Shown: positions 1 to 64,000 of the stretch, in pieces
Position numbering within the stretch: position 1 is the first letter of the stretch
Layout: the number at the start of each line of letters is the position of its first letter
Assembly (NCBI GenBank): GCA_963663035.1
Contig: OY760074.1
Coordinates: 256,001 to 320,000 of the forward strand
DNA length: 64,000 bases
Reading direction: 5' to 3'
Source of the DNA: Acidobacteriota bacterium
GTDB lineage: Bacteria; Acidobacteriota; UBA6911; RPQK01; JADFOI01
Notes under the pieces: model-generated
What the model was told of the DNA's origin: nothing
Seen by the model: the letters and a program-made list of their open reading frames with translations, nothing else
Database searches by the model: none
Translations under genes and position numbers: made by a program

Positions 1-113
1 TGTTCAGGGAGGTCAAGATCGAGGCCGCACAAGCCCTTCGACCGCAGGCGTTGCCTAAGGCTACGTCGAGGATCGAAGGGCGCGGAGAACGAAGAGCTTG
101 GCCTTCCTGGACA
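1..113. repeat. Nested hairpin repeat element, probably truncated at the window edge
   Basis: 1-17 (tgttcagggaggtcaag) pairs with 97-113; inner cccttcga/tcgaaggg stem; core ccgcaggcgt...tacgtcgagga (42-72) resembles the reverse complement of 47790-47820. Confidence 0.6.
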
Positions 114-260
114 CCCGCGCTAACCCTGAAACACAAGTCGTACCAATATCTTATCATTCACGAAAGAGCTACTCCCAGAGCTGCCAGGCGAGTGACCGAA
201 GTTTGGGCAGAAAACGAAGTCATTGTAAGCTGTGGCGAACGAGAGGGAGATTCTTTGAGC

Positions 261-2435
261 ATGATTAGGCGGTATCTTGGTTTAGGCGTCATTCTGTTCA
301 GCTGGTCTGCGTCCTCTGGACTTGCTGCCCAGGACGGTGCGGTGGAAGGCTCCGCAGAAAAAGTCACCACGGCTCAACGGATCGACACCAAGCTTGTCAT
401 CGATGGCGAACTTGACGAACCCGAATGGGATCTTGTGGAACCTATCAGCGATTTTGTTCAACAGGACCCGAGCCCAGGCGAGGCCATAACCGAGCGAACC
501 GAGGTTCGAATTCTCTACGATGATGAATTTCTCTACTTCGGTATTTACTGCTTCGATTCAGAAGGTGAGGAAGGGATTCTTGTCACCAATTTGCAAAGAG
601 ATTTTCGTCCCTTGGACGGCGATGTGTTTAGCCTGCTTCTGGATACTTTCGATGACGATCGCAACGGATTTCTCTTGAGTACCAACCCCTTCGGAGCCAA
701 ACGCGACACCCAGGTCGGAGAGGACGGAAGGATGAGTAATGGGGATTGGGATGGGATCTGGCATGTCCAAAGCAAGATCACTGAAAGTGGCTGGCAAGCG
801 GAAATGGCGATCCCCTTTACGACCCTCCGCTTTCGGAATACAGAAGAGCAGGTCTGGGGTCTGAACCTCCAACGACGCATCCGTCGTAAGAATGAGAGTG
901 CCCACTGGGCTCCTATTCCACGCCAGTACAGAATCAGTCGCATCTCACGAGCCGGAAGACTGGAGGGTCTCAGCGGGATCCGGCCCGGCCGCAATCTGTA
1001 TGTCAAGCCCTATATCAGCATGCCGGTCACGCGTCGGCAGGATGACGACGTCGATTTTCTTCCCGATGCTGGATTGGACCTGAAGTATGGGCTGAGTTCC
1101 GAGTTGACCCTGGATTTGACGGCCAACACAGACTTCTCACAGGTGGAAGCCGATGATCAGCAGATCAACCTGACTCGATTCAGCCTCTTCTTTCCAGAGA
1201 AGCGGGACTTTTTTCTGGAAAATGCCTCAGCCTTCCAGTTTGGCCCGCCAGGTGGTGGGGGTCTCCTGGGTGGTTTTCGGGACTTGATTCCCTTTTTCAG
1301 CCGACGAATTGGACTTTCCCAGGGCAGTCTCGTTCCGATACTGGGAGGAGCCCGCATGACGGGGAAGGTCGGGGACTACACTGTGGGTCTCCTTTCCCTG
1401 CAGGACGATGATTTCGAGGGGACTCCCTCTACCAACTTCTCGGTGATGCGGGTGCGTCGAGATGTTCTCAGCAACTCATCGATGGGAGGAATTTTTGTCA
1501 ACAAACATGAACTGGACGGTGATTCCAATCGCACCTACGGAGCCGATGTCAATTTCAGCTTCTATAGGTTTCTGGATGTCTCCACTTTCCTACTCAAGAC
1601 CGACACTCCCGAATTCCAGGACAAGGATCTGGCCGGCTTTTTCAGGGCCGCCTGGAGAGGCCCGCTGCTGACGGTCCAGGCAGACCATCTCTCCATTCAA
1701 GAAAACTTCAACGCGGAAGTAGGCTTTATTCCCCGTAAAGACATCCGGAAAACAACGGGAACGTTTGGGATACGGCCGAGGCCCCGCGAGCGGATCCCCT
1801 GGATTCGTGAATTCGAACCCTCCATCTCCATGACCTATCTTACCGACCAGGAAAACGTCCTGCAGACGCGAACCATCAACGGTCGCTTCTCAGTCAGGTT
1901 TCAAAATGAGGAACTGATCTGGTTTGCTGCCCAGTCGCGGTTTGAGCTCTTGACTGAAGACTTCGACATCCGGAGCGATCAGATGATTCCCGCAGGAGGC
2001 TATCAGTTCAATGAGTACACACTTTCGCTCCAAAGTAATGCTAGCCGTATGTTCAGTGGGAGCTTCAGAGCGGTCACGGGAGATTTCTGGGACGGTGAGA
2101 AGGACTCCTATCGTTTCAGCTTTCGCTTTCAACCCATGCCCCAATTTCGATCAGAGATCACCTGGAGCCACGACGATGTCAGGCTGCCCTCAGGGGATTT
2201 TGACACCGAGCTGGTCACCACTCGTCTGAACTATAGCTTCAACCCCAGCATGTTTCTCAATGCCCTGATCCAGTACAACAGCGATCGGAAGGAGCTCCGC
2301 AGCAATATTCGTTTCAATTTGATTCACAAGCCACTGAGCGACTTTTTCCTGGTCTACAACGAGCGGAGATCTTCAACGGGAGACGTAGCGGAACGAGCAC
2401 TCATTGCCAAGGTGACCTACGTCATTGGCCTCTAG
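261..2435 (+). CDS. CBM9-like (DOMON-like) plus DUF5916 domain protein, secreted or outer membrane
   Basis: Signal peptide after ATG 261 with GAGGGAG upstream; motifs IDGELDEPEW, NTDFSQVEAD, NLTRFSLFFPEKRDFFLE; paralog of the genes at 53.9-64 kb. Confidence 0.8.
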   Translation: MIRRYLGLGVILFSWSASSGLAAQDGAVEGSAEKVTTAQRIDTKLVIDGELDEPEWDLVEPISDFVQQDPSPGEAITERTEVRILYDDEFLYFGIYCFDSEGEEGILVTNLQRDFRPLDGDVFSLLLDTFDDDRNGFLLSTNPFGAKRDTQVGEDGRMSNGDWDGIWHVQSKITESGWQAEMAIPFTTLRFRNTEEQVWGLNLQRRIRRKNESAHWAPIPRQYRISRISRAGRLEGLSGIRPGRNLYVKPYISMPVTRRQDDDVDFLPDAGLDLKYGLSSELTLDLTANTDFSQVEADDQQINLTRFSLFFPEKRDFFLENASAFQFGPPGGGGLLGGFRDLIPFFSRRIGLSQGSLVPILGGARMTGKVGDYTVGLLSLQDDDFEGTPSTNFSVMRVRRDVLSNSSMGGIFVNKHELDGDSNRTYGADVNFSFYRFLDVSTFLLKTDTPEFQDKDLAGFFRAAWRGPLLTVQADHLSIQENFNAEVGFIPRKDIRKTTGTFGIRPRPRERIPWIREFEPSISMTYLTDQENVLQTRTINGRFSVRFQNEELIWFAAQSRFELLTEDFDIRSDQMIPAGGYQFNEYTLSLQSNASRMFSGSFRAVTGDFWDGEKDSYRFSFRFQPMPQFRSEITWSHDDVRLPSGDFDTELVTTRLNYSFNPSMFLNALIQYNSDRKELRSNIRFNLIHKPLSDFFLVYNERRSSTGDVAERALIAKVTYVIGL

Positions 2436-2585
2436 CCGGGATTATGCATAAATTTTCTACTGCAGTGCCGCAATCATCCACGCTGACTGCGTTGTGCGAC
2501 CCGCAAGCGGGTACCCCTTCGCACGCCTTGTCATCGCGGCGCCTGCGGCACTTCGTCACGAAAACCTATGCATAATCCCGGCTAG
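2432..2585 (+). repeat. MITE-like palindromic element, family A copy 1
   Basis: Perfect terminal inverted repeat ctagccgggattatgcata...tatgcataatcccggctag; the left CTAG contains the upstream TAG stop. Confidence 0.85.
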
Positions 2586-2656
2586 TCCATCCTGAGCTTT
2601 ACAAAAACTTACAAACTCCTGCTACACATCTAAGCCTGGGGTTCGTACTATACAAT

Positions 2657-4360
2657 ATGAAAATGAAGTTATCGGTTGGACTTTTGGCTACCTTGATGGG
2701 GCTGTTGTTGTCTCAGTCCGGGCTTGCCCAGCGGCAACCCGATCCTAATGCAATGTTCGAGCGACTGGACCAGAACAGGGATGGGGTCTTGACACAGGAC
2801 GAGCTTCCCGAGCAGCGCCAGGAATTTTTCGATCTGATGCTGCAAAGAGGAGACATCGACCAGGACGGTCGGCTCACCCAGGAAGAATTCACCGCCAGCC
2901 TGAGCGATGCAAGCGGACGTCCCCAGTTCGGCGGCAGGTCTCAACGGGGACGGGGCGGCGGTCAACCTCGCCCCATGAGGAGGCAGGGCAGGGCTCCCGA
3001 AGAGATATTCGAGCAGCTCGACAGCAACGGGGATGGCACAATCACGGCAGACGAAGTGCCCGAGCAGGCGCAGAGGATTCTGCAGATGGACCGCGATGGT
3101 GACGGCGTGATTACCAGGGAGGAGATCTCTCAAGGCCCTCCCGGTGGCCGCTTTGGACAGCCCCCAGGTATGGCTCCCGGTGGCCCGGGAGAACGAGCTG
3201 AAAGGATGTTCGAGGAGTTGGACAGCAATGGCGACGGACGGGTGACCAAGGAAGAAGTACCCGACAGGATGGAGCAGTTCCTGGAGCGCTTTGACCGCGA
3301 TGGGGACGGCATGGTCACCGAGGATGAAGTCTCCGGCCAACCTTTCCAGGGATCAGGACCCGCGGTCGGTCAATCTTTGCCCGACCTCCGAGTCTATGAC
3401 GCCCAGGGCAGGGAATTCCAGTTGAGCAGCCTGAAGGGGAACTATTCGGTTTTGGTTTTCGGCTGCCTCACCTGACCGCCCTTCTTACGAAACGTCTCCA
3501 GTTTGGAGACTATCTACCGCGATTACGCACCTCAAGGTGTCAACTTTTACTATATCTATAAAACTCTTGCTCATCCTGAGCTGGACGGCTACATCGAGCC
3601 GTTTACGCTCGAGGAGCGGCTGATGCACGTTAAGGAAGCCCAGCGGACACTGGGGAGCGAGATCACCTGGATCAGTGATTCCATGTCCAATGATTTGAGG
3701 CACGCCTTGGGTGATTCGCCCAACTCAGAGTTTGTGGTCGATCCGGCGGGCAAGATAGTGCGTTTGCGCGCCTGGAGTCGACCCGACGAGCTGCGTAAAG
3801 ATCTGGAGCAGCTTGTGGGGCCGGTGGAAAATCCCACCAGGGTGTCCGATCTCAACCTGAAAGTCGAGGCTCCCCCAAAGGTGGCGGCCTCGGGCGTGGT
3901 GCCACGAGTGAGGGTTCCCGGCAGGATGTTGACGGTCAGGATCGAGCCGAAGCCGAGTTCACAGCCCTATTACATGAAGCTGCGAGCTGAAGTGGATCAG
4001 CAGTTTCTGCGGGACGGTGAAGGGACTCTGTATGTTGGCTTTCATCCGGATCCCCTCTACCATGTGCACTGGAATAATTTGGTGGATCCGGTGAAGTATC
4101 AAATCACCACACCTGATGGAGTCACCGTGTCGCCGGCAGCGGGTGAAGGTCCCAAGGTGGAGGAAGCATCGGATATCGATCCGCGTGAGTTCTTAATAGA
4201 TATCAAGAAGACCGGGGATTCCCAGGATCCGTTGCAATTGGCCGTGCGTTATTTTGCCTGCAATGACGAGGAAGGCTGGTGTATAGCAGTCTCGCAAGAG
4301 TACGCGATTTATCTGGAGCCGGATCGCGACGCCGGCAGGACCTTCCGTCGAGGACGGTAA
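2657..4360 (+). CDS. Predicted selenoprotein (567 aa, Sec273): signal peptide, 6 EF-hands, deiodinase-like thioredoxin fold (CLTU), DsbD-alpha-like C-terminal domain
   Basis: ORFs 2657-3475 and 3503-4360 are in one frame with only TGA 3473-3475 between them; read-through gives VLVFGCLT-U-PPFLRN, like deiodinase FGSCTUPPF; downstream YIYKTLAHPELDGY; SECIS-like hairpin. Confidence 0.85.
3494..3510 (+). promoter_or_regulatory. Bacterial SECIS-like hairpin
   Basis: GTCTCCA-GTT-TGGAGAC: 7-bp stem with a G-starting apical loop 25 nt after the in-frame UGA. Confidence 0.7.
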
Positions 4361-4395
4361 GCCTTAGAACTCACTGCGTTCGCAGACGAAGCGAG

Positions 4396-5388
4396 TTATG
4401 GAAGAACTTTGGCTCGGCCAAGCGTGTTTTTATCGGTCCCGAACCAGATTTCTCCAGAGGAGCTGTCAAACATCATATGGCGCACGGCGCCACCACCACT
4501 TGCAATCTTGGTGACGCTGAAAAACTCTCGTGTCGTCGGATCAAAGCCCACGAACTGGTTGGGATCAGGACCGGTTTCAACGAACCAGAGTCGGTCGCTC
4601 GAGTCCACCGCCATTCCGTAGGGTCTGGAATCAGATCCTCCCGGCGAGACCCATTCTTCCGCCTCCCCAGTGGTGGGGTCCAGATGGCCCAGGGAGCCTC
4701 GAGCATAATCGACATACCAGACCTGGTCATCGGAGGTTACCTGTAAACGGCGAGGGCGGGCATCTTCATTGGGCAAGGTGTACTCTCTCAGCTTCATGGT
4801 TTGCGGATCGACGGTGCCGATCTTGTTGGTTCCCACTTCGGCAATCCAGGGCTGGTTTTTGGAATCGATGACGATCCCATAGGGACGGGCACTGGGAGTT
4901 GTGACCCGAATGAGCTGAATCTCACCTGTGGCAGTGGTCCGCTTGCCGATGAAATTCCCTCCCTGGACGGTAAACCAAATGTCGCCGTTGCCATCAAACA
5001 CCATGGTGTGAGGATCCTTGGCCTCAGGATCGGGCATTGGGTATTTGGCAATTTCCCCGGTCTCAGGATCCAGCCTGCCAATGTGGGCGGCTCGGTTTCC
5101 CGAGTACCAAACATCGCCTTCCTTATCCACAATCACATTGTGCGGGCCGGTGCCGGGTGTCAGGTCAAATTTGGTGAATTCCCCGGTGCTGACATCAAAA
5201 TTCGCTACATAGTGTGATCGTTGTCCCACAAACCAGACCCGACCCTGGCTGTCGACGAATGGATCACGGGGCCGGCTGTCTTCCCATGGAACCTCCCACT
5301 CGAGGATCTCTATCTCCTTCGCGCTGAGATCCGCAACTCCTGCAACCCAAACCAAGCTCACCAGAAAAACTGTAGCCAGCTTCTTCAT
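4396..5388 (-). CDS. Secreted Vgb (virginiamycin B lyase)-like beta-propeller protein
   Basis: Signal peptide; repeated PxxIxxDxxGxVWF blades and IGRLDPxTGE motifs. Confidence 0.8.
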   Translation of the reverse strand: MKKLATVFLVSLVWVAGVADLSAKEIEILEWEVPWEDSRPRDPFVDSQGRVWFVGQRSHYVANFDVSTGEFTKFDLTPGTGPHNVIVDKEGDVWYSGNRAAHIGRLDPETGEIAKYPMPDPEAKDPHTMVFDGNGDIWFTVQGGNFIGKRTTATGEIQLIRVTTPSARPYGIVIDSKNQPWIAEVGTNKIGTVDPQTMKLREYTLPNEDARPRRLQVTSDDQVWYVDYARGSLGHLDPTTGEAEEWVSPGGSDSRPYGMAVDSSDRLWFVETGPDPNQFVGFDPTTREFFSVTKIASGGGAVRHMMFDSSSGEIWFGTDKNTLGRAKVLP

Positions 5389-5514
5389 TTGTCAAACCTC
5401 CCAGGGAAATGATCGACTTCGTACGCTCCTCTTATTGTAGAGAGTTGCGATTGAGAAGGGAAATCTCATTCTCTCTACGAGCGAAGTGAGTCTCAGGGTA
5501 TACTCTGAGGAATT

Positions 5515-7050
5515 ATTGCTGGAAGTTCTCTTACCTTTGACGAGGATTTTGACGTCATCGTGGTCGGCTACGGCTATGCCGGGGCCATCACGGCCATCGA
5601 AGCGGCCAAGGCCGGAGCCCAGGTCCTGCTCACCGAGAAGATGCCAACCCCCGGCGGCATCTCGATTTGTTCAGGCGGAGCCGTGCGCAGCGCGCACGAT
5701 GCCAATGAGGCCTTTGCTTACCTCAAGGCCACCTGCGGAGGGCGTACCCCTGACGATGTGCTGCGCGTTCTGGCCGACGGTTTCGCGGCTGCCGAGGACT
5801 ATGTTCGCCTGCTTGCCGAGGGCACGGGTGCAGTCATCAGCACCCGCGAGAAGGGAGGTAACTATCCCTTTCCGGGGGTCAACACTTTTTACCACACCAA
5901 CATCGACGATCTGCCGGGCCTGGACGAGAGCTACTACCCGCATGTCTGCGCTCGGCCATCAGCAAACGGCTGGCGCCTCTTCAAGGTTCTGGAGGACAAC
6001 GTCGCCCGCCACAAGAATATCCAGGTTCGGCTGGAAATGCCGGCCAAGAGGCTGATCTCCAACGGAAAGAAGGAAGCGCTGGGCGTGACCTTCGAGACCA
6101 GGGACGGCCCACGACATGTCAAGGCGCGGCGGGGAGTTATCCTGGCCTGCGGTGGCTTCGAGGCCAATGAGGAGATGAAGCGACAGTATTGGGAGAAGGG
6201 GCCGGTGCTCACCGCCACCTCGAGAGCCAACACGGGAGACGGCATCCGCATGGCCCAGGATCTCGGTGCCGAGCTCTGGCACATGTGGCATTACCACGGA
6301 GCTTACGGGTTCAAGCATCCTGACCCCGACTACCCGGTGGCGATCAGGGTCAAGCGGCTGCCCGACTGGATGCCGGGCCGCGAGGCTACGGCCGGCGTCA
6401 AGATGGTCTGGATCCTGGTGGACCAGTACGGGAAAAGGTATATGAACGAATGCACACCGTATACCCATGACACCGCCCACCGCCGGATGGAGTTCTTTGA
6501 CACGGTGACACAGAGCTTCCCGCGCATTCCTTCCCACATGATCTTCGATGAAGAAGGTCGTGACCTCTACCAGATAGGTGCTCCCACCTACAACGAGCTG
6601 GGCATCGAATTCTCCTGGAGCGAGGACAATCTCAGGGAAGTGGAAATAGGGATCCTGAAACGTGCGGATTCGGTGCAGGAACTGGCCCAGATCATCAAGG
6701 CGGAGCCTGCCCTGCTGGAAGCGACCCTCGTCCGCTGGAACGAACTGTGCCAGCGCGGCCAGGACCAGGACTATGGCCGCCCGCCTGGCACCATGATGTC
6801 TGTGAGCACGCCGCCCTTCTACACGGGCCAGCTGTGGCCCGTGGTCTCGAACACCCAGGGAGGGCCCGTGCACAATACAAAGCAACAGATCATGTCTGTC
6901 TACGCTGAGCCGATCCCCCGGCTTTACTCAGCCGGAGAGCTGGGCAGCGCTTTCGGTTACCTGTATCTCTCGGGCGGCAACATCACCGAATGCTTCGTCA
7001 CCGGGCGCATTGCGGGCCGCGAGGCCGCCGCCCTGAGCCCGTGGGGTTAA
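5515..7050 (+). CDS. FAD-dependent oxidoreductase, FAD_binding_2 (fumarate reductase / 3-ketosteroid dehydrogenase-like); start uncertain
   Basis: DVIVVGYGYAG Rossmann motif, VILACGGF, NTGDGIRMA, TQGG, IPRLYSAGE; frame is open upstream of the listed GTG 5560 back to 5509. Confidence 0.8.
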   Translation: MAGSSLTFDEDFDVIVVGYGYAGAITAIEAAKAGAQVLLTEKMPTPGGISICSGGAVRSAHDANEAFAYLKATCGGRTPDDVLRVLADGFAAAEDYVRLLAEGTGAVISTREKGGNYPFPGVNTFYHTNIDDLPGLDESYYPHVCARPSANGWRLFKVLEDNVARHKNIQVRLEMPAKRLISNGKKEALGVTFETRDGPRHVKARRGVILACGGFEANEEMKRQYWEKGPVLTATSRANTGDGIRMAQDLGAELWHMWHYHGAYGFKHPDPDYPVAIRVKRLPDWMPGREATAGVKMVWILVDQYGKRYMNECTPYTHDTAHRRMEFFDTVTQSFPRIPSHMIFDEEGRDLYQIGAPTYNELGIEFSWSEDNLREVEIGILKRADSVQELAQIIKAEPALLEATLVRWNELCQRGQDQDYGRPPGTMMSVSTPPFYTGQLWPVVSNTQGGPVHNTKQQIMSVYAEPIPRLYSAGELGSAFGYLYLSGGNITECFVTGRIAGREAAALSPWG

Positions 7051-7065
7051 GCTTGACTAAGGCAG

Positions 7066-7141
7066 GTAGGGGCGCACAGCCGTGCTCCCAGAAACCTCTG
7101 TTTGTCAACGGGTTATAGGGCGCACGGCTGTGCGCCCCTAC
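7066..7141. repeat. GTAG-type REP doublet (REPIN-like)
   Basis: GTAGGGGCGCACAGCCGTGCTCCC ... GGGCGCACGGCTGTGCGCCCCTAC, inverted, between convergent genes. Confidence 0.75.
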
Positions 7142-7180
7142 ACAAGAAAGCTGGGTCAGCCGACTTTTGCGACACCCTAC

Positions 7181-7966
7181 TCAGCGCGCGGTGGAGCCGT
7201 CCAGGAAGCCAGCCACGGCGGCGTTGAAGGCTTCCGGATTGTCGAGGTTGGACAGGTGCCCAGCCTCGGGAATGACCTCCAGTTTTGCACCGGCGATGCT
7301 ATCGGCCAGGTGTTGAGCGTGGGAGAGGGGTGTCCGGTCGTCCTGCTCACCCACCACCACCAGCGTGGGGACACTCACCAGTCCCAGCAGTGGATTGACG
7401 TCGGTTGTCAGGACCGCCTTGAGCACTTCGAGGTAGCTCTTTTTGTCGAGCAGCGCTATCATCCCGGCCAATTCCTGGCGTGTCTCCCGCGCCGTCGAGG
7501 GGCGAAGAATTTCTCCCGCGGCCTGCTTTCCAAAGTCTTTCATGGTCAGGTAGTGCAGCGCTTCCTGGATTGCGTAGAGGCGGTCTGATGCCAGAGCGGG
7601 ATCAACCTGGGCAGTGCTGTCGGCCAGTACCAGGGAGCGGACACGCTGGGGCCAGCGAGCGTGGAAGGTCAGGCAAATGGATCCGCCCATGGAGAGCCCA
7701 ATCATGTGAGCGGACTCGATGCCCAGGACATCCAGACCGGCCTTGAGATCATCTGCAGCGTTCTCAATAGAGAAGGGACCGTTGCCCGAGGACTGACCGT
7801 GACAGCGGCAATCGAAAGCCACAGCATCAAACCGGTCACCCAGCTCATCGATCAGGCTACGCCAGACTTGGCCACTCGCAGCCAGGTTGTGGACCAACAC
7901 GGTTGCCGGGCCTTTCCCTTCCCGTATGTAGAACAAGACTTCGCCGTTGGCCTCAATCGTGGGCAT
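7181..7966 (-). CDS. Alpha/beta hydrolase, 3-oxoadipate enol-lactonase-like
   Basis: GLSMGG nucleophile elbow, GEQD acid, AGHLSN His. Confidence 0.8.
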   Translation of the reverse strand: MPTIEANGEVLFYIREGKGPATVLVHNLAASGQVWRSLIDELGDRFDAVAFDCRCHGQSSGNGPFSIENAADDLKAGLDVLGIESAHMIGLSMGGSICLTFHARWPQRVRSLVLADSTAQVDPALASDRLYAIQEALHYLTMKDFGKQAAGEILRPSTARETRQELAGMIALLDKKSYLEVLKAVLTTDVNPLLGLVSVPTLVVVGEQDDRTPLSHAQHLADSIAGAKLEVIPEAGHLSNLDNPEAFNAAVAGFLDGSTAR

Positions 7967-7970
7967 ATCG

Positions 7971-8996
7971 CTAAAAATATTTATCGATCATCTGCGTGAG
8001 ATCTTGCTGCTCCCGGGCGTCCATTTCAAGGACGCCCTCGACCATGCCCTGGATCTCCTCTCCCGGTAAATAATGAACGTAGAGGTTCCGCCGGGCCGTA
8101 GAAGCAATGAAATCCTCACTCTCCAGGCTCTTTTGAAGGGAGGTGTGCAAGAACTCAACTCGTTGGCTGGGGACTCCCGGAGGGCTGATCACGGCGCGCC
8201 CAATTTTCTCCAAGGCCAGTTCCCACTCCAGCCATTTTCGTGCCTCTTCAGTAATATCGGGGAACTCGAATATTGTGGGCACATCTGGGATTTCCTCCAC
8301 ACGAACGTTGTTGACCACCACCAGTGGAGTGAAGAGCCCGGCCTGGAAAGAATCCAATGCCGGGAGGACTGAAACGCAAAAGGCATGGACCTCGTTGCGC
8401 ATGATGGCCAGCTCTACGTCGGATTTCCCACGATACCCCGCTACCAGGCGGACATTTTCAATTTGTAGAGCTTCCGTGAGCAAGACGGTGCGAATGGAGT
8501 ACATGTCGTATTTGCTCATGGTGCCCAGTTTGAAAGCCGGAAGTGTCTTGAAGGTCTCAAGCGATGGGTCTTCAAAGGTGCCTCCCACCGCTAGAGCCCA
8601 GGAGTCGTAACTGAAGCGGCCCAGCCAGTTAAATTGACGAAGGTCATAGCGGGCGGATTCACTTTCCAGGATTTGATTCACGTAGGGTCCTACGGCAGTG
8701 GCGATTCCGATGGTTAACCCATCCTTTCGGGCCGAATTGTAAAGATAATTGAGAGAAAGGAGTCCTCCTGCTCCCGGCATGTTTCTCACGATGACGGTGG
8801 CTCCAGTGTGTTTTGAGAGCTCGGGAGCCATCATGCGGGCCCAGGCATCGTAGCCGCCCCCCGGGGAAGTCGGAACGATGATCTCCAGTACCCTCCCCCT
8901 GTAAAAATCCTCTGGCGCCAGGGCAGTCGAGTCCTGTTGGCAACCCACTTGCAGCAGCACAATAACCAACGCGGCCCATGGAGAAAATCGCATCAA
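7971..8996 (-). CDS. tctC: Tripartite tricarboxylate transporter substrate-binding lipoprotein (TctC/Bug family)
   Basis: Lipobox-like VGC; PTSPGGGYD, NMPGAGG, PDVPT motifs. Confidence 0.85.
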   Translation of the reverse strand: MMRFSPWAALVIVLLQVGCQQDSTALAPEDFYRGRVLEIIVPTSPGGGYDAWARMMAPELSKHTGATVIVRNMPGAGGLLSLNYLYNSARKDGLTIGIATAVGPYVNQILESESARYDLRQFNWLGRFSYDSWALAVGGTFEDPSLETFKTLPAFKLGTMSKYDMYSIRTVLLTEALQIENVRLVAGYRGKSDVELAIMRNEVHAFCVSVLPALDSFQAGLFTPLVVVNNVRVEEIPDVPTIFEFPDITEEARKWLEWELALEKIGRAVISPPGVPSQRVEFLHTSLQKSLESEDFIASTARRNLYVHYLPGEEIQGMVEGVLEMDAREQQDLTQMIDKYF

Positions 8997-9009
8997 TGCT
9001 CCAGTTCAA

Positions 9010-10947
9010 TCAGGTTGGGGACCCACCTAGAAGGATTCCCGGATAGAGGGGTACCGAGAGGAGTTGAACAAACAAGAGATGTATTGTGAGAGAAAGGACG
9101 AGCGCAAGGCTCAGAGACAACAACCAACTCTCCTTGTGTATCCGCAAGTAAACAACGGTAAAGACCGGAAGCACAAAAGTAAATCCTACCAGGTAAATTC
9201 CCAACACGAAGCAAAGGATCGATAGGGAAGCCCGGATGGAAGAGCCATATTGACCAGGACGGAGGTCCGATAGGAATTGTGCCCACCTCAAATGCCTGGT
9301 TTGGGAATAAAGTTCTGTGGAGAGAAGGCCGATCATGGGAATTCCAATGACCCACGGTCCCAACATCGCCCGCGGAGAGTATTGAAGAGAAAGGGCCAGC
9401 CCGGACAGAGAAATGGCGAAGAGCAGGAAGGTGAAGGCGAAGCCAAACACCGAAGTGGAGTCTGAAGAAGCGGGCGCCACACGTTGCCTAGTCCTGTGAG
9501 TATAAACGAGTCCGGCCAGGGTCAAAGCGATCAGAACCATCGACACCGGTCTCAGGAAGAAGGTGCTTCCATAGGCGCCTAAGGAGATGTACAGATTGGT
9601 CTCCACGATCTGGCCCAGGATAAAGCCCAGAAGCAGTGCCGGGAGATTGTAGCCAAGGGCTTTCATGGCCCAGCCGAAGGCTCCCAGAAGCAGCATCATG
9701 AAGAGATCTGAAATGTTTGTCTCGGTACTGAAGGCTCCCACCGTGATCAGGATAAGGATCACGGGAAACAGGATAGGAGCCCGCACGAAGGCAACTTTTG
9801 CCAAGCTGTTTGTGAGGAGCAGAATCAGGATACAGGCCAGTACATTGGCTAAAACCAGGGTCGCAATCAGCGAGAAGACGATATCGGCATGATCGGTCAA
9901 CAGAGCGGGCCCAGGTGTCAGACCCACAATTAAGAAGGCTCCCAACAAGATCGCCATCGAGGCACTTCCAGGAATTCCAAAGGCCAAGGTAGGCAAGAGG
10001 GCACCACCTTCCTTGGCATTGTTGGCGCTTTCGGGTGCGATGACTCCTTCGATATGGCCGGAGCCGAATTCCTGGGAATGCTTTGAAGTTTGTTTCGCAT
10101 AACCATAGGCAACAAAAGGCGCCGTCTCGCCGCCCACGCCTGGAATGATTCCCACCACACATCCAATCGCAGAACAGCGCAGGACCAGCCACCAGTGGCT
10201 CAAAGCGCTTCGGATTCCCTCCACTAGATCCGCCTTGATAGCCGTGCCAGGCCTCTCAACCTGGGCCAGCGCTTTGCCTTTTGTGGCCAAATCCAAGAGG
10301 GTCGGAATTGCGAAGAGCCCCAGAACCAGCGGAATCAGTTTGATGCCGTCGTAAAGGTAGAGGCTGCCAAAAGTAAATCGCGGCACCCCGGTCAGTCCCT
10401 GATAGCCCACGAAAGAAAACAAGATACCCACTCCTCCGGAGACCAGCCCTTTCACAGTAGATTCCCTGGAGATGATGGCGATGAAAGAGAGGGCAAGGAT
10501 CCCGAAAAAAAATGTTTCGGGTGAGCCAAAGACCATCACCACGCTGGAGACCACTGGAATCAGGGCAGCCAGCACGAAAGCCCCGAAGCATCCTCCCAGC
10601 ATGGAGGCGACGAAGGCTGCACCCAGGGCCTGGCCGGACTTTCCTTTTTTCGTTAAGGGAAAGCCATCAATGAGGGTGGCTGCATTGGGTGAAGCCCCTG
10701 GAATATTGAGGAGGATGGCGGTCACGGCTCCCCCCGAGTAGACGACCGAGTGAACCGCCAGCAGGAAGGTCAGAGCATGGACGCGCTCCATGTCATAAAT
10801 CAGAGGGGTGAGAATGGCCAGGGCCACAATCCCGCTGAGACCCGGGAGAATTCCAAACAGGAGGCCGATGACCACCCCGATGACAATGAGCACCAGGATA
10901 TCCGGCTGAAAAATGGTGAGTGTTCCTGTGACGATGGCTTCAAGCAT
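9010..10947 (-). CDS. tctA: TctA permease with a fused C-terminal TctB-like domain
   Basis: GILPGL, AILLNIPG, GIIPGVGG, APESANNA, LAFGIPGS; about 150-aa extra hydrophobic C-terminus ending LLSVPLYPG. Confidence 0.85.
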   Translation of the reverse strand: MLEAIVTGTLTIFQPDILVLIVIGVVIGLLFGILPGLSGIVALAILTPLIYDMERVHALTFLLAVHSVVYSGGAVTAILLNIPGASPNAATLIDGFPLTKKGKSGQALGAAFVASMLGGCFGAFVLAALIPVVSSVVMVFGSPETFFFGILALSFIAIISRESTVKGLVSGGVGILFSFVGYQGLTGVPRFTFGSLYLYDGIKLIPLVLGLFAIPTLLDLATKGKALAQVERPGTAIKADLVEGIRSALSHWWLVLRCSAIGCVVGIIPGVGGETAPFVAYGYAKQTSKHSQEFGSGHIEGVIAPESANNAKEGGALLPTLAFGIPGSASMAILLGAFLIVGLTPGPALLTDHADIVFSLIATLVLANVLACILILLLTNSLAKVAFVRAPILFPVILILITVGAFSTETNISDLFMMLLLGAFGWAMKALGYNLPALLLGFILGQIVETNLYISLGAYGSTFFLRPVSMVLIALTLAGLVYTHRTRQRVAPASSDSTSVFGFAFTFLLFAISLSGLALSLQYSPRAMLGPWVIGIPMIGLLSTELYSQTRHLRWAQFLSDLRPGQYGSSIRASLSILCFVLGIYLVGFTFVLPVFTVVYLRIHKESWLLSLSLALVLSLTIHLLFVQLLSVPLYPGILLGGSPT

Positions 10948-11040
10948 TTTTCACAGCTGTAGTGCCGTCGATGAGGATTTTGATTCTACAATGAATCAGT
11001 CGGAAGGGAAACGTGGGGACAGGAGAGTGGCTAGGCGGGA

Positions 11041-11691
11041 TTATGCCTTATTCCGGCTACACCGGATCAAAGGCCGGTAGTACCGTGCCGGTATCCTCTG
11101 ATCAACAGCACGGACTGACGGCTGGCTTTGCCTCCTGCCTGATAGCCTGTGAAGCTTCTCATTCAGCTGGTAAAAGTCTTCGGCATCTCTAATGCAGAAG
11201 AAGTCCAGTCGCAAGCGTAGACGCGTGTCCACTGGAATCTCGGGTGCAAGGATCTCGATGGAGTTCATAGAGTAGGTCATGACTTCGTTACTAAAGTGGA
11301 CCTGCATGTTGACAAACAAACTGCAAAGGAGAACGAGCATGGCCATGACGTTAAACAGGACATGATGCTTGGCGAATTGGAAAAGTGTTTCTATTGACTC
11401 TCTGGGACTTGTCCTGCTCAGGATGAAGTTGGCGGCCCACAGGCTGACATAGCCGATTGCCACTACCATGAGTGCCAGGATGCTGAGGTAGGCGAACGCA
11501 TTCATCAGTTCAAAGCCTTTGGTTGCTTCTCGGTAGATGGCGTCTCGGAATGAGGGCGAGATTGCCGCCAGAAGTCTTACCGCCCAGTCCATTGGCGAGA
11601 ATAAACCTTGCCAGACACCATAGGCAAGACTACCTAACAAAAGTACGGCCTTGATGCGCCCCAGAATCAAAAGCTTGTGACCCATTTTCAC
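11041..11691 (-). CDS. Hypothetical membrane protein
   Basis: About 3 hydrophobic segments; GGAGAGG upstream of GTG; no family recognised. Confidence 0.55.
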   Translation of the reverse strand: MKMGHKLLILGRIKAVLLLGSLAYGVWQGLFSPMDWAVRLLAAISPSFRDAIYREATKGFELMNAFAYLSILALMVVAIGYVSLWAANFILSRTSPRESIETLFQFAKHHVLFNVMAMLVLLCSLFVNMQVHFSNEVMTYSMNSIEILAPEIPVDTRLRLRLDFFCIRDAEDFYQLNEKLHRLSGRRQSQPSVRAVDQRIPARYYRPLIRCSRNKA

Positions 11692-11772
11692 TTCACCTCT
11701 CCCTGTATAATCGGTTTGTTACCTTATCCTTAAACTATCGGTTTGTTCTAAAGACTACCTCGTCGACTGAAA

Positions 11773-13152
11773 GAGGTTCCGTCAATAAGTGTGTAAATAG
11801 ACATCAGGCGGCTTTCTCCTGGGTGACTGGGTTGACTGGAACTCCATTGACATATTGGGCTCCTTGGTAGACATCCTTCATCAAGTGGGGAGCCTTCAAA
11901 CGGCGAAATCTCTTCTCAGCGACCAGCAGCATCTTCCAGATGACAGCCCGTGCGTTGGCCACTTTCTTGAACCTTCGAGCAGCATCGGTTCGCAGTCGCA
12001 GAGCAGAGAAGGGAGACTCCACTGGGTTGGTAGTCCGCAGATGTTGCCACTGCTGTTTGGGATAGTTGTAAAACGTCACCATCCGCTCCCAGTCCTGGTC
12101 GATCAGATCAGCCGCTGCCTCCAGGCCTCTCTTGCTACACCAATGTTGGAATCGTCCTTTGACTCGCTCGGCTTCCTGCCGTGTTTCTGCATAAGGGATC
12201 TGCCGCAACATCAACAAGGCCGCTTTGTGCCGACTCTTGGGGATCTTGGCCAGCAAGTTGACGATGCGATGATTCCAGCATCTCTGCTCGTCGGCTTCTG
12301 GGAACACGTTGCGCAACGCTCCCCAGATCCCCAGATGCCCGTCAGCGATCACCAGACGGGGTGGGTTCATCCCCCGCTCTTTGAGATCCCGCAGCACTGC
12401 GGACCAGCTCTGGGTCGATTCTCGATAACCACTACTGACGGACACCACCACTTTAGTGCCATCACTTAAAGCGGCGATCACTACCAGAATCACGGCCTTC
12501 TCCTTCTCCAGCCCTGCTTTGATGTACACGCCGTCCGCCCACAAATACACGACTTCCAGATCATCCAGCCGACGGCTCTGCCAGGCCTCCATTTCTCCCT
12601 GCCACTTCTGTTTCAACCGGGCTACGGTGCTGGGGGACAGCGGCGCTTCTTCCCCTAAAAGCCCTCTCAAGGCCAGATCGAAATCCCCCTCGGCCAGACC
12701 ATGTAAATAGAGTTCTGGAATCAAGTCTCGTACCTCTCGCGTTCGCTTGGCAAACAGCGGCAAGACCCGGCTCTCAAAACGCTCTTCCAGATCCCGCACT
12801 CGGGGACGCCGCAGCTTGATCGTTCCGCAACTCATCGTCAGTCGCCGCTCCTTGCCGTAGCCGTTGCGATAGCCACCGGAGGCGTCCACTTCTCGGCGAC
12901 GCTCATTCTTTCTTCGTCCCAGCAGCTGTGTCACTTCATCCTCCAGCAGTTCCTGTACGTAAAACTGGATCTGCTCTCGCACCCACTCTTCCAGCTGTTC
13001 AAAGCAGACTCTTGACTCCACACTGTGATCAATGTTCTTCTTGCTCATGGCGGTGTGACTCCTTCCTTTCGGGCTCTTCCGCCCGGGTTTTTATTTTCAC
13101 CCGGAAGGATAATCACCGCCTGTGCTATTTACACACCTTTTGAGGGTAGCTC
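11773..13152 (-). mobile_element. IS256-family insertion sequence (1380 bp)
   Basis: Imperfect 28-bp TIRs (gaggttccgtcaataagtgtgtaaatag / ctatttacacaccttttgagggtagctc); 9-bp direct repeat CGACTGAAA at 11764-11772 and 13153-13161. Confidence 0.95.
11804..13048 (-). CDS. IS256-family transposase
   Basis: YRNGY, PRVR, YLWADG, IADG, QRCWNH, RTTNPVES motifs. Confidence 0.95.
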   Translation of the reverse strand: MSKKNIDHSVESRVCFEQLEEWVREQIQFYVQELLEDEVTQLLGRRKNERRREVDASGGYRNGYGKERRLTMSCGTIKLRRPRVRDLEERFESRVLPLFAKRTREVRDLIPELYLHGLAEGDFDLALRGLLGEEAPLSPSTVARLKQKWQGEMEAWQSRRLDDLEVVYLWADGVYIKAGLEKEKAVILVVIAALSDGTKVVVSVSSGYRESTQSWSAVLRDLKERGMNPPRLVIADGHLGIWGALRNVFPEADEQRCWNHRIVNLLAKIPKSRHKAALLMLRQIPYAETRQEAERVKGRFQHWCSKRGLEAAADLIDQDWERMVTFYNYPKQQWQHLRTTNPVESPFSALRLRTDAARRFKKVANARAVIWKMLLVAEKRFRRLKAPHLMKDVYQGAQYVNGVPVNPVTQEKAA

Positions 13153-13230
13153 CGACTGAAATGATCGGTTTGCTAGTCGACGAATCTGAACGGCAGAAGA
13201 GTAGACTGCTGAGTAGCTACCCTTCTGGAC

Positions 13231-13464
13231 TTAAACGGCTTGTCTACTGACGAGTTGCTCAACTGGACGAGACGCGGCCTGATACGTGCTGTCATCCAAG
13301 GGCCACGGTTCAAGCCAAAGCTCTCCAACATTCTGGCCGGAGAACAGTTTCTCCGTCATCTGCTGTGAGAGTTTTGCTACTTCTTCTGTGGATCCATTCG
13401 ATCTTAGCGACAGGAACTTAATCTCCCCTTCGACATCAGCTAGAACTAGATATTTATTTGACAT
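13231..13464 (-). CDS. Small hypothetical protein (77 aa)
   Basis: ATG ORF directly downstream of a sigma54-like promoter; no family recognised. Confidence 0.5.
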   Translation of the reverse strand: MSNKYLVLADVEGEIKFLSLRSNGSTEEVAKLSQQMTEKLFSGQNVGELWLEPWPLDDSTYQAASRPVEQLVSRQAV

Positions 13465-13477
13465 GCCAAACTAATAA

Positions 13478-13492
13478 GCAAGTTCTGTTCCA
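13478..13492 (-). promoter_or_regulatory. Putative sigma54 (-24/-12) promoter
   Basis: Minus strand TGGAACAGAACTTGC has GG-N10-GC and one mismatch to TGGCAC-N5-TTGC. Confidence 0.5.
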
Positions 13493-13671
13493 AAGTGTAG
13501 AAGTATCGGTAATGCTTGCCCAGCAGCCAGCATTTCTGGGCTTTTCAAAGGAGTTCAAGCACTTCCCCAGTGGCTGGTAAAATGACCGAAAGTGTCAACG
13601 CAGGTTTACACCGGTTAATCTGCGGAAACAGCGCGCAGGCCTAGCCGAGCACGCTCCGCGCGCCTTCCAGG

Positions 13672-13768
13672 TTTGGGATTTGGGATTTGTTTGGGATTTG
13701 GAATCTCCGACTGTCAGCTGTCAGTTGTCAGCGTTTCGCCGGTCAGCCGGTCAGCCGGTCAGCCGGTC
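13672..13768. repeat. Cluster of short tandem repeats (TTTGGGA, CTGTCAG, GCCGGTCA)
   Basis: Three adjacent runs of 7-mers and 8-mers are directly visible. Confidence 0.75.
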
Positions 13769-14753
13769 CAGGGGCAGGCCACGGCGCGCCCGTTCTTTAT
13801 TTCCAGAACCGGGTCTTCTTCCGAACAGGAAGGGCGGGCTATGGGGCATCGGGTGTGAAAGCTGCATCCAGAGGGTTTTCGGATTGGATTCGGTACATCC
13901 CCCTCCAGACGGATCCGCTCCTCATGGGTTGCCAGCGGGTCTGGACGGGGAACCGCCGAGAGCAGGGCCTGGGAATAGGGATGCAAAGGGTTTTTGTAAA
14001 CACTCTCGCCCTGGCCCAGTTCCACGATGTTTCCCAGATACATGACCGCTATTCGATCTGAGATGTGACGCACCACCGATAGGTCGTGAGCAATGAAGAT
14101 ATAGGAGAGATTGAACTCTTCCTGCAGGTCCTGCATCAGATTGACCACCTGAGCTTGAATGGACACATCCAGTGCGCTGACCGGCTCGTCCGCTATGACA
14201 ATTTCGGGATTCGTCGACAGCGCCCGGGCGATGCCGATGCGCTGGCGTTGTCCACCGGAAAACTCATGGGGATAGCGAGCGGCGTGCTCGCCCGCCAAAC
14301 CCACCTTTTCCAGCAGCCAGACCACCTTATCGCGGCGTTCACTGGCAGAAAAGTCGGAATGGATTTTGAGAGGCTCCCCCACAATCTGACCGACCGTCAT
14401 GCGCGGGTTGAGCGAGGAATAGGGATCCTGAAAAATCATCTGAATAGCGGAGCGGTAAGGACGCATCTGCGACCGGCTTAAGCTGGTGAGGTCCACACTC
14501 TCTCCGCCATGGTGATAGAGGATCTCACCCGAGATCTCAACACCATAACTCATGGCATGCAGGATGTTGACGATGGCGCGGCCCACCGTGCTCTTGCCGC
14601 AGCCCGACTCTCCGACCAGGCCCAGGGTCTCACCTTTGAGAAGATCAAAGCTCATGCCGTCGACGGCCTTTACCTCGGCAATCTTGCGCAGCAGGACCCC
14701 CCCGAAAACGGAAAATCGAACGCGGAGATCCTTGACCTCGAGAATCTTCTCCA

Positions 14754-14754
<1 letters not shown>
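13759..14754 (-). CDS. oppF: Oligopeptide ABC transporter ATP-binding protein (OppF/AppF type)
   Basis: [27 protein letters not shown]...C-x-FHTRC. Confidence 0.9.
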
Positions 14755-15755
<1,001 letters not shown>

Positions 15756-15776
15756 AAACGCGCAAGAGGCAAACCT

Positions 15777-15852
15777 GCCCGCAGGCTAAAGCCTGCGGCT
15801 CTGATCGGAAGAAACGAGGAACAGTCAGAGCCGTGGGCTTTAGCCCACGGGC
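15777..15852. repeat. Family B REP-like doublet (inverted pair)
   Basis: gcccgcaggctaaagcctgcggctctga ... tcagagccgtgggctttagcccacgggc. Confidence 0.85.
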
Positions 15853-15897
15853 CATCTTGACCAGGCGACTTCTGAATGATCCGGGCGCTGAGAATTA

Positions 15898-16983
15898 TCA
15901 TCGCAATCTGGAAAACTCCTTGGGGTCGAAGGCTTCACGAAAGGCTTCCCCAATCAGGACGACCAGGAGCAGGGTCAGAAAGAGGGCCGCCAGAGGGAAA
16001 AAGACCAACCACCACTTGGTCAGCAAACTCATGCCCTGGCCAATCAGTTCTCCCCAACTGGGAGTGGGGGCGGGTAGTCCGAATCCCAGGAAGTCCAGGG
16101 CCACCAGCGCGCCGATGTTGCCCACGATGGCAAAGGGAGCGAAGGAGACAATCGGATTGATGGCGTTGGGTAAAATATGCTTGAACATGATGGTCCAGTC
16201 CGATGCCCCCATGGCCAGTGCAGCCCCCACATAGTCTTTGGCCTTTTCACGGTAGAACTCCCCCCGGATGTAATAGGTGATTCCCATCCAGCCGAAGGCG
16301 GACAAAAGGAAGATCAGAAGCCAGAAGGAGGGCTGCAGCAGCTGACTCCTTCCCGGCAGGTAGATCGGCACGACGATCGAACTCACGATCATGATGGTGT
16401 AAAGAAAGGGAAGGGAGGACCAGATTTCGATGACCCGCTGTCCCAGAATATCCAGCTTTCCCCCGAAGTATCCAATCAATCCACCCACGGCAATTCCCAG
16501 CCCATAGCTGAAGGTGAGAACCAGCACGGCGAAGGTCATCGATATATTGAAGCCATAGGCGAGCCGCGCGAACACGTCGCGGCCTCGATCGTCGGTTCCG
16601 AAGAAATGCTGGAGGGAAGGCTCGTGAGGGGGAACGCCCTCTAGTTCCAGCAGTGATTCGTTGGGGTGATAGGGGTAGGGAGGCAGGATGACCCAGTTGC
16701 CCTGCCCTGCAGCAGAGAACTGATCCTTCAGTTGCCGGTAGTCCGGTTCGCCGATCGCCTCCAGGCCGAACTCCTCGGGACCGTAAAAGCGCAGCATGGG
16801 AAAGAAGTATTCGCCCTCATATCGCACCAAAAGCGGCTTGCTGTTCACGAGGAGGGGCAGTACGAACGAGATCAGGTAGGCGGCCACAATGATCAGGAAG
16901 GAGTAATAGCCCCGCTTGAGACTGCGGAACTTCCGCCAACGCTTGCGGAAGATGGATAGGGAGGGGGGCGGCACCTGGTTCAT
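15898..16983 (-). CDS. Peptide ABC permease (YejE/OppC-like)
   Basis: FGTDDRGRDVFARL, KHILPN, LDFLGFG, PSWGELI. Confidence 0.9.
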   Translation of the reverse strand: MNQVPPPSLSIFRKRWRKFRSLKRGYYSFLIIVAAYLISFVLPLLVNSKPLLVRYEGEYFFPMLRFYGPEEFGLEAIGEPDYRQLKDQFSAAGQGNWVILPPYPYHPNESLLELEGVPPHEPSLQHFFGTDDRGRDVFARLAYGFNISMTFAVLVLTFSYGLGIAVGGLIGYFGGKLDILGQRVIEIWSSLPFLYTIMIVSSIVVPIYLPGRSQLLQPSFWLLIFLLSAFGWMGITYYIRGEFYREKAKDYVGAALAMGASDWTIMFKHILPNAINPIVSFAPFAIVGNIGALVALDFLGFGLPAPTPSWGELIGQGMSLLTKWWLVFFPLAALFLTLLLVVLIGEAFREAFDPKEFSRLR

Positions 16984-18014
16984 TATCGAAACCGTATCCG
17001 CGGGTCGACGAACACGTAGATGACGTCCGAGATAATATTGCCCAACAGCATGAGAAGACTGGAAATGACCACGATGCCCAGGGCCACCGGATAGTCTCTT
17101 TGCAGGATCGAGGTATATCCCAGATAGCCCATTCCGTCGATATTAAACACCTTCTCGATCAGAAAGGAGCCGGCCAGAATCAGGCTGAAGAAGTGTCCCA
17201 GACCGGTGGCGATGGGGATCAGGGAATTTCGCAGGGCATGCAAAAAGATCACCCGCCGCTCACTCAAGCCCTTGGCAAAAGCGGTTCGGACATAGTCTTG
17301 TCCCAGGTTCTCCAGCAGCGAGTTCTTGGTCAGGATAGTGAGGGTGGCAAAGGAGCCGATCATATAGCAGACCACGGGAAGAAACATGTGGTGAAGCTGG
17401 GCCACGATTTTCTGGCCGAAATTCAAGAATTCCCAATTAGTGGGTCGGAAGCCGCCCAGGGGAAAGAAATCCCAGAAGCTTCCCCCTCCCAGAAACACCA
17501 GTAGGGCGGTCCCCAGTGCCCATCCAGGAATCGAGTAGCCCAGAAACACAATGAAGCTGGTGCTGAAATCGAAGCGCGATCCGTGTCGAATCGCCTTGAA
17601 GACCCCCAGGGGCACGCAAACCAGATAGCTCAGCAAAAAGCCCGTCAGTCCTAAGAATATGGAGACGGGGAAGCGCGATTTGATCACATCCCATACCGGC
17701 TCCTGGTAGATGTAGGATCGACCCAGATCGAGCCGCACCACGTTCCAGAGCCACTGGGCATAGCGAATAGCGACGGGCTTGTCGAAACCGTAGTATCGCC
17801 TCATCTCCTCCAGCGCTGCTTCAGGAATACCGGTATCCAGCCTCAGCCCTCCGCCGCTGGCCCCGCCCTCCTCAGCCAGCGCCATCTGGTAGCTCATGAT
17901 CCTGCGTTCGATGGGGCCGCCCGGGACGAAGTGCATGATCAGGAAGACGGCCAGTGTGATGCCCAAGAAGGTGGGAATGACCAGCAGGAACCGGCGGATG
18001 AAGTAGGCTGTCAT
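16983..18014 (-). CDS. Peptide ABC permease (YejB/OppB-like)
   Basis: YFIRR, PGGP, YGFDKP, DYVRTAFAKGL, VDPRI. Confidence 0.9.
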   Translation of the reverse strand: MTAYFIRRFLLVIPTFLGITLAVFLIMHFVPGGPIERRIMSYQMALAEEGGASGGGLRLDTGIPEAALEEMRRYYGFDKPVAIRYAQWLWNVVRLDLGRSYIYQEPVWDVIKSRFPVSIFLGLTGFLLSYLVCVPLGVFKAIRHGSRFDFSTSFIVFLGYSIPGWALGTALLVFLGGGSFWDFFPLGGFRPTNWEFLNFGQKIVAQLHHMFLPVVCYMIGSFATLTILTKNSLLENLGQDYVRTAFAKGLSERRVIFLHALRNSLIPIATGLGHFFSLILAGSFLIEKVFNIDGMGYLGYTSILQRDYPVALGIVVISSLLMLLGNIISDVIYVFVDPRIRFR

Positions 18015-19975
18015 GGGGTTTCTGTGGTATTGGTCTGCTGCTCGACTTGAGCAAAGTCCAGCCAGTACCGATCTTCTGATGGGCCGACTTCCAGTTGAAT
18101 GTCTGGATCACGCTGGGCCTGATCGAACTGCTCTAGTCTTTCCGGGTCGATCCACCACACTGAGGGAATGTCTGAGTAGTCCCCGATCCTGGTGAAAGTT
18201 CCTTCGGGGTATCCAAATTTATTCAAGTACACGACTCGCTTAAAGGGGGCCGTCCATTCCAGAATGTAGGGGTAGAGATTGGCCAGGATGCCATCAATCT
18301 CCCGAACGGCGGCAATGCGCTCATCCAGGTCGAACATCTCGTTATAGGCCTCGGTGATTTCATCGATTCTACGATTTTTGATCCCGGTGATATTGTTGGT
18401 ACCGTTCGGATCGGCCAGTGAAGAATGGTATTCGACCTCCGGATTCGGGAAAAGCGATCCGCCCCATAACATGGAGACCATCTCAAACTGTCTGTCCAGG
18501 ACGAGCTTCCACTGGGCCTCCGGTGTCACCAGCCGCAAATTCAGGGTAATTCCTACTTTCCTCAAGTCTTCCTGGTACACGGTGAAAATTCTTTCCGAGG
18601 TCTGGGAACGGTAAAGGAGCTCTATTTCCAAGGGCTGGCCATTTTTCACCAAGCGCCCTCTTTCGTCCCGATTCCTCCAGCCCGCCTCGGCCAGCAAATT
18701 CAGGGCGAGTTCCGGATCGTATAAGACTACGGGATTATTGGGGTTCTCATAGACGCCGCCGGCATAGTGGGAGTTCTGCAGCTGGTACTCGTTGTACATC
18801 AGCTTTTCGATCAGCTGCTCCCGATTGAAGAGGTGAAAGAGGGCCTTTCGCACCCGGATGTCGTCATAGGGTACTCTGCGCATATTGAATGCCAGACCCT
18901 GTACTCCGATAGCATCGTGATTGAAGATCTTCCGTTTTTGAATTAAACCTCTTTGTATCCGATCGAAATCCAGCTCCTCCACCCACATTTGGGCGCGGTT
19001 GACTATGTAGTAGTCGAGATCGCCTTTCTTGAACATTTCAAACTCCAGATTGCGGTCTCGAACCACGATTTCTTTGACCTGCTCAAAGTTATACAGGCCC
19101 ACATTTCGACGATGTTTTTCCGCCCAGTAATCCTGGCGCTTGCGGAGCGTCAAAGAGTTTCCCTTGTCGATATCTTCTTCCCGAACGAGGTAAGGGCCGG
19201 TGCCGGGAAGCATCTTGAAGTTGTAGTCACGGAGGTAGGTGGCTGCGTCCACATCTTTCAGGACATGGGCCGGGAAGAGCTGCAGCGAAGTTGAAAAAAG
19301 GAGGAAGTTCTGCCAGTTCACTTTGGCGCTATTGACCCGAACGATATATTTGCTCTCGGCAACGGGTCTTTCGAACTTACTCCAAACCATCTGATCCATC
19401 GGTGACTGCAATCCCTCATCCATGCTCAGATCCCAAGAAGCTACAGCGTCCTCGGCCGTGACCGGCTGGCCATCGGACCAGCGGGCATTGGGGTTGATTC
19501 GGAAGCGAAAGGTCATTTTATCGGGGGAGATTTGCCAGTGGGTGGCCAGGGCGGGGATGTATCCCATGGTGGTGGGATGCAGGCCCAGCAGCGTCTCGTA
19601 GACCAACGCCCCCAGCACATAGTAGTTTAGGGAGGTATTCGATTCCGGCCCCACCATCCGCATTGTGCCGGGAAAAGACCCTATTGGCTCCCTGAGCAAT
19701 CCCCCCTTCACGGCGCGAGGATCCCCAATGAAGTCAAACTCCGTATTGGTCTCCCAGCCCTCACCGGTGAAGCCCCTGCCTCCCTGCTCGGCAGAAACGG
19801 CCGGGTCTGCCCCGGCATCCGCATCCGGAAAGACCGGATAGTCGTTCTTGTCCATGGAGACCGGACCTCGGGGCTCCAGGCCGGGTGCTGATCCACCCCC
19901 GCCTATATCCAAGTAACTGCAGCCCAAGGCCGCCAAAAATCCACTCATCAAACAAATGTATAGGACTTTGCGCAT
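18011..19975 (-). CDS. Peptide ABC substrate-binding lipoprotein (YejA-like, SBP family 5)
   Basis: Lipobox ALGC; AVKGG, RWSDGQPVTAED, GTGPY, DIRVRKAL. Confidence 0.85.
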   Translation of the reverse strand: MRKVLYICLMSGFLAALGCSYLDIGGGGSAPGLEPRGPVSMDKNDYPVFPDADAGADPAVSAEQGGRGFTGEGWETNTEFDFIGDPRAVKGGLLREPIGSFPGTMRMVGPESNTSLNYYVLGALVYETLLGLHPTTMGYIPALATHWQISPDKMTFRFRINPNARWSDGQPVTAEDAVASWDLSMDEGLQSPMDQMVWSKFERPVAESKYIVRVNSAKVNWQNFLLFSTSLQLFPAHVLKDVDAATYLRDYNFKMLPGTGPYLVREEDIDKGNSLTLRKRQDYWAEKHRRNVGLYNFEQVKEIVVRDRNLEFEMFKKGDLDYYIVNRAQMWVEELDFDRIQRGLIQKRKIFNHDAIGVQGLAFNMRRVPYDDIRVRKALFHLFNREQLIEKLMYNEYQLQNSHYAGGVYENPNNPVVLYDPELALNLLAEAGWRNRDERGRLVKNGQPLEIELLYRSQTSERIFTVYQEDLRKVGITLNLRLVTPEAQWKLVLDRQFEMVSMLWGGSLFPNPEVEYHSSLADPNGTNNITGIKNRRIDEITEAYNEMFDLDERIAAVREIDGILANLYPYILEWTAPFKRVVYLNKFGYPEGTFTRIGDYSDIPSVWWIDPERLEQFDQAQRDPDIQLEVGPSEDRYWLDFAQVEQQTNTTETP

Positions 19976-20049
19976 TGTTTTGGTTCCTCCAGGTGAGAAC
20001 CATTGTAGAATGTCGATGACAGGGATGTAAAACGCCTGGCTGGCTCCGA

Positions 20050-20077
20050 TCAGAGCCGCAGGCTTTAGCCTGCGGGC
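20050..20077 (+). repeat. Family B REP-like hairpin
   Basis: tcagagccgcaggctttagcctgcgggc. Confidence 0.8.
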
Positions 20078-20131
20078 CAGCGGGGACTTAAACGCAGATC
20101 CGGAACTCTCTCCTGACTCCTGCCTTCTCTT

Positions 20132-21244
20132 CTAGTACTCATCAAAGATGCGCTGGATTTCCTTCAGGTCTTTTGTCCGGGTCAAGGCCAGCATGAGAAG
20201 AATACGGGCCTTCTGGGGGGGGAGGTTATCTCCTTCAATGAAGATGTCATTCGGGTTGGCTTCGGCTCGCCCTTCGCCGCCCCGATTGGTGATGACAATC
20301 GGCAGGCCCGCCTGGGCCAGGGCACTCAGAGGCTCCCTGTGCTCTGGGGCCAGTCTTTGGGAGACCGGAAAGCCTTGAAAAATCAATCCATCCAGTTCCA
20401 GGCCTTTGAGTGCATTGAGAATGACGCCGGATGCTCCGGCAGCGGTACTCATGATTTCCACCGTGGCAAGATCTTGGAGTTGGCTCACGTCAAATTCGCT
20501 TTGATAGGTATGTCGCCGCACTGGGGCGTGGTAAAAGGTCACCTGATCGGGGTCAACGTAGCCCAGGACGCCGACGCCCCGCGTGTTAAAAGCCCCGGGA
20601 CGACGACCAGTCTTGAGAACATCGCGACTGCTCTTGATCTCTTCATCCAAAATGACAAAGACACCTTTTCCCTTGGCTTGAGGGGAGGAAACAACCCGGA
20701 TGGCATCGAGCAGGTTTCGGTCCCCATCGTTTCCCAGGGTGCCGTGCCTGCGCTGGGACGCCGCCAGGGCCACGGGTTTGTCACTTTTAACCGTGAGATT
20801 GAGAAAATACGAGGTTTCTTCGGTGGTTTGAGTTCCGTGAGTGACAACGATTCCCGTAACCTCGGGCTCTGTTTCGAAGATCTTATTAATGGCGTTGGCC
20901 AGACCGATCCACACCTTGGGGTTCATGGACGAACTTCCAATGCGCACATGGTCTACCACTTCCACCCGCGCGTACTGGCTGATAGCCGGAATATCTCGAA
21001 CCACAGCTGTGGCGCTGACTCGACCATCAGTCGTGTTGGCGATGGTTCCTCCGGTGGCAACGATTTTCACCAGAGGAAGTGGGGAATCCCCCGTCATCGA
21101 TTGCGAATGCAGCAGCAGGGGATTGGCTAGACCTGCAGCCAGGACGGATAGGATCGGCAGGAAGTATTTCACTTTTTTGAGTCCTCCTCGAAAAGTTCGT
21201 TGGGATCTTGCGGCGATGCTACTGCCCGTCTGAACTTCTGTCAA
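20132..21244 (-). CDS. Secreted asparaginase/glutaminase-family protein (HGTQT variant)
   Basis: ATGGTIA, THGTQTTEET, SDKPV, DVLKT, LPPQKARILL; start uncertain. Confidence 0.85.
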   Translation of the reverse strand: MTEVQTGSSIAARSQRTFRGGLKKVKYFLPILSVLAAGLANPLLLHSQSMTGDSPLPLVKIVATGGTIANTTDGRVSATAVVRDIPAISQYARVEVVDHVRIGSSSMNPKVWIGLANAINKIFETEPEVTGIVVTHGTQTTEETSYFLNLTVKSDKPVALAASQRRHGTLGNDGDRNLLDAIRVVSSPQAKGKGVFVILDEEIKSSRDVLKTGRRPGAFNTRGVGVLGYVDPDQVTFYHAPVRRHTYQSEFDVSQLQDLATVEIMSTAAGASGVILNALKGLELDGLIFQGFPVSQRLAPEHREPLSALAQAGLPIVITNRGGEGRAEANPNDIFIEGDNLPPQKARILLMLALTRTKDLKEIQRIFDEY

Positions 21245-21262
21245 CAGAGAAGGTGGAATCAG

Positions 21263-21290
21263 TCAGAGCCTTGGGCTTTAGCCCACGGGC
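21263..21290 (+). repeat. Family B REP-like hairpin
   Basis: tcagagccttgggctttagcccacgggc. Confidence 0.75.
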
Positions 21291-21419
21291 CATCAAGTCA
21301 CCTGTCTTAACCCAAGAAAACGGCGACAATGGCAATTTCCCATTGCCTTTCCCAACGTCAAGAGCTAGCATTCAAGCTGTAATCGGTGTTCACTGATTAG
21401 GTACCGAAGCGGAGAAGAA

Positions 21420-21773
21420 ATGAAAGGAAGACGCCAGTATAGACGCTGGCGGGTGTCAATGCCCTGCTCGGTGACGTGGGAAGAGGGGAATACCCGGGGG
21501 CAAATCGCCAATATTTCCTTCGGTGGGGCGTTGATATCTGAGGTCACTTCTGTTCCTCCTGAGGGCGCCCTGGTCGCTCTGACCTTTGACGCCAAGGAGG
21601 GGCCGGTCCGTCTGGAAGGCAAACTGACTTCCCGGGTTATCCATACCATCACGGAGCTTATTGAAGACGGCGGGGTTGGCTCGTTTGGCGTACAGTTCGA
21701 GGGGTCCATAGAAGATATCCGGGCCAAGCTGGTTCCCATTTTCCAGGTTCTGACTTCAGGAAAAGACGACTAG
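21420..21773 (+). CDS. Stand-alone PilZ domain protein (putative c-di-GMP receptor)
   Basis: RRQYRR (RxxxR) and NISFGG (D/NxSxxG) motifs, C-terminal FGVQF. Confidence 0.8.
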   Translation: MKGRRQYRRWRVSMPCSVTWEEGNTRGQIANISFGGALISEVTSVPPEGALVALTFDAKEGPVRLEGKLTSRVIHTITELIEDGGVGSFGVQFEGSIEDIRAKLVPIFQVLTSGKDD

Positions 21774-21790
21774 CTGCAGAAGGCAAATCA

Positions 21791-23035
21791 ATGAAAAAGT
21801 GGACTGTGGTGGGTCTCCTGGGAGGGATGGCCTTCGCAACGGATCTGATTCGTACTTCGCTGGGAATCGTGGCCCCGACCTTGATGAGCCTCTATGACAT
21901 CTCTTTCGAAGAGATGGGGTTTATCTTGGCGGGTTGGAACTGGGCCTACACCGCTTCGCTGCTCATGATTGGTCCCCTCGTGGACCGATTTGGCCCCTGG
22001 CTGATTGTGGGCATCGGGTCTGGAGTTTGGGGCATGGCTACCATGGCCCTGCCCCTTGCTTCTACTGTCACATCGCTCTTTGTCATGCGTGCTCTCTTTG
22101 GACTGGGGCACAGCATGCGAATGCCCTCACAGGCCGCCTGTATCTCGCGTTGGATGGGTCCTGATCTGCGTGCCACAGCGATTGGCCTCTGTTTCTTTGG
22201 AGGTCAGATTGCCCTGGCTATCGGACCCGCACTGGGTGCTTTCCTGATCAGCAGTTTGGGGTGGCAATGGGTCTTTTATGTCTCTGGCACTGTCAGCTTG
22301 CTGTTCTGCCTGACCTGGTTTTCTCTTTACCCCAGGGACAAGGTCGAGGCCCAGGTTGAACCCGGTCAGATTGAGAAGGAGAGCGCCAGGGACAAGATCC
22401 CCTGGTCTTCGCTTCTGGGGTACCGGGCAACCTGGGGCATCGCCCTGGGACAAATGGGATATCTCTACTCCTACTTCTTCTTTTTTAGCTGGTTTCCAAG
22501 TTATTTGAGGCTGGAGCGGAACCTGAGCCTGCCCGAAACCGGAATCCTGTCCGGCCTTCCCTTCTTGATGGGAATGGTCGGGACTGCTGGGGGAGGATGG
22601 TTGGGAGATCATCTCATCCGGCGCGGTGTGAGCCGGTCTGCTTCGCGCAAGGGAATGGTTGTCACAGGACTCACCATGACCACAATCCTGGTGGTTGCTG
22701 CAGCCTTTACCACCCAGACCTGGCTGGCGGTCACCCTCTTAACTTTTTGCATGGGATTCCTCAGAATGACGACGGCATCTGCCAATGCCATGCCCATTGA
22801 TCTGGCCCCAGCTGGATCCGTTGCCTCTCTGACTTCCATTCAGAATTTTGCAGGAAACGTGAGCGGTGTGCTCCAGCCCATTGTCACCGGGTTCATCGTG
22901 GGAGCTATGGGTGGCTCCTTTTTTGGGGCCCTTCTGATTGCCGGCGGGATGGCCATGCTGGGGGCGTGCTCCTTCCTGTTCTTGGTAGGGCCTCTGGAGA
23001 CCCTTCCTGTCCCCAATTCAGATGGTCCCCACTAA
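21791..23035 (+). CDS. MFS transporter (ACS/galactonate-like)
   Basis: GPLVDRFG motif A, LGWQWVF, GGWLGD; about 12 TM segments. Confidence 0.85.
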   Translation: MKKWTVVGLLGGMAFATDLIRTSLGIVAPTLMSLYDISFEEMGFILAGWNWAYTASLLMIGPLVDRFGPWLIVGIGSGVWGMATMALPLASTVTSLFVMRALFGLGHSMRMPSQAACISRWMGPDLRATAIGLCFFGGQIALAIGPALGAFLISSLGWQWVFYVSGTVSLLFCLTWFSLYPRDKVEAQVEPGQIEKESARDKIPWSSLLGYRATWGIALGQMGYLYSYFFFFSWFPSYLRLERNLSLPETGILSGLPFLMGMVGTAGGGWLGDHLIRRGVSRSASRKGMVVTGLTMTTILVVAAAFTTQTWLAVTLLTFCMGFLRMTTASANAMPIDLAPAGSVASLTSIQNFAGNVSGVLQPIVTGFIVGAMGGSFFGALLIAGGMAMLGACSFLFLVGPLETLPVPNSDGPH

Positions 23036-23038
23036 AAG

Positions 23039-24673
23039 ATGGGGGACCATTTGAATTGGGCTAGGATTGTCCCCTGGTCGCAACCGAGGGGATTCATTGC
23101 TGTCGCAGCTGCCTGTGCGCTTTTTCTCTTTCTCCCTCTGGTGCTGATTTCAGAGACTCCCAGAGCTCGTCTCAACGTCGCCGAGATGTGCTCGCTCCTG
23201 TTTTTTCTGATCTTGATCGTCCGTCTCCTGATGGTCGGTCAGCCAAGGGAGGGTTTGGCGGCAGAGGAAAGATCCGCCAAGGGATTGCTGCTTGCACTGA
23301 CCTTGGCCTCTGGACTTTATGCCACCACGCTTCCAATTTATTTCATCAGCGACGATTACACCTACTTAGTCCATGCTGAAAGCCCGATTTTTAAGAGCCT
23401 CTGGCTGCTCTTGACAGAGGGGCAGGCCGGGGTTTTTCTTCGGCCAGTTGGTTTTGCCACCCTCTTTGTGGATTATCGCCTCTGGGAGCTCTGGCCCCCT
23501 GGATACCATCTGACCAGCATTCTGCTTCACCTCATCACCACGGCAGGTATCTTCTTCCTTCTTGAGGGTCTTGGGCAGAGAGCGGAAACGTGTGCTACCG
23601 GGGCGCTGATCTTTTCCGTTTTTCCCATTCAGGTCGAAGCCGTCTCCTGGATGGGAGGTCGCTTCGACGTGGTGGCCACCTGCCTCACGGTTTGGGCGCT
23701 GGTGTACTATGTGAGGTTTCGTGGAACCGGCCACACCTCTCACCTGCTGTTTGCCCTGGTTTTCTTCCTACTGGGGATGCTGTCCAAAGAGAATGCCTAC
23801 ATACTTCCCCTTCTGTTGATTTCTCTTGAGTTTCTCGTCATGCCCATTCGGAAACTGAGATCAGTGGGTCCCTTCCTTTTGCTTGCGACCATTGCCTTTG
23901 TCTATAGATGGATTGTTTTGGGTGGAATCGGGGGATATGCAAATCCGAGCGGTCAACCCGCCACCTTCGAGATAGGATTGCAGACATTCGAAGGTTTGTT
24001 GGGCCGGGCTCCAGCTCAAATGCTTCTGGGTTATAACTGGCTGCAGCCTCCCTTGTTTGAGCCCATTCTTCTCGTTTCCCTCACGGGGGCCCTACTCTTA
24101 GCCCTTGTTCTGGGCACAAGCTTCTGCAAGTCTGACAAAGGACTGATCTGGTTTGGCCTGACCTGGATCGTTCTTGCCAATATTCCGCCTCACCCTCTGA
24201 TACTGGTGGGGGCTGACCTGGCCAATTCGCGAGTCTTCTATTTAGGTTCTGCAGGGCTAGCCATCGTCATTGCTTTACTCTTGACGGGCATCAGCCATAC
24301 AAGATTGAGACGCTGCTGGACTGCACTTCTTGTCCTGTTCCTCGGTGCAGGTCTTCTTCATAACGTAGGTGCTCGGCGATGGACTGGCGACATTTCCAGG
24401 GAATTCCTTTCAGAGTTGCGTCGTCTTGAACCTTCCCCGGCCGCAAATGCGGAGTTGGTGTTCCGAGGCCTGCCGGAGAAAATCAGGGGTGTATTCCTTT
24501 TCGGTGCAGGATTCACGGAAGCTATCCATATCCTCTACCAGCGGGAAGACCTGAGGGCGCGTCGAGAGTCAGATTCCTTATCCAGCCCGGCTCAAGTAGT
24601 GGAAGAAAGACCCGTGGTTGAGCTGCGTTGGGTTGGTGAGAAGGGAAGATTGCTGGAACGTATTCGAGACTAG
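23039..24673 (+). CDS. Polytopic GT-C-like membrane glycosyltransferase
   Basis: SDDY loop, RP...YH...LLH, EAVSW..GR, LSKE motifs as in TMTC/ArnT-like GT-C proteins. Confidence 0.6.
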   Translation: MGDHLNWARIVPWSQPRGFIAVAAACALFLFLPLVLISETPRARLNVAEMCSLLFFLILIVRLLMVGQPREGLAAEERSAKGLLLALTLASGLYATTLPIYFISDDYTYLVHAESPIFKSLWLLLTEGQAGVFLRPVGFATLFVDYRLWELWPPGYHLTSILLHLITTAGIFFLLEGLGQRAETCATGALIFSVFPIQVEAVSWMGGRFDVVATCLTVWALVYYVRFRGTGHTSHLLFALVFFLLGMLSKENAYILPLLLISLEFLVMPIRKLRSVGPFLLLATIAFVYRWIVLGGIGGYANPSGQPATFEIGLQTFEGLLGRAPAQMLLGYNWLQPPLFEPILLVSLTGALLLALVLGTSFCKSDKGLIWFGLTWIVLANIPPHPLILVGADLANSRVFYLGSAGLAIVIALLLTGISHTRLRRCWTALLVLFLGAGLLHNVGARRWTGDISREFLSELRRLEPSPAANAELVFRGLPEKIRGVFLFGAGFTEAIHILYQREDLRARRESDSLSSPAQVVEERPVVELRWVGEKGRLLERIRD

Positions 24674-24678
24674 CTCTT

Positions 24679-24829
24679 TAGCCGGGATTATGCATAAATT
24701 TTCTACTGCAGTACCGCAATCATCCACGCTGACTGCGTTGTGCGACCCGCAAGCGGGTACCCCTCGCACGCCTTGTCATCGTGGCGCCTGCGGCACTTCG
24801 TCACGAAAACCTATGCATAATTCCGACTT
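24679..24829 (+). repeat. MITE-like element, family A copy 2
   Basis: Near-identical to 2432-2585; lies between convergent genes. Confidence 0.85.
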
Positions 24830-25596
24830 TAGTTCGAATTTTTCCAGGGTCGAAACCGTTCGCCTTGGGGCCGCTGATAATCTCCTCTGGTTAACAATCT
24901 TTCCAGCCACACATTGAGAATGATATAGAGGTAGCGGCTTCCCATTTCCTTCGCACTAAAACGGGATACCCCGGCCTTTCGACTGCGCCACCTGATGGGT
25001 ACAACCACATAGGAATAGCCTCGGACAATGGCTTTGAGAGGAAGCTCAACGGTCAGATTGAAATGGGGTGACAAGAAGGGACGACATCCTTGGATGACTT
25101 CCTTGCGATAACCTTTGAAAGCATTGGTAATATCGTTATATCGCAGCCCAAACAAGAGGCGGATGAAGGTGTTGCCTATTCGATTTAATACTCTCTTGAG
25201 GGGAGGATAATCTTCCACCGAGCCGCCGTGCACCCAACGCGACCCGAAGGCGCAATCTGCCTGATCACACAAGACGTGGTAATACTTGGCCACGTCATCC
25301 GGATCGTCGGAGCCATCTGCCATGGTAATGACCACGGCATCTCCGCTAGCTGCTCTCAGACCCAGGCGCACGGTGCGGCCGAAGCCGTGTTGGCCTTCAT
25401 TACGGACTAGTCGGATGCGATCATCGGAACTGGCACGCTTTTCAATCTCAGTAATCGTGTCATCTTCACTTCCATCATCCACAGCGATCAGCTCAAAAGA
25501 AAGACTTTCACGGTCCAACCGCCGGATGAGATTTTCCAGGGTGTTCCCGATATTGCCGCCTTCGTTTCGTGCCGGTATCACTACGGAAAGGTTCAT
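24829..25596 (-). CDS. GT2 glycosyltransferase (polyprenol-phosphate sugar synthase-like)
   Basis: SVVIPARNE, VDDGSED, MADGSD, FGSR. Confidence 0.9.
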   Translation of the reverse strand: MNLSVVIPARNEGGNIGNTLENLIRRLDRESLSFELIAVDDGSEDDTITEIEKRASSDDRIRLVRNEGQHGFGRTVRLGLRAASGDAVVITMADGSDDPDDVAKYYHVLCDQADCAFGSRWVHGGSVEDYPPLKRVLNRIGNTFIRLLFGLRYNDITNAFKGYRKEVIQGCRPFLSPHFNLTVELPLKAIVRGYSYVVVPIRWRSRKAGVSRFSAKEMGSRYLYIILNVWLERLLTRGDYQRPQGERFRPWKNSN

Positions 25597-25605
25597 AGTC
25601 GATCG

Positions 25606-26637
25606 TTATCGGGCCAGTTCCTCAAGGATCGAAGTGATGGATCTGGAAATACCCCATTGCGGATAGTCTGTCCTTACTTTCTTCAGGTTACTGATATAGC
25701 AGATGTGATCACCGATCCGATGATCTTCAAGGTACTTTACGGTCAGCTGTTTGTCCATGAGCCGTTCGAACTGACCGATCGCCTCCAGAATCGACAAGCT
25801 ATTTGCTCGTCCTCCACCCAGGTTATAAACGGCGTGAGTACGAGGCTGCTGATAAAAAGCATCAATGAAAAGACACACATCGAAGGCGTGAATGTGATCC
25901 CTCACTTGCTTCCCTTTGTATCCGAAGATTTGGTACTCTCGGTTTTCTTTAAAAACCTTGGCTAAATAAGCGAGAAACCCATGAAGTTCAGCGCCCGAAT
26001 GCTGGGGACCGGTGATGCAGCCGCAACGCAGACAGACCGTAGGCATATCGAAATTGCGGCCATACTCTTGTACCAGGATGTCAGCCGATAGTTTGGATGC
26101 TCCAAACAAACTGTGAAGAGAGGCATCAATACGACAACTTTCATCAATGCCCTCGGAATCTTCCGGATGGGCAAAATCCCAGCGTGTTTCCAGTTCGACC
26201 AGCTTTTTTTCATTGGGAGCATCGCCATACACTTTGTTGGTACTCAAGAAGACAAAGGGTGATTCTGCACAGCAGGACCGAGCCGCTTCAAGCAAGTTTA
26301 GAGTTCCCGTAGCATTGATCTCAAAATCGTCAAAAGGTCGATCTTTTGCCAAGTCGTGAGAGGGCTGGGAGGCAGAGTGAATAATCAGATCAGGACGCAG
26401 ATTCCGAACCAGCTCCAAAATGACCTGACGATCTCGGACATCGCAGTCATGAGGAGTAAAGTTTTTCGTCGATTCAAGAAGGTGAGTGAGAGTCCCCTGT
26501 GTGTCACCGTCGGGACCAAAAAAATCGCGGCGCATATTATTGTCTACACCATGCACTTCCCAGCCACGGCTTTCAAAATAGAGAACCGTTTCAGATCCCA
26601 CGAGTCCGCTACTACCGGTCACAAAAACTTTTTTCAT
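25606..26637 (-). CDS. NAD-dependent epimerase (CDP-paratose 2-epimerase-like extended SDR)
   Basis: MKKVFVTGSSGLVG, STNKVYG, FGASK, GKQVRD; start moved to ATG 26637. Confidence 0.85.
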   Translation of the reverse strand: MKKVFVTGSSGLVGSETVLYFESRGWEVHGVDNNMRRDFFGPDGDTQGTLTHLLESTKNFTPHDCDVRDRQVILELVRNLRPDLIIHSASQPSHDLAKDRPFDDFEINATGTLNLLEAARSCCAESPFVFLSTNKVYGDAPNEKKLVELETRWDFAHPEDSEGIDESCRIDASLHSLFGASKLSADILVQEYGRNFDMPTVCLRCGCITGPQHSGAELHGFLAYLAKVFKENREYQIFGYKGKQVRDHIHAFDVCLFIDAFYQQPRTHAVYNLGGGRANSLSILEAIGQFERLMDKQLTVKYLEDHRIGDHICYISNLKKVRTDYPQWGISRSITSILEELAR

Positions 26638-26653
26638 ATGAGCTTTGGAAGTT

Positions 26654-27769
26654 TCAATCCAATAATCCCCTTTCCCGTAACTCAGTTTGAGCCTGATCAA
26701 AGTGGTCCTCCCACCCGGCCGAACGCGCCCACTCGGCAAGTTCTGCCAAACCCTCTTCCCACTGAATCGTGGGTTGGTAACCCAGTAGCTCCCTGGCCTT
26801 CTTGATATCTGCAGTACAGTGACGAATATCCCCTTTTCGAAACTTATTCGTTATGTCAGGTTCAATCACCTCTCCTCCGGCAAGTTGAGCCAGAGTCCGA
26901 GCGCAGTCGATAATGCGACGTGGAATGCCAGAACCGATGTTGAGAACTTCACCCACAACAGCTTCCGATTCCAAAGTGAGAAGCACAGCATCGACCACGT
27001 CATGTACGGAAACAAAATCACGAGTTTGATTGCCATCTTCATAAATGACGGGTGCCTGACCCGCCAATAACCGGCTCAAGAAAACAGCAAGAACACCGGT
27101 GTAGGGATTTTTTAGTGATTGTCCGGGGCCATAAACATTAAACAAACGCAAGCAGACCACTGGGAATTCGTAAACTTCTCCCAAACTGAAGGAGAGTTCT
27201 TCCTGGTATTTCTTCGTCAGAGCGTAGATGTTACGAGCCAGCAATTCTTCACTCTCTGGAGTCGGGACCGCTGCCAGAACCTCGCCCGTTTCAGGGCAAA
27301 CCGGATCCCAGCCGTGCTCACTGATGTCCTGCTGTGAACGAATTCCGACTCGGACCAAACTGTTGTCAGAAGGTCGACGATAAAGTCCTTCTCCATAGGA
27401 TGTATTGGAGGTGAGCACAATCAATTTTCTGAGAGGTCTTTGACGCTGGGCCAGCAGTTCCAGTAAGAGTGCCGTACCGCCGACGTTGACATCGACAAAA
27501 TGACCTGCGCGATAGAGAGACTGAGCCACACCGACAGTCGCTGCACAATGGATCACTGCATCGGCACCTTCCAGCGCTTCTGCCAGCTTGCTTCTGTCAC
27601 GCACGTCAGCCATGGAAAACTCTGCTTTGGATGAGACCGGGGTTGGTGAGGTTCCGTGCACTTGAGGATCCAAGGTGTCGATAATGGAAACCGAGTATCC
27701 TGATTCCAGTAATCGTTCCACGATGGAGGAGCCGATAAAACCGGCGCCACCGGTAACCAAGACCTTCAT
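26654..27769 (-). CDS. NAD-dependent nucleotide-sugar epimerase/dehydratase
   Basis: TGGAGFIG, YALTK, NVYGPGQ, NPYTG, RDFVSV. Confidence 0.9.
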   Translation of the reverse strand: MKVLVTGGAGFIGSSIVERLLESGYSVSIIDTLDPQVHGTSPTPVSSKAEFSMADVRDRSKLAEALEGADAVIHCAATVGVAQSLYRAGHFVDVNVGGTALLLELLAQRQRPLRKLIVLTSNTSYGEGLYRRPSDNSLVRVGIRSQQDISEHGWDPVCPETGEVLAAVPTPESEELLARNIYALTKKYQEELSFSLGEVYEFPVVCLRLFNVYGPGQSLKNPYTGVLAVFLSRLLAGQAPVIYEDGNQTRDFVSVHDVVDAVLLTLESEAVVGEVLNIGSGIPRRIIDCARTLAQLAGGEVIEPDITNKFRKGDIRHCTADIKKARELLGYQPTIQWEEGLAELAEWARSAGWEDHFDQAQTELRERGLLD

Positions 27770-27841
27770 GACTCAGTGCCTCGTTTCATCAATAACGGAA
27801 ACGTAAGAGACGATAAACGAAACGAAGGGCCAGGTACAGAC

Positions 27842-27927
27842 TCAATGGGAAATATGGGGACAGACTACCCGTTTTCCTCATTTCGAAATGAGGAAAACGG
27901 GTAGTCTGTCCCCATATTTCCCATTGA
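27842..27927. repeat. Perfect 86-bp palindrome with no loop
   Basis: The 43-bp arm 27842-27884 is the exact reverse complement of 27885-27927; centre TTCGAA. Confidence 0.95.
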
Positions 27928-28009
27928 TGAGGAAAATTGGATATGAATGAGTTCTCTCGGATAGAATAATAGAAAGGAGATACCTTCGCCGGATATTCTT
28001 CCTGGCGAT

Positions 28010-28525
28010 GTGTCGCTCTTCATTCAAGGAAGTATGAAAAGGAGTCTCCGAGCTCTTCACTGGCTGACAAGGGGTGCGGGATTTTTCCTGTTGGCCTTCG
28101 GTCTTCTTGCTTGTGGTTCCTCGGAGACCAGGGACACCATTGCTTTCCAACAGTACGACCCGGCTATTCTTTATCGCGCCAGGCAGGAAGGACGCCCCGT
28201 CCTTCTCGAGTTTTATGCAGAGTGGTGCATCCCCTGCCGAGAGCTCGAGGAGTTCACCTTCAACGATGGAGGGGTCATCACAGCCACCTGGCCATTTGTG
28301 AGGGTTCGGGTGGACATGACCGACTACGAGTCAGCGGAGTCCGAGCGTCTGCGAGAGCAATTTGGCGTGACCGGCGTCCCCGAGATTCACTTTCTGGATC
28401 CTCGAGGAGATGAAATTCAGGAGGCGCGCGTCATCGGGTTTCTTGGCCCTGAGGACTTTCTCCGACATGTCGAGCGCGCCCTGCAGCCGGGTCCCCGAAA
28501 AAACTTCCCTTCCGTTCCCGGTTAA
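28010..28525 (+). CDS. Thioredoxin-fold lipoprotein (DsbD-gamma-like)
   Basis: Lipobox LLAC; EFYAEWCIPC; GVTGVP cis-Pro motif; start may be ATG 28034. Confidence 0.85.
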   Translation: MSLFIQGSMKRSLRALHWLTRGAGFFLLAFGLLACGSSETRDTIAFQQYDPAILYRARQEGRPVLLEFYAEWCIPCRELEEFTFNDGGVITATWPFVRVRVDMTDYESAESERLREQFGVTGVPEIHFLDPRGDEIQEARVIGFLGPEDFLRHVERALQPGPRKNFPSVPG

Positions 28526-28534
28526 AGCGAGTAC

Positions 28535-30676
28535 CTAGCTTCTCCTGAGTGCCTCCAGGACTGTTTCGGGCGTCATGGGTAGATGTCGCACCCGCGCCCC
28601 GCTAGCGGCAAAGATCGCATTGGCAACGGCCGGTGCGGCAGGAGGCAGTCCCGGCTCACCGCAGCCGCCCTGGCTCTCATCACTGTCCACAATATGCACC
28701 TCCACGTCGAACGAGTCGCTCATACGCAGGAGATTGTAGTCGAAGAAATTGGACGATTTGACTCCACCGTCGGCAAAGTGGACTTTCTCTTTGAAAGCCG
28801 CACTCAACCCCATCGTGATGGCACCCATCATCTGGGCGTGAACGGTGTCGGGATTCACATGAGGCCCACAATCAACGGCGCAGACCACTCGATGAACTTT
28901 CACCTTTCCGGTGTTTCTGTCCACCGACACCTCGGCAACCTGAGCGACATAACTTCTATAGGAGTAGTAGCCGGCAATTCCGCGTCCCTCGGCCCCAACC
29001 AAAGGCTTACCCCAGCCTGCCTTTTCCGCTACCAGCTCGAGAACCCCATGTAATCGCTTGTTCTCCTTGAGATGTTGGAGGCGAAATTCCAGTGGGTCCT
29101 TGCCGGCGGCATGAGCCAGCTCATCCATGAAGCTCTCCACCGTAAAGCCGTTGTGAGAACTTCCCACCGAGCGCCAGAAGGTGCAAGGGATGGAATTTTT
29201 CAACTCCACCCATTTCACCGATACATTGGGGACCTTGTACTGCAGACGGGTCAGACCCGAGACGGCCTGTCCATCGAATTGGGAGCCGGGCCGCATAGAA
29301 AACTGGGCAGCCACGACCTTGTGGGACCAAGCGGTCACCTGACCTTCTGGGTCCAGCGCCGCCGTGATTCTGGTGGAGTTTGCGGGACGATAGAGATCGT
29401 ACTGAATGTCCTCTTCCCGGGTCCAGATGACCTTGACGGGTTCTCCCGTGGCCTTGGAAATCTGAATGGCCTCCTCAGCGAAGTCGGTTCTGGCCCGACG
29501 GCCCAGTCCGCATCCCAGATAAGGAGTATGCACATGGATTTGCTCCGCTTCCAATCCGGTAATACTGACTGCCGCATCCAGAACCCGACTTTGTCCTTGG
29601 GTGGAAACCCAGACATCGCATCGGTCAGCCTGCACATGAGCCGTGCAGTTTAGGGGCTCCATGGGGGCATGGGACAGATAAGGCAGATGATACTCCGCCT
29701 GGACCTGCTGGTGAGCCTGCTCTATTGCGCTTAGGGCATCACCTTCATCGTGTGCGGTGACCCCCTCCTTCTCCAGGCTGGCTACCAGGTCTCTATCAAC
29801 CGTTTCTGTGCTTTGGCTGGGAAAGTCTCCCTGGCTCCAGTTCACTCCGAGAGCCTCTCGACCCTTCCAGGCAGCGTCCAGGGTTTCAGCACAAACCGCA
29901 ACCCCGGCGTCCACTTGCACCACATGGCGCACCCCGGCAACCGCCTTGGCCGCTTCTTCACTGTAGGAAACCACCTCCGCCCCCAGGGCAGGCGGACGGG
30001 CAATCGCGCCGTAGAGCATTCCAGGCACAAAGGTATCGATGCCGAATTTGGCTTGACCGTTGACCTTGGCCGGTATGTCCAGACGCGCTATGGGCGTCCT
30101 CATGATTTTAAATTCGCTTTTGTCCTTCAGACGCGGATTCTCTGGCACGGGAAGTTGGGAGGCTTCCTCCACCAGCTCCCCATAGGTGAAGCTCCGGCCA
30201 CTGGATCTATGAAGAACCTGGCCCTCAGAGGTCTGACACTCGCTGACGGGCACACTCCACCTTTCGGCGCCTGCCTGCAACAGCATCTCTCGACCTGCAG
30301 CACCGGCTAACCGCAAGGGCTCATACATGCTTCTCACACCACCGCTTCCTCCGGTTGTCATTGAGGTGAAGCGGGGCGGAGTGTAGTACTCCTTGCGGGT
30401 GGGCGCCTGCTCAACTCCGACCTGATCCCACTTCACATCCAGCTCCTCGGCCACAATCATGGCCAGGGCGGTATGGGTCCCCTGACCCATCTCCGATTTG
30501 TTGACCATAACCGTGAGCCGATTATTGGCTGTCAGGGTGTACCAGGAGGTAGGCTGGAACTGGTCCGTGTCGGCTTCCGCCATGGCGAAAACCTTGAAGC
30601 CCGAAGCTGTGGCTGCTACCGCCAGTGTAAGACCTGTTCGGGTCAAAAACTCTCGACGATCGATTGTGCTGTTCAT
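28535..30676 (-). CDS. Xanthine dehydrogenase-family molybdopterin subunit (IorB-like) with Tat signal
   Basis: DRREFL, SEMGQG, TGGS, HAPMEP, WRSVG, GEPG; ATG 30676 overlaps the upstream stop. Confidence 0.9.
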   Translation of the reverse strand: MNSTIDRREFLTRTGLTLAVAATASGFKVFAMAEADTDQFQPTSWYTLTANNRLTVMVNKSEMGQGTHTALAMIVAEELDVKWDQVGVEQAPTRKEYYTPPRFTSMTTGGSGGVRSMYEPLRLAGAAGREMLLQAGAERWSVPVSECQTSEGQVLHRSSGRSFTYGELVEEASQLPVPENPRLKDKSEFKIMRTPIARLDIPAKVNGQAKFGIDTFVPGMLYGAIARPPALGAEVVSYSEEAAKAVAGVRHVVQVDAGVAVCAETLDAAWKGREALGVNWSQGDFPSQSTETVDRDLVASLEKEGVTAHDEGDALSAIEQAHQQVQAEYHLPYLSHAPMEPLNCTAHVQADRCDVWVSTQGQSRVLDAAVSITGLEAEQIHVHTPYLGCGLGRRARTDFAEEAIQISKATGEPVKVIWTREEDIQYDLYRPANSTRITAALDPEGQVTAWSHKVVAAQFSMRPGSQFDGQAVSGLTRLQYKVPNVSVKWVELKNSIPCTFWRSVGSSHNGFTVESFMDELAHAAGKDPLEFRLQHLKENKRLHGVLELVAEKAGWGKPLVGAEGRGIAGYYSYRSYVAQVAEVSVDRNTGKVKVHRVVCAVDCGPHVNPDTVHAQMMGAITMGLSAAFKEKVHFADGGVKSSNFFDYNLLRMSDSFDVEVHIVDSDESQGGCGEPGLPPAAPAVANAIFAASGARVRHLPMTPETVLEALRRS

Positions 30677-31146
30677 GAGTTCCTCACCTCCTCGGCCGCC
30701 TGTTTGATGGCCTGCTTGATCCGCATATAGGTCCCGCAGCGGCAAAGATTGCCCTCCATGGCCTGGATGATCTCTTCATCGCTGGGATTGGAATTGTTCT
30801 CCACAAGGGCCACCGCCGACATGATCTGCCCCGATTGGCAGTAGCCGCACTGGGGAACCTGGACGCCAATCCAGGCCTGCTTTACTGGATGATCTTCGGC
30901 AACGCCTTCGATGGTGGTGATCTCGCGGCCCACCACCCGGCTCGCCGTCAGCTGACAGGATCGCATGGGCCGGCCGTCCACGTGGACCGTACAGGCACCA
31001 CACTGGGAGATTCCGCAGCCGAACTTGGTGCCGGTGAGCTGAAGATGTTCCCGGATGATCCACAGCAAGGGAACATCCTCTTCCGCTTCCAAGGTGTGGG
31101 GTGCTCCATTGATTTGCAGTGTAAATGTTTGCTTCATTACAGACAC
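30673..31146 (-). CDS. 2Fe-2S subunit (IorA/CoxS-like)
   Basis: GTKFGCGISQCGAC, QCGYCQSG, NLCRCG. Confidence 0.95.
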   Translation of the reverse strand: MSVMKQTFTLQINGAPHTLEAEEDVPLLWIIREHLQLTGTKFGCGISQCGACTVHVDGRPMRSCQLTASRVVGREITTIEGVAEDHPVKQAWIGVQVPQCGYCQSGQIMSAVALVENNSNPSDEEIIQAMEGNLCRCGTYMRIKQAIKQAAEEVRNS

Positions 31147-31378
31147 TCCTTCTCGTCCCTGTTAATTAGGGAGTTTAAGTAGATTGTACTGCGTGTAAAC
31201 TGGAAAGCACTTTGCTCAAGTATATGATAAGGATGTGATCACTGATTGCTCTCTTGAAAGGGTATCGGAGAGAAAAAGGAGTGTCAAATAACCCTCTGTT
31301 CGCTTTCCAACTTGTCTTCGAATCTCCAAAGGTTTAGCCTAAGTTCAGTCTAATGGATCCTCTGGAGGCCCGATAAAA

Positions 31379-32353
31379 GTGAAGATGGTCTTCATTCTGA
31401 CTCTCTGTCTTTCCCTGTCCGCCCTTAACGCCTTAGGACAAGATCAATTCGAATTCCGGGGCACGGTCTTGCAGGCTGACGGTAGACCTTTCAGGGATGT
31501 GGTGCCGGTGATCTTTCTTCACGGGGCCACCGATTCGTTTGTGACCCAGACCGTTGCTGATCGCGGTGGGAACTTCAAGTTCGAGAGGCTTTCTCCTGGA
31601 ATGTACACCCTGAGCATCGCGGTCCCGCGGTGGGGCCAAATGCAACAGACCATCGAAGTAGGAGCCAGCTTCAGCGATCCCGAGGGTAGGATTGAGACGA
31701 CCTTTCACTTTGATCCCAGGTCCTCACAACAGGATGAGAATACGGTTTCAGCCACCCGGTTGTCCATTCCCGATAGTGCCGTTAAGGAATACATGAAAGC
31801 TCAAGATCAACTGGAGAAGCGTGATGTACCGGCTGCTGTCGAGCATCTCAAGAAGGCGGTCGAGCTGGCCCCCCAGTTTGCAGATGCCTGGAACAACTTG
31901 GGAACCATCGCCTACCAGTCCAAGGAGTATGGGCAGGCCGAAGTCTATTTTCGCGAGGCCCTCGAGCAAGAGGCCGATTCTTATCTTCCTCTGGTCAATC
32001 TGGGTGGAGCCCTACTGTCTCAAGGGAAGTGGGAAGAATCTTTACCGATCAATCTGCGCGCTGTGGAGATCCAACCGGACGATGCCCTGGCCCACTCCCA
32101 ATTGGGGCAAAGTTACTTTTTTCTGGGTCAGCTGGACAGCGCCGAGAGACACTTGAAGCAGGCTAAGACGCTGGATCCCAGACATTTCTCCTACCCTCGG
32201 CTGGTACTGGCTCAAATCTATCAGCTCAGACAGGACTCTGCATCCCTGGTGGGGGAGTTTGAGGAGTTCCTGCAGTACCACCCCGATTCGGAGCTTGTTC
32301 CTCAGGTCACTGATTGGTTGAAGCAGGCTCGTGCCCGCGAGGGTGATCTCTAA
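31379..32353 (+). CDS. Secreted carboxypeptidase-regulatory-like plus TPR protein
   Basis: Signal peptide; G.F.F..L.PG.Y; TPR repeats such as AWNNLG and AHSQLG. Confidence 0.8.
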   Translation: MKMVFILTLCLSLSALNALGQDQFEFRGTVLQADGRPFRDVVPVIFLHGATDSFVTQTVADRGGNFKFERLSPGMYTLSIAVPRWGQMQQTIEVGASFSDPEGRIETTFHFDPRSSQQDENTVSATRLSIPDSAVKEYMKAQDQLEKRDVPAAVEHLKKAVELAPQFADAWNNLGTIAYQSKEYGQAEVYFREALEQEADSYLPLVNLGGALLSQGKWEESLPINLRAVEIQPDDALAHSQLGQSYFFLGQLDSAERHLKQAKTLDPRHFSYPRLVLAQIYQLRQDSASLVGEFEEFLQYHPDSELVPQVTDWLKQARAREGDL

Positions 32354-32434
32354 CCACGATTAACCATTGATTCTGACCACCTGAACGGTTAGCATGAGTG
32401 AAGAAATCAACCGACCAAAAAGGAGCCAAGCGAG

Positions 32435-34327
32435 ATGAATAAGGCAATCTATCAAAGCATCGACCGGTATCTTTCCAAGCAGAGTTCCAGAAGGGATTTC
32501 ATTCAAGCAGTGACTGCCGTGGGCATCTCCAGCCTGGCTGCCGAGTCCTTGCTGGCCTCTGTTCAGGTGGGCTTGGGAAGTGGCGATGAACTAGGCATGG
32601 CTCCACCTCGGACGCTTGAAGGAACCGCCGGCTCCTTGCTGGTGGAGCAATTGAAAGCGGCTGGCGTGAAGTACATTTTCCATACCAACACCAGCGGCTT
32701 GGTCACCATGACGGATGCAATCAACACAAATGAGATGCAGGTGATCATGCTCACTCATGAAGGACAAGCGGTATCAACGGCGCAGGGCTATGCCCTGGCC
32801 AGTGGCGAGCTTGGGTATTTCATGGGAAGCAAGGTGGGAGTGGGGAATTCGATCAGCAATTTGTACAACGCTTGGAAGGATCGTACGCCGCTCATCATCA
32901 GTTTTGGGCGTGCAGGTTTGAGAGGTCAGGCCGGACAGGATGGATTTGAAGAGTGGGATGACCATCTGAAACCCACAGAACCTTTTACTGCCTGGAGCTG
33001 GAGTTGTGTTGATGCCGGGTCCATGCCTCAGACGCTTCGCCGCGCCATGAAATTCGCATTTACACCTCCCGGGGCTCCTGTCACCTTGGACTTTCCATCC
33101 GATCTTCTCAGTGAAAAGGTGCGGTCTCCGATTTACAACATGGATCCAGCTCGTGTGCGTCCTGTGTTTCGCGCCAGTAGCGATCGGATCGAGAAAGCGG
33201 CCCAATTGTTGGCGGAAGCCAAGAGTCCTCTTTTTCTGGTGGGACCGGAGGTCACTCGCGGAAAAGCCAACCAGGCCATGTTGGATCTGGCTGAAAAGCT
33301 GTCCGTCCCCGTTTGTCAGGCGGATGGTCTTTTCTGTGACTTTCCCACCCATCATCCGCTCTTTATGCGGAGTTATTCCCGCAGCATGAGGTTCCCTCAA
33401 AACATCGATTTGGTGATCAACTTTGGAGCCAAGGGCGGAGGTTCGCCAGCAGGAGGCCGCTTGGTGCATGTGAGCAGCGATGCCGATATGATCGGAAAAA
33501 GGGGATACGCAGATCTTCCCATTCTCGCTCATGTCTCAACTGTGATCTCGGATCTTTCCGATGCCCTCGATGGCCTATTGACAGCGGATCGCATGAAGCG
33601 GCTGCGGTCGGAACGGTTGGTCAAGGCCAGTGACTTTAATCAGAAGCTGCGAACATCGAGAGAGATTGCACTGGAGGCGAAGTTTGACAGCACTCCAATG
33701 TCCTGGGAGCGGGTCGGTTTTGAGCTGGAAAAGGCCCTGGATAAGAATGCTGTCATCGTTCCAGAAATCGGCAGCGAGGGCCCCAAGGTGTTGGAAATCT
33801 TGAAGATGGGCCTTGAGGACAAATTGCAAATTGGACGCACAACTGGCTCAGCACTGGGTTGGGGGGTAGGAGCGGCACTGGGAGTGCAGTTGGCCCTACC
33901 GGAGCGCCAGGTCGTGGCGATGCAGGGTGACGGAGGTATTCTGTTCGGTCAAACCGAGACGCTGTGGAGCATTTCTCGCTATGATGCGCCTGTGCTCATC
34001 GTGGTGATGAATAACCACAGCTACAACGAAACCCGCAATCGCAACCTTTCCTTTGGTGGAAGGCAGTTCAAGAACGGCCAGGACTTAACCAGCTATTTGG
34101 GTAATCCCGACGTGGATTTTTCCAAGATAGCCGCTGCCTACAACATCCCAGGTGAGAAAGTCTTTGATCCCGACGATCTGGGTCCGGCCTTACAGCGGGC
34201 GCTAAAGACCATGCGCGAAGGCCGGCCCTATTTACTGGATCTGGAGGTGGAGCGGGACGGAATATTCAGTGAGAATACCTGGCATTCTCCATTCTCCATT
34301 GCTCAACTTCGCAACCAGAGAGGCTAA
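32435..34327 (+). CDS. ThDP-dependent enzyme (benzoylformate decarboxylase/acetolactate synthase-like) with Tat-like signal
   Basis: SRRDFI plus hydrophobic stretch; THE catalytic Glu; GDGG...NN ThDP motif. Confidence 0.85.
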   Translation: MNKAIYQSIDRYLSKQSSRRDFIQAVTAVGISSLAAESLLASVQVGLGSGDELGMAPPRTLEGTAGSLLVEQLKAAGVKYIFHTNTSGLVTMTDAINTNEMQVIMLTHEGQAVSTAQGYALASGELGYFMGSKVGVGNSISNLYNAWKDRTPLIISFGRAGLRGQAGQDGFEEWDDHLKPTEPFTAWSWSCVDAGSMPQTLRRAMKFAFTPPGAPVTLDFPSDLLSEKVRSPIYNMDPARVRPVFRASSDRIEKAAQLLAEAKSPLFLVGPEVTRGKANQAMLDLAEKLSVPVCQADGLFCDFPTHHPLFMRSYSRSMRFPQNIDLVINFGAKGGGSPAGGRLVHVSSDADMIGKRGYADLPILAHVSTVISDLSDALDGLLTADRMKRLRSERLVKASDFNQKLRTSREIALEAKFDSTPMSWERVGFELEKALDKNAVIVPEIGSEGPKVLEILKMGLEDKLQIGRTTGSALGWGVGAALGVQLALPERQVVAMQGDGGILFGQTETLWSISRYDAPVLIVVMNNHSYNETRNRNLSFGGRQFKNGQDLTSYLGNPDVDFSKIAAAYNIPGEKVFDPDDLGPALQRALKTMREGRPYLLDLEVERDGIFSENTWHSPFSIAQLRNQRG

Positions 34328-34345
34328 GCGGAGGATTTCTGTTTT

Positions 34346-34927
34346 ATGGGTTGGAAGCACACTATTGGCCGATTATTTTTCCTCACCTGTGCTGGGCTAG
34401 CTGTTGTGGTGATGGCCTCTCAATATGTTGGCATGGGCAAGGGCTCTCCTGGCCCAACTACCAGTAACCTGTCGTCCCTTCTGCAAGAGCCAGAGGGCAG
34501 CCAAGTCTTTGGCCTGGCTTGCACGGGGTGTCATGGCCTGCGCGAAACGCAGCTCCAAGGAAAAACGGCTGATCAGTGGAGGAACACAGTGTACTCCATG
34601 ATCTCCAGGGGAGCCCCTTTGATGCCCGATGAGATTGAACCCCTGACCGAGTATCTGGCAGCTACCTATGGCTCCGATTCGCCTCCTCCCAGCTCAGGTG
34701 GCGAAAGCTCCCAGGCCGGAACAGCACTTCCTGAAGGCCCGGGTCGAAGCATCCTTGTAAGCAGCTGCGCCAGCTGCCATGGCCTGGACATACCCCTCAA
34801 CTCGCGCAAGTCTGAAGCTGAATGGAAACGGACGATCGGCGACATGATTGACTTTGGTGCCAAGGTAACGCCACAGGAGCAGGAAATTCTGGCCAAATAT
34901 GCAGCTCAGCATTTTGGCCGCAGGTGA
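34346..34927 (+). CDS. Membrane-anchored or exported di-heme cytochrome c
   Basis: CTGCH and CASCH, each followed by W..T(V/I)..M...GA; N-terminal hydrophobic segment. Confidence 0.85.
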   Translation: MGWKHTIGRLFFLTCAGLAVVVMASQYVGMGKGSPGPTTSNLSSLLQEPEGSQVFGLACTGCHGLRETQLQGKTADQWRNTVYSMISRGAPLMPDEIEPLTEYLAATYGSDSPPPSSGGESSQAGTALPEGPGRSILVSSCASCHGLDIPLNSRKSEAEWKRTIGDMIDFGAKVTPQEQEILAKYAAQHFGRR

Positions 34928-36471
34928 CAGCTAGGTTGCGGATTCTGAGTACAATTTCTCCTGGGATTAGCAGATTGCGTTTACAGAGAATGAGACAGGG
35001 TCCAGCCTGGTCACCGAGCTTACTGCGGCTGGCTCTCCTGGTGGCAGTCCCGGCGTTGCTTCTGCTCTCCGCTGCGACTTTTCAGACTGAACCTTCCGCC
35101 GTCGAAACGAATTCTCCTTCTGGGCCAGCCACGGTTTTTCGAGTGCCCATTGAGGGCATGGTCGACCTCGGCATGGCTCCTTTCGTGGCCCGAGTGATCG
35201 AAGAAGCTTCTTCAGCGGAGAACGGCGTCGTGCTTCTGGATATCAACACCTTCGGCGGCCGGGTGGACGCGGCTGTGATGATACGGGACGAGCTCATCGG
35301 CAGCTCAATCCCTACCATCGCCTTCATCAACCCGCGGGCGATCTCGGCGGGAGCGTTGATTTCTCTGGCCTGCGAGACCATTGCCATCACCGACGGCGGT
35401 ACCATTGGAGCGGCAACCCCCATCACCGGTGGCGCAACAGAGGAGCCGGAGGTTGCGGACGAAAAATTCATGTCCTACATGCGCACCGAGATGCGAGCGA
35501 CGGCGGAACGCCGTGGTCGGCCCGGTGATGTCGCCGAGGCGATGGTGGACCCGGACGTCTCAATCGAAGGGCTGATCGAAAAGGGCAAGGTGCTGACCCT
35601 GACCACCGACGATGCCCTTCGGGTCCAGGTGGCCGACTTTCAAGCAGAAACGATGACCGATGTCCTCGCAGAGCTTGGATTTGCCGATGCCGTCATCGTC
35701 GATAGGGCGTTCAACTGGGCGGAGGAAGTGGGCCGGGCGGTGTCCAATCCGATAGTCAGCTCCTTCCTTCTCAGCCTCGGATTCCTGGGTATCATGCTTG
35801 AGCTCTACCAGCCCGGCTGGGGTATTCCCGGATCAGTTGGCCTTGCCTGTTTGCTCATCTTTTTCTTCGGGCATCAGGTGGTCCAACTTGCGGGCAACGA
35901 AGAGATTCTCCTGTTCGTGGTGGGGGTGGCGCTAGTGCTCTTAGAGGTGCTCGTGATCCCAGGCTTCGGCATCGCCGGGATAGCGGGCCTCGCCATCATA
36001 TTGGTGGCGGTGCTTCTCTCTCTGATTGGCCTCGACTTCCGGGTGTCCTGGGATCTGGGTTTCGTCAACCGGGCTCTGGTCATTCTTTCATCCTCGATCG
36101 TGATGACTCTGGGCGGCGGCTTCCTAATCTTGCGACTCCTTCCCGCGACAGGCGTGACACGACGTTTCGTGCTCAAGACGGCGCTCCGGGCGGAAGAAGG
36201 GTTCAGCTCGCATTCAGCGGAGACGGAGAGGGCCCTGCCTGAAGGAACGACAGGCACGGCACTAACCGACCTCAGACCGGCAGGAAAGATCCGTGCCGAG
36301 GGAAAACGTGTGGACGCGGTCTCCGAGGGGGGCTTCATCCAGGTGGGCGCGAAGGTGGTTATCGTCTCCTGGCGATCCGGTGAAGCGGTAGTGCGCCAGC
36401 AAGTGTCCCCCGATGAAGAGTTCGAGGGCGACCCCACCCAGGACACCAACCAAGACGAGGTGGAATCGTGA
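34924..36471 (+). CDS. nfeD: Long NfeD membrane serine protease (YqeZ-like)
   Basis: DINTFGG, AISAGALI, EK Ser-Lys dyad, TDLRPAG OB-fold; start uncertain. Confidence 0.85.
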   Translation: MTARLRILSTISPGISRLRLQRMRQGPAWSPSLLRLALLVAVPALLLLSAATFQTEPSAVETNSPSGPATVFRVPIEGMVDLGMAPFVARVIEEASSAENGVVLLDINTFGGRVDAAVMIRDELIGSSIPTIAFINPRAISAGALISLACETIAITDGGTIGAATPITGGATEEPEVADEKFMSYMRTEMRATAERRGRPGDVAEAMVDPDVSIEGLIEKGKVLTLTTDDALRVQVADFQAETMTDVLAELGFADAVIVDRAFNWAEEVGRAVSNPIVSSFLLSLGFLGIMLELYQPGWGIPGSVGLACLLIFFFGHQVVQLAGNEEILLFVVGVALVLLEVLVIPGFGIAGIAGLAIILVAVLLSLIGLDFRVSWDLGFVNRALVILSSSIVMTLGGGFLILRLLPATGVTRRFVLKTALRAEEGFSSHSAETERALPEGTTGTALTDLRPAGKIRAEGKRVDAVSEGGFIQVGAKVVIVSWRSGEAVVRQQVSPDEEFEGDPTQDTNQDEVES

Positions 36472-36980
36472 CCGACCACTTCGTCATTGTTGCCGCCCTG
36501 CTGGTGGCAGGTTACGTGTTGATGGCGATGGAAGTCTTCGTCATCCCCGGAGTTGGAGTCGGCGGAATCGGTGGAAGCCTCTGTCTGGGCGCGGGCTGCT
36601 GGCTCGCCTTCCGCTGGTTCGGCCCGCTGCAGGGGACTGTCGCTGTGGTCTTTGTCGTGGCGACGACGACCGCATTTATGATCTGGATTCCTCGCAGCCG
36701 TTACGGTCGCGATATCGTGCATAAGACGACCCTGGCCGAAGCATACGCGGGAGATTCGAACTTAACCGTCGGGCAGATCGGCGAGGCGGAGTCCGATCTG
36801 CGGCCTGCAGGGATCGCTCGGTTCGGTGAGCAACGGGAGAGCGTAGTCACCGAAGGCGACTACGTACCCGCCGGTAGCCTCGTCTCGGTGATCGAGGTTC
36901 GAGGTTCAGAAATTGTCGTGGAATTCGCACAGAAAACCACAAACGGGGTACCGCACAAGGAACCCCAGGGAGGTAGCTGA
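36468..36980 (+). CDS. Short NfeD-family protein
   Basis: EVFVIPG, 3 TM segments, DLRPAG OB-fold. Confidence 0.8.
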
Positions 36981-37972
36981 TGGAAGGTTCACTTTTTGCC
37001 CTAACCTTGTTCGCTCTGGTGATCTTTGGTTTCATCATGTACTTTGTTCCCCTCGGACTATGGATCGCCGCCTTCTCATCCGGCGCCTACGTGGGGATCG
37101 GTACGCTCATAGCGATGCGTTTACGCCGTGTGCCTCCCGGGGTCATCGTCAAGCCGCGCATCAGTGCCGTCAAAGCGGGGCTCTCGATTAGCGTCGACGA
37201 GCTGGAGGCTCATTATCTCGCCGGAGGGAACGTGGAACGTGTGGTCAACGCACTCATCTCGGCCGACAAAGCGAAGATGGAGATCGACTTCGCCAGAGCC
37301 ACGGCTATTGATCTGGCCGGTCGCGACGTTTTAGAAGCGGTTCAGATGAGTGTCAATCCGAAAGTGATCACAACACCAAAGGTAGCTGCTGTAGCCAAGG
37401 ACGGCATCCAGCTCATCGCCCAAAGCCGGGTCACAGTGCGCGCTGACCTCGAGCGCCTGGTCGGCGGTGCTGGAGAAGAGACTATCGTGGCAAGGGTCGG
37501 AGAAGGCGTGGTCTCTACCATCGGCTCCGCCGAGACCCACAAAAAAGTCTTGGAGAACCCCGACCAGATTTCCAAAACCGTTCTCGCCAAAGGTCTCGAT
37601 GCAGGCACGGCTTTCCAGATCCTCTCGATCGACATTGCCGATGTGGACGTGGGAGCCAACATCGGCGCCAAGCTGCAAACAGAGCAGGCGGAGGCCGACA
37701 AGCAAATCGCCCAGGCCCGTGCCGAAGGTCGTCGCGCTATGGCGGTCGCCCAGGAGCAGGAGATGAGAGCGCGGGTGCACGAGATGCGGGCCAAGGTCGT
37801 GGAAGCCGAGGCCGAGGTCCCCTTGGCCATGTCGCAAGCCTTCCGAGATGGCAATTTGGGTGTGATGGACTACTACAACATGAAGAACATCGCCTCGGAT
37901 ACGGGAATGCGAGATTCCATCTCACGGTCCGTAGAGCCGGAAGACGACTCCGGGAAGGGTGAGAATGAGTAA
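36980..37972 (+). CDS. floA: Flotillin-like protein FloA (YqfA/UPF0365)
   Basis: [38 protein letters not shown]. Confidence 0.9.
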
Positions 37973-38186
37973 GAAAGTGATTGAGCGCCGCCGGGCCAGC
38001 CGGATTCTTTCGGCCATTCCCGAATCACCGCTTCTGGTCAAACCGTTGACTGACCCGGCGACGCTGCTGGACCGTCTGGTGCTCACGCTTGCGCTGGCTC
38101 CTCCGCAGGCCTTGGCGAGAAGAAAGACACCAGCAGCGAGTCGGGTCGATAACCAGAAGACGCCTGGCGAAGTGAGTCGAGGCTGA
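37965..38186 (+). CDS. Small hypothetical protein
   Basis: ATG overlaps the floA end; fills the operon gap. Confidence 0.4.
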
Positions 38187-38192
38187 GAATCG

Positions 38193-38612
38193 ATGGAATT
38201 CAGTGATCTCGTCTATTTAGTTGTCTTCATCCTGTGGCTTCTCAAGGATCTCTTTTCTAAAAAGAAGCCGTCCGCCCCGCCCAGCGAGTCCCGCCCAATT
38301 GTGCCCGTCGACGCGCATCCCTCGTTCCAGAGAGTTCCCAAGCCTCCAACCTTAAAGGCGGCTTCAACAGAGGCGGCTGAAACGGAAGCCGTTTTGGAAG
38401 CGCCAGAGCGACGCCAAGTGGTGCATCAGGGGTTCTATAGGTCGGTCCCCAGGAAGGAACCCAAGAGAGTCCCAGCCGAAGTGCGGCCGGTTCCACCAGA
38501 GCCGGTCCCACCGGAGTCGGTCCGCATGGACCGATCGATGATCGCCCGTCAAGTCACGGAAGCCTTGCTTCTGGGCGACATCTTGCTCAGACCGCGGAGT
38601 CGGGGTAGGTGA
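38193..38612 (+). CDS. Hypothetical single-TM Pro-rich protein (YqfB-like position)
   Basis: N-terminal TM, C-terminal A.LL.DIL.RP motif, downstream of floA. Confidence 0.6.
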   Translation: MEFSDLVYLVVFILWLLKDLFSKKKPSAPPSESRPIVPVDAHPSFQRVPKPPTLKAASTEAAETEAVLEAPERRQVVHQGFYRSVPRKEPKRVPAEVRPVPPEPVPPESVRMDRSMIARQVTEALLLGDILLRPRSRGR

Positions 38613-38689
38613 GCGATACGCCCTGACCCTCGCGTCCAAGACCTGTTGGAACATTAATCCCTTTTGAGCGTAAGATTGATGGGTGTGGT

Positions 38690-39874
38690 TTGTCCGATGA
38701 GGTATTTCCTTTGAAGAAGCTTCTTTTGATTCTATTTGTGGGAATGTTCCTGGCGGTGCTGGGTTTTCGTCTTTACCAGGAGCTGTCTGGAGGCGAGGTT
38801 GCGGCAGGCGGCGGACCCTTTGGAGGTGGCAGACCCTTTGAAGGTGAGGCGCCCTCCTTGCTGGTGGACATGGCTGTAGTCCAGACGCATCGCTTTGAAA
38901 CGACGCTTGAAATCCTGGGCGAGCTGGAACCCCAGGCTGAGGTGGCCGTGATGTCTCGGGTCAGCGGTCGTCTGCAGCAGGTTTTGGTGGAGCGCGGAGA
39001 GGCAGTCAAGGAAGGACAGCTGCTGGCCGTGGTGGACGATGTGGACTTACAGCAGCAGACCCACCGGGCCGAGGCGGCTATTGCCATTGCCCGTGCTGGA
39101 GTCAGCCGGGAACAGGCCACCTCCCGCAATTTACTCATCCAGGTTGAACGCTATCGGGACCTCCATAGAGAGGCACTGATTTCAACGCAGGAGATGGAAG
39201 AGCTGGAAAGCCGAGTGAGCGTCGCCCAGGCCCAGCTGGAGCTGGCGATGGCTCAAGTCCAGCAGGCCGAGGCCTCTTTAAGTGAGCTGAGAGTCCAGCA
39301 GGAACAAACCCAAATCTATTCGCCCCTGGAAGGATTCGTGGGTACCCGCTACCTGGATCCGGGAGCTCTGGTGAGTCCCAGTGTGTCGATTTTGTCTGTC
39401 TTGCAAGTGAGTCGGCTCAAGACGGTGGTACCTGTGTCTGAGAGAGCAATCCGACAGGTGCGGGTCGGCTTGCCTGCTGAGATTACTGTCGATGCCTATC
39501 CGGATCAAATACACAAGGGCACCCTCACCCGCATCACTCCTTTCCTGAACCCGGACACTCGCAGTGTGGACGTGGAAATCGAAGTTGCAAATCCCAACCA
39601 TACGTTAAAACCGGGAATGTTCGCCCGTGTGAAGATTGATGCCAGAATTCCCCGGGATGCTCTCAGCATTCCGCGCTCTGCACTCCTGACTCGCGGGAGT
39701 CAAAAAGGGGTGTATTTGCTCGACGAGGACATGACCACTGTCTTTCAATCCATCCAGATTGGCCAGATCAAAGGGGACGTGGTGGAGGTGCTTGACGGGT
39801 TAGAAGAAGGTGATGGAGTTGTGAGTGCGGGAGCTCAGAGCCTGAACGAGGGGGACCTGGTGAGGCTGCCATGA
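38690..39874 (+). CDS. RND efflux membrane fusion protein
   Basis: SRVSG..VERGE.V..GQLLA, IYSPLEG, LKPGMF. Confidence 0.9.
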   Translation: MSDEVFPLKKLLLILFVGMFLAVLGFRLYQELSGGEVAAGGGPFGGGRPFEGEAPSLLVDMAVVQTHRFETTLEILGELEPQAEVAVMSRVSGRLQQVLVERGEAVKEGQLLAVVDDVDLQQQTHRAEAAIAIARAGVSREQATSRNLLIQVERYRDLHREALISTQEMEELESRVSVAQAQLELAMAQVQQAEASLSELRVQQEQTQIYSPLEGFVGTRYLDPGALVSPSVSILSVLQVSRLKTVVPVSERAIRQVRVGLPAEITVDAYPDQIHKGTLTRITPFLNPDTRSVDVEIEVANPNHTLKPGMFARVKIDARIPRDALSIPRSALLTRGSQKGVYLLDEDMTTVFQSIQIGQIKGDVVEVLDGLEEGDGVVSAGAQSLNEGDLVRLP

Positions 39875-42800
39875 ATCTTCCTGATTTAGCGATTCGTCGT
39901 CCCGTTTTCATCACTGTTGTTTTTCTCATCGTTACGCTCCTGGGTGGGATCTCATTCTGGCAGCTTCCGGTCGATTTGATGCCGGATGTCTCTTTCCCGA
40001 CCCTTTCGGTTCAAACCAGTTATTCCGGTGTTGGGCCTGAGGAGATGGAAGAGCTGGTCAGCATTCCACTGGAGCGGGCACTTTCCTCGACTCCGGGGGT
40101 TGAGGAAATCACTTCCACATCCTCGGAGGGAAGCAGTCAGATTCGTTTGTCCTTTTCCTGGGGCACTGACCTGGATTCTGCCTCTGACGAAATCCGAACC
40201 CGGCTCGATCGGGTACGTGGCCAACTTCCCGAAGATGCCAGCGCTCCCACCGTATTCAAGTTTGATGTGAGTGCCTTCCCCATCATGTTTTTGGGTATTT
40301 CCGGGGACATGAATCCACGAGAGCTGAGGGAGTTTACCGACAGGCAGCTTCAATATCGGTTTGAACGGATTCCGGGAGTTGCCCAGGCCGATGTCTGGGG
40401 CGGATTAGAGCGTGAGATCCACGTTAATCTGGACCGTGCCAAGCTGCATGCACTTCGGATTAGCCCCGCCCAGGTCATGGCGGCGTTGCGCCGCGAGAAC
40501 GTGAATGAGCCGGTTGGAAAGGTTGTGGAAGGCGATTTTGAAGTGCTGATGCGCACTGCAGGAGAGTATGTCTCTCTGGGGGAGATCGAGCGAACCATGG
40601 TGACGCTGCGACAGGGACAGCCGGTGTACGTGGACGACATTGCCCAGGTGGAGGACAGTTCACAGGAAATTCGAAATGTGGTGCGAGTCAATGGCCTCCC
40701 TGGACTCCGGATGGGGGTCTGGAAGCAGGCAGGAGTCAACACGGTGGAGGTGGCCAAAGAAGTCCAGAAGGAAATCGAGAGAGCCAACCGTGATTTTCCA
40801 CAGATTCAGATTAGCTCGATTATCGACACTTCCACCTTCATAGAAAGTGCCGTGGCAAACGTGAGGAACGTTGCCCTGTATGGCTCCGTTCTGGCGGTTT
40901 TCATCCTCCTGCTTTTTCTTCGGAATTTACGAAGTACGCTGGTGGTCGCTATTTCCATTCCTATCTCGGTGATCGCCGCCTTCGGTTTGATGTATTTCTA
41001 CGGGTTTACTTTGAACATCATCACCTTCGGAGGGATGGCCTTGGGAGTCGGCGTTCTGGTGGATAACGCCATCGTCGTGCTGGAGAACATCTTCCGACAC
41101 CGACAGGATGGCATGGAGAAGAAGGAAGCAGCCCGCCAGGGCACCCAAGAAGTGGCCATGGCCATCACCGCCTCCACTTTGACGACCATTGTTGTGTTCT
41201 TACCGGTCGTCTTTATAAGTGGTGTGGCGGGAATCATTTTTCAGCAGCTGGCCTGGGTGGTGTCTTTTTCGCTCTTCAGTTCACTGTTGGTGTCCCTCAC
41301 CCTGATTCCCCTTCTTTCCAGTCGATTTGTTCGGGTCAGGGAACCCAATCCTGACAGCTGGAGCTACGGGCTGGTTCACAGAATGTCTGTGTGGTTGGAA
41401 GCTCTCGACAAAAGTTATGCCCGCGCCATTGGGTTCTCTCTGAGGCATCGGGGGCTGATCATTGGCGCAACCCTGGCCTTGTTGTTTTCCAGTTTCTTGC
41501 TCCTGCCATTTATCGGGTTGGAGTTGGAGCCACAAACGGATCAGGGTGAGGTTCAAATTAATCTGGAGCTGCCGGAAGGAACCCGGCTCGAGGTCACCGA
41601 GCAGTTTGCTCTTCGTGCCGAGGAGATTATTCAGGAGCAGGTACCGGAGGTCGTAAACCTCATGACCGAGGTGGGCTCAAGCGGTGGTTGGCAAAGTGCC
41701 AGTGTCCACACGGCCTCGATCCGTTTGAGTCTGGTTCCTCAGTCGGAGCGAGTGCGGAGTAGTCAGGAAATTGCTCAGGCCCTGCAGCCGGCTTTTGACC
41801 AGTTCCCCGGTGTGATTTCACGAATCCGTGCCGGAGGAGGCGGTTTTATGATGCGAAGGGGTCAGGGTGGTGGAGACCGCCTGTCCCTGAACATTCGAGG
41901 CTATGACATATCCGAGAGTGGCGCCCTGGCGGTCCGGCTCAAGAGGTTGATGGAATCGATTGAAGGGGTCTCGGATGCCCGTCTCAGTCGAAGTGCTGGG
42001 CGTCCCGAAAGCCAAATTCTGATCGACCGAGACAAGGCGGCAACCATGGGACTTTCAGTCTCTGATATCGCCACCACCATCCGGACCAGTGTTGGGGGTA
42101 CAACGGCCACTTATTACAGAGAAGGAGGCGAGGAGTACCGGATTCTGGTCCGTTACCAGGAAAAAGACCGGTTGAGCAGCGAAGATGTGATGGCCATTCC
42201 CATCCAGACCCCCAGCGGACTGGTGGTCCCGCTCCGATCTCTGGTCCGATTGGAACGCAGTGAGGGCCCTCTGGCGATCCAGCGAAAGGATCAGCAGAGA
42301 ATCGTCACTGTTTCGGGCAACCTCTCAGGATCGCGTGACCTGGGATCTGTTGTGGCGGAGTTAGAAGGAAAAATTCGCTCTCTGAATGTGCCTCCTGGTA
42401 TGGCCATTGTTTTTACCGGTGAGTGGGAAGAACAGCAGGAGGCATTCTTCTACCTCCAGCTCAGTTTCCTCCTGGCCGTGCTCCTGGTTTACCTGGTCAT
42501 GGCCGCCCAGTTCGAGTCCTTCAAATATCCCTTTCTGATCATGTTCTCCCTACCCCTGGCCTCCATTGGGGTGATCATGGCGCTCTTTCTGACCGATACG
42601 ACCTTTAGTATTCAAGCTTTCGTAGGCGTGATCATGCTGGTGGGGATCGCCGTGAACAATGCCATCGTGATGGTGGATTATGTCCTGCAGCTCCAGCGCA
42701 ATCACGGATTCTCTCTGGTGGATTCTCTGGTGACGGGAGGGCGTCGGCGACTGCGCCCCATCCTGATGACAACGCTCACCACAGTTTTAGGACTGACGCC

Positions 42801-42999
42801 CATGGCCCTGGGCATTGGCGAGGGATCAGAACTGCAGGCTCCAATGGCTCGGGTTCTGATTGGCGGGCTCATTTCCTCTACCTTCATTACCCTGTTCCTT
42901 GTACCCACTCTCTTTATGACCATGGAGAGAGTGCGCTTCGGGCGTGGCCAGAAAAAAATGACCTCTGCAGCCGAACCTGCCATGGGCCAGGCCTCGTGA
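39871..42999 (+). CDS. RND efflux permease (AcrB/HAE1-like)
   Basis: [28 protein letters not shown]; 1042 aa. Confidence 0.95.
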
Positions 43000-44711
43000 G
43001 TGAACAGCAGCCTCCCTCTTCGGATTTCATCCGGGCGACAATCCAGGAAGACTTGAAGGCCAACAAGCACCAGGGCCGAGTCGTGACTCGATTTCCACCT
43101 GAGCCCAACGGCTATCTGCACATAGGACACGCTAAATCGATCTGCCTCAACTTCGGGGTGGCCTCCGAGAGCGAAGGAGGTGTCTGCAACTTGCGCTTCG
43201 ATGACACCAATCCCAGCAAGGAGGAGGTCGAATATGAGGATTCAATCAAAGAAGACGTTCGCTGGCTGGGATTTGATTGGAGTGACCGGCTCTTCCACGC
43301 ATCGGACTATTTTGAGCAGCTGTATCAATACGGGGTGCAGTTGATCCAACTGGGAAAGGCCTACGTGTGCAGCCTGAGCGCCGAGGAAATTCGAGAGTAC
43401 CGCGGCACTTTGACTGAGCCTGGCAAGGACAGTCCCTATCGGACGCGATCGGTCGAGGAGAACCTGGAACTGTTCCGAGGCATGCGGGAGGGAGAGTGCG
43501 AGGACGGCTCGCAGGTCCTTCGAGCAAAAATTGACATGGCTTCTCCCAATCTCAATATGAGAGATCCAACCCTGTACCGAATTCGACGGGTGGCGCACCA
43601 CAGGTCCGGCGACAAGTGGTGCATTTATCCGATGTACGACTATGCTCATTGCCTGTCGGACTCCATCGAGGAGATCACTCATTCTCTCTGTACCCTCGAA
43701 TTTGAAGATCATCGTCCGCTCTATGATTGGGTGCTTGACCAGTTGAAGCTCGATTCTCATCCTCAGCAGATCGAGTTCGCACGGCTCAATCTCAGCTACA
43801 CCATCTTGAGCAAGCGAAAGCTTCTGGAGTTGGTGAAGGAAGGTCATGTCACAGGTTGGGATGATCCCAGGATGCCGACTCTCAGTGGGCTGCGGCGACG
43901 TGGGTATACGCCGGAGGCCATCCGCAACTTCTGTGAGCAGATTGGTGTGGCCAAAAGGAACACTGTGGTGAGCGTGGCGCTGTTGGAGCACCACCTTCGG
44001 GAGGATTTGAATCGACGGTCTCCGCGTGTCATGGGCGTGCTGAATCCACTGAAGGTGGTCATCGACAACTATCCGGAGGACCAGGTGGAAGATCTGGATG
44101 CCGTGAACAATCCGGAGGATTCCACTATGGGTTCGCGGAAGGTCCCTTTTTCTCGGGTGCTGTACATCGAGCAGGAGGATTTTCGCGAGGACCCGCCCAA
44201 AAAGTTCTATCGCCTGGCCCCCGGTCGTGAGGTGCGACTGCGATACGCCTACTATATTCAATGCGTGGGGGTAGTGAAGGATGAGAAGACGGGCCAGGTG
44301 GTCGAATTGCACTGTACCTATGATCCGGAGACGCGAGGCGGCTCTTCTCCAGATGGACGCAAGGTTAAGGCGACCATCCACTGGGTTTCAGCAGCCCACT
44401 CTCTCGAGGCCGAAGTACGCCTGTACGATCGTCTGTTCCTGCAAGAAAATCCAGGCGGTGCAAAAGATGGTGCTGATTTCCGGGCTTCACTGAATCCAAA
44501 TTCACTGGAGACCTTGACCTCTTGCCGTGTAGAGCCTAGTCTGGAGGGCGCGCCACCGGGAAGTCGATACCAGTTTGAGAGACGGGGCTATTTCTGTGTC
44601 GATTCAGTTGATTCTTCCCAGGAAGCACTGGTGTTCAACCGGACAGTGACCTTACGGGACTCCTGGGCCAAGATCGAGCGACAAATGCAGCAGCATCAAA
44701 AGAGAAAGTAA
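42996..44711 (+). CDS. glnS: Glutamine--tRNA ligase
   Basis: [40 protein letters not shown]. Confidence 0.97.
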
Positions 44712-44714
44712 GCA

Positions 44715-44892
44715 AGCCCGGACAATGCATTGGTTCTCGTCATGAAGCGGCGAAAGCGCCGGAAAACAGAGCCGTGGGCTAAAGCCTGCGGCTCCGACTG
44801 GCGCGCGAGGGGTACCCGGCTGCGGGTCGCGCAACGCCGGCAGGGCGGATGATTTCGCCGCTGCAGTAGAGAATTTATGCATAGTCCGGGCT
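44715..44892 (-). repeat. Family A element (reverse) carrying an inserted family B hairpin
   Basis: TIR agcccggacaatgcat...atgcatagtccgggct; B hairpin at 44767-44797. Confidence 0.8.
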
Positions 44893-44908
44893 GGAAAAGG
44901 GGGAGCAC

Positions 44909-46456
44909 ATGGGGTGGGAGGATTTCGAAGAAACCAAGAAGAGACTGACGGCTGCTGAGATTCGCTTTGAGGAGATTCGGCGCAGCCTTGGACTGGTTCT
45001 GGGGCCACTGGCTTTTGTGGTGATTGCTTTCCTGCTCCCAACCCTTCCCGATGTCGCACCTGTGGGGATGAGGACCCTGGGAATCTTTTCCTGGGTTGTG
45101 ATCTGGTGGATTACTGAAGCGATCCCTATTCCTATGTCGGGACTTTTCGGTCTTGCGCTGCTGGCGCTGTGCGGTGTTTTCCCCGTGGCCCAGGCCTTTT
45201 CCTCCATGGGACACTGGGTCATCTTATTTTTACTGGGTGCTTTCATTATCGCCCACGCCATGACGGTCACCGGGCTCAACCGGAGGTTTGCCTATCGGAT
45301 GATCTCCTTTGAGTTCATTCAAGGTGATCCCTGGCGGTTGATGGTGATGTTTCTCATCGCGGTGACGATGCTGAGCTCCATAGCCTCCGACACTGTGTCA
45401 ACGGTTATCTTCATGGCCATTGCCATGGGCCTGCTGCAAGCTCTCAATATTGCCTCGGGCAGTCGCTTTGGTGAAATGTTCATTCTTTCCATTGCCTGGG
45501 CGGCTCTTTATGGCGGCATGATCACCCCGGCTGGCTCCCCTCCCAATCTGATTGGAATCGGCCTGGTCAGTGAGGCCCTGGATTACCAAATCGGATTTGC
45601 CCGCTGGAGCATGGTGGGCTTTCCGATGGCGGTTGTCGGCATCCTCGTCATGCTGACGGTCATCCGATTTGCTTTGAAGGACGAGTTCGGGAAGATTCAT
45701 ATCGATCCAGAAATTATCCGCAGAGAGCGTGAAAAAAGAGGTCCCGTGACGCGGGGGGAGAAAATTGCCGGATTGGGGATGCTGACGGCTATCATTTTTT
45801 GGCTTGTTCCTGACATTGCCAGCCTCATCTTAGGCAGCACTCATGCATTGAGTCTTTGGATTCGGGTTCACCTGAATGTGGCAGTGGTGGCACTGATCGT
45901 GGCCACCTCGATGTTCGTGATTCCAATCAATTGGAAGGAAAAGAAATTTCCTCTCACCTGGAATCAGGCAGTTGAGGGAATAGAATGGGGAACTCTGGCG
46001 CTGGTTGCAGGCGCTCTGGGGATTGGAAGTGCTCTTGCCAACTCTGAGGTAGGCTTGGGCAACTTTTTTGCATCCTCGCTGGGGAACTTTGCCGGTCCCG
46101 GAACGTCTCCTTTCATTCCCCTCTTCGTGATCGTTCTCTTCATGGTCTTTATCACCAGCTTCATATCCAACAACGCAGCCATCAGCATTGTGGCCCCGAT
46201 TGTCATTGCCATTGGCTCCGCCCCGGGATCGACTCTAAATCCCATAGCTGCCGTCATGGCGGCCGCCATGGCCGCTTCCATGTCCGTAATTCTCCCCTGC
46301 TCGACCCCGGCTACTGCGATCGTTTTCGGTAGCGGCTACGTTCGAATTCTGACCATGTTCAAGAATGGAATGATTCTGGCGCTCACCGGGGTCTTGATGG
46401 CGACCTTTATTGCCTATATCATTGCGGATCTTGTTTTCCCCTGGCCGCTGCCTTAA
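44909..46456 (+). CDS. SLC13/DASS family transporter
   Basis: WWITEAIP, GGMITPAGSPPN, SNNA, LPCSTPA. Confidence 0.9.
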   Translation: MGWEDFEETKKRLTAAEIRFEEIRRSLGLVLGPLAFVVIAFLLPTLPDVAPVGMRTLGIFSWVVIWWITEAIPIPMSGLFGLALLALCGVFPVAQAFSSMGHWVILFLLGAFIIAHAMTVTGLNRRFAYRMISFEFIQGDPWRLMVMFLIAVTMLSSIASDTVSTVIFMAIAMGLLQALNIASGSRFGEMFILSIAWAALYGGMITPAGSPPNLIGIGLVSEALDYQIGFARWSMVGFPMAVVGILVMLTVIRFALKDEFGKIHIDPEIIRREREKRGPVTRGEKIAGLGMLTAIIFWLVPDIASLILGSTHALSLWIRVHLNVAVVALIVATSMFVIPINWKEKKFPLTWNQAVEGIEWGTLALVAGALGIGSALANSEVGLGNFFASSLGNFAGPGTSPFIPLFVIVLFMVFITSFISNNAAISIVAPIVIAIGSAPGSTLNPIAAVMAAAMAASMSVILPCSTPATAIVFGSGYVRILTMFKNGMILALTGVLMATFIAYIIADLVFPWPLP

Positions 46457-46476
46457 GTAGAGAAGGAGAAGGATTC

Positions 46477-47715
46477 ATGCCGAAAGTTAACTTGCCGCTG
46501 GTACCGCTGGAAGAGAGAGATCGCCGCTGGGCACTGATTCGGAAGGATATGGAGGAGGAAGATCTGGATGCTCTCTTTCTTTGGGGCAGCAACCGCTCTT
46601 GGGGTGTCGGCCTGGCCAACCTCCGATACGTCACTCACATGGGGTGCAGAGAGGGAGTCGCCATCTTTCCCTTTGAAGGCAATCCTAAGTGTTTTACCAG
46701 CAACCCTCATCACTACCAGCCCTACAATTTTTTCACTTCGGTACAGAACTGGGTGGATGACATTGAACCTATGACGGGAACGGAACCCATTGTGGAGGCT
46801 CTGCGAACCATGGGACTGGCCGGGGCAAGGATAGGTGTTGTGGATCATGTGGGGGCATTGAGTCACCACTCGCTACCTTATTGGCCTTTCAAGAAGATTC
46901 AGGACGAGCTACCCCAAGCGCACTTTGTGGATGCAACTTCGCTTTTGGAAAAGATTCGCATGATCAAGAGCCCGGTGGAAATCGAGTTCTTGAAAGAAGC
47001 AGGCAAAATCGGTATGAAGATGCTCGATCGGATGATCGTTTCCTCGAAAGAAGGAGTGAATGAACGGGTTGTGTATGGTGACATGATGCGTGAGCTGGTT
47101 GTGAACGGGGGTGAAGATTATGCCATGAACCTTTTCACAACGGGGTCTGCCGTTGACTCCGAACAGCAGCATCTGCTGCACGGGAAAGAGGTTCCCAATA
47201 CTCCCGTTGACCGGGTCCTCAAGAAAGGGGATCTGGTGATGACCGAGTTCCATGCAAATTACGGGGGCTATCTGGTGGGCATCGAAGACACGATCTCGGT
47301 TGGAGAACCTCCCCAACAAGTTCGGGAAATTCACAAAGTTTGCGTCGAGGTGTTCCAGAATGGGGTGGACAGCATGCGACCGGGAAAAACCTTGCGCCAG
47401 GTAGTCGACGCCTTTCGAGCTCCGGTCAAGCAGGCTGGAATGGATTATATTGAGTGCGGCATCCATGGGCACGGGATGTCCTCTCCTGAATTCCCCAGTT
47501 GCGTTTATTCTTCAGACTCCGACCATCAAGGACTATCCGGAGCGGGTTTTCTTTCCATGGAGCTTCAGGAAGGTATGGTTTTCGGCACCAATATCGACGT
47601 CTTGGATCCGAGCTGGAGACCAGACGTGGGTGTCATGCTGGGTGATACCATCTGGGTCAGTAAGGATGGGCCCCAACAGCTCTGTGGGATTCCGCTGGAG
47701 TGGGCGGTGGTCTAG
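46477..47715 (+). CDS. M24 (pita-bread) family protein, creatinase-like
   Basis: RMIKSPVEIE, HGHG, GMVF; most metal ligands are substituted. Confidence 0.8.
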   Translation: MPKVNLPLVPLEERDRRWALIRKDMEEEDLDALFLWGSNRSWGVGLANLRYVTHMGCREGVAIFPFEGNPKCFTSNPHHYQPYNFFTSVQNWVDDIEPMTGTEPIVEALRTMGLAGARIGVVDHVGALSHHSLPYWPFKKIQDELPQAHFVDATSLLEKIRMIKSPVEIEFLKEAGKIGMKMLDRMIVSSKEGVNERVVYGDMMRELVVNGGEDYAMNLFTTGSAVDSEQQHLLHGKEVPNTPVDRVLKKGDLVMTEFHANYGGYLVGIEDTISVGEPPQQVREIHKVCVEVFQNGVDSMRPGKTLRQVVDAFRAPVKQAGMDYIECGIHGHGMSSPEFPSCVYSSDSDHQGLSGAGFLSMELQEGMVFGTNIDVLDPSWRPDVGVMLGDTIWVSKDGPQQLCGIPLEWAVV

Positions 47716-47911
47716 AGCCGGGATTATGCATAGGTTTTCTACTGCAGTGCCGCAATCATCCACGCTCACTGCGTTGTGCTTCCTTGGGCTCCTCGGCGTA
47801 CTGCAAGAGTACGCCTGCGGGGCCCGACCCGTGGCGGGTACCCCTCGCACGCCTTGTCATCGCGGCGCCTGCGGCACTTCGTCACGAAAACTTATGCATA
47901 ACCCCGGCTAG
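47716..47911 (+). repeat. Family A element carrying an inserted family C hairpin
   Basis: Family A TIRs; 46-bp insert at 47780-47825; right CTA is the stop of the convergent gene. Confidence 0.85.
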
Positions 47912-48618
47912 AGCCGGACCTGCATGCAGTGATTCATCACTGGAGCCACTTCCTGCAGTATTGCCAATATGCCTTCGACCAGGTCCGAGCCTGTCGAGCC
48001 TCTGATCTCATCGGCTGCCATCGGATAATACAACTGGAAGACAACCCACTCCTGGTCCGGACATCCCGTTAAGGCACGCCGCAACTCAACCGCGCTGGGG
48101 AAATTCAAACGCGAATAGCGAATATAAGTCTGGCGGCTGCCGGCGTGAAGGTGAAAGTTGTCTTCCATCACCAGCCGCCGAAGCTCCCGATACAGCCTCG
48201 ACCGGTCCCTCAATCGGCTGATGAGCCGATGCCAGTCCCAATCTGCCTGCAATTGAAAAGCGGGGCGCTGGCCCTGATCTTTTCCGAATCCTCGCTCCAC
48301 GTGAAGTCCCGACTGGAAAGTGGCTTCTTCCCGATCAATCTTGATGAAGAATTTGGAACAGCTGAAATTATGGCTGTTGGACAGGGGCTTGGCGATTCGG
48401 TTCGCCTTGGGCAGAAAGCAGATCCACTGCCAGTAGACCCCTCTTCCGTAGCGATCGATCACAAAGTCCTGCTCATAGCGGGCCTGGAGGCTCCACTTGA
48501 GTATCTGGGTGATTCGTTGATGAGGTTCCAGGTGACCGACCCGGATTCCTTTCTGAAAATCCAAAAATTCGGGTTGGAAACCATCCAGACGCATAGGCGA
48601 AACAGAAGCACGCTGCAT
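47908..48618 (-). CDS. Hypothetical protein
   Basis: 236-aa ORF filling the gap; no family recognised. Confidence 0.6.
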   Translation of the reverse strand: MQRASVSPMRLDGFQPEFLDFQKGIRVGHLEPHQRITQILKWSLQARYEQDFVIDRYGRGVYWQWICFLPKANRIAKPLSNSHNFSCSKFFIKIDREEATFQSGLHVERGFGKDQGQRPAFQLQADWDWHRLISRLRDRSRLYRELRRLVMEDNFHLHAGSRQTYIRYSRLNFPSAVELRRALTGCPDQEWVVFQLYYPMAADEIRGSTGSDLVEGILAILQEVAPVMNHCMQVRL

Positions 48619-48688
48619 TATAGCGGTCAGAGAGCGGAGTCTCCAGAGACCCCCTCGTCACCATGACGGCTTGTCAGGTGACCAGATG

Positions 48689-48764
48689 GCCCGTGGGCTG
48701 AAGCCCACGGCTCTGACTGATCCTCATTAGCTCCCATCAGAGCCGCAGGCTTTAGCCTGCGGGC
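48689..48764. repeat. Family B REP-like doublet (inverted pair)
   Basis: gcccgtgggctgaagcccacggctctga ... tcagagccgcaggctttagcctgcgggc. Confidence 0.85.
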
Positions 48765-48924
48765 CTCCGGCCAGCAAAGGGAGCTGCTGTTAACGAGACC
48801 CCCTCCAACCTGGTCAGCTAACAACTTGTTAAACTGTAGCCTGTGGCGAGCCACCTGTGGCAAGCCACCGTTGGTGGGCCGTCAACTCGCTGCTGCAGGA
48901 CTCGATGGTGGGAGTGGATCTCCT

Positions 48925-50679
48925 ATGGACAAAAGCTCGACCGAGCACAAGCAAGGTGGTCTGACCGAACTTCCGGCAACTGCCATCTGTGGAAACGACA
49001 TCACCTCCTCCTGCCTGTACGTCTCTGCTCTTGCCATCATTCAAGCCGGTAAGTGGGCATGGCTTGCGTTGTTGATTGTGGCTGCAGTCCTCTTTCTTTA
49101 CCGAAAGATTTACGCTGAGGTGGTTGGCGCACTTCCCCTCAACGGAGGTGCCTATAACGCTTTGTTGAACACCACCAGCAAGTCGCTGGCCTCAATGGCA
49201 GCCTGTCTGACTTTGCTCTCCTACATGGCTACGGCCGTCATTTCGGCCAGCGAAGCTATGCATTACGCTCATAACCTCTTGAATAGTCTTCCTGTGATAC
49301 CCGCTACCATCGTGCTCCTGGCGATTTTTATGGTACTCAGCATAGTGGGAATCCGAGAGGTGTCGCAAGTCGCAGTGGTCATTTTTATTACTCATCTGAG
49401 CACTATGGCGCTTCTGATCATCACAGGAGTCCTTTTTATAGCATTTAACGGTCTGGACACACTCTATGCCAATTTCGCAATGCCCACAGCACGCGGCATT
49501 GGCCCGGCAATCTTTTTCGGATTTGCTGCTGCCATGCTGGGGATATCGGGATTCGAGAGCTCGGCCAACTTTGTTGAGGAACAGCGCCAAGGCGTCTTCA
49601 CGAAGACGCTGAGAAACATGTGGATTTCAGTGAGCGTCCTCAACCCGATCATGGCCTTTCTTGCCCTGTCACTGGTTCCCATTTCCGAGGTTCCCACTCA
49701 TCAGGAAGCACTGCTTGCTCATATGGGTGCAGTCTCCGGTGGTAATTGGTTAGCCTGGTTGATCTCGCTTGATGCCGCCCTGGTACTCAGCGGTGCTGTG
49801 CTGACTTCCTACGTTGGGGTCACTGGACTGGTCAAGCGAATGACACTGGATCGCTGTTTGCCCCAGTTTCTTCTCAAAACTAACCGGTTTCAGACCCCTC
49901 ACCGCATCATCATCGGATTTTTTCTGCTGGGAGTCTCGGTCCTTGCCATCACCCGTGGAGAGTTGGGTGCTCTGGCCGGAGTCTACACCATCTCCTTCTT
50001 GGCGGTGATGATCCTCTTCGGGGTGGGCAACATCCTTCTGAAGGTCAACCGGGCACGTCTCCGTCGCCCCGAACACTCCTCCTGGCCAGCGCTCCTTTTT
50101 GCCATCTCTTTGACGTTGGCCGGACTGGTCGGAAATGTTCTCATGAGCCCGGCCTACCTGGTTGTTTTTTTGGAGTACTTCATTCCAGCGGCCCTGGTCG
50201 TGTTAATCATGTTAGGACGAATTGGAATCCTGAAAGCGTGTTTATTCCTGATTAGAGCAGTGAGTGAGACCGTGGGCAGAGCGACCTCCCACTTTTCACG
50301 AGCGATTCGCTTGAGGATCGAGCAGATCAATTCACAACAGGTGGTTTTCTTCACGCGAGGGGACCACATCTCCAATTTGAATAGAGCTGTTCTCTATGTG
50401 AAGCGAAACGAGCACTCCAACCGTATCAGGATTGTGACCGTGGTCAAAGACGACAGCGAAGTTTCCCAGAGGATCAAGGATGACCTCGAGTTTCTGGATA
50501 GGACCTATCCGGACATCGAGATAGAGTTCCTTGTCTTGAAGGGAAAATTCGGGCCGGACCTGATCGAAGAATTGTCCCAGAAATGGGGAATCCCGGCCAA
50601 TTTTATGTTCATTGGGTCCCCGGGCGATCATTTCCTCTATGGCCTCGCCGAGCTCGGTGGAGTAAGATTGATCATCTAA
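48925..50679 (+). CDS. APC-family amino acid permease with C-terminal soluble domain
   Basis: GNDITSSCLY, NGGAY, SGFES; about 12 TM segments; start moved to ATG 48925. Confidence 0.85.
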   Translation: MDKSSTEHKQGGLTELPATAICGNDITSSCLYVSALAIIQAGKWAWLALLIVAAVLFLYRKIYAEVVGALPLNGGAYNALLNTTSKSLASMAACLTLLSYMATAVISASEAMHYAHNLLNSLPVIPATIVLLAIFMVLSIVGIREVSQVAVVIFITHLSTMALLIITGVLFIAFNGLDTLYANFAMPTARGIGPAIFFGFAAAMLGISGFESSANFVEEQRQGVFTKTLRNMWISVSVLNPIMAFLALSLVPISEVPTHQEALLAHMGAVSGGNWLAWLISLDAALVLSGAVLTSYVGVTGLVKRMTLDRCLPQFLLKTNRFQTPHRIIIGFFLLGVSVLAITRGELGALAGVYTISFLAVMILFGVGNILLKVNRARLRRPEHSSWPALLFAISLTLAGLVGNVLMSPAYLVVFLEYFIPAALVVLIMLGRIGILKACLFLIRAVSETVGRATSHFSRAIRLRIEQINSQQVVFFTRGDHISNLNRAVLYVKRNEHSNRIRIVTVVKDDSEVSQRIKDDLEFLDRTYPDIEIEFLVLKGKFGPDLIEELSQKWGIPANFMFIGSPGDHFLYGLAELGGVRLII

Positions 50680-51047
50680 TGGGTTCCTATCCTGTCTTCA
50701 AAGTCCTGCACTTGATTGGTGTTTTCATGATCCTCGTGTCTCTAGGAGGATTAATCGTCCTGGGCGCAGCAGGAGAGCTCAACCATTCCCGCTGGAGAAA
50801 ACTCGCCGCCCTGACAAATGGCATCGGGCTGGCGGTGGTCTTGTTTGCCGGGTTTGGTCTGTTGGGCCTTCTGCAGCTGGGTTGGCCCTGGCCGGGATGG
50901 ATCTTCTCCAAGATACTCATCTGGCTTTTTTTTGGTGTCATGATGGTTCTTGCCAAGAGGGCGCCGGAATCGGGAAAATACCTGTGGTGGGGTTCACTGT
51001 TGCTGGCCGGTGTGGCTGCCTATCTTGCCAACCTCAAGCCATTCTAG
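50679..51047 (+). CDS. Small 4-TM membrane protein
   Basis: ATG overlaps the upstream stop (TAATG); Y...K.LH, WPGWI..K, KPF terminus. Confidence 0.7.
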   Translation: MGSYPVFKVLHLIGVFMILVSLGGLIVLGAAGELNHSRWRKLAALTNGIGLAVVLFAGFGLLGLLQLGWPWPGWIFSKILIWLFFGVMMVLAKRAPESGKYLWWGSLLLAGVAAYLANLKPF

Positions 51048-51183
51048 TGCGCTCACGGCGTCGCTTTGACACCACGAGTGTGGTAAAATTGTCTTATTGG
51101 GCAACTTGGCACACTTCGTTGCCTTTCGTAGGGAAAAGTTTTAGCATGTGGAAAGTCCTCCAAGTGGGAGAGTAAAGGTAACA

Positions 51184-51555
51184 ATGGATACCACGGACAC
51201 CACAGGTTTGGAACGCACTCTGGAAGCCATTGTAAACGGAACAGGACGGCTCAAAGAGGTGCGTAAAGCCGAGTTGAATTTGGGAGATTGGGTGCTGGTG
51301 ACCACCCTGAACTCGACTTACTCGATCCGCGTGCTGGAGGAAGATCTCTATTCCATCTCCGGGGGATGGTTTGATCGCGAGGGTCTCTCGCCGCTGAGGA
51401 CGAGCATTACCGGTTGTACCTGGGGTGGTAGTGCAATCAAGGTGGACATTGTGGCAGCCTGTGGCCTGCATTTGGAGTTTGGCAACCGGGTGGTGACCAG
51501 TCCGATTCAAAATGTTTCTGTGATGCGGTTGGGGGGGGAGCAACTCAATAATTAG
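51184..51555 (+). CDS. Hypothetical protein
   Basis: AAGG RBS before ATG 51184; beta-rich ORF; no family recognised. Confidence 0.65.
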   Translation: MDTTDTTGLERTLEAIVNGTGRLKEVRKAELNLGDWVLVTTLNSTYSIRVLEEDLYSISGGWFDREGLSPLRTSITGCTWGGSAIKVDIVAACGLHLEFGNRVVTSPIQNVSVMRLGGEQLNN

Positions 51556-51595
51556 TTTTCACAAGGTCAGACCCCTTGAAGCAAGGAGGGCAGGG

Positions 51596-52351
51596 ATGCG
51601 GTACCGATTGGGTCTCTTCTTCGCAGTCTTTTTCCTATTATTCCCGTTCAGTTCATTAGCCGATGTCATTCACTTAAAGGGCGGTGGCACAGTAGAAGGC
51701 ACATTTGTGGGAGGCGACTCCCGGACAGTGCGGCTGCTTCGGCAGGACGGCCAGCTGGAAAGCTTTGCCATTACTGATGTGGAGAGCATTGTCTTTGGAA
51801 ATCCGGCCGCTGCTTTTTCCACACCCCCACCCAGTTCACCTCCTGATCCTTACACGTTGAGCAAAGGTACGGTCCTGGTCATACGCATGATCGACCCGGT
51901 CGATTCGAATGTGAACCAACCAGGAGAAACCTTTCGCGCTACCCTGGAGGAGCCGGTGACGGTGGCTGGAGAAATCCTGGCACCCAAGGGGACCTTTGCT
52001 TCAGTGCAGTTGGTCCACGTCCAGCAGTCCGGGCAGCTCAGGGGCCAGGAAGAAATTGCCCTGCAGCTTCGCAGCATCACGGTGAATGACAAGACCTATC
52101 CGCTTGCCAGTGAATTCGCCACGGTGGCAAGTGAGGCCAAAGGTAAGGAAAGCGCCAAGGTTGTGGGCGGTGCCGCAGCAATCGGTGCCTTGATTGGAGC
52201 TCTTACCGGGGGAAAAAAGGGGGCTGCAATTGGCGCTGCTGCAGGAGCTGGAGCCGGGGTTGCCGTACAGGCGGTTCGAGGCAAGCAAGTGAAGGTCCCT
52301 TCAGAAGCTCTGCTGGCCTTCTCACTGGAAGAGGCTGTGACGCTCCGTTAA
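51596..52351 (+). CDS. Secreted protein with glycine-zipper motif
   Basis: AGGAGG RBS; signal peptide; GGAAAIGALIGALTGGKKGAAIGAAAGAG. Confidence 0.75.
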   Translation: MRYRLGLFFAVFFLLFPFSSLADVIHLKGGGTVEGTFVGGDSRTVRLLRQDGQLESFAITDVESIVFGNPAAAFSTPPPSSPPDPYTLSKGTVLVIRMIDPVDSNVNQPGETFRATLEEPVTVAGEILAPKGTFASVQLVHVQQSGQLRGQEEIALQLRSITVNDKTYPLASEFATVASEAKGKESAKVVGGAAAIGALIGALTGGKKGAAIGAAAGAGAGVAVQAVRGKQVKVPSEALLAFSLEEAVTLR

Positions 52352-52379
52352 GAATGACCTGTCAGGGCAGCAAAGGTTA

Positions 52380-52614
52380 GCCCACACTTTTCACACCCGC
52401 TCTACTCCATCGGCGCAATGATCCGACCTGACCGTGTTGCGCGACCCGCACGCGGGTACCCCTCGGCTCCTCAACGTACTCAAGAGTACGTTTGCGGGGG
52501 TCGACCCGCACGCGGGTACCCCTCGGCTCCAGTCGGGCCCGCAGGCTTTAGCCCACGGCTCTGTTTTCCGGCACTTCCGCCGCTTCGCGACGACCTGGTG
52601 TGAGAAATGCGGGC
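52380..52614 (+). repeat. Divergent family A-like element with alternative TIRs carrying both B and C hairpins
   Basis: TIR gcccacacttttcacacc...ggtgtgagaaatgcgggc; 29-bp direct repeat 52442-52470/52502-52530; C hairpin 52468-52497; B hairpin 52533-52563. Confidence 0.75.
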
Positions 52615-52619
52615 AGTCC

Positions 52620-53888
52620 CTAGCCGCTGTAAAAGACGCGCCAGATTTTTTTCCCGCCATCATCGGAGATCAGAAGCGAGCCGTCGGGCAGTTGAAGAAT
52701 CCCCACCGGTCGACCCCATACCTCCTTTTCCTCCGGATCTGTCATCCAGCCGTGGAGAAACTCGCGTGGCCCCGAAGTGGGTCTTCCCTCCTGAAAAGGC
52801 ACAAAATCAACCCGGTACCCGACGCGTTTGGAACGGTTCCAGGATCCGTGGCAAGCCAGGAATGCCCCGCCCCGGTATTCTTCCGGAAAGGAGGACGCTG
52901 TGTAGAATTCCAGGTCCAGCATTCCGCAGTGGGCATCCAGGAGGACATCCGGGTAGCGCGTAATTTCGACGAGATCAGGTCGTTCACCCTCTCGTCGCGG
53001 GTCTTCATGGGGTCCGATATAGCTGTAGGGCCATCCAAAAAAGTCGCCTATCGCAACAGAGGTGAAATAATCGGGAACCAGGTCATCTCCCAGAGCGTCG
53101 CGCTCTTGAACGCCGACCCAGAGCTGTTGGGTGCCGGGGTAGAAGTCCAGGCCGATCACATTGCGCAGTCCTTCCGCATAAAGCTCATGTCCCGTGCCGT
53201 CGGGATTATAGACATTTATCGCTGCCCGACGGGGATCTTCACCGGCATTCACGTTGGATGCCGATCCAATGCTGACGAACATTTTCGTGCCGTCCTGATT
53301 AAACAGGATGGTCCTGGTCCAGTGACCTCTCTCAAAGTCGGGCCATGAGACAACGGTTTCTCCCTCCCCGGAAGCCGTCATGGTGGAAGGATCGTATTTC
53401 CAACGCTTCACTTCGAGAGTGCCAGCGACATACACGTAATCGCTCCAAAAGGCGATGCCAAAGGGACGGTACATATCTTCGATGAGGGTGTGTCGCTGGT
53501 CCGCTACCCCGTCATTGTCTGTATCCTGCAGGACATAGACAGCTCCCTCATCCTGAGAATCGGAGACCACGACTTCATTGCTGGGTCCCAGCTGTAGAAA
53601 TCTGGGGCGCTCGAAGATGAAATCAGGGGTGTACTCATGGACTTGAAATCCCTCCGGGACATGAAGTTGGGCTCCATCAGGACGCTCAATCACCGTGGAC
53701 CTGTTGCGGGAACTCTCTGTGGCGTAGGGTTCCGGCAGCGGCCTGTCATTTACCGGCCTAATGGAAGAGGTATCGAGGGCTGAACTTTGCGGCACAGTGG
53801 TGTCGACAGCCGCCTGATTGCAGCTGTTCAGGCAGGCCAGCAGAGGAACGCCCAGTAGAAGCAAAGTTCTTGAAGTCATGAACACCAC
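52620..53888 (-). CDS. PQQ-dependent sugar/L-sorbosone dehydrogenase-family lipoprotein
   Basis: VPEGF, HWTR, GSASN, GLRN, ERDALGDDLVPDY, HGSWNR, GRPV, ISDD. Confidence 0.85.
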   Translation of the reverse strand: MVFMTSRTLLLLGVPLLACLNSCNQAAVDTTVPQSSALDTSSIRPVNDRPLPEPYATESSRNRSTVIERPDGAQLHVPEGFQVHEYTPDFIFERPRFLQLGPSNEVVVSDSQDEGAVYVLQDTDNDGVADQRHTLIEDMYRPFGIAFWSDYVYVAGTLEVKRWKYDPSTMTASGEGETVVSWPDFERGHWTRTILFNQDGTKMFVSIGSASNVNAGEDPRRAAINVYNPDGTGHELYAEGLRNVIGLDFYPGTQQLWVGVQERDALGDDLVPDYFTSVAIGDFFGWPYSYIGPHEDPRREGERPDLVEITRYPDVLLDAHCGMLDLEFYTASSFPEEYRGGAFLACHGSWNRSKRVGYRVDFVPFQEGRPTSGPREFLHGWMTDPEEKEVWGRPVGILQLPDGSLLISDDGGKKIWRVFYSG

Positions 53889-53909
53889 CCTTTCTCACGC
53901 TTTTGCGTG

Positions 53910-56075
53910 CTAGAAGTCGAGCATGTAAGTGTACTTGAGAGTCAGGGATTTATCTGCTTCTCCATCCTGGAAAGCGTCTCGCTCTTCGTTGTAAACGATG
54001 AAGATATCACTCAGTGGACGGTGAATAAAATTGAAGCGAAGGTTCGAGCTCACCTGGCGCCGTTCACTGTTGTATTGGACAAAAGCGCTCAGAAACATCT
54101 GGGTGTTAAAGGAATAGTCCAGGCGCGTATTGACCAGTCGAGTGGTCACGTCGCCCTGGCTCAACTTCAGGTCGTCCCACTGAAATCTGCCCGATATAGT
54201 GAATTTGTAATGGGGTCTGTAGGAGAGGTTGATCTGCACGCCCTTGCGGGTCCCGCTCCAGAAGTCACCTGTCTGATATCGCACACTCCCGGACAGGGGA
54301 GCACTGGGATCGGAGCGATATTGGATGGAACTATCGTTGAAATGGTAATCTCCAGGATCAAGGTCTAACCCACCAATGCTGAACGGCGACTCTTCCCTCT
54401 CGAACCTGAGTGTCCGATCGAGCTGGAAGCTTCCTCCATCCTCAAAGCCGATCTGAAAGTTCAGATCAACGATCCGGGTCTCCAGGCGGCCCTCCTGGTC
54501 CTCGATGTATTGGATTCGGGTGTTGGGGTTAAACTCTCTGATCCAGGAAATGCTTTCTGGACGTGGAGTCCAGGCAAAGGAGCTATCGCTTTTTCGCATG
54601 TCCCGGCGGGGTACAAATCCCACCTCGGGATTGAAGTTCTCTTCAATATCCAGGTAGGCGGTGCGTGCTTGCCAAAGGTTGGTTCTCCACTCGACCCAGA
54701 CCCGGCTGGCCATGTCCTCGGTCTCCAGCCCCGGCGTTCTGGTGGCTGCCACAAAACCGCTCAGTCGAAATTGGTTCCAGAAATGGAAATTGGCATCCAC
54801 CCCGAAGGTACGATTGAAGTCCCCGGACTGATCCGCTTGCCGGTTAATGAACAAGGCTCCCAGCTCCGACTGACTCAGGATGTTCCTTTTGATACTCACC
54901 ACGGAGAAATTGTTGGCGGGATCGGAACCAAACTCCCGGGTCTGTATATTCAACAAGCCCAGGCTGGTTTTACCCACCCGGCCACTCAGGCGGGCTCCTG
55001 CCAGGATGGGCACCGGCTGTCTGTCAGAGGAAAGACCGATACGGCGGCTGAAGAAGGCAATGAAGTCGCGCGCACCCGGGCTGCGCCGGTCAACCTGACC
55101 AAAGAGAAAAAGACCGGAGTTCTCCAGGAAAAAATCGCGTTTTTCGGGGAAAAACAAGCTAAAACGAGTCAGGTTGATTTGCTGCTCATCGACTTCCACC
55201 TGCGAGAAGTCGGTGTTGACCGTGCCATCCAGGGTGAGACCAGAGGTGAGGCCGTATTTGAGATCCAGCCCGGCATCGCCCAGGGTGTCAAAATCATCTC
55301 CACTAAACTTACGGAACTCTGAACTCAGGTAGGGCTTTACTTTGAAGTTCCGGCCGGGCTCAACATTCTCAATGCCTTTCAAAGATCCGGCGAATGACAT
55401 ATTGAAACCGGAAAGACGACGAGGCATCGGACCCCAAAAGCTCTGCTCGTTCTTCCGCCGAATGCGCCTTTGCAGGTTGAGACCCCAGGTCTGTACCTTC
55501 GACTTTGGAAATCTTAACGACTTGAAAGGGATTCTGACCTCTGCAAACCATCCTTCATCTGAGATGGTTGTCTTGGCGTCCCACACACCTTCCCAGGAGA
55601 TGTCCTGGTCCCTTCCCTCATTGAAGGACTGCAGTTCCCTTTTGGCTCCGGCTGGGTTGATGTAAAAAGTGAAGGAGTTACGGTCATCATCAAAGGTGTC
55701 CAGGAAAAAAGAAACCGCATCAGTACTGTTCGGAGCAAAATCCTGCCTGAGGCTATTGATGATGAGTTTATCCACTTCTGACTCGTAAGCGGACAGTCCG
55801 AAATAAAGGGCTTCGTCATCATAGACGATCCGCACTTCCGTTTTTTCCGAGGCAGGCTCTCCTGAAACGGGTTCCCGCTGGATAAAATCGGTGGCGGGCT
55901 CGACTTCCGCCCAGATGGGCTCGTCCAGAACCCCGTCCAGCTGGATGGGCAAGTCCGTATGGTGGGCAAATACCTCCCTTTCCCGGAGCTCTTCCACAGA
56001 ACTCGCCTGTTGAGGAGCCTGTGCTGTCACCGGAAGGCACCCGAGAAGGAAAATCGCCAGGGTCAGTCTTTTCAC
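53910..56075 (-). CDS. CBM9-like plus DUF5916 protein (cluster copy 4)
   Basis: Signal peptide; same conserved motifs as 261-2435; terminal aromatic residue. Confidence 0.85.
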   Translation of the reverse strand: MKRLTLAIFLLGCLPVTAQAPQQASSVEELREREVFAHHTDLPIQLDGVLDEPIWAEVEPATDFIQREPVSGEPASEKTEVRIVYDDEALYFGLSAYESEVDKLIINSLRQDFAPNSTDAVSFFLDTFDDDRNSFTFYINPAGAKRELQSFNEGRDQDISWEGVWDAKTTISDEGWFAEVRIPFKSLRFPKSKVQTWGLNLQRRIRRKNEQSFWGPMPRRLSGFNMSFAGSLKGIENVEPGRNFKVKPYLSSEFRKFSGDDFDTLGDAGLDLKYGLTSGLTLDGTVNTDFSQVEVDEQQINLTRFSLFFPEKRDFFLENSGLFLFGQVDRRSPGARDFIAFFSRRIGLSSDRQPVPILAGARLSGRVGKTSLGLLNIQTREFGSDPANNFSVVSIKRNILSQSELGALFINRQADQSGDFNRTFGVDANFHFWNQFRLSGFVAATRTPGLETEDMASRVWVEWRTNLWQARTAYLDIEENFNPEVGFVPRRDMRKSDSSFAWTPRPESISWIREFNPNTRIQYIEDQEGRLETRIVDLNFQIGFEDGGSFQLDRTLRFEREESPFSIGGLDLDPGDYHFNDSSIQYRSDPSAPLSGSVRYQTGDFWSGTRKGVQINLSYRPHYKFTISGRFQWDDLKLSQGDVTTRLVNTRLDYSFNTQMFLSAFVQYNSERRQVSSNLRFNFIHRPLSDIFIVYNEERDAFQDGEADKSLTLKYTYMLDF

Positions 56076-56109
56076 GACACTGTAGCAGAAGCTTTATGCA
56101 TAGGGCGGG

Positions 56110-58301
56110 CTAAAAATCGAGCATGTAAGTGTACTTGAGAGTCAGGGATTTATCTGCTTCTCCATCCTGGAAAGCGTCTCGCTCTTCGTTGTAAACGATG
56201 AAGATATCACTCAGTGGACGGTGAATAAAATTGAAGCGAAGGTTCGAGCTCACCTGGCGCCGTTCACTGTTGTATTGGACAAAAGCGCTCAGAAACATTT
56301 GGGTGTTAAAGGAATAGTCCAGGCGCGTACTGACCAAGCGAGTGGTCACGTCGCCCTGGCTCAAGTTCAGGTCGTCCCATTGGAATCTGCCCGTTATATT
56401 GAACTTGTAATGGGGTATGTAGGTGAGGTTGATCTGCACGCCCTTGCGGGTGCCACTCCAGAAGTCACCTGTTTGATATCGCACACTTCCCGACAGGGTA
56501 GAACTGGGATTGGAGCGATATTGGATGGACCAATCGTTGAAATGGTAATCTCCAGGATCAAGGTCTAATCCACCAATTTCGAACGGCGTATCCTCTCTCT
56601 CGAACCTGAGGACACGACCCAGCTGGAAGACTCCTCCATCCTGAAAGTTGGTCTGAAAGGTCAAATTAACGAGTCGGGTCTCCAGGCGGCCTTCCTGGTC
56701 CTCGATGTACTGTATGCGGGCGTTGGGGTTCAACTGCCTGATCCAGGAAATGCTTCTGGGACGTGGAGTGAAGGCAAACGAGGTATCACTTTTTCGCATG
56801 TCGCGGCGGGGTACAAATCCCATCTCGGCGTTGAAGTTCTCTTCAATATCCAGGTAGCCGCTGCGTGCCTGCCAAAGATCGTTTCTCCACTCGACCCAGA
56901 ATCTGCTGGCCATGTCCTCGGTCTCCAGCCCGGGTGTTCTGGTGGCTGCCACAAAACCGCTCAGGCGGAGCTGGTTCCAGAAGTGGAAATTGGCATCCAC
57001 GCCGAAGGTGCGATTGAAGTCCCGGGACTGATCCGACTGCCGGTTCGCGAACATGACCCCCAGCTCCGACTGACTCAGAATGTTCCGTTTGATAGTCACC
57101 ACGGAGAAATTGTTGGCGGGATCGGACTGGAATTCCCGGGTCTGCATATTCATCAAGCCCAGGCTGGTTTTCCCCACCCGGCCACTCAGGCGGGCACCTC
57201 CCAGGATGGGTACTGGCTGGCCCGAGGAAAGACCGATACGGCGGCTGAAGAAGGGGATGAAGTCGCGCGAACCCGGGGCGCGCCGGTCAATCTGACCAAG
57301 AAGAAAAATACCGGAGTTCTCCAGGAAAAAGTCGCGTTTCTCGGGGAAAAACAAGCTAAAACGGGTCAGATTAATTTGCTGCTGATCGACCTCCACCTGC
57401 GAGAAGTCTGTGTTGAGGGTGGCATCCAGGGTGAGATTGGAGGTGAGGCCGTACTTGAGATCCAGCCCGACATCGCTCAGGGTGTCAAAATCATCTCCGG
57501 TAAATTTTCGGAACTCTGTACTCAGGTAGGGCTTAACCTTGAAGTTCCGTCCGGGTTCAACATCCTCAATCCCTCTTAAGGTTCCAGCGTAAGACATATA
57601 CCACACGGTAAAACGGCGAGGATGCGGACCCCAAAAGCTCTGCTCGTTTTTCCGTCGAATGCGCCTTTGCAGGTTGAGGCCCCAGGTTTGCACCTTCGAT
57701 CTTGGAAATCTCAACGATTTGAAAGGGATTCTGACCTCTGCAAACCATCCTTCTTCTGTGATGGTCGTCTCGACGTCCCACACAACTTCCCAGGCGGGGT
57801 TCTCATCCCTTCCTTCATCGAAGACCTGCGTTTCCTTTTGGCTCCGACTGGGTTGATGTAAAACCCGAACGAGTTGCGGTCATCATTGAAGGTGTCTATG
57901 TAAAAGGAGACCCCATCGTCATTGCGTATAGGAAAATCCTGCTTGAGGCTATTGATGATAAGTTTTCCCGGCTCGGGGTCGAAAGCCCACACCCCAAAAT
58001 AGAGGGCTTCGTCATCATAGATGATCCGCATCTCCGTTTTTTCCGTGGCAGGCGCTCCTGCAACAGGCTCCCGCTGGATAAAATCGGTGGCGGGCTCAAC
58101 TTCCGCCCAGATCGGCTCGTCCAGGATGCCGTCCAGAGTGATGGGCATGTCCGTATGGCGGGCAGATATCTCCCGGTCCCAGGGCTCTTCCACAGAACGC
58201 ACCTCTTGAAGACCCAGTGCTGTTACCGGCAGGCACCCCAGAAGGATAAAGGTCAGGGACCATTTGTTCACGACACCTCCGGTTCTTCGTTTTACTGTCA
58301 T
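56110..58301 (-). pseudogene. CBM9-like plus DUF5916 protein (cluster copy 3), one frameshift near 57834
   Basis: Adding one G restores GAKRETQVFDEGRDENPAWEVVWD, collinear with paralogs; may be a sequencing error. Confidence 0.75.
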
Positions 58302-58372
58302 CGTCTATTGGCTGAGATTCTAATCTCAGCACCTGAAAAAGTCGAATGACAACCCGAATGGCTACAGGCTAG

Positions 58373-58522
58373 AGTCGGGATTATCCATAGGTTCTCGTCA
58401 CGAAGCGGCGAAAACGCCGGTCTGACAAGGCGCGCTAGGGGTACCCGCTTGCGGGTCGCGGAACGCTGGCAGGGCGGATGGTTTCGTCGCTGCAGTAGAG
58501 AACTTATGGATTATCCCGACTA
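58373..58522 (-). repeat. Family A element (reverse, diverged)
   Basis: TIR agtcgggattatccata...tatggattatcccgact; interior homologous to copy 1; right CTA is the CNT gene stop. Confidence 0.85.
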
Positions 58523-59824
58523 AAGTCCCAGGATTCCCTGCTGGCCGTGGTAGAAGAGTCCGGCCAGGGCCCCTGTCATCAAGGTGGCTAGGGTGGAGCC
58601 TGCCAGCGCTGGAAGGGCCAGGGCAGCCAGATCAGTTCTGCGAGAGGGGACCAAGGCGGAGATGCCTCCCACAAAGATCCCCATCGAGGCCAGGTGGGAA
58701 AAGCCGCACAGGGCGTAGGAGAGGACCAGCAGAGTCCTGGGTGAGACCGCCTGAGCGGAGGCCATCTCTCCCAGCTGCTGGTAGGACACGACCTCGGTCA
58801 GGATGATTCGTTGACCCAGGAGCTGGGAAGCCTGCTGGAGGTCGGCCCCGGACAGGCCCAGCAGCCAGGCCAGCGGCGTAAACAGCCAGCCCAAAATCAA
58901 TTCAACAGTGAGGGGCTCTCCCAGCCAACCGGCAAGTGGCGAGGCCAGATTGGCCAAGACCAGATTCATCACACCCACCAGCCCCAGAACCGTAATCAGA
59001 AGGGTGGCAATGCCAGCGGCCAACTTCAGACCATCCCAGGAACCCGCACTCAGTGCGGCCATGGTGTTGCCGGTGCGCTTGGACTCGGCCATGGCGGGAA
59101 GGGAACCCAGAGTTTCCGGCTGGCCCGTCTCCGGAAGGATCAGCTTGGAGACCAGGACGGCCGCTGGAATCGACATGACCGAGGCCGAGATGAGATGTCC
59201 GGCAATCTGGGGAAAGGCGTCGCTGAGGAAGAAGACGTACAGGGCAAGCGTGGTCGAAGCTACCGTAGACATGCCACAGGTGAGGAGCAGGAGAAGCTCC
59301 GAACGAGTCATGCCGGCCAGATAGGGCAGAATGGTGGTGGCGGATTCGATGCCCACGAAAATGTTGGCCGATCCGGCCAACGCCTCCGCTCCTGACAACC
59401 TCAGCGTGTTCTTGAAGAAACGCCCGAACAGGCGAATCACCGGTTGGATCAGTCCCAGGTGGTAGCAGGCTGCCATCAGTGCAGCGAAGAAGATGACCGC
59501 CGGCAGGACCTGAGCTGCCAGTATGAATCCCACCGAAGGTTCTCCGGCTGCGGTGCTCTCACCCGGGTTCAGGGCCAGCGGCCCGAAAATGAACTCAGCC
59601 CCCTCACGAGCCGCTCCCAGCAAGGCCACCACCAGGTTGTTCAGACTCAACAGAACCAAGCGGGTGGGCGGCAGCAGAAAGACGACAGTGCCCAGAGCCA
59701 GCATCAACAGGCCCGAGCCCATCACGGTCCGCCAGGCCACCGGCCGCCGGAGCCCGCCCACAGCCCAAGCCAGGCCGCCCAGCACAAACAGCCCCAAAAG
59801 AGAGATCAGGTTTAAGGAGGTCAT
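58520..59824 (-). CDS. CNT/NupC-family nucleoside transporter
   Basis: QVLPAVIFF, SGAE...ANIFVG, HLISASVMS.PA, YALCGF. Confidence 0.9.
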   Translation of the reverse strand: MTSLNLISLLGLFVLGGLAWAVGGLRRPVAWRTVMGSGLLMLALGTVVFLLPPTRLVLLSLNNLVVALLGAAREGAEFIFGPLALNPGESTAAGEPSVGFILAAQVLPAVIFFAALMAACYHLGLIQPVIRLFGRFFKNTLRLSGAEALAGSANIFVGIESATTILPYLAGMTRSELLLLLTCGMSTVASTTLALYVFFLSDAFPQIAGHLISASVMSIPAAVLVSKLILPETGQPETLGSLPAMAESKRTGNTMAALSAGSWDGLKLAAGIATLLITVLGLVGVMNLVLANLASPLAGWLGEPLTVELILGWLFTPLAWLLGLSGADLQQASQLLGQRIILTEVVSYQQLGEMASAQAVSPRTLLVLSYALCGFSHLASMGIFVGGISALVPSRRTDLAALALPALAGSTLATLMTGALAGLFYHGQQGILGL

Positions 59825-59844
59825 GACCGCCGGAATAGGACCGA

Positions 59845-62076
59845 TTAAAAGTCAAACATGTGGGTGTATTTGAGAGTCAAGGATTTATCCGCTTCACCTT
59901 CCTGGAAACTGTCTCGCTGCTCGTTGTAAACAATGAAGATATCACTCAAGGGACGGTGAATCAGGTTGAAGCGGAGGTTTGAGCTGACTTGACGCCGCTC
60001 ACTGTTATATTGGATGAAGGCACTCAAAAACATCTGGGTGTTAAAGGAGTAGTCTATACGCGTCGTGACCAATCGAGTGGTCGTGTTCCCCGGGCCGAGC
60101 TTCAGTTCGTCCCACCGAAATCCGCCTGTGGCAGTGAATTTGTAATGAGGTTTCAGGGTGAGGTTGAACTGCCAACCTTGGCGTGTTCCATCCCAGAAGT
60201 CACCCGTCTGGTATCGAACACGTCCTGAGAAGCGAGCACTGGGATTGGAGCTAAATTGGGTGAACCAGCTGTTGAAATGGTAGTCTCCAGGATCAAGGTC
60301 TAACCCACCAATGGAGAACTGCTCATCCTCCCTTTCAAACCTGAGGGTCCGACCCACCTGGAAAGCTCCTCCGTCATCCAACTCGGTCTGAAAGGTCATA
60401 TCAATGATTCGGGTTACCAGGCGGTCCTCCTGATCCTTGATGTACTGCACCCGGGCGTTGGGGAAAAATTCCCGAACCCAGGAAATGCTTCTGGGACGTG
60501 GAGTCAAGCCAAAAGAGGTATCACTCTTTTGCATGTCGCGGCGGGGTACAAAGCCTACTTCAGCCCTGAAATTCTCTTCTATATCCAGTAATCCGGTGCG
60601 CGCTTGCCAGAGATCGGTTTTCCACTCGACCCAGATCCGGCTTGCCATCTCCCCGGTGTCCAACCCCGGCGAACGGGTGGCCGCCAGGAAGGTACTGATG
60701 AGCAACTTGTCCCAGAAGTGGAGGTTGGCATCCACACCGAAAGTGCGATTGAAATCCCCCGACTGGTCCGCTTGTCGGTTAATGAACAAGGCCCCGATCT
60801 GCGACTGAGCCAGGATGTTTCTCTTGACACTCACCACGGTGAAGTTGTTGGCGGGATCGGAACTAAACTCCCGGGTCTGCATATTCAAGACGCCCAGGCT
60901 GTACTCCCCGGCACGGCCACTCAGGCGAGCACCTGCCACAATGGGCACTGGCCGGCTGTCAGAGGAAAGACCGATACGGCGGCTGAAAAAAGCAAGGAAG
61001 TCGCGCGCACCCGGGGCGCGCCGGTCAATCTGACCAAAGGCAAAAAGACCGGAGTTCTCCAGAAAAAAGTCGCGTTTCTCCGGGAAAAACAAACTGAAAC
61101 GCGTCAGGTTAATTTGCTGCTGATCAACCTCAACCTGCGAGAAGTCGGTGTTGACCGTGGCATCCAGCGTGAGACCGGAGGTGACGCTGTATTTGAGATC
61201 CAGCCCAGGATCGAACAGAGTGTCAAAGTCATCTCCGGAAAACTTCCGAAACTCTGAGCTCAGGTAGGGCTTAACCTTGAAGTTCCGGCCGGGCTGGACA
61301 TCCTCAATGCCTTTCAAATCTCCGGCGTAAGAGAAAGTAAATGCGTTAGCACGACGCGGTATCGGACTCCAATAGGCTTGCTCGTTCTTCCGCCGAACGC
61401 GTCTTTGGAAGTTCAGGCCCCAGGTTTGTACCTTCGATCTTGGGAATCGTAGTGATTTGAATGGAACTCTGATCTCGGCAAACCATCCTTCTTCCGTGAT
61501 TTGGGTCTCAACGTCCCACACAGTTTCCCAGGAGATGTCATTGAACCGTCCCTCATCGAAGAACTGCGTGTCCTTTTTAGCTCCTGCCGGGTTGATGTAA
61601 AAGCCGAAGCCGTTACGGTCATCATTAAAGGTGTCTAGGTAAACAGAGGCCCCATCCTCCTGGGTATGGGCGAAATCCTGTTTGAGGGTGTTAATGACGA
61701 GATTTTCCGGTTGGCTGTCCCAAGCGGACACTCCAAAGTAAATGGCTTCCTCATCGTATAAGATCCTTATTTCAGTCGGCTCCGAAGCAGGCTCCCCTTC
61801 CATAGGTTCCCGTTGGGTAAAGTCGGTGGCGGGCTCTGCTTCCGCCCAGGCCGGCTCGTCCAGAACACCGTCCAGTGTGATGGGTTGGTTCGTATGGTGG
61901 GCAAAGACTTCCTTTTTCTGGGACTCATTCTCAGGACTCGCTTGTGGGGGATCCTGTGCCGCTGCCGGCAGGGACAGGAAAAGCACCATCACAAAAGTCC
62001 ATCTGTGCCAAAGAGACCGAACTCTCAGTTGAATGGTCATAAGCTTCCTAGTGGAATGGCCATCTACAGGACGCAT
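59845..62076 (-). CDS. CBM9-like plus DUF5916 protein (cluster copy 2)
   Basis: Signal peptide; conserved DUF5916 motifs; start uncertain. Confidence 0.85.
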   Translation of the reverse strand: MRPVDGHSTRKLMTIQLRVRSLWHRWTFVMVLFLSLPAAAQDPPQASPENESQKKEVFAHHTNQPITLDGVLDEPAWAEAEPATDFTQREPMEGEPASEPTEIRILYDEEAIYFGVSAWDSQPENLVINTLKQDFAHTQEDGASVYLDTFNDDRNGFGFYINPAGAKKDTQFFDEGRFNDISWETVWDVETQITEEGWFAEIRVPFKSLRFPRSKVQTWGLNFQRRVRRKNEQAYWSPIPRRANAFTFSYAGDLKGIEDVQPGRNFKVKPYLSSEFRKFSGDDFDTLFDPGLDLKYSVTSGLTLDATVNTDFSQVEVDQQQINLTRFSLFFPEKRDFFLENSGLFAFGQIDRRAPGARDFLAFFSRRIGLSSDSRPVPIVAGARLSGRAGEYSLGVLNMQTREFSSDPANNFTVVSVKRNILAQSQIGALFINRQADQSGDFNRTFGVDANLHFWDKLLISTFLAATRSPGLDTGEMASRIWVEWKTDLWQARTGLLDIEENFRAEVGFVPRRDMQKSDTSFGLTPRPRSISWVREFFPNARVQYIKDQEDRLVTRIIDMTFQTELDDGGAFQVGRTLRFEREDEQFSIGGLDLDPGDYHFNSWFTQFSSNPSARFSGRVRYQTGDFWDGTRQGWQFNLTLKPHYKFTATGGFRWDELKLGPGNTTTRLVTTRIDYSFNTQMFLSAFIQYNSERRQVSSNLRFNLIHRPLSDIFIVYNEQRDSFQEGEADKSLTLKYTHMFDF

Positions 62077-64000
62077 TAAAACATGTCGAACATATGAGTA
62101 TATTTGAAAGTCAAAGATTTATCCGCTTCACCTGCCTGGAAACTGTCTCGCTCTTCGTTGTAGACGATGAAGATATCACTCAGGGGACGGTGAATCAGGT
62201 TAAAGCGAAGGTTTGAGCTGACCTGGCGCCGCTCACTGTTATATTGAACAAATGCACTCACAAACATCTGGGTGTTAAAGGCGTACTCCAGACGCGTATT
62301 GATCAATCGACTGGTCAAATTCCCTTGTTGGAGCTTCAGGTCGTCCCACTGAAATCTGCCGCTAGCCGTCAATTTGTAATTGGGTTTAAAAGACAGGCTG
62401 AGCCGGACGCCCTTGCTGGAGCCATCCCAGAAGTCACCCGTTTCATAGCGCACGCTTCCCGAGATCCGATCACTGGTATCGGAGCGAAATTCGGTGAACC
62501 AACGATTGAAGTTGTAGTCTCCAGAAGCAATCTCTTGCCCACCAATGAAAAACTGCTCATCCTCCCTCTCAAACCTGAGTGTCCGACCCACCTGGAAGCT
62601 TCCTCCATCCTCCAAACTGATTTGGAATTTCAAATCAGTAATCCTGGTGACCAGGCGGCCTTCCTGGTCGTTGATGTACTGCAGCTGGGCATTGGGGAAA
62701 AATTCCCGAATCCAGGAAATACTTCTGGGACGGGGACGCAATCCAACGAATGCAGTGCCCTTCCGAATATCGCGGCGGGGTACGAATCCCACTTCAGCGT
62801 TAAAGTTCTCCCCAACATCCAAATAATCGGTACGTGCCTCCCAAAGATTGGTCTTCCATTCGACCCAGGTCCGGCCGGCCATATCGCCTGTCTCGAAGCC
62901 TGGGGTTCTGGTCGCTGCCAGAAAAGAAGTGATACGCAGATTTTGCCAGAAACGAAAGCTGGCATCCACACCGAAGGTGCGATTGTAGTCGCCCGACTGA
63001 TCCGACTGTCGGTTGATGACCAAGGTCCCCAGCTCCGACTGAGCCAGAATGTTTCGTTTCAGACGGAGCACGGTAAAGTTATGGGCGGGCTCAGGATCGG
63101 ATTCTCGGGTCTGCATATTGAAAAGACCCAGACTGTAGTCACCCACTCGACCGGTGAAGCGGGCTCCTGCTAAAACGGGCACAGGCTGTCCATCAGAAGA
63201 GAGACCAATGCGGCGGCTGAAGAAGGGGATAAAGTCGCGAGTACTGGGCCCTGATCGGTCCGTTTGAGCAAAGAGGAAAATGCCGCTGTTTTCCAGGAAA
63301 AAGTCACGCTTCTCCGGGAAAAACAGGCTAAAGCGAGTCAGGTTAATTTGCTGTTCATCCACTTCCACCTGCGAGAAGTCGGTATTCAGGGTGGCATCCA
63401 GGGTGAGACCAGAAGTCAGGCTATATTTGAGATCCAGCCCAGGATCGAAAAGGGTGTCAAAATCATCTCCAGAAAACTTCCGAAATTGTGAGGTCAAATA
63501 GGGCTTGACCTTGAAGTTCCGACCAGGATGGACATCCTCAACACCTCTTAGTGTTCCGGCGAAGGAGACATTAAAAGAGGCAAAACTGCGAGGGATGGGA
63601 GCCCAAAAGCTCTGCTCGGACCTCCGCCGAATGCGCCTTTGGAAATTGATGCCCCAGCTTTGCACCCTCGATTCTGAAAATCTTAACGATTTGAAAGGGA
63701 TTCTGACTTCCGCAAACCATCCTTCTTCTGTGACTTTTGTCTTGGCCCCGTCTCGATTCACTTAACGGATTCTGACTTCAAACCATCCTTCTTCTGTGAC
63801 TTTTGTCTTGGCGTCCCACACGGTTTCCCAGGCGGGATTTTCATTCCTGCCTTGATCGACAGACTGGACGTCGCGTTTGGCTCCGGCTGGGTTGATGTAA
63901 AAGCCGAACGCGTTGCGGTCATCATTGAAGGTGTCCAGATAAATTGAGAATCCATCATTCTCTCGAATGGCGAAGTCTTCCTTCAAACTGTTGATGATGA
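62076..64000 (-). pseudogene. CBM9-like plus DUF5916 protein (cluster copy 1, 5'-truncated by the window), interrupted by a 66-bp insertion containing TAA
   Basis: ORFs 62076-63761 and 63762-63986 share one frame; removing 63747-63812 restores WDAKTKVTEEGWFAEVR. Confidence 0.7.

Follow-up and report, generated by a model that had tools for sequence, protein, structure and literature searches.

The window, a 64,000-nucleotide stretch of DNA from an Acidobacteriota bacterium, holds at 2657-4360 what is very probably a single gene for a secreted selenocysteine (Sec) redox protein distantly related to the deiodinases. An earlier note on this DNA had proposed a single Sec protein of 567 residues here, and a conserved TGA, Cys-containing homologues, published constraints on bacterial SECIS elements, the Sec machinery of the genome and independent contigs all agree with that proposal. 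Judged from these comparisons, the product is almost certainly a selenoprotein. All features described below lie on the forward (+) strand.

Gene Structure and the Selenocysteine Codon

Two open reading frames, at 2657-3475 (272 residues) and 3503-4360 (285 residues), share one frame, and because this frame is open from 3476 onward, the TGA at 3473-3475 is its sole interruption; the open reading frames and the translation confirm the earlier note on this point. With the TGA read as U, the gene runs from an ATG at 2657 to a TAA at 4358-4360 and encodes 567 residues, in which the segment VLVFGCLT-U-PPFLRN, with U at residue 273, is followed by FYYIYKTLAHPELDGY. Orthologues conserve the two halves within a single frame. 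A terminator-like hairpin with a T-run, found by a consensus scan only, is situated at 4408-4422, 48 nt past the stop codon; the scan returned 5 sites, compared with 2.1 expected in shuffles.

The TGA stands within the motif GCL[TSI]UPPF (GCL[TS]UPPF in related genomes). It is present in 20 of 21 loci of related genomes, the exception being a locus of which just the C-terminal portion is available, and all 80 loci taken from named metagenome-assembled genomes (MAGs) have it as well, these MAGs belonging to Acidobacteriota, Planctomycetota, Latescibacterota, Poribacteria, Verrucomicrobiota, Kiritimatiellia, and Krumholzibacteriia (at least seven phyla). Homologues such as P0058 and P0098 carry Cys in place of Sec, as do 48 of the 49 full-length homologues that cover the site, the remaining one (P0139) having Trp. 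The Gly-Cys that begins the motif is kept in the 20 related-genome loci, in 80/80 MAG loci, and in 49/49 full-length homologues; its cysteine, Cys270 (codon TGC, 3464-3466), lies three residues before Sec and is the proposed resolving cysteine. The homologues with Cys aligned to the TGA that the earlier note had proposed to look for are thus present, and orthologues keep the TGA, with the two halves of the protein conserved.

The note had also raised the prospect of a base-call error, which is answered by contigs from three other studies that span 2876/2877-3518 with 0, 0, and 1 differing letters and have the TGA. A second copy of the gene at 3592158-3593162 of G000 was not counted as independent because it is part of a 9,271-bp stretch that is 100% identical, inverted, and ends exactly at a contig end. 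Metatranscriptome run X19 supplied five contigs of 90-95% likeness, which therefore come from relatives, and the single one to cross the TGA begins just 12 letters upstream of it; these contigs were rejected as proof of expression or read-through. The expectation that automated annotation would split the gene is borne out by the databases, where 118 of the best 120 matches are missing the part upstream of the TGA.

The genome encodes the components that the earlier note had named as necessary for Sec incorporation, with profile matches over the cut-offs for selA (559 bits), selB (370 bits), and selD (378 bits), the last of which carries a TGA of its own. A tRNA-Sec scores 66.1 bits, also over its cut-off, and is called by ARAGORN as tRNA-SeC with anticodon TCA. 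TGA is the commonest stop, ending 849 of 1849 long open frames, so the genome is not one that uses code 4 or code 25, and a reading of the TGA by either code was ruled out on this basis.

The SECIS-Like Hairpin

A hairpin occupies 3494-3510, where GTCTCCA (3494-3500) pairs with TGGAGAC (3504-3510) over 7 pairs and encloses a loop, GUU in the RNA (GTT, 3501-3503), that begins with G. The distance from the TGA is 25 nt to the loop and 18 nt to the foot of the stem, and the folding energy is -8.6 kcal/mol for the hairpin alone and -10.0 kcal/mol in context. The earlier note is therefore correct as to this element. The constraints published for bacterial SECIS elements comprise a loop of 3-9 nt with G in its first two positions, a stem of 4-16 bp, a UGA-to-loop distance of 16-37 nt, and a minimum free energy of <= -7.5 kcal/mol (PMC13188914); the hairpin of the window falls within all four (GUU loop, 7 bp, 25 nt, -8.6 to -10.0 kcal/mol). 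A scan of 3300-3700 against Rfam, with E values up to 10, returned no family. The 68-nt local fold is unexceptional (z = -1.56, with 16 of 200 shuffles folding equally well or better), and the hairpin alone would not stand out from chance.

Comparison of orthologues demonstrates that the hairpin 3494-3510 is under constraint at the RNA level. All orthologues examined have the TGA and the hairpin in the same position, and the first base of the loop is an invariant G in 99 of 99 sequences. Synonymous sites are frozen as well: only six of 209 eligible columns in the comparison of 16 orthologues use a single codon, and four of these six are the hairpin codons 48, 49, 51, and 52. In the orthologue alignment 91.0% of the cells at hairpin pairs are paired, and compensatory changes are seen at two pairs, in 5 cells, a cell count that none of 500 shuffles reaches. 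This covariation is thin, in that 19 of 500 shuffles give at least as many pairs that change on both arms of the stem. Among 90 distinct orthologue sequences, 52 have a C.A mismatch at the middle pair, and the variant hairpin with this mismatch yields only -3.8 kcal/mol when folded alone. The SECIS-like character that the earlier note had assigned to this element is upheld by the published constraints and by conservation of the RNA.

Domain Organization of the Protein

The first 24 codons (2657-2728) specify a predicted Sec-type signal peptide, MKMKLSVGLLATLMGLLLSQSGLA, recognized from the sequence by a basic N-terminus, a hydrophobic core, and small side chains at -3 and -1; cleavage probably follows GLA. 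Cys-form homologues begin likewise, with a signal-peptide-like start, and we infer that the protein is exported. There follows a calcium-binding region (2747-3334) of six EF-hand loops arranged as three pairs with Gly/Arg/Pro-rich linkers, matched in six stretches by Pfam EF-hand_1 (E 2.9e-25, 86.4 bits); EF-hand_5, _6, _7, and _8 are likewise over their Pfam cut-offs. Matches to Lanmodulin and XopAW fell below cut-offs and were set aside as generic EF-hand likeness. In other orthologues the EF-hands are C-terminal rather than N-terminal.

Residues 237-375 (3365-3781) form a thioredoxin-fold, deiodinase-like domain. It is matched by AhpC-TSA (PF00578) at 31.8-36.5 bits, over the gathering cut-off of 26, and by two deiodinase profiles under their cut-offs, namely T4_deiodinase (PF00837; 21.0 bits with the full-length sequence, 24.7 with the domain by itself, cut-off 27) and NF038285 (deiodinase_rel; 101.9 bits, curated cut-off 250). 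Two other deiodinase-like selenoprotein genes in the genome do pass PF00837, with 56.4 and 48.0 bits. The top PDB sequence match is mouse Dio3 (4tr3; E 2.2e-4 from the single sequence and 4.6e-5 from the family profile), in an HMMER alignment that covers FG..T-U/C-PPF...Y...AHP..DG[WY], so that the deiodinase likeness noted earlier stands. The predicted two-domain model is confident (pLDDT 90.2, pTM 0.85), and Foldseek places its redox domain nearest to ResA (TMt 0.82), followed by Dio2 (0.74) and Dio3 (0.71), the deiodinases sharing 21-24% identity.

The alignment also fixes the register of the active site. HMMER lays U273 on Sec170 of Dio3 (Cys in the crystallized mutant) and on the first Cys of the ResA CEPC motif, which puts Cys270 where deiodinases have Ser(-3) and not where thioredoxin has its second cysteine. 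Of the thioredoxin-type CxxU put forward in the earlier note, the Cys at -3 in place of the deiodinase Ser is thus retained, whereas the register is not that of thioredoxin. The proton relay proposed for deiodinases consists of Ser(-3), Thr(-1), Tyr, Glu, and His (PMC11592359). When the residue numbers of that paper are placed on the Dio3 alignment, a placement made by inference, Thr, Tyr, and His are present here, with Cys replacing Ser and Leu replacing the Glu two residues before His. The His and Tyr of the Y...AHP.DG[WY] segment are invariant in the family alignment. The active-site motif of Prx proteins, quoted as PxxxTxxC/U (PMC13188914), is missing, since L-V-F-G-C-L-T-U has no Pro at -7 and has Cys instead of Thr at -3.

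The remainder of the protein is a C-terminal Ig-like beta-sandwich, residues 408-555 (3878-4321), which the AlphaFold2 model renders as all-beta with a pLDDT of 92.0 and which carries invariant HWNN, DPREF, and YxAC...C motifs. Within it lie Cys535 (TGC, 4259-4261) and Cys542 (TGT, 4280-4282), a proposed second redox center (4259-4282) that is invariant in 30-sequence alignments; a regular expression for the pair matches 47 of 49 Cys-form homologues, most of which have the spacing C-x5-C, compared with C-x6-C here. This domain and its cysteine pair were absent from the earlier note.

The C-terminal domain weakly resembles the N-terminal domain of DsbD, as far as sequence comparison goes. Pfam DsbD_N (PF11412) gives 19.4-22.6 bits (E 1.1e-4), under the cut-off of 25, and is a precomputed match on 6 of 120 listed homologues, while hhalign lays the segment ...RYFACND..C..VSQ... 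on the cysteine pair of the DsbD N-domain of the same genome with a probability of only 10.4%. One homologous fragment is labeled by NCBI as 'protein-disulfide reductase DsbD N-terminal domain-containing protein', and a three-domain DsbD is encoded in the genome. A Foldseek search with the C-terminal domain alone found nothing at E <= 0.001, only generic Ig-like folds, with no DsbD N-domain among the matches listed, and a PDB search with the family-alignment profile had no DsbD chain among the 60 matches listed. ESM Atlas scores for the domain (0.84-0.86) are below the meaningful level; one cluster there has DsbD_N in 11% of its members.

Relationship to Known Systems

Bacterial deiodinase-like selenoproteins and their EF-hand fusions are already known, from accounts of 2005 and 2021, respectively. 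The former are described as thioredoxin-fold proteins with Sec in ..TUPP.., existing in Sec and Cys forms and with the bacterial SECIS element just past the UGA (Zhang, Fomenko & Gladyshev 2005; PMC1088965); fusions to EF-hands are described in PMC9402790 (2021). In all of these described features, namely the Sec motif, the Sec/Cys alternation, the SECIS position, and the EF-hand fusion, the protein encoded in the window resembles that class. It differs in its motif, listed as UxxC in a 2026 inventory, whereas here it is C-x-x-U with Phe at +3. The 'deiodinase family protein' profile NF038285 covers the EF-hand region as well as the redox domain; however, its redox domain spans positions 174-321 of 347, which leaves no room for an extra C-terminal domain such as the conserved, roughly 150-residue one found here, with its cysteine pair.

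Another fusion in the 2021 account joins a Prx-like selenoprotein to a 'DsbC' domain, Pfam11412, with extra conserved cysteines and a U/CxxC motif (PMC9402790). As described there, it shares with the present protein a redoxin-type Sec domain joined to a PF11412-type domain with conserved cysteines but has U/CxxC, with no EF-hands mentioned in the text description to which the comparison is confined, as opposed to CxxU with EF-hands.

The animal deiodinases Dio1-3 (PF00837; 4tr3/4tr4, 9h48) have the same Sec position, Thr(-1), beta2-strand Tyr, and His of AHP. They are reported to have Ser(-3) and Glu before the His, where Cys and Leu are found here, and they are membrane-anchored, whereas the bacterial protein is predicted to be exported and soluble, with added EF-hand and Ig-like domains. 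A thyronine substrate is not expected in bacteria. DsbD offers an Ig-like domain with a close cysteine pair and a thioredoxin-fold partner outside the cytoplasm; however, its membrane domain is missing here, and the likeness is limited by the PF11412 score (22.6 vs 25 bits), the 10.4% hhalign probability, and the absence of a DsbD N-domain among the listed folds. The top Foldseek match over both domains is the C-terminal region of DipZ of Mycobacterium tuberculosis (2hyx, 5cyy; E 2.8e-10), in which a thioredoxin-like domain is likewise followed by a beta-sandwich, but the TM-score of 0.37 and rmsd of 13.6 Å, at 11-12% identity, indicate that the domain arrangement is different. ResA and TlpA have CxxC, and the position of the second ResA cysteine is Phe here.

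Proposed Mechanism and Alternative Explanations

SelA, SelB, SelD, and tRNA-Sec of the genome very probably decode the UGA at 3473-3475 as selenocysteine, guided by the hairpin at 3494-3510. In the mechanism proposed for the product, the selenolate of Sec273 would attack, outside the cytoplasm, an oxidized substrate, for which a peroxide, a sulfenate or disulfide, and possibly a halogenated compound are the candidate classes, and the resulting selenenyl intermediate would be resolved by Cys270 to a selenenylsulfide. Cys535 and Cys542 of the fused DsbD-N-like domain could then reduce the selenenylsulfide and would in turn be recharged by the membrane reductase DsbD. Such a selenol/thiol relay, from Sec273/Cys270 by way of Cys535/Cys542 to DsbD, is advanced tentatively, as a possible rather than a probable course, and so are its direction and the substrate class. 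It is in keeping with the retention of Cys270 (49/49), Cys535, and Cys542, the four redox residues (Sec273 included) being invariant in the family. The Ig-like N-domain of DsbD is itself described as exchanging electrons with thioredoxin-fold domains (PMC2631958).

We consider it rather unlikely that the protein is simply a peroxidase or a disulfide reductase of the TlpA type, with a C-terminal domain whose role is purely structural or one of binding, whose cysteines form a structural disulfide, and which takes no part in an intramolecular relay. The AhpC-TSA match over the Pfam cut-off, the highest TM-score (ResA, 0.82), and the NCBI names of the Cys forms ('TlpA family protein disulfide reductase', 'peroxiredoxin family protein', 'redoxin domain-containing protein') all point toward such an enzyme, the C-terminal domain finds only generic Ig-like folds in Foldseek, and nearby cysteines in an exported beta-hairpin could make a structural bond. 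Nevertheless, the PxxxTxxC/U motif, as quoted in the source above, is missing (no Pro at -7, Cys at -3), the second cysteine of the TlpA/ResA CxxC is Phe, and Pfam and hhalign both put the cysteine-pair segment on the active site of the DsbD N-domain.

A periplasmic, deiodinase-like reductive dehalogenase, whose selenolate would remove halogen from an aromatic ring, seems improbable. Its substrates could be, for example, halogenated compounds of phenolic type or derived from tyrosine, which are common in marine environments, and marine sediment metagenomes are among the runs in which the DNA occurs. By sequence, Dio3 and Dio2 are the closest relatives of solved structure, the protein shares FG.xTUPPF...Y...AHP.DG[WY] with the deiodinases, and the His that aligns with His202 of Dio3, invariant in the family, corresponds to one implicated in substrate binding or proton relay in deiodinases (PMC11592359). 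Opposed to this are the change of two reported proton-relay residues (Ser(-3) to Cys, Glu to Leu), the PF00837 score under its cut-off, the absence of halogen-related genes from flanks of up to 4 kb at 80 loci, and the view, expressed by Zhang et al. (2005; PMC1088965), that bacterial deiodinase-like proteins probably have another redox function. Very improbable is the more specific idea of a cell-envelope, selenium-dependent dehalogenase that would be a free-living relative of the ancestor of animal deiodinases and would strip iodine or bromine from aromatics by means of the DsbD-N-like pair and DsbD.

It is scarcely credible that the TGA is a true stop (whether through pseudogene decay, base-call error, or the presence of two genes) or is read as Trp or Cys, for although table 11 gives two open reading frames, the second of which could begin with TTG at 3503, homologue P0139 carries Trp in the Sec position, and Rfam has no SECIS match, a stop would cut the thioredoxin fold inside its active site, the TGA persists in 80/80 and 20/21 loci with protein-level conservation on both sides, contigs of three studies have it, and the genome has full Sec machinery and employs TGA as its commonest stop, unlike a code-4 or code-25 organism.

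Distribution and Significance

The genetic context of the gene is not conserved. Within 1.5-kb flanks of 19 loci, conserved neighbors are common to the closest relatives only, and within flanks of up to 4 kb at 80 loci there is no conserved operon partner. The largest true neighbor clusters reach 11 of 80 loci and are represented by gyrase A and by a protein of 810 residues that matches no Pfam family, and a sulfatase adjoins the gene in 7 of 80. Larger clusters of flanking genes at these loci were discarded, their representatives being alternative-frame readings that overlap the selenoprotein gene.

Uncultured bacteria of at least seven phyla carry the family widely, in hundreds of species-level genomes. 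Public gene calls, where examined, nearly always cut it at the Sec codon, and the databases therefore hold only its back half, under names such as 'hypothetical' or 'EF-hand domain-containing protein'. With correct annotation, the selenoproteomes of Acidobacteriota, Planctomycetota, Verrucomicrobiota, and others gain a predicted exported selenoprotein. The combination of CxxU with a DsbD-N-like domain was not found in the published literature as far as the sources consulted extend, the fusions of PMC9402790 being compared by text only. A Sec center fused to a DsbD-N-like cysteine pair would provide a concrete, testable electron path for the bacterial deiodinase-like class, and the protein, as the closest bacterial sequence relative of the deiodinases with a confident model, is suited to the question of what roles deiodinase-like proteins may have had before thyroid hormones.

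Decoding of the In-Frame TGA

The open reading frames at 2657–3475 and 3503–4360 (both on the forward strand) share one frame, and since that frame is open from 3476, the TGA at 3473–3475 is its sole interruption, as the earlier note had read it. Translation of this codon as selenocysteine (U) gives a protein of 567 residues, ...VLVFGCLT-U-PPFLRNVSSLETIYRDY...FYYIYKTLAHPELDGY.... The machinery that such a reading presupposes is present, the genome holding selA, selB, selD, and tRNA-Sec (anticodon TCA), all above curated cut-offs; its selD (genome positions 3111136–3112059) carries an in-frame TGA and is itself a selenoprotein gene. Elsewhere in this genome TGA is an ordinary stop, as it closes 849 of the 1849 long open frames. 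A sequencing error, named earlier as a possible refutation, is ruled out by contigs from runs of three different studies, which span 2876/2877–3518 with 0, 0, and 1 other letters.

Of 61 same-order genomes, the one with the window among them, 35 matched the gene in a six-frame search; one of the 35 is the unpublished G017, whose single match is weak and carries no weight here. The motif GCL[TS]UPPF with TGA occurs in 20 of 21 fetched loci of this order, two of the 20 being the window gene and its contig-terminal duplicate; the remaining locus comprises the C-terminal part only. A scan by pattern, with each species represented by a single genome, returned 519 stretches, 481 of them coding for a relative, and in all of the best 80 of these 481, retained for this check, TGA stands at the site (78 through the pattern, 2 by eye). 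The record titles of these 80 name Acidobacteriota, Planctomycetota, Latescibacterota, Poribacteria, Verrucomicrobiota, Kiritimatiellia, and Krumholzibacteriia. In one Latescibacterota locus (L051), a TGA-containing paralogue, GSFTUPPF, lies at 1183, approximately 3 kb upstream of the orthologue at 4120.

Among the best 120 protein-database matches to residues 233–567, 118 reach no more than 87% query coverage and are without the part before the TGA, bearing out the prediction that automated annotation would split the gene. The other two, P0058 and P0098, span the site and carry Cys there. Further homologues with Cys aligned to the TGA, which the earlier note had proposed seeking, came from a second search allowing longer proteins, in which 49 of 120 listed matches cover at least 90% of residues 233–420, with GC[LM]TCP in 48 and GCLTWP in one. 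The Cys forms are labeled by NCBI as TlpA family, peroxiredoxin family, or redoxin-domain proteins, and one of them, P0123 (684 aa), carries a fused esterase/lipase domain at its C-terminus (precomputed Pfam PF00135, PF07859, and PF20434). The full-length homologue P0139 has Trp at the Sec/Cys position (GCLTWPPF), which could reflect a change of TGA to TGG or a protein that has lost activity.

Constraint on the Downstream Hairpin

The 7-bp, G-loop hairpin proposed as a SECIS-like element is present at 3494–3510 (GTCTCCA / GTT / TGGAGAC), its stem 18 nt and its loop 25 nt from the TGA, with a folding energy of -8.6 kcal/mol alone and -10.0 kcal/mol in context. It fits the published bSECIS model (legend to Fig. 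2 of PMC13188914) on all four counts. Taken alone, a 68-nt fold around it is unremarkable (z = -1.56), and an Rfam scan of the region returned no family. Sixteen full orthologues were aligned by codon (L031, L040, and L042, apparently broken, were omitted), which gives 209 columns with a degenerate, well-conserved residue; only six use a single codon throughout, and four of these six are the hairpin codons GTC, TCC, TTG, and GAG. The same-order and 80-locus sets, which partly overlap, together provide 99 sixty-base stretches, 90 of them distinct, in which standard pairs fill 91.0% of hairpin pair cells and the loop opens with G in 99 of 99. Pair 24–36 changes from C-G to U-A in four sequences and pair 23–37 from U-A to C-G in one; these five doubly changed cells were reached by 0 of 500 shuffles, and the count of two doubly changed pairs by 19 of 500. 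On the other hand, 52 of the 90 distinct sequences have a C.A mismatch in place of the middle pair, a variant of only -3.8 kcal/mol.

The persistence of the TGA, the Cys forms, the hairpin constraint, and the machinery together support the selenoprotein reading and leave little room for the TGA being read as something other than Sec. That TGA 3473–3475 encodes selenocysteine can be considered settled, short of chemistry.

Three metagenome runs show summed contig depth several-fold higher over 3455–3511 (the TGA and hairpin) and 3569–3682 (the AHP segment), and evidently many relatives' contigs in those samples are almost identical over both stretches. Each run also has one contig with a +1 at 3480 and a -1 at 3488. 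The single 3.59-Mb contig closes with 9,271 bases (genome positions 3585413–3594683) that repeat window 1832–11102 (257832–267102) in inverted orientation at 100% identity, so that the selenoprotein gene appears twice. This copy follows an insertion-sequence copy, stops exactly where the contig does, and probably arose through misassembly or IS-mediated duplication. Near-identical insertion sequences crowd this genome, one of them at window 11774–13153; BLAST with just the two contig ends already brings up elements of about 1.53, 1.38, and 1.27 kb, each in dozens of copies.

Domain Organization and Redox Center

Residues 1–24 form a predicted Sec-type signal peptide, read from the sequence by eye, and the Cys forms start similarly. 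Six EF-hand loops follow (residues 31–226), which are C-terminal instead in many orthologues and are thus a movable accessory. The thioredoxin-fold redox domain (residues 237–375) scores above cut-off for AhpC-TSA and below it for T4_deiodinase (21.0–24.7 vs 27 bits) and NF038285 (101.9 vs 250 bits). A two-domain model is confident (pLDDT 90.2, pTM 0.85).

A dehalogenase working in the deiodinase manner is one rival reading. In its favor, mouse Dio3 is the best PDB sequence match to the redox domain (E 2.2e-4; 4.6e-5 with a profile), and alignments place U on Sec170 of Dio3; set against it is the sub-threshold T4_deiodinase score. Foldseek matches of the domain include ResA (TMt 0.82), Dio2 (0.74), and Dio3 (0.71; 24% identity). 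Since U falls on Sec170, Cys270 occupies the place of the deiodinase Ser (-3). The thioredoxin-type CxxU suggested earlier in place of a deiodinase SxxU therefore stands as a motif, whereas the thioredoxin register does not: U lies on the first Cys of the ResA CEPC, and the position of the second ResA Cys is Phe here. This genome encodes two more deiodinase-like selenoproteins, at 3280484–3281053 (forward strand; VLVFGAITUPPY) and 1374015–1374470 (reverse strand; VLEFGSLTUPFC); both pass PF00837 (56.4 and 48.0 bits), and a hairpin follows the TGA in each gene.

A Possible Intramolecular Electron Relay

The C-terminal domain, a confidently modeled beta-sandwich (residues 408–555, pLDDT 92.0), has the invariant motifs HWNN, DPREF, and Y-x-A-C...C. 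Its resemblance to the DsbD N-domain is suggestive, not established. Pfam DsbD_N matches below cut-off (E 1.1e-4; 22.6 vs 25 bits), PF11412 is precomputed in 6 of the 120 best homologues, and one homologous fragment is labeled by NCBI as a DsbD N-terminal domain protein. An hhalign comparison of the family with the N-domain of the genome's own DsbD sets ...LAVRYFACNDEEGWC-IAVSQEY... on ...TFRYQACNDQ--VCLAPVSQDV..., cysteine on cysteine, at a probability of only 10.4%. For this domain, the Foldseek matches listed were generic Ig-like folds only and an Atlas search gave sub-threshold leads only; the 60 listed matches of a PDB profile search contained no DsbD chain. The genome's canonical DsbD (N-domain, membrane domain, and thioredoxin domain) is encoded at 640758–642572 (874–2688 of locus L124), some 1.4 kb from selB (644003–645916) and on the opposite strand, a proximity that may be coincidence.

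In DsbD, the thioredoxin-fold C-domain reduces Cys103–Cys109 of the Ig-like N-domain, which hands electrons on to other thioredoxin-fold proteins (PMC2631958). Because a thioredoxin-fold Sec center is here fused to a DsbD-N-like domain, and the four redox residues (Sec/Cys273, Cys270, Cys535, and Cys542) are invariant across Sec and Cys forms, the fused protein would most simply read as an intramolecular electron relay. Sec273 would attack the substrate, Cys270 would resolve the intermediate, Cys535/Cys542 would reduce the selenenylsulfide, and DsbD would recharge that pair. A plain peroxidase or reductase, its C-terminal domain merely structural, is the competing possibility, with which the AhpC-TSA match and generic Ig-like folds are consistent; the invariant Cys535 and Cys542 argue for the relay. 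The flanks of orthologue loci held no conserved neighbor genes to back it. In the window the neighbors are a DUF5916 protein (51–2435), a virginiamycin-B-lyase-family beta-propeller (4396–5388, on the strand opposite to the gene), and an FAD-binding oxidoreductase (5560–7050), kept beside orthologues only in the closest relatives.

Relation to Known Selenoproteins

Bacterial selenoproteins of the deiodinase-like type, occurring in Sec and Cys forms and provided with bacterial SECIS elements, have been in print since 2005 (PMC1088965), and a 2008 paper (PMC2398784) gave a renewed count. The accessible text of a 2026 inventory of 119 families has an entry 'Deiodinase-like protein, PF00837, UxxC' and a single occurrence of DsbD, a rhodanese/DsbD fusion; EF-hand, NF038285, calcium, and periplasm are all absent from it. 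No description of a protein that unites CxxU with EF-hands and a DsbD-N-like domain was found in the full-text literature available, although the figures or supplements of the 2021 paper PMC9402790 may already show this family. Judged from sequence, the protein is a real, widespread, systematically mis-annotated, and predicted exported selenoprotein. It stays a thioredoxin-fold selenoprotein of a kind familiar to specialists, and one that offers a testable, proposed built-in electron path.

Follow-up and report, generated by a model that had tools for sequence, protein, structure and literature searches.

The gene at positions 2657-4360 of the analyzed window, a stretch of 64,000 nucleotides from an Acidobacteriota bacterium, represents a real, widespread and apparently unnamed variant of the bacterial deiodinase-like selenoproteins, in which a Cys270/Sec273 site is combined with a fused nDsbD-like domain. 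The interval (+ strand, as are all features below) is a single open reading frame of 567 aa when one codon only, the TGA at 3473-3475, is read as selenocysteine (U273); under translation table 11 the same interval yields two ORFs of 272 aa and 285 aa. No promoter or terminator was found upstream of the gene. The deduced protein begins with a probable cleavable signal peptide (aa 1-24; 2657-2728), recognized by inspection from a K-rich n-region, a hydrophobic h-region and a GLA end preceding Q, and a hydrophobic N-terminal stretch was also detected by a crude hydropathy test in 72 of the 75 relatives with an intact 5' end. This N-terminus has the form of a Sec-pathway signal peptide, in agreement with the signal peptide seen in an earlier note on this DNA, and the protein is probably exported. 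The other features quoted in that note (six EF loops, G/P/R-rich linkers, and the motifs YHVHWNN and FACNDEEGWC) are all present as described.

The assignment of the in-frame TGA was evaluated by means of a patterned scan of GTDB species genomes, which returned 489 pattern matches, 463 of them confirmed as relatives, and the best 80 of these 463 were analyzed. A TGA was found at the catalytic site in 80/80 loci, within the motif GCL[TS]UP[PR]F, a uniformity that applies to the closest loci and is not a family-wide count. Orthologues carrying Cys were also recovered among more distant relatives (30 representative copies chosen by a GCLTC-type motif, plus 62 proteins from a second search), including versions in the named Planctomycetota Rhodopirellula, Novipirellula, Rosistilla and Rubripirellula. 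Downstream of the TGA, a hairpin with a 7-bp stem and a GUU loop (3494-3510; 25 nt after UGA, -10.0 kcal/mol, z -4.48) falls within the ranges given for bacterial SECIS elements in the accessible text of PMC13188914 (a loop of 3-9 nt with a G, 16-37 nt after UGA, MFE <= -7.5). Constraint on this element was observed at the codon level: in 81/81 sequences the first loop position is G, the third base of codon +8 is C and codon +11 is GAG (background 0.58), and the codons at +9, which encode Ser, Arg or Gly, are limited to AGT, AGG and GGT, while both synonyms are in use for the invariant D, K and H codons near the hairpin. The stem shows little compensatory change, with a C-A mismatch in 50/81 sequences, and the support for the SECIS is therefore one of invariance, not covariation.

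Because all 80 loci share the TGA and the SECIS shows codon-level constraint, a true stop codon or a sequencing error was ruled out. The recoding claimed previously is thus sustained by the TGA in the 80 closest loci, the hairpin and the Cys orthologues, and on this sequence evidence TGA273 is assigned as selenocysteine. Components of the recoding machinery were searched as well: selA, selB, selC or selD were absent from the 43 other window ORFs scanned, no tRNA was found in the window, no tRNA-Sec was found in the 60 of the 80 loci scanned, and Rfam returned nothing in the window. A neighbor with an AIRS domain, considered as a candidate SelD, proved to be HypE instead.

The selenocysteine lies in a thioredoxin-fold domain (aa 233-389; 3353-3823). 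Among Pfam families, AhpC-TSA matched above the cutoff (E 8e-9) and T4_deiodinase below it (E 1.7e-5), with PF00837 scoring 21-24.7 bits against a gathering score of 27; some Cys relatives exceeded the PF00837 cutoff (e.g., P0143, 31.2). The best NCBIfam model, NF038285, reached 101.9 bits against a cutoff of 250, and 10/10 Cys relatives scored 33-82 bits with it. The AF2 model of aa 233-567 (pLDDT 89.8, pTM 0.86) matched mouse Dio3 (4tr4) with Z 17.5 and rmsd 2.2 over 156 residues, among the longest alignments obtained, and TlpA/ResA-type thioredoxins with Z 17.7-18.0; mouse Dio3 was also the best PDB sequence match (E 7.4e-7). M. tuberculosis DipZ, the top Foldseek match of the whole core, was rejected as an architecture match (rmsd ~14 A, TM 0.38). 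Both fold and sequence comparisons therefore back the deiodinase-type thioredoxin fold proposed in the earlier note.

At the residue level, conservation was assessed over 110 sequences (80 Sec loci and 30 Cys copies). The domain has an omega-loop insertion of the deiodinase type (T-L-A-H-P...E-R, aa 303-321; 3563-3619) and retains, in addition to Sec, the equivalents of Dio3 Thr169 (T/S272, 110/110), Tyr197 (Y301, 109/110) and His202 (H306, 110/110). Two deiodinase positions are replaced: the equivalent of Glu200 is Leu304, Leu in 110/110, and that of Ser167 is Cys270 (3464-3466), also in 110/110, a candidate resolving Cys. According to the accessible text of PMC7506546, Glu200 anchors the omega loop in Dio3, Glu200Thr inactivates Dio3, Glu-to-Ala changes inactivate human Dio1-3, and Ser167Ala lowers activity by >90%; the available part of PMC9141512 describes tolerance of DIO1 to the loss of the His174 side chain, as well as the resolution of oxidised Sec by a proximal Cys in deiodinase 1. 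The protein is thus deiodinase-like in build and lacks key deiodinase residues, and, because Glu200 is Leu throughout, iodothyronine-type chemistry is doubtful. The deiodinase-type dehalogenation suggested previously is doubtful on the same residues, Glu200 to Leu and Ser167 to Cys.

In the alignments, the ResA/TlpA CxxC has its first Cys opposite U273 and its second opposite F276, so that there is no canonical resolving Cys. The second Cys position is occupied by Phe in all the Sec loci (80/80) and by Phe, Tyr or Ser in the Cys variants (30/30), and a CxxC with a resolving Cys at +3, as in TlpA/ResA/cDsbD reductases, is absent (the sequence reads U-P-P-F). The CxxU described in the earlier note is literally present as C270-L-T-U273, but it is not the equivalent of CxxC, since in the thioredoxin register U273 takes the first Cys position. 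Moreover, the proline of the ResA L-P-T-T-F segment, the cis-Pro needed by disulfide reductases, corresponds to Asn356 in 109/110 sequences. Given the U273/F276 register without a second Cys and the Asn at the proline position, the domain has the look of a terminal catalyst rather than of a classical dithiol reductase. The peroxiredoxin motif PxxxTxxC/U is absent too, the sequence being VFGCLTUPPF.

About 34 aa further on lies an Ig-like beta-sandwich similar to nDsbD and the SOQ1 C-terminal domain (CTD) (aa 424-560; 3926-4336). Folded alone, it gave a confident model (AF2 pLDDT 96.7), in which C535 and C542 flank the last beta-hairpin according to DSSP (FACNDEEGWC, with the Cys535-x6-Cys542 pair at 4259-4282). 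The pair is nearly invariant, C535 being found in 109/109 and C542 in 108/109 sequences covering the site; in the 62 further Cys proteins the pattern was found in 57, and of the other five two had the pair and three were truncated before the site. The conservation of these Cys, on which the earlier note had made its DsbD comparison depend, is established; the number of residues between them ranges from x4 to x6 and beyond. Within YHVHWNN (aa 468-474; 4058-4078) only W-N-N is invariant (W472, N473 and N474 in 110/110), H471 being present in 77/80 Sec loci and 23/30 Cys variants.

The relationship of this domain to nDsbD was examined by profile and fold comparisons. PF11412 matched the window domain weakly (23.3-23.7 bits against a gathering score of 25), but in a set of 44 members no other family matched more than one, whereas PF11412 matched 26/44 at E <= 0.1 (best 1.3e-6), and a precomputed PF11412 label was present on 6/120 homologues. 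Fold matches were obtained to the SOQ1 CTD (7djl; Z 7.7, rmsd 3.1, 99 residues), DsbD-alpha (Z 6.6-7.0; 6.8 to 1jpe) and ScsB-alpha (6c29; Z 6.3), although unrelated Ig folds such as adaptin-ear and BBSome Ig domains scored higher (Z 8.0-8.7), so that nDsbD does not stand out from other Ig folds by the Z-scores of the modeled domain. Foldseek returned nothing at E <= 0.001 for the C-terminal domain, a profile search of PDB sequences gave 0 matches at E 10 for it, and in another such search only EF-hand proteins matched. Prediction and fold search per domain, as proposed in the earlier note, thus recovered a Dio3-type thioredoxin fold and an Ig fold, but nDsbD no better than unrelated Ig folds. 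The Ig-like assignment is supported, together with a weak but repeated PF11412 match, and from the Pfam signal and the position of the Cys pair the domain is probably nDsbD-like.

The contact between both domains was modeled on the Cys orthologue P0058, with the two domains supplied separately. The complex score was 0.69, against 0.00 for the best of three controls; in the benchmark, whose counts are only rough for a model built from a custom alignment, the mark was reached by 116/157 solved and 2/215 mismatched pairs. The model runs agreed in at least 94% of contacts, with a partner pLDDT of at least 87, and a likeness to solved thioredoxin-nDsbD complexes is possible. In the numbering of the window protein, the omega loop (303-316) and E320 contact K441, R443, H463-L467, P509 and 557-561 across the modeled interface; these positions are more conserved than the others (0.78, n=35, vs 0.62, n=292; p 2e-4), in an alignment similar to that seen by the model. 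The model supports a fixed two-domain core in which the nDsbD-like domain would be packed on the omega loop, and, to judge from the order of the strands, D465, P509 and the Cys hairpin may lie together at one end of the sandwich. The confidently named interface residues of the P0058 model include neither the catalytic residue nor the two C-terminal Cys, and for this reason a direct transfer of electrons from these Cys to Sec, the relay advanced in the earlier note, is plausible rather than established; in SOQ1, moreover, electrons run the opposite way. To call such a relay self-contained was too strong, as an external electron source would still be needed.

The N-terminal region contains six EF-hands (Pfam EF-hand_1, E 2.9e-25, 6 stretches) arranged in three pairs, with loops at aa 38 and 66 (2768-2887), aa 122 and 145 (3020-3124), and aa 189 and 213 (3221-3328). 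All six loops follow D-x-[DN]-x-D-G-x-h-T-x-x-E flanked by helices, and calcium binding is predicted from sequence; in shuffled versions of aa 25-232 the pattern appeared as a single match in 2/1000 shuffles, never more. The pairs are joined by a G/P/R/Q-rich linker (2903-2998; 24/32 residues) and a G/P-rich one (3128-3196; 18/23 residues of G, P, R or Q). In the 73 complete loci (80 minus 7 incomplete or frameshifted), EF-hands were present in 52, being C-terminal in 44, N-terminal in 6 and at both ends in 2, and absent from 21. The Sec forms with N-terminal EF-hands only, window protein included, formed a 7-member clade (SH-aLRT 99) in a quick tree from which L035 was left out, and N-terminal EF-hands were also found in 37/62 Cys proteins of the second search. 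EF-less members often carry a different tail of 100-160 aa, and the tails of 14 of them showed no clear Pfam family. The conserved unit is thus, as judged from these sequences, the deiodinase-type thioredoxin domain plus the Ig-like C-terminal domain; EF-hands are optional, and the six in the window protein are its least essential part. The gating by Ca2+ or another metal suggested in the earlier note is unsupported, since most relatives either lack EF-hands or have them at the opposite end.

Among the best 80 of the 463 relatives, hosts were labeled Acidobacteriota, Planctomycetota, Latescibacterota, Poribacteria, Verrucomicrobiota and Krumholzibacteriia, and the nearest loci belong to Acidobacteria MAGs (86-87% identity). 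Many host labels correspond to marine MAGs. This family occurs commonly among little-studied bacteria of marine and soil habitats. Long relatives carry a variety of passenger domains (arylsulfotransferase, YHYH, Lcl_C, DUF3179, beta-helix and esterase domains in the 21 proteins scanned). When 531 ORFs from the 80 loci and the first 12 kb of the window were clustered, no neighboring family was present in more than 12 loci. Pfam annotation of 101 neighbors (20 of the 25 multi-TM proteins, and 81 others sampled among the 143 nearest) detected no DsbD-beta, CcdA or Sel genes, and no dehalogenation genes were seen in the neighborhood of the loci.

Several known systems share parts of this architecture. 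The bacterial deiodinase-like selenoproteins (PF00837; NF038285) have in common an FGxxTUPPF-type motif, the AHP loop, Sec and EF-hands, and differ from the present protein in its Cys at -3 instead of Ser, its Leu in place of Glu200 and its added nDsbD-like domain. DIO1-3 share the fold, the Sec position and the Thr, Tyr and His residues, whereas the window protein has Cys for Ser167, Leu for both Cys168 and Glu200 and no His at the position of His219, and carries in addition a signal peptide and further domains. DsbD-alpha and ScsB-alpha have the same kind of Ig-like sandwich, its last hairpin bearing a Cys pair (PF11412, E 5e-5); in contrast, the window protein has no membrane beta domain, scores below the curated cutoff, and shows an extra N-terminal strand, a short helix and the invariant WNN and D-x-[DE]-P-R-E-F. 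Arabidopsis SOQ1 and human NHLRC2 likewise combine, in one chain, a thioredoxin-like domain and an nDsbD-like CTD with a hairpin Cys pair, described for SOQ1 in the accessible text of bioRxiv 2021.03.16.435614 (SOQ1 fold matches: CTD, Z 7.7; Trx domain, Z 15.2). Unlike those proteins (Trx with CCINC, NHL propeller and CTD), the present one is bacterial and soluble, lacks NHL and CxxC, and has Sec for Cys. Similar pairings are a Prx-like (U/CxxC)-Pfam11412 fusion, a thioredoxin-fold selenoprotein with a PF11412 domain listed in PMC9402790, and AhpC-TSA + DsbD_N clusters in the ESM Atlas (scores 0.83-0.88, leads only); these are U/CxxC, while the present family is of deiodinase type, with U-P-P-F and an upstream Cys.

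The accessible text of PMC9402790 also lists a deiodinase-like/EF-hand fusion, noting an additional conserved Cys and giving no function for either fusion, and this entry may include the present family. The 2008 GOS supplement (PMC2398784, accessible part) contains an exported EF-hand/deiodinase-like read with the Glu retained and no C-terminal domain, and 'CLTUP' and 'HWNN' had 0 occurrences in its four supplementary files. In parts 1-2 of 3 of the 119-family table of PMC13188914 there is one deiodinase-like entry (UxxC) and none with the present architecture, and deiodinase, DsbD and EF-hand are not mentioned in the accessible portions of PMC12013277 and PMC13326102. No literature on the full combination was found in a search that had most subscription papers outside its scope. 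Pairwise fusions are already in print, without function, in the available text of PMC9402790.

The reading tentatively preferred here, at less than even confidence, is that of an exported two-domain selenoenzyme. Sec273, supported by sequence and model as the putative nucleophile of the deiodinase-type fold, would act as a selenolate on a small oxidant or electrophile outside the cytoplasm and reduce it, the likeliest substrate being a peroxide or hypohalite-derived species and not an iodothyronine; Cys270 would resolve the oxidised Sec to a selenenyl-sulfide, and the C535/C542 dithiol would re-reduce the Sec centre in the usual direction of DsbD, from alpha domain to thioredoxin-fold client. 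The resulting C535-C542 disulfide might then be recharged by a separately encoded DsbD-gamma/CcdA-type system, with the EF-hands as accessory calcium-binding appendages and not a gate. A free DsbD-gamma-like protein encoded at 28010-28525 of the window is a candidate partner. Transfer of electrons from nDsbD/ScsB-alpha to exported thioredoxin-fold proteins, peroxide pathway included, is described in the accessible text of PMC3322552, where TlpA and the periplasmic peroxiredoxin PprX receive electrons from ScsB; that source also reports no peroxidase activity for PrxL, a Prx-like ScsB client. This last result counts against the preferred reading, as do the absence of both redox centres from the confidently named interface residues, the PF11412 score below cutoff, the unexceptional nDsbD fold match, the 0 matches in the PDB sequence profile search, the missing Prx motif, the reversed direction in SOQ1 and the lack of DsbD-beta/CcdA among the 101 neighbors. 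A direction like that of SOQ1, in which Sec/Cys270 would take electrons from a membrane carrier and the C-terminal dithiol would reduce envelope protein disulfides or methionine sulfoxide, is unlikely. Among redox-relevant folds the SOQ1 CTD gives the best match, C542 falls on SOQ1 C1012 by offset (from the range ends only, model 143 and chain 1024), and SOQ1 itself transfers electrons from thioredoxin to CTD and has Msr activity (accessible text of bioRxiv 2024.11.01.621559). Yet SOQ1 and cDsbD have a true CxxC, whose second Cys is here Phe, Tyr or Ser, there is no NHL propeller, and the conserved deiodinase loop suggests a substrate site of its own. Hairpin disulfides are common in exported proteins, and C535-C542 could also be structural, with the Ig domain acting as a lid that clamps the omega loop in place of the lost Glu200 anchor and shapes the pocket, an outside reductant recycling Sec. 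The modeled interface, formed by the loop and not by the Cys pair, the variable Cys spacing and the Leu at the loop-anchoring position (PMC7506546, accessible text) agree with such a lid; the Cys pair nevertheless occupies the hairpin where nDsbD and SOQ1 have their redox Cys, and PF11412 remains the only family recurring among members, which leaves this explanation somewhat improbable.

Reductive dehalogenation of naturally occurring haloaromatics (iodo- or bromo-tyrosines, bromophenols), by deiodinase-like halogen abstraction at Sec with recycling by the fused dithiol, would fit the Dio3 matches in sequence and structure, the retained Thr169, Tyr197 and His202 equivalents and the many hosts labeled as marine MAGs. 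It is considered quite unlikely, given that the key Glu200 and Ser167 (PMC7506546, accessible text) are Leu and Cys, that PF00837 and NF038285 scores are below their cutoffs, and that no dehalogenation gene context was seen. As for a calcium- or lanthanide-gated redox switch, with the EF-hands controlling the relay, six canonical loops and the presence of EF-hands in most complete loci speak for it. Against it stand the 21/73 loci without EF-hands, their variable number and position, the low-complexity linkers joining them, the restriction of the N-terminal-only form to one small clade among Sec loci (7 rows) and the different tails of EF-less members. The lanmodulin model NF053806 scored 48.8 bits against a cutoff of 135, and a literature search on lanmodulin gave no match. 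Calcium gating is disfavored because EF placement varies, passengers differ among relatives and there is no conserved neighbor family, and the switch is regarded as highly improbable.

A broader proposal goes beyond the preferred reading: that the remodelled deiodinase site (Cys270/Sec273, Glu200 lost) and the DsbD-alpha-like dithiol may work together as one redox machine outside the cytoplasm, by which halogenated oxidants and organohalogens would be detoxified or dehalogenated, and that such proteins make up a widespread unrecognised class. This is a long shot. The papers cited here give no function for bacterial deiodinase-like selenoproteins. If true, the proposal, in addition to a first biochemical function for bacterial deiodinase-like proteins, would provide a built-in answer to the recycling of deiodinase-type Sec, the physiological recycling of deiodinases being stated as unclarified in the accessible text of PMC9141512. 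Because a candidate reductant domain lies on the same chain, the protein is soluble and Cys versions exist in named Planctomycetota, both function and Sec recycling can be approached without Sec expression. The family also reveals an annotation blind spot, with 463 confirmed loci in GTDB species genomes: 118/120 of the best protein-database matches lack the catalytic motif and begin downstream of it, and the gene is usually mis-annotated as two broken genes. The protein would represent, after SOQ1/NHLRC2, a second architecture in which a thioredoxin fold is joined to an nDsbD-like domain without the DsbD membrane domain.

The two-domain core of the selenoprotein, composed of a deiodinase-type thioredoxin domain and a DsbD-alpha-like C-terminal domain, was duplicated in tandem in the homologous protein P0124, and was elsewhere fused to arylsulfotransferase, YHYH, Lcl_C, DUF3179, beta-helix or esterase domains (proteins with duplicated or fused cores: P0124, P0126, P0130, P0140, P0148, P0229, P0230, P0256 and P0270). 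DUF3179 is itself entered as a selenoprotein family in a table of PMC13188914.

Among relatives at GTDB genome loci (L numbers), members lacking EF-hands often carried a C-terminal tail of 100-160 aa (3' ends of L006, L007, L009-L011, L013, L015, L016, L018, L020, L022, L024, L026, L028, L030, L036, L047, L056 and L074). No clear Pfam family was found in the 14 tails scanned, which returned only weak CusF and DUF6152 matches. Two paralogous loci, L001 (1760-2731) and L055, shared the MAG isolate name B4D1T1, with six N-terminal EF-hands in one and two in the other; L004, L021 and L058 were grouped with this observation. The close relative L035 (5515-6078 and 6001-6996) appeared frameshifted, either through a sequencing error or as a pseudogene: its EF-hands were out of frame with the core, whose own frame stopped early.

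An exported beta-propeller of the Vgb-lyase family (4396-5388, minus strand) was convergent with the selenoprotein gene. This neighbour also adjoined the selenoprotein gene in L001 and L002, and was nearby in L035, probably reflecting synteny among close relatives. In SOQ1/NHLRC2, however, a propeller sits between the same two domain types. Five DUF5916 genes with a CBM9-like N-terminus were present in the window (261-2435 and within 53910-63761); a nucleoside transporter gene lay amid a cluster of four of these. Loci L053 and L060 also had a similar gene upstream of their selenoprotein. An intergenic element of ~150 bp, resembling REP or MITE sequences, was found at 2432-2585, 24681-24827 and 47717-47908, and a lone arm of it was present at each of 44876 and 58374. 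Its terminal inverted repeats (26 nt) were 92% complementary, and the arm occurred in 8 copies vs. 0.01 expected.

A stand-alone, apparently exported DsbD-gamma-like thioredoxin with a WCIPC motif was encoded at 28010-28525 (plus strand). Its top NCBIfam matches were to the C-terminal portions of two models, TsoB at 119 bits and DsbD at 91.5 bits, both below cutoff. Speculatively, this protein could possibly deliver electrons to the DsbD-alpha-like domain of the selenoprotein.
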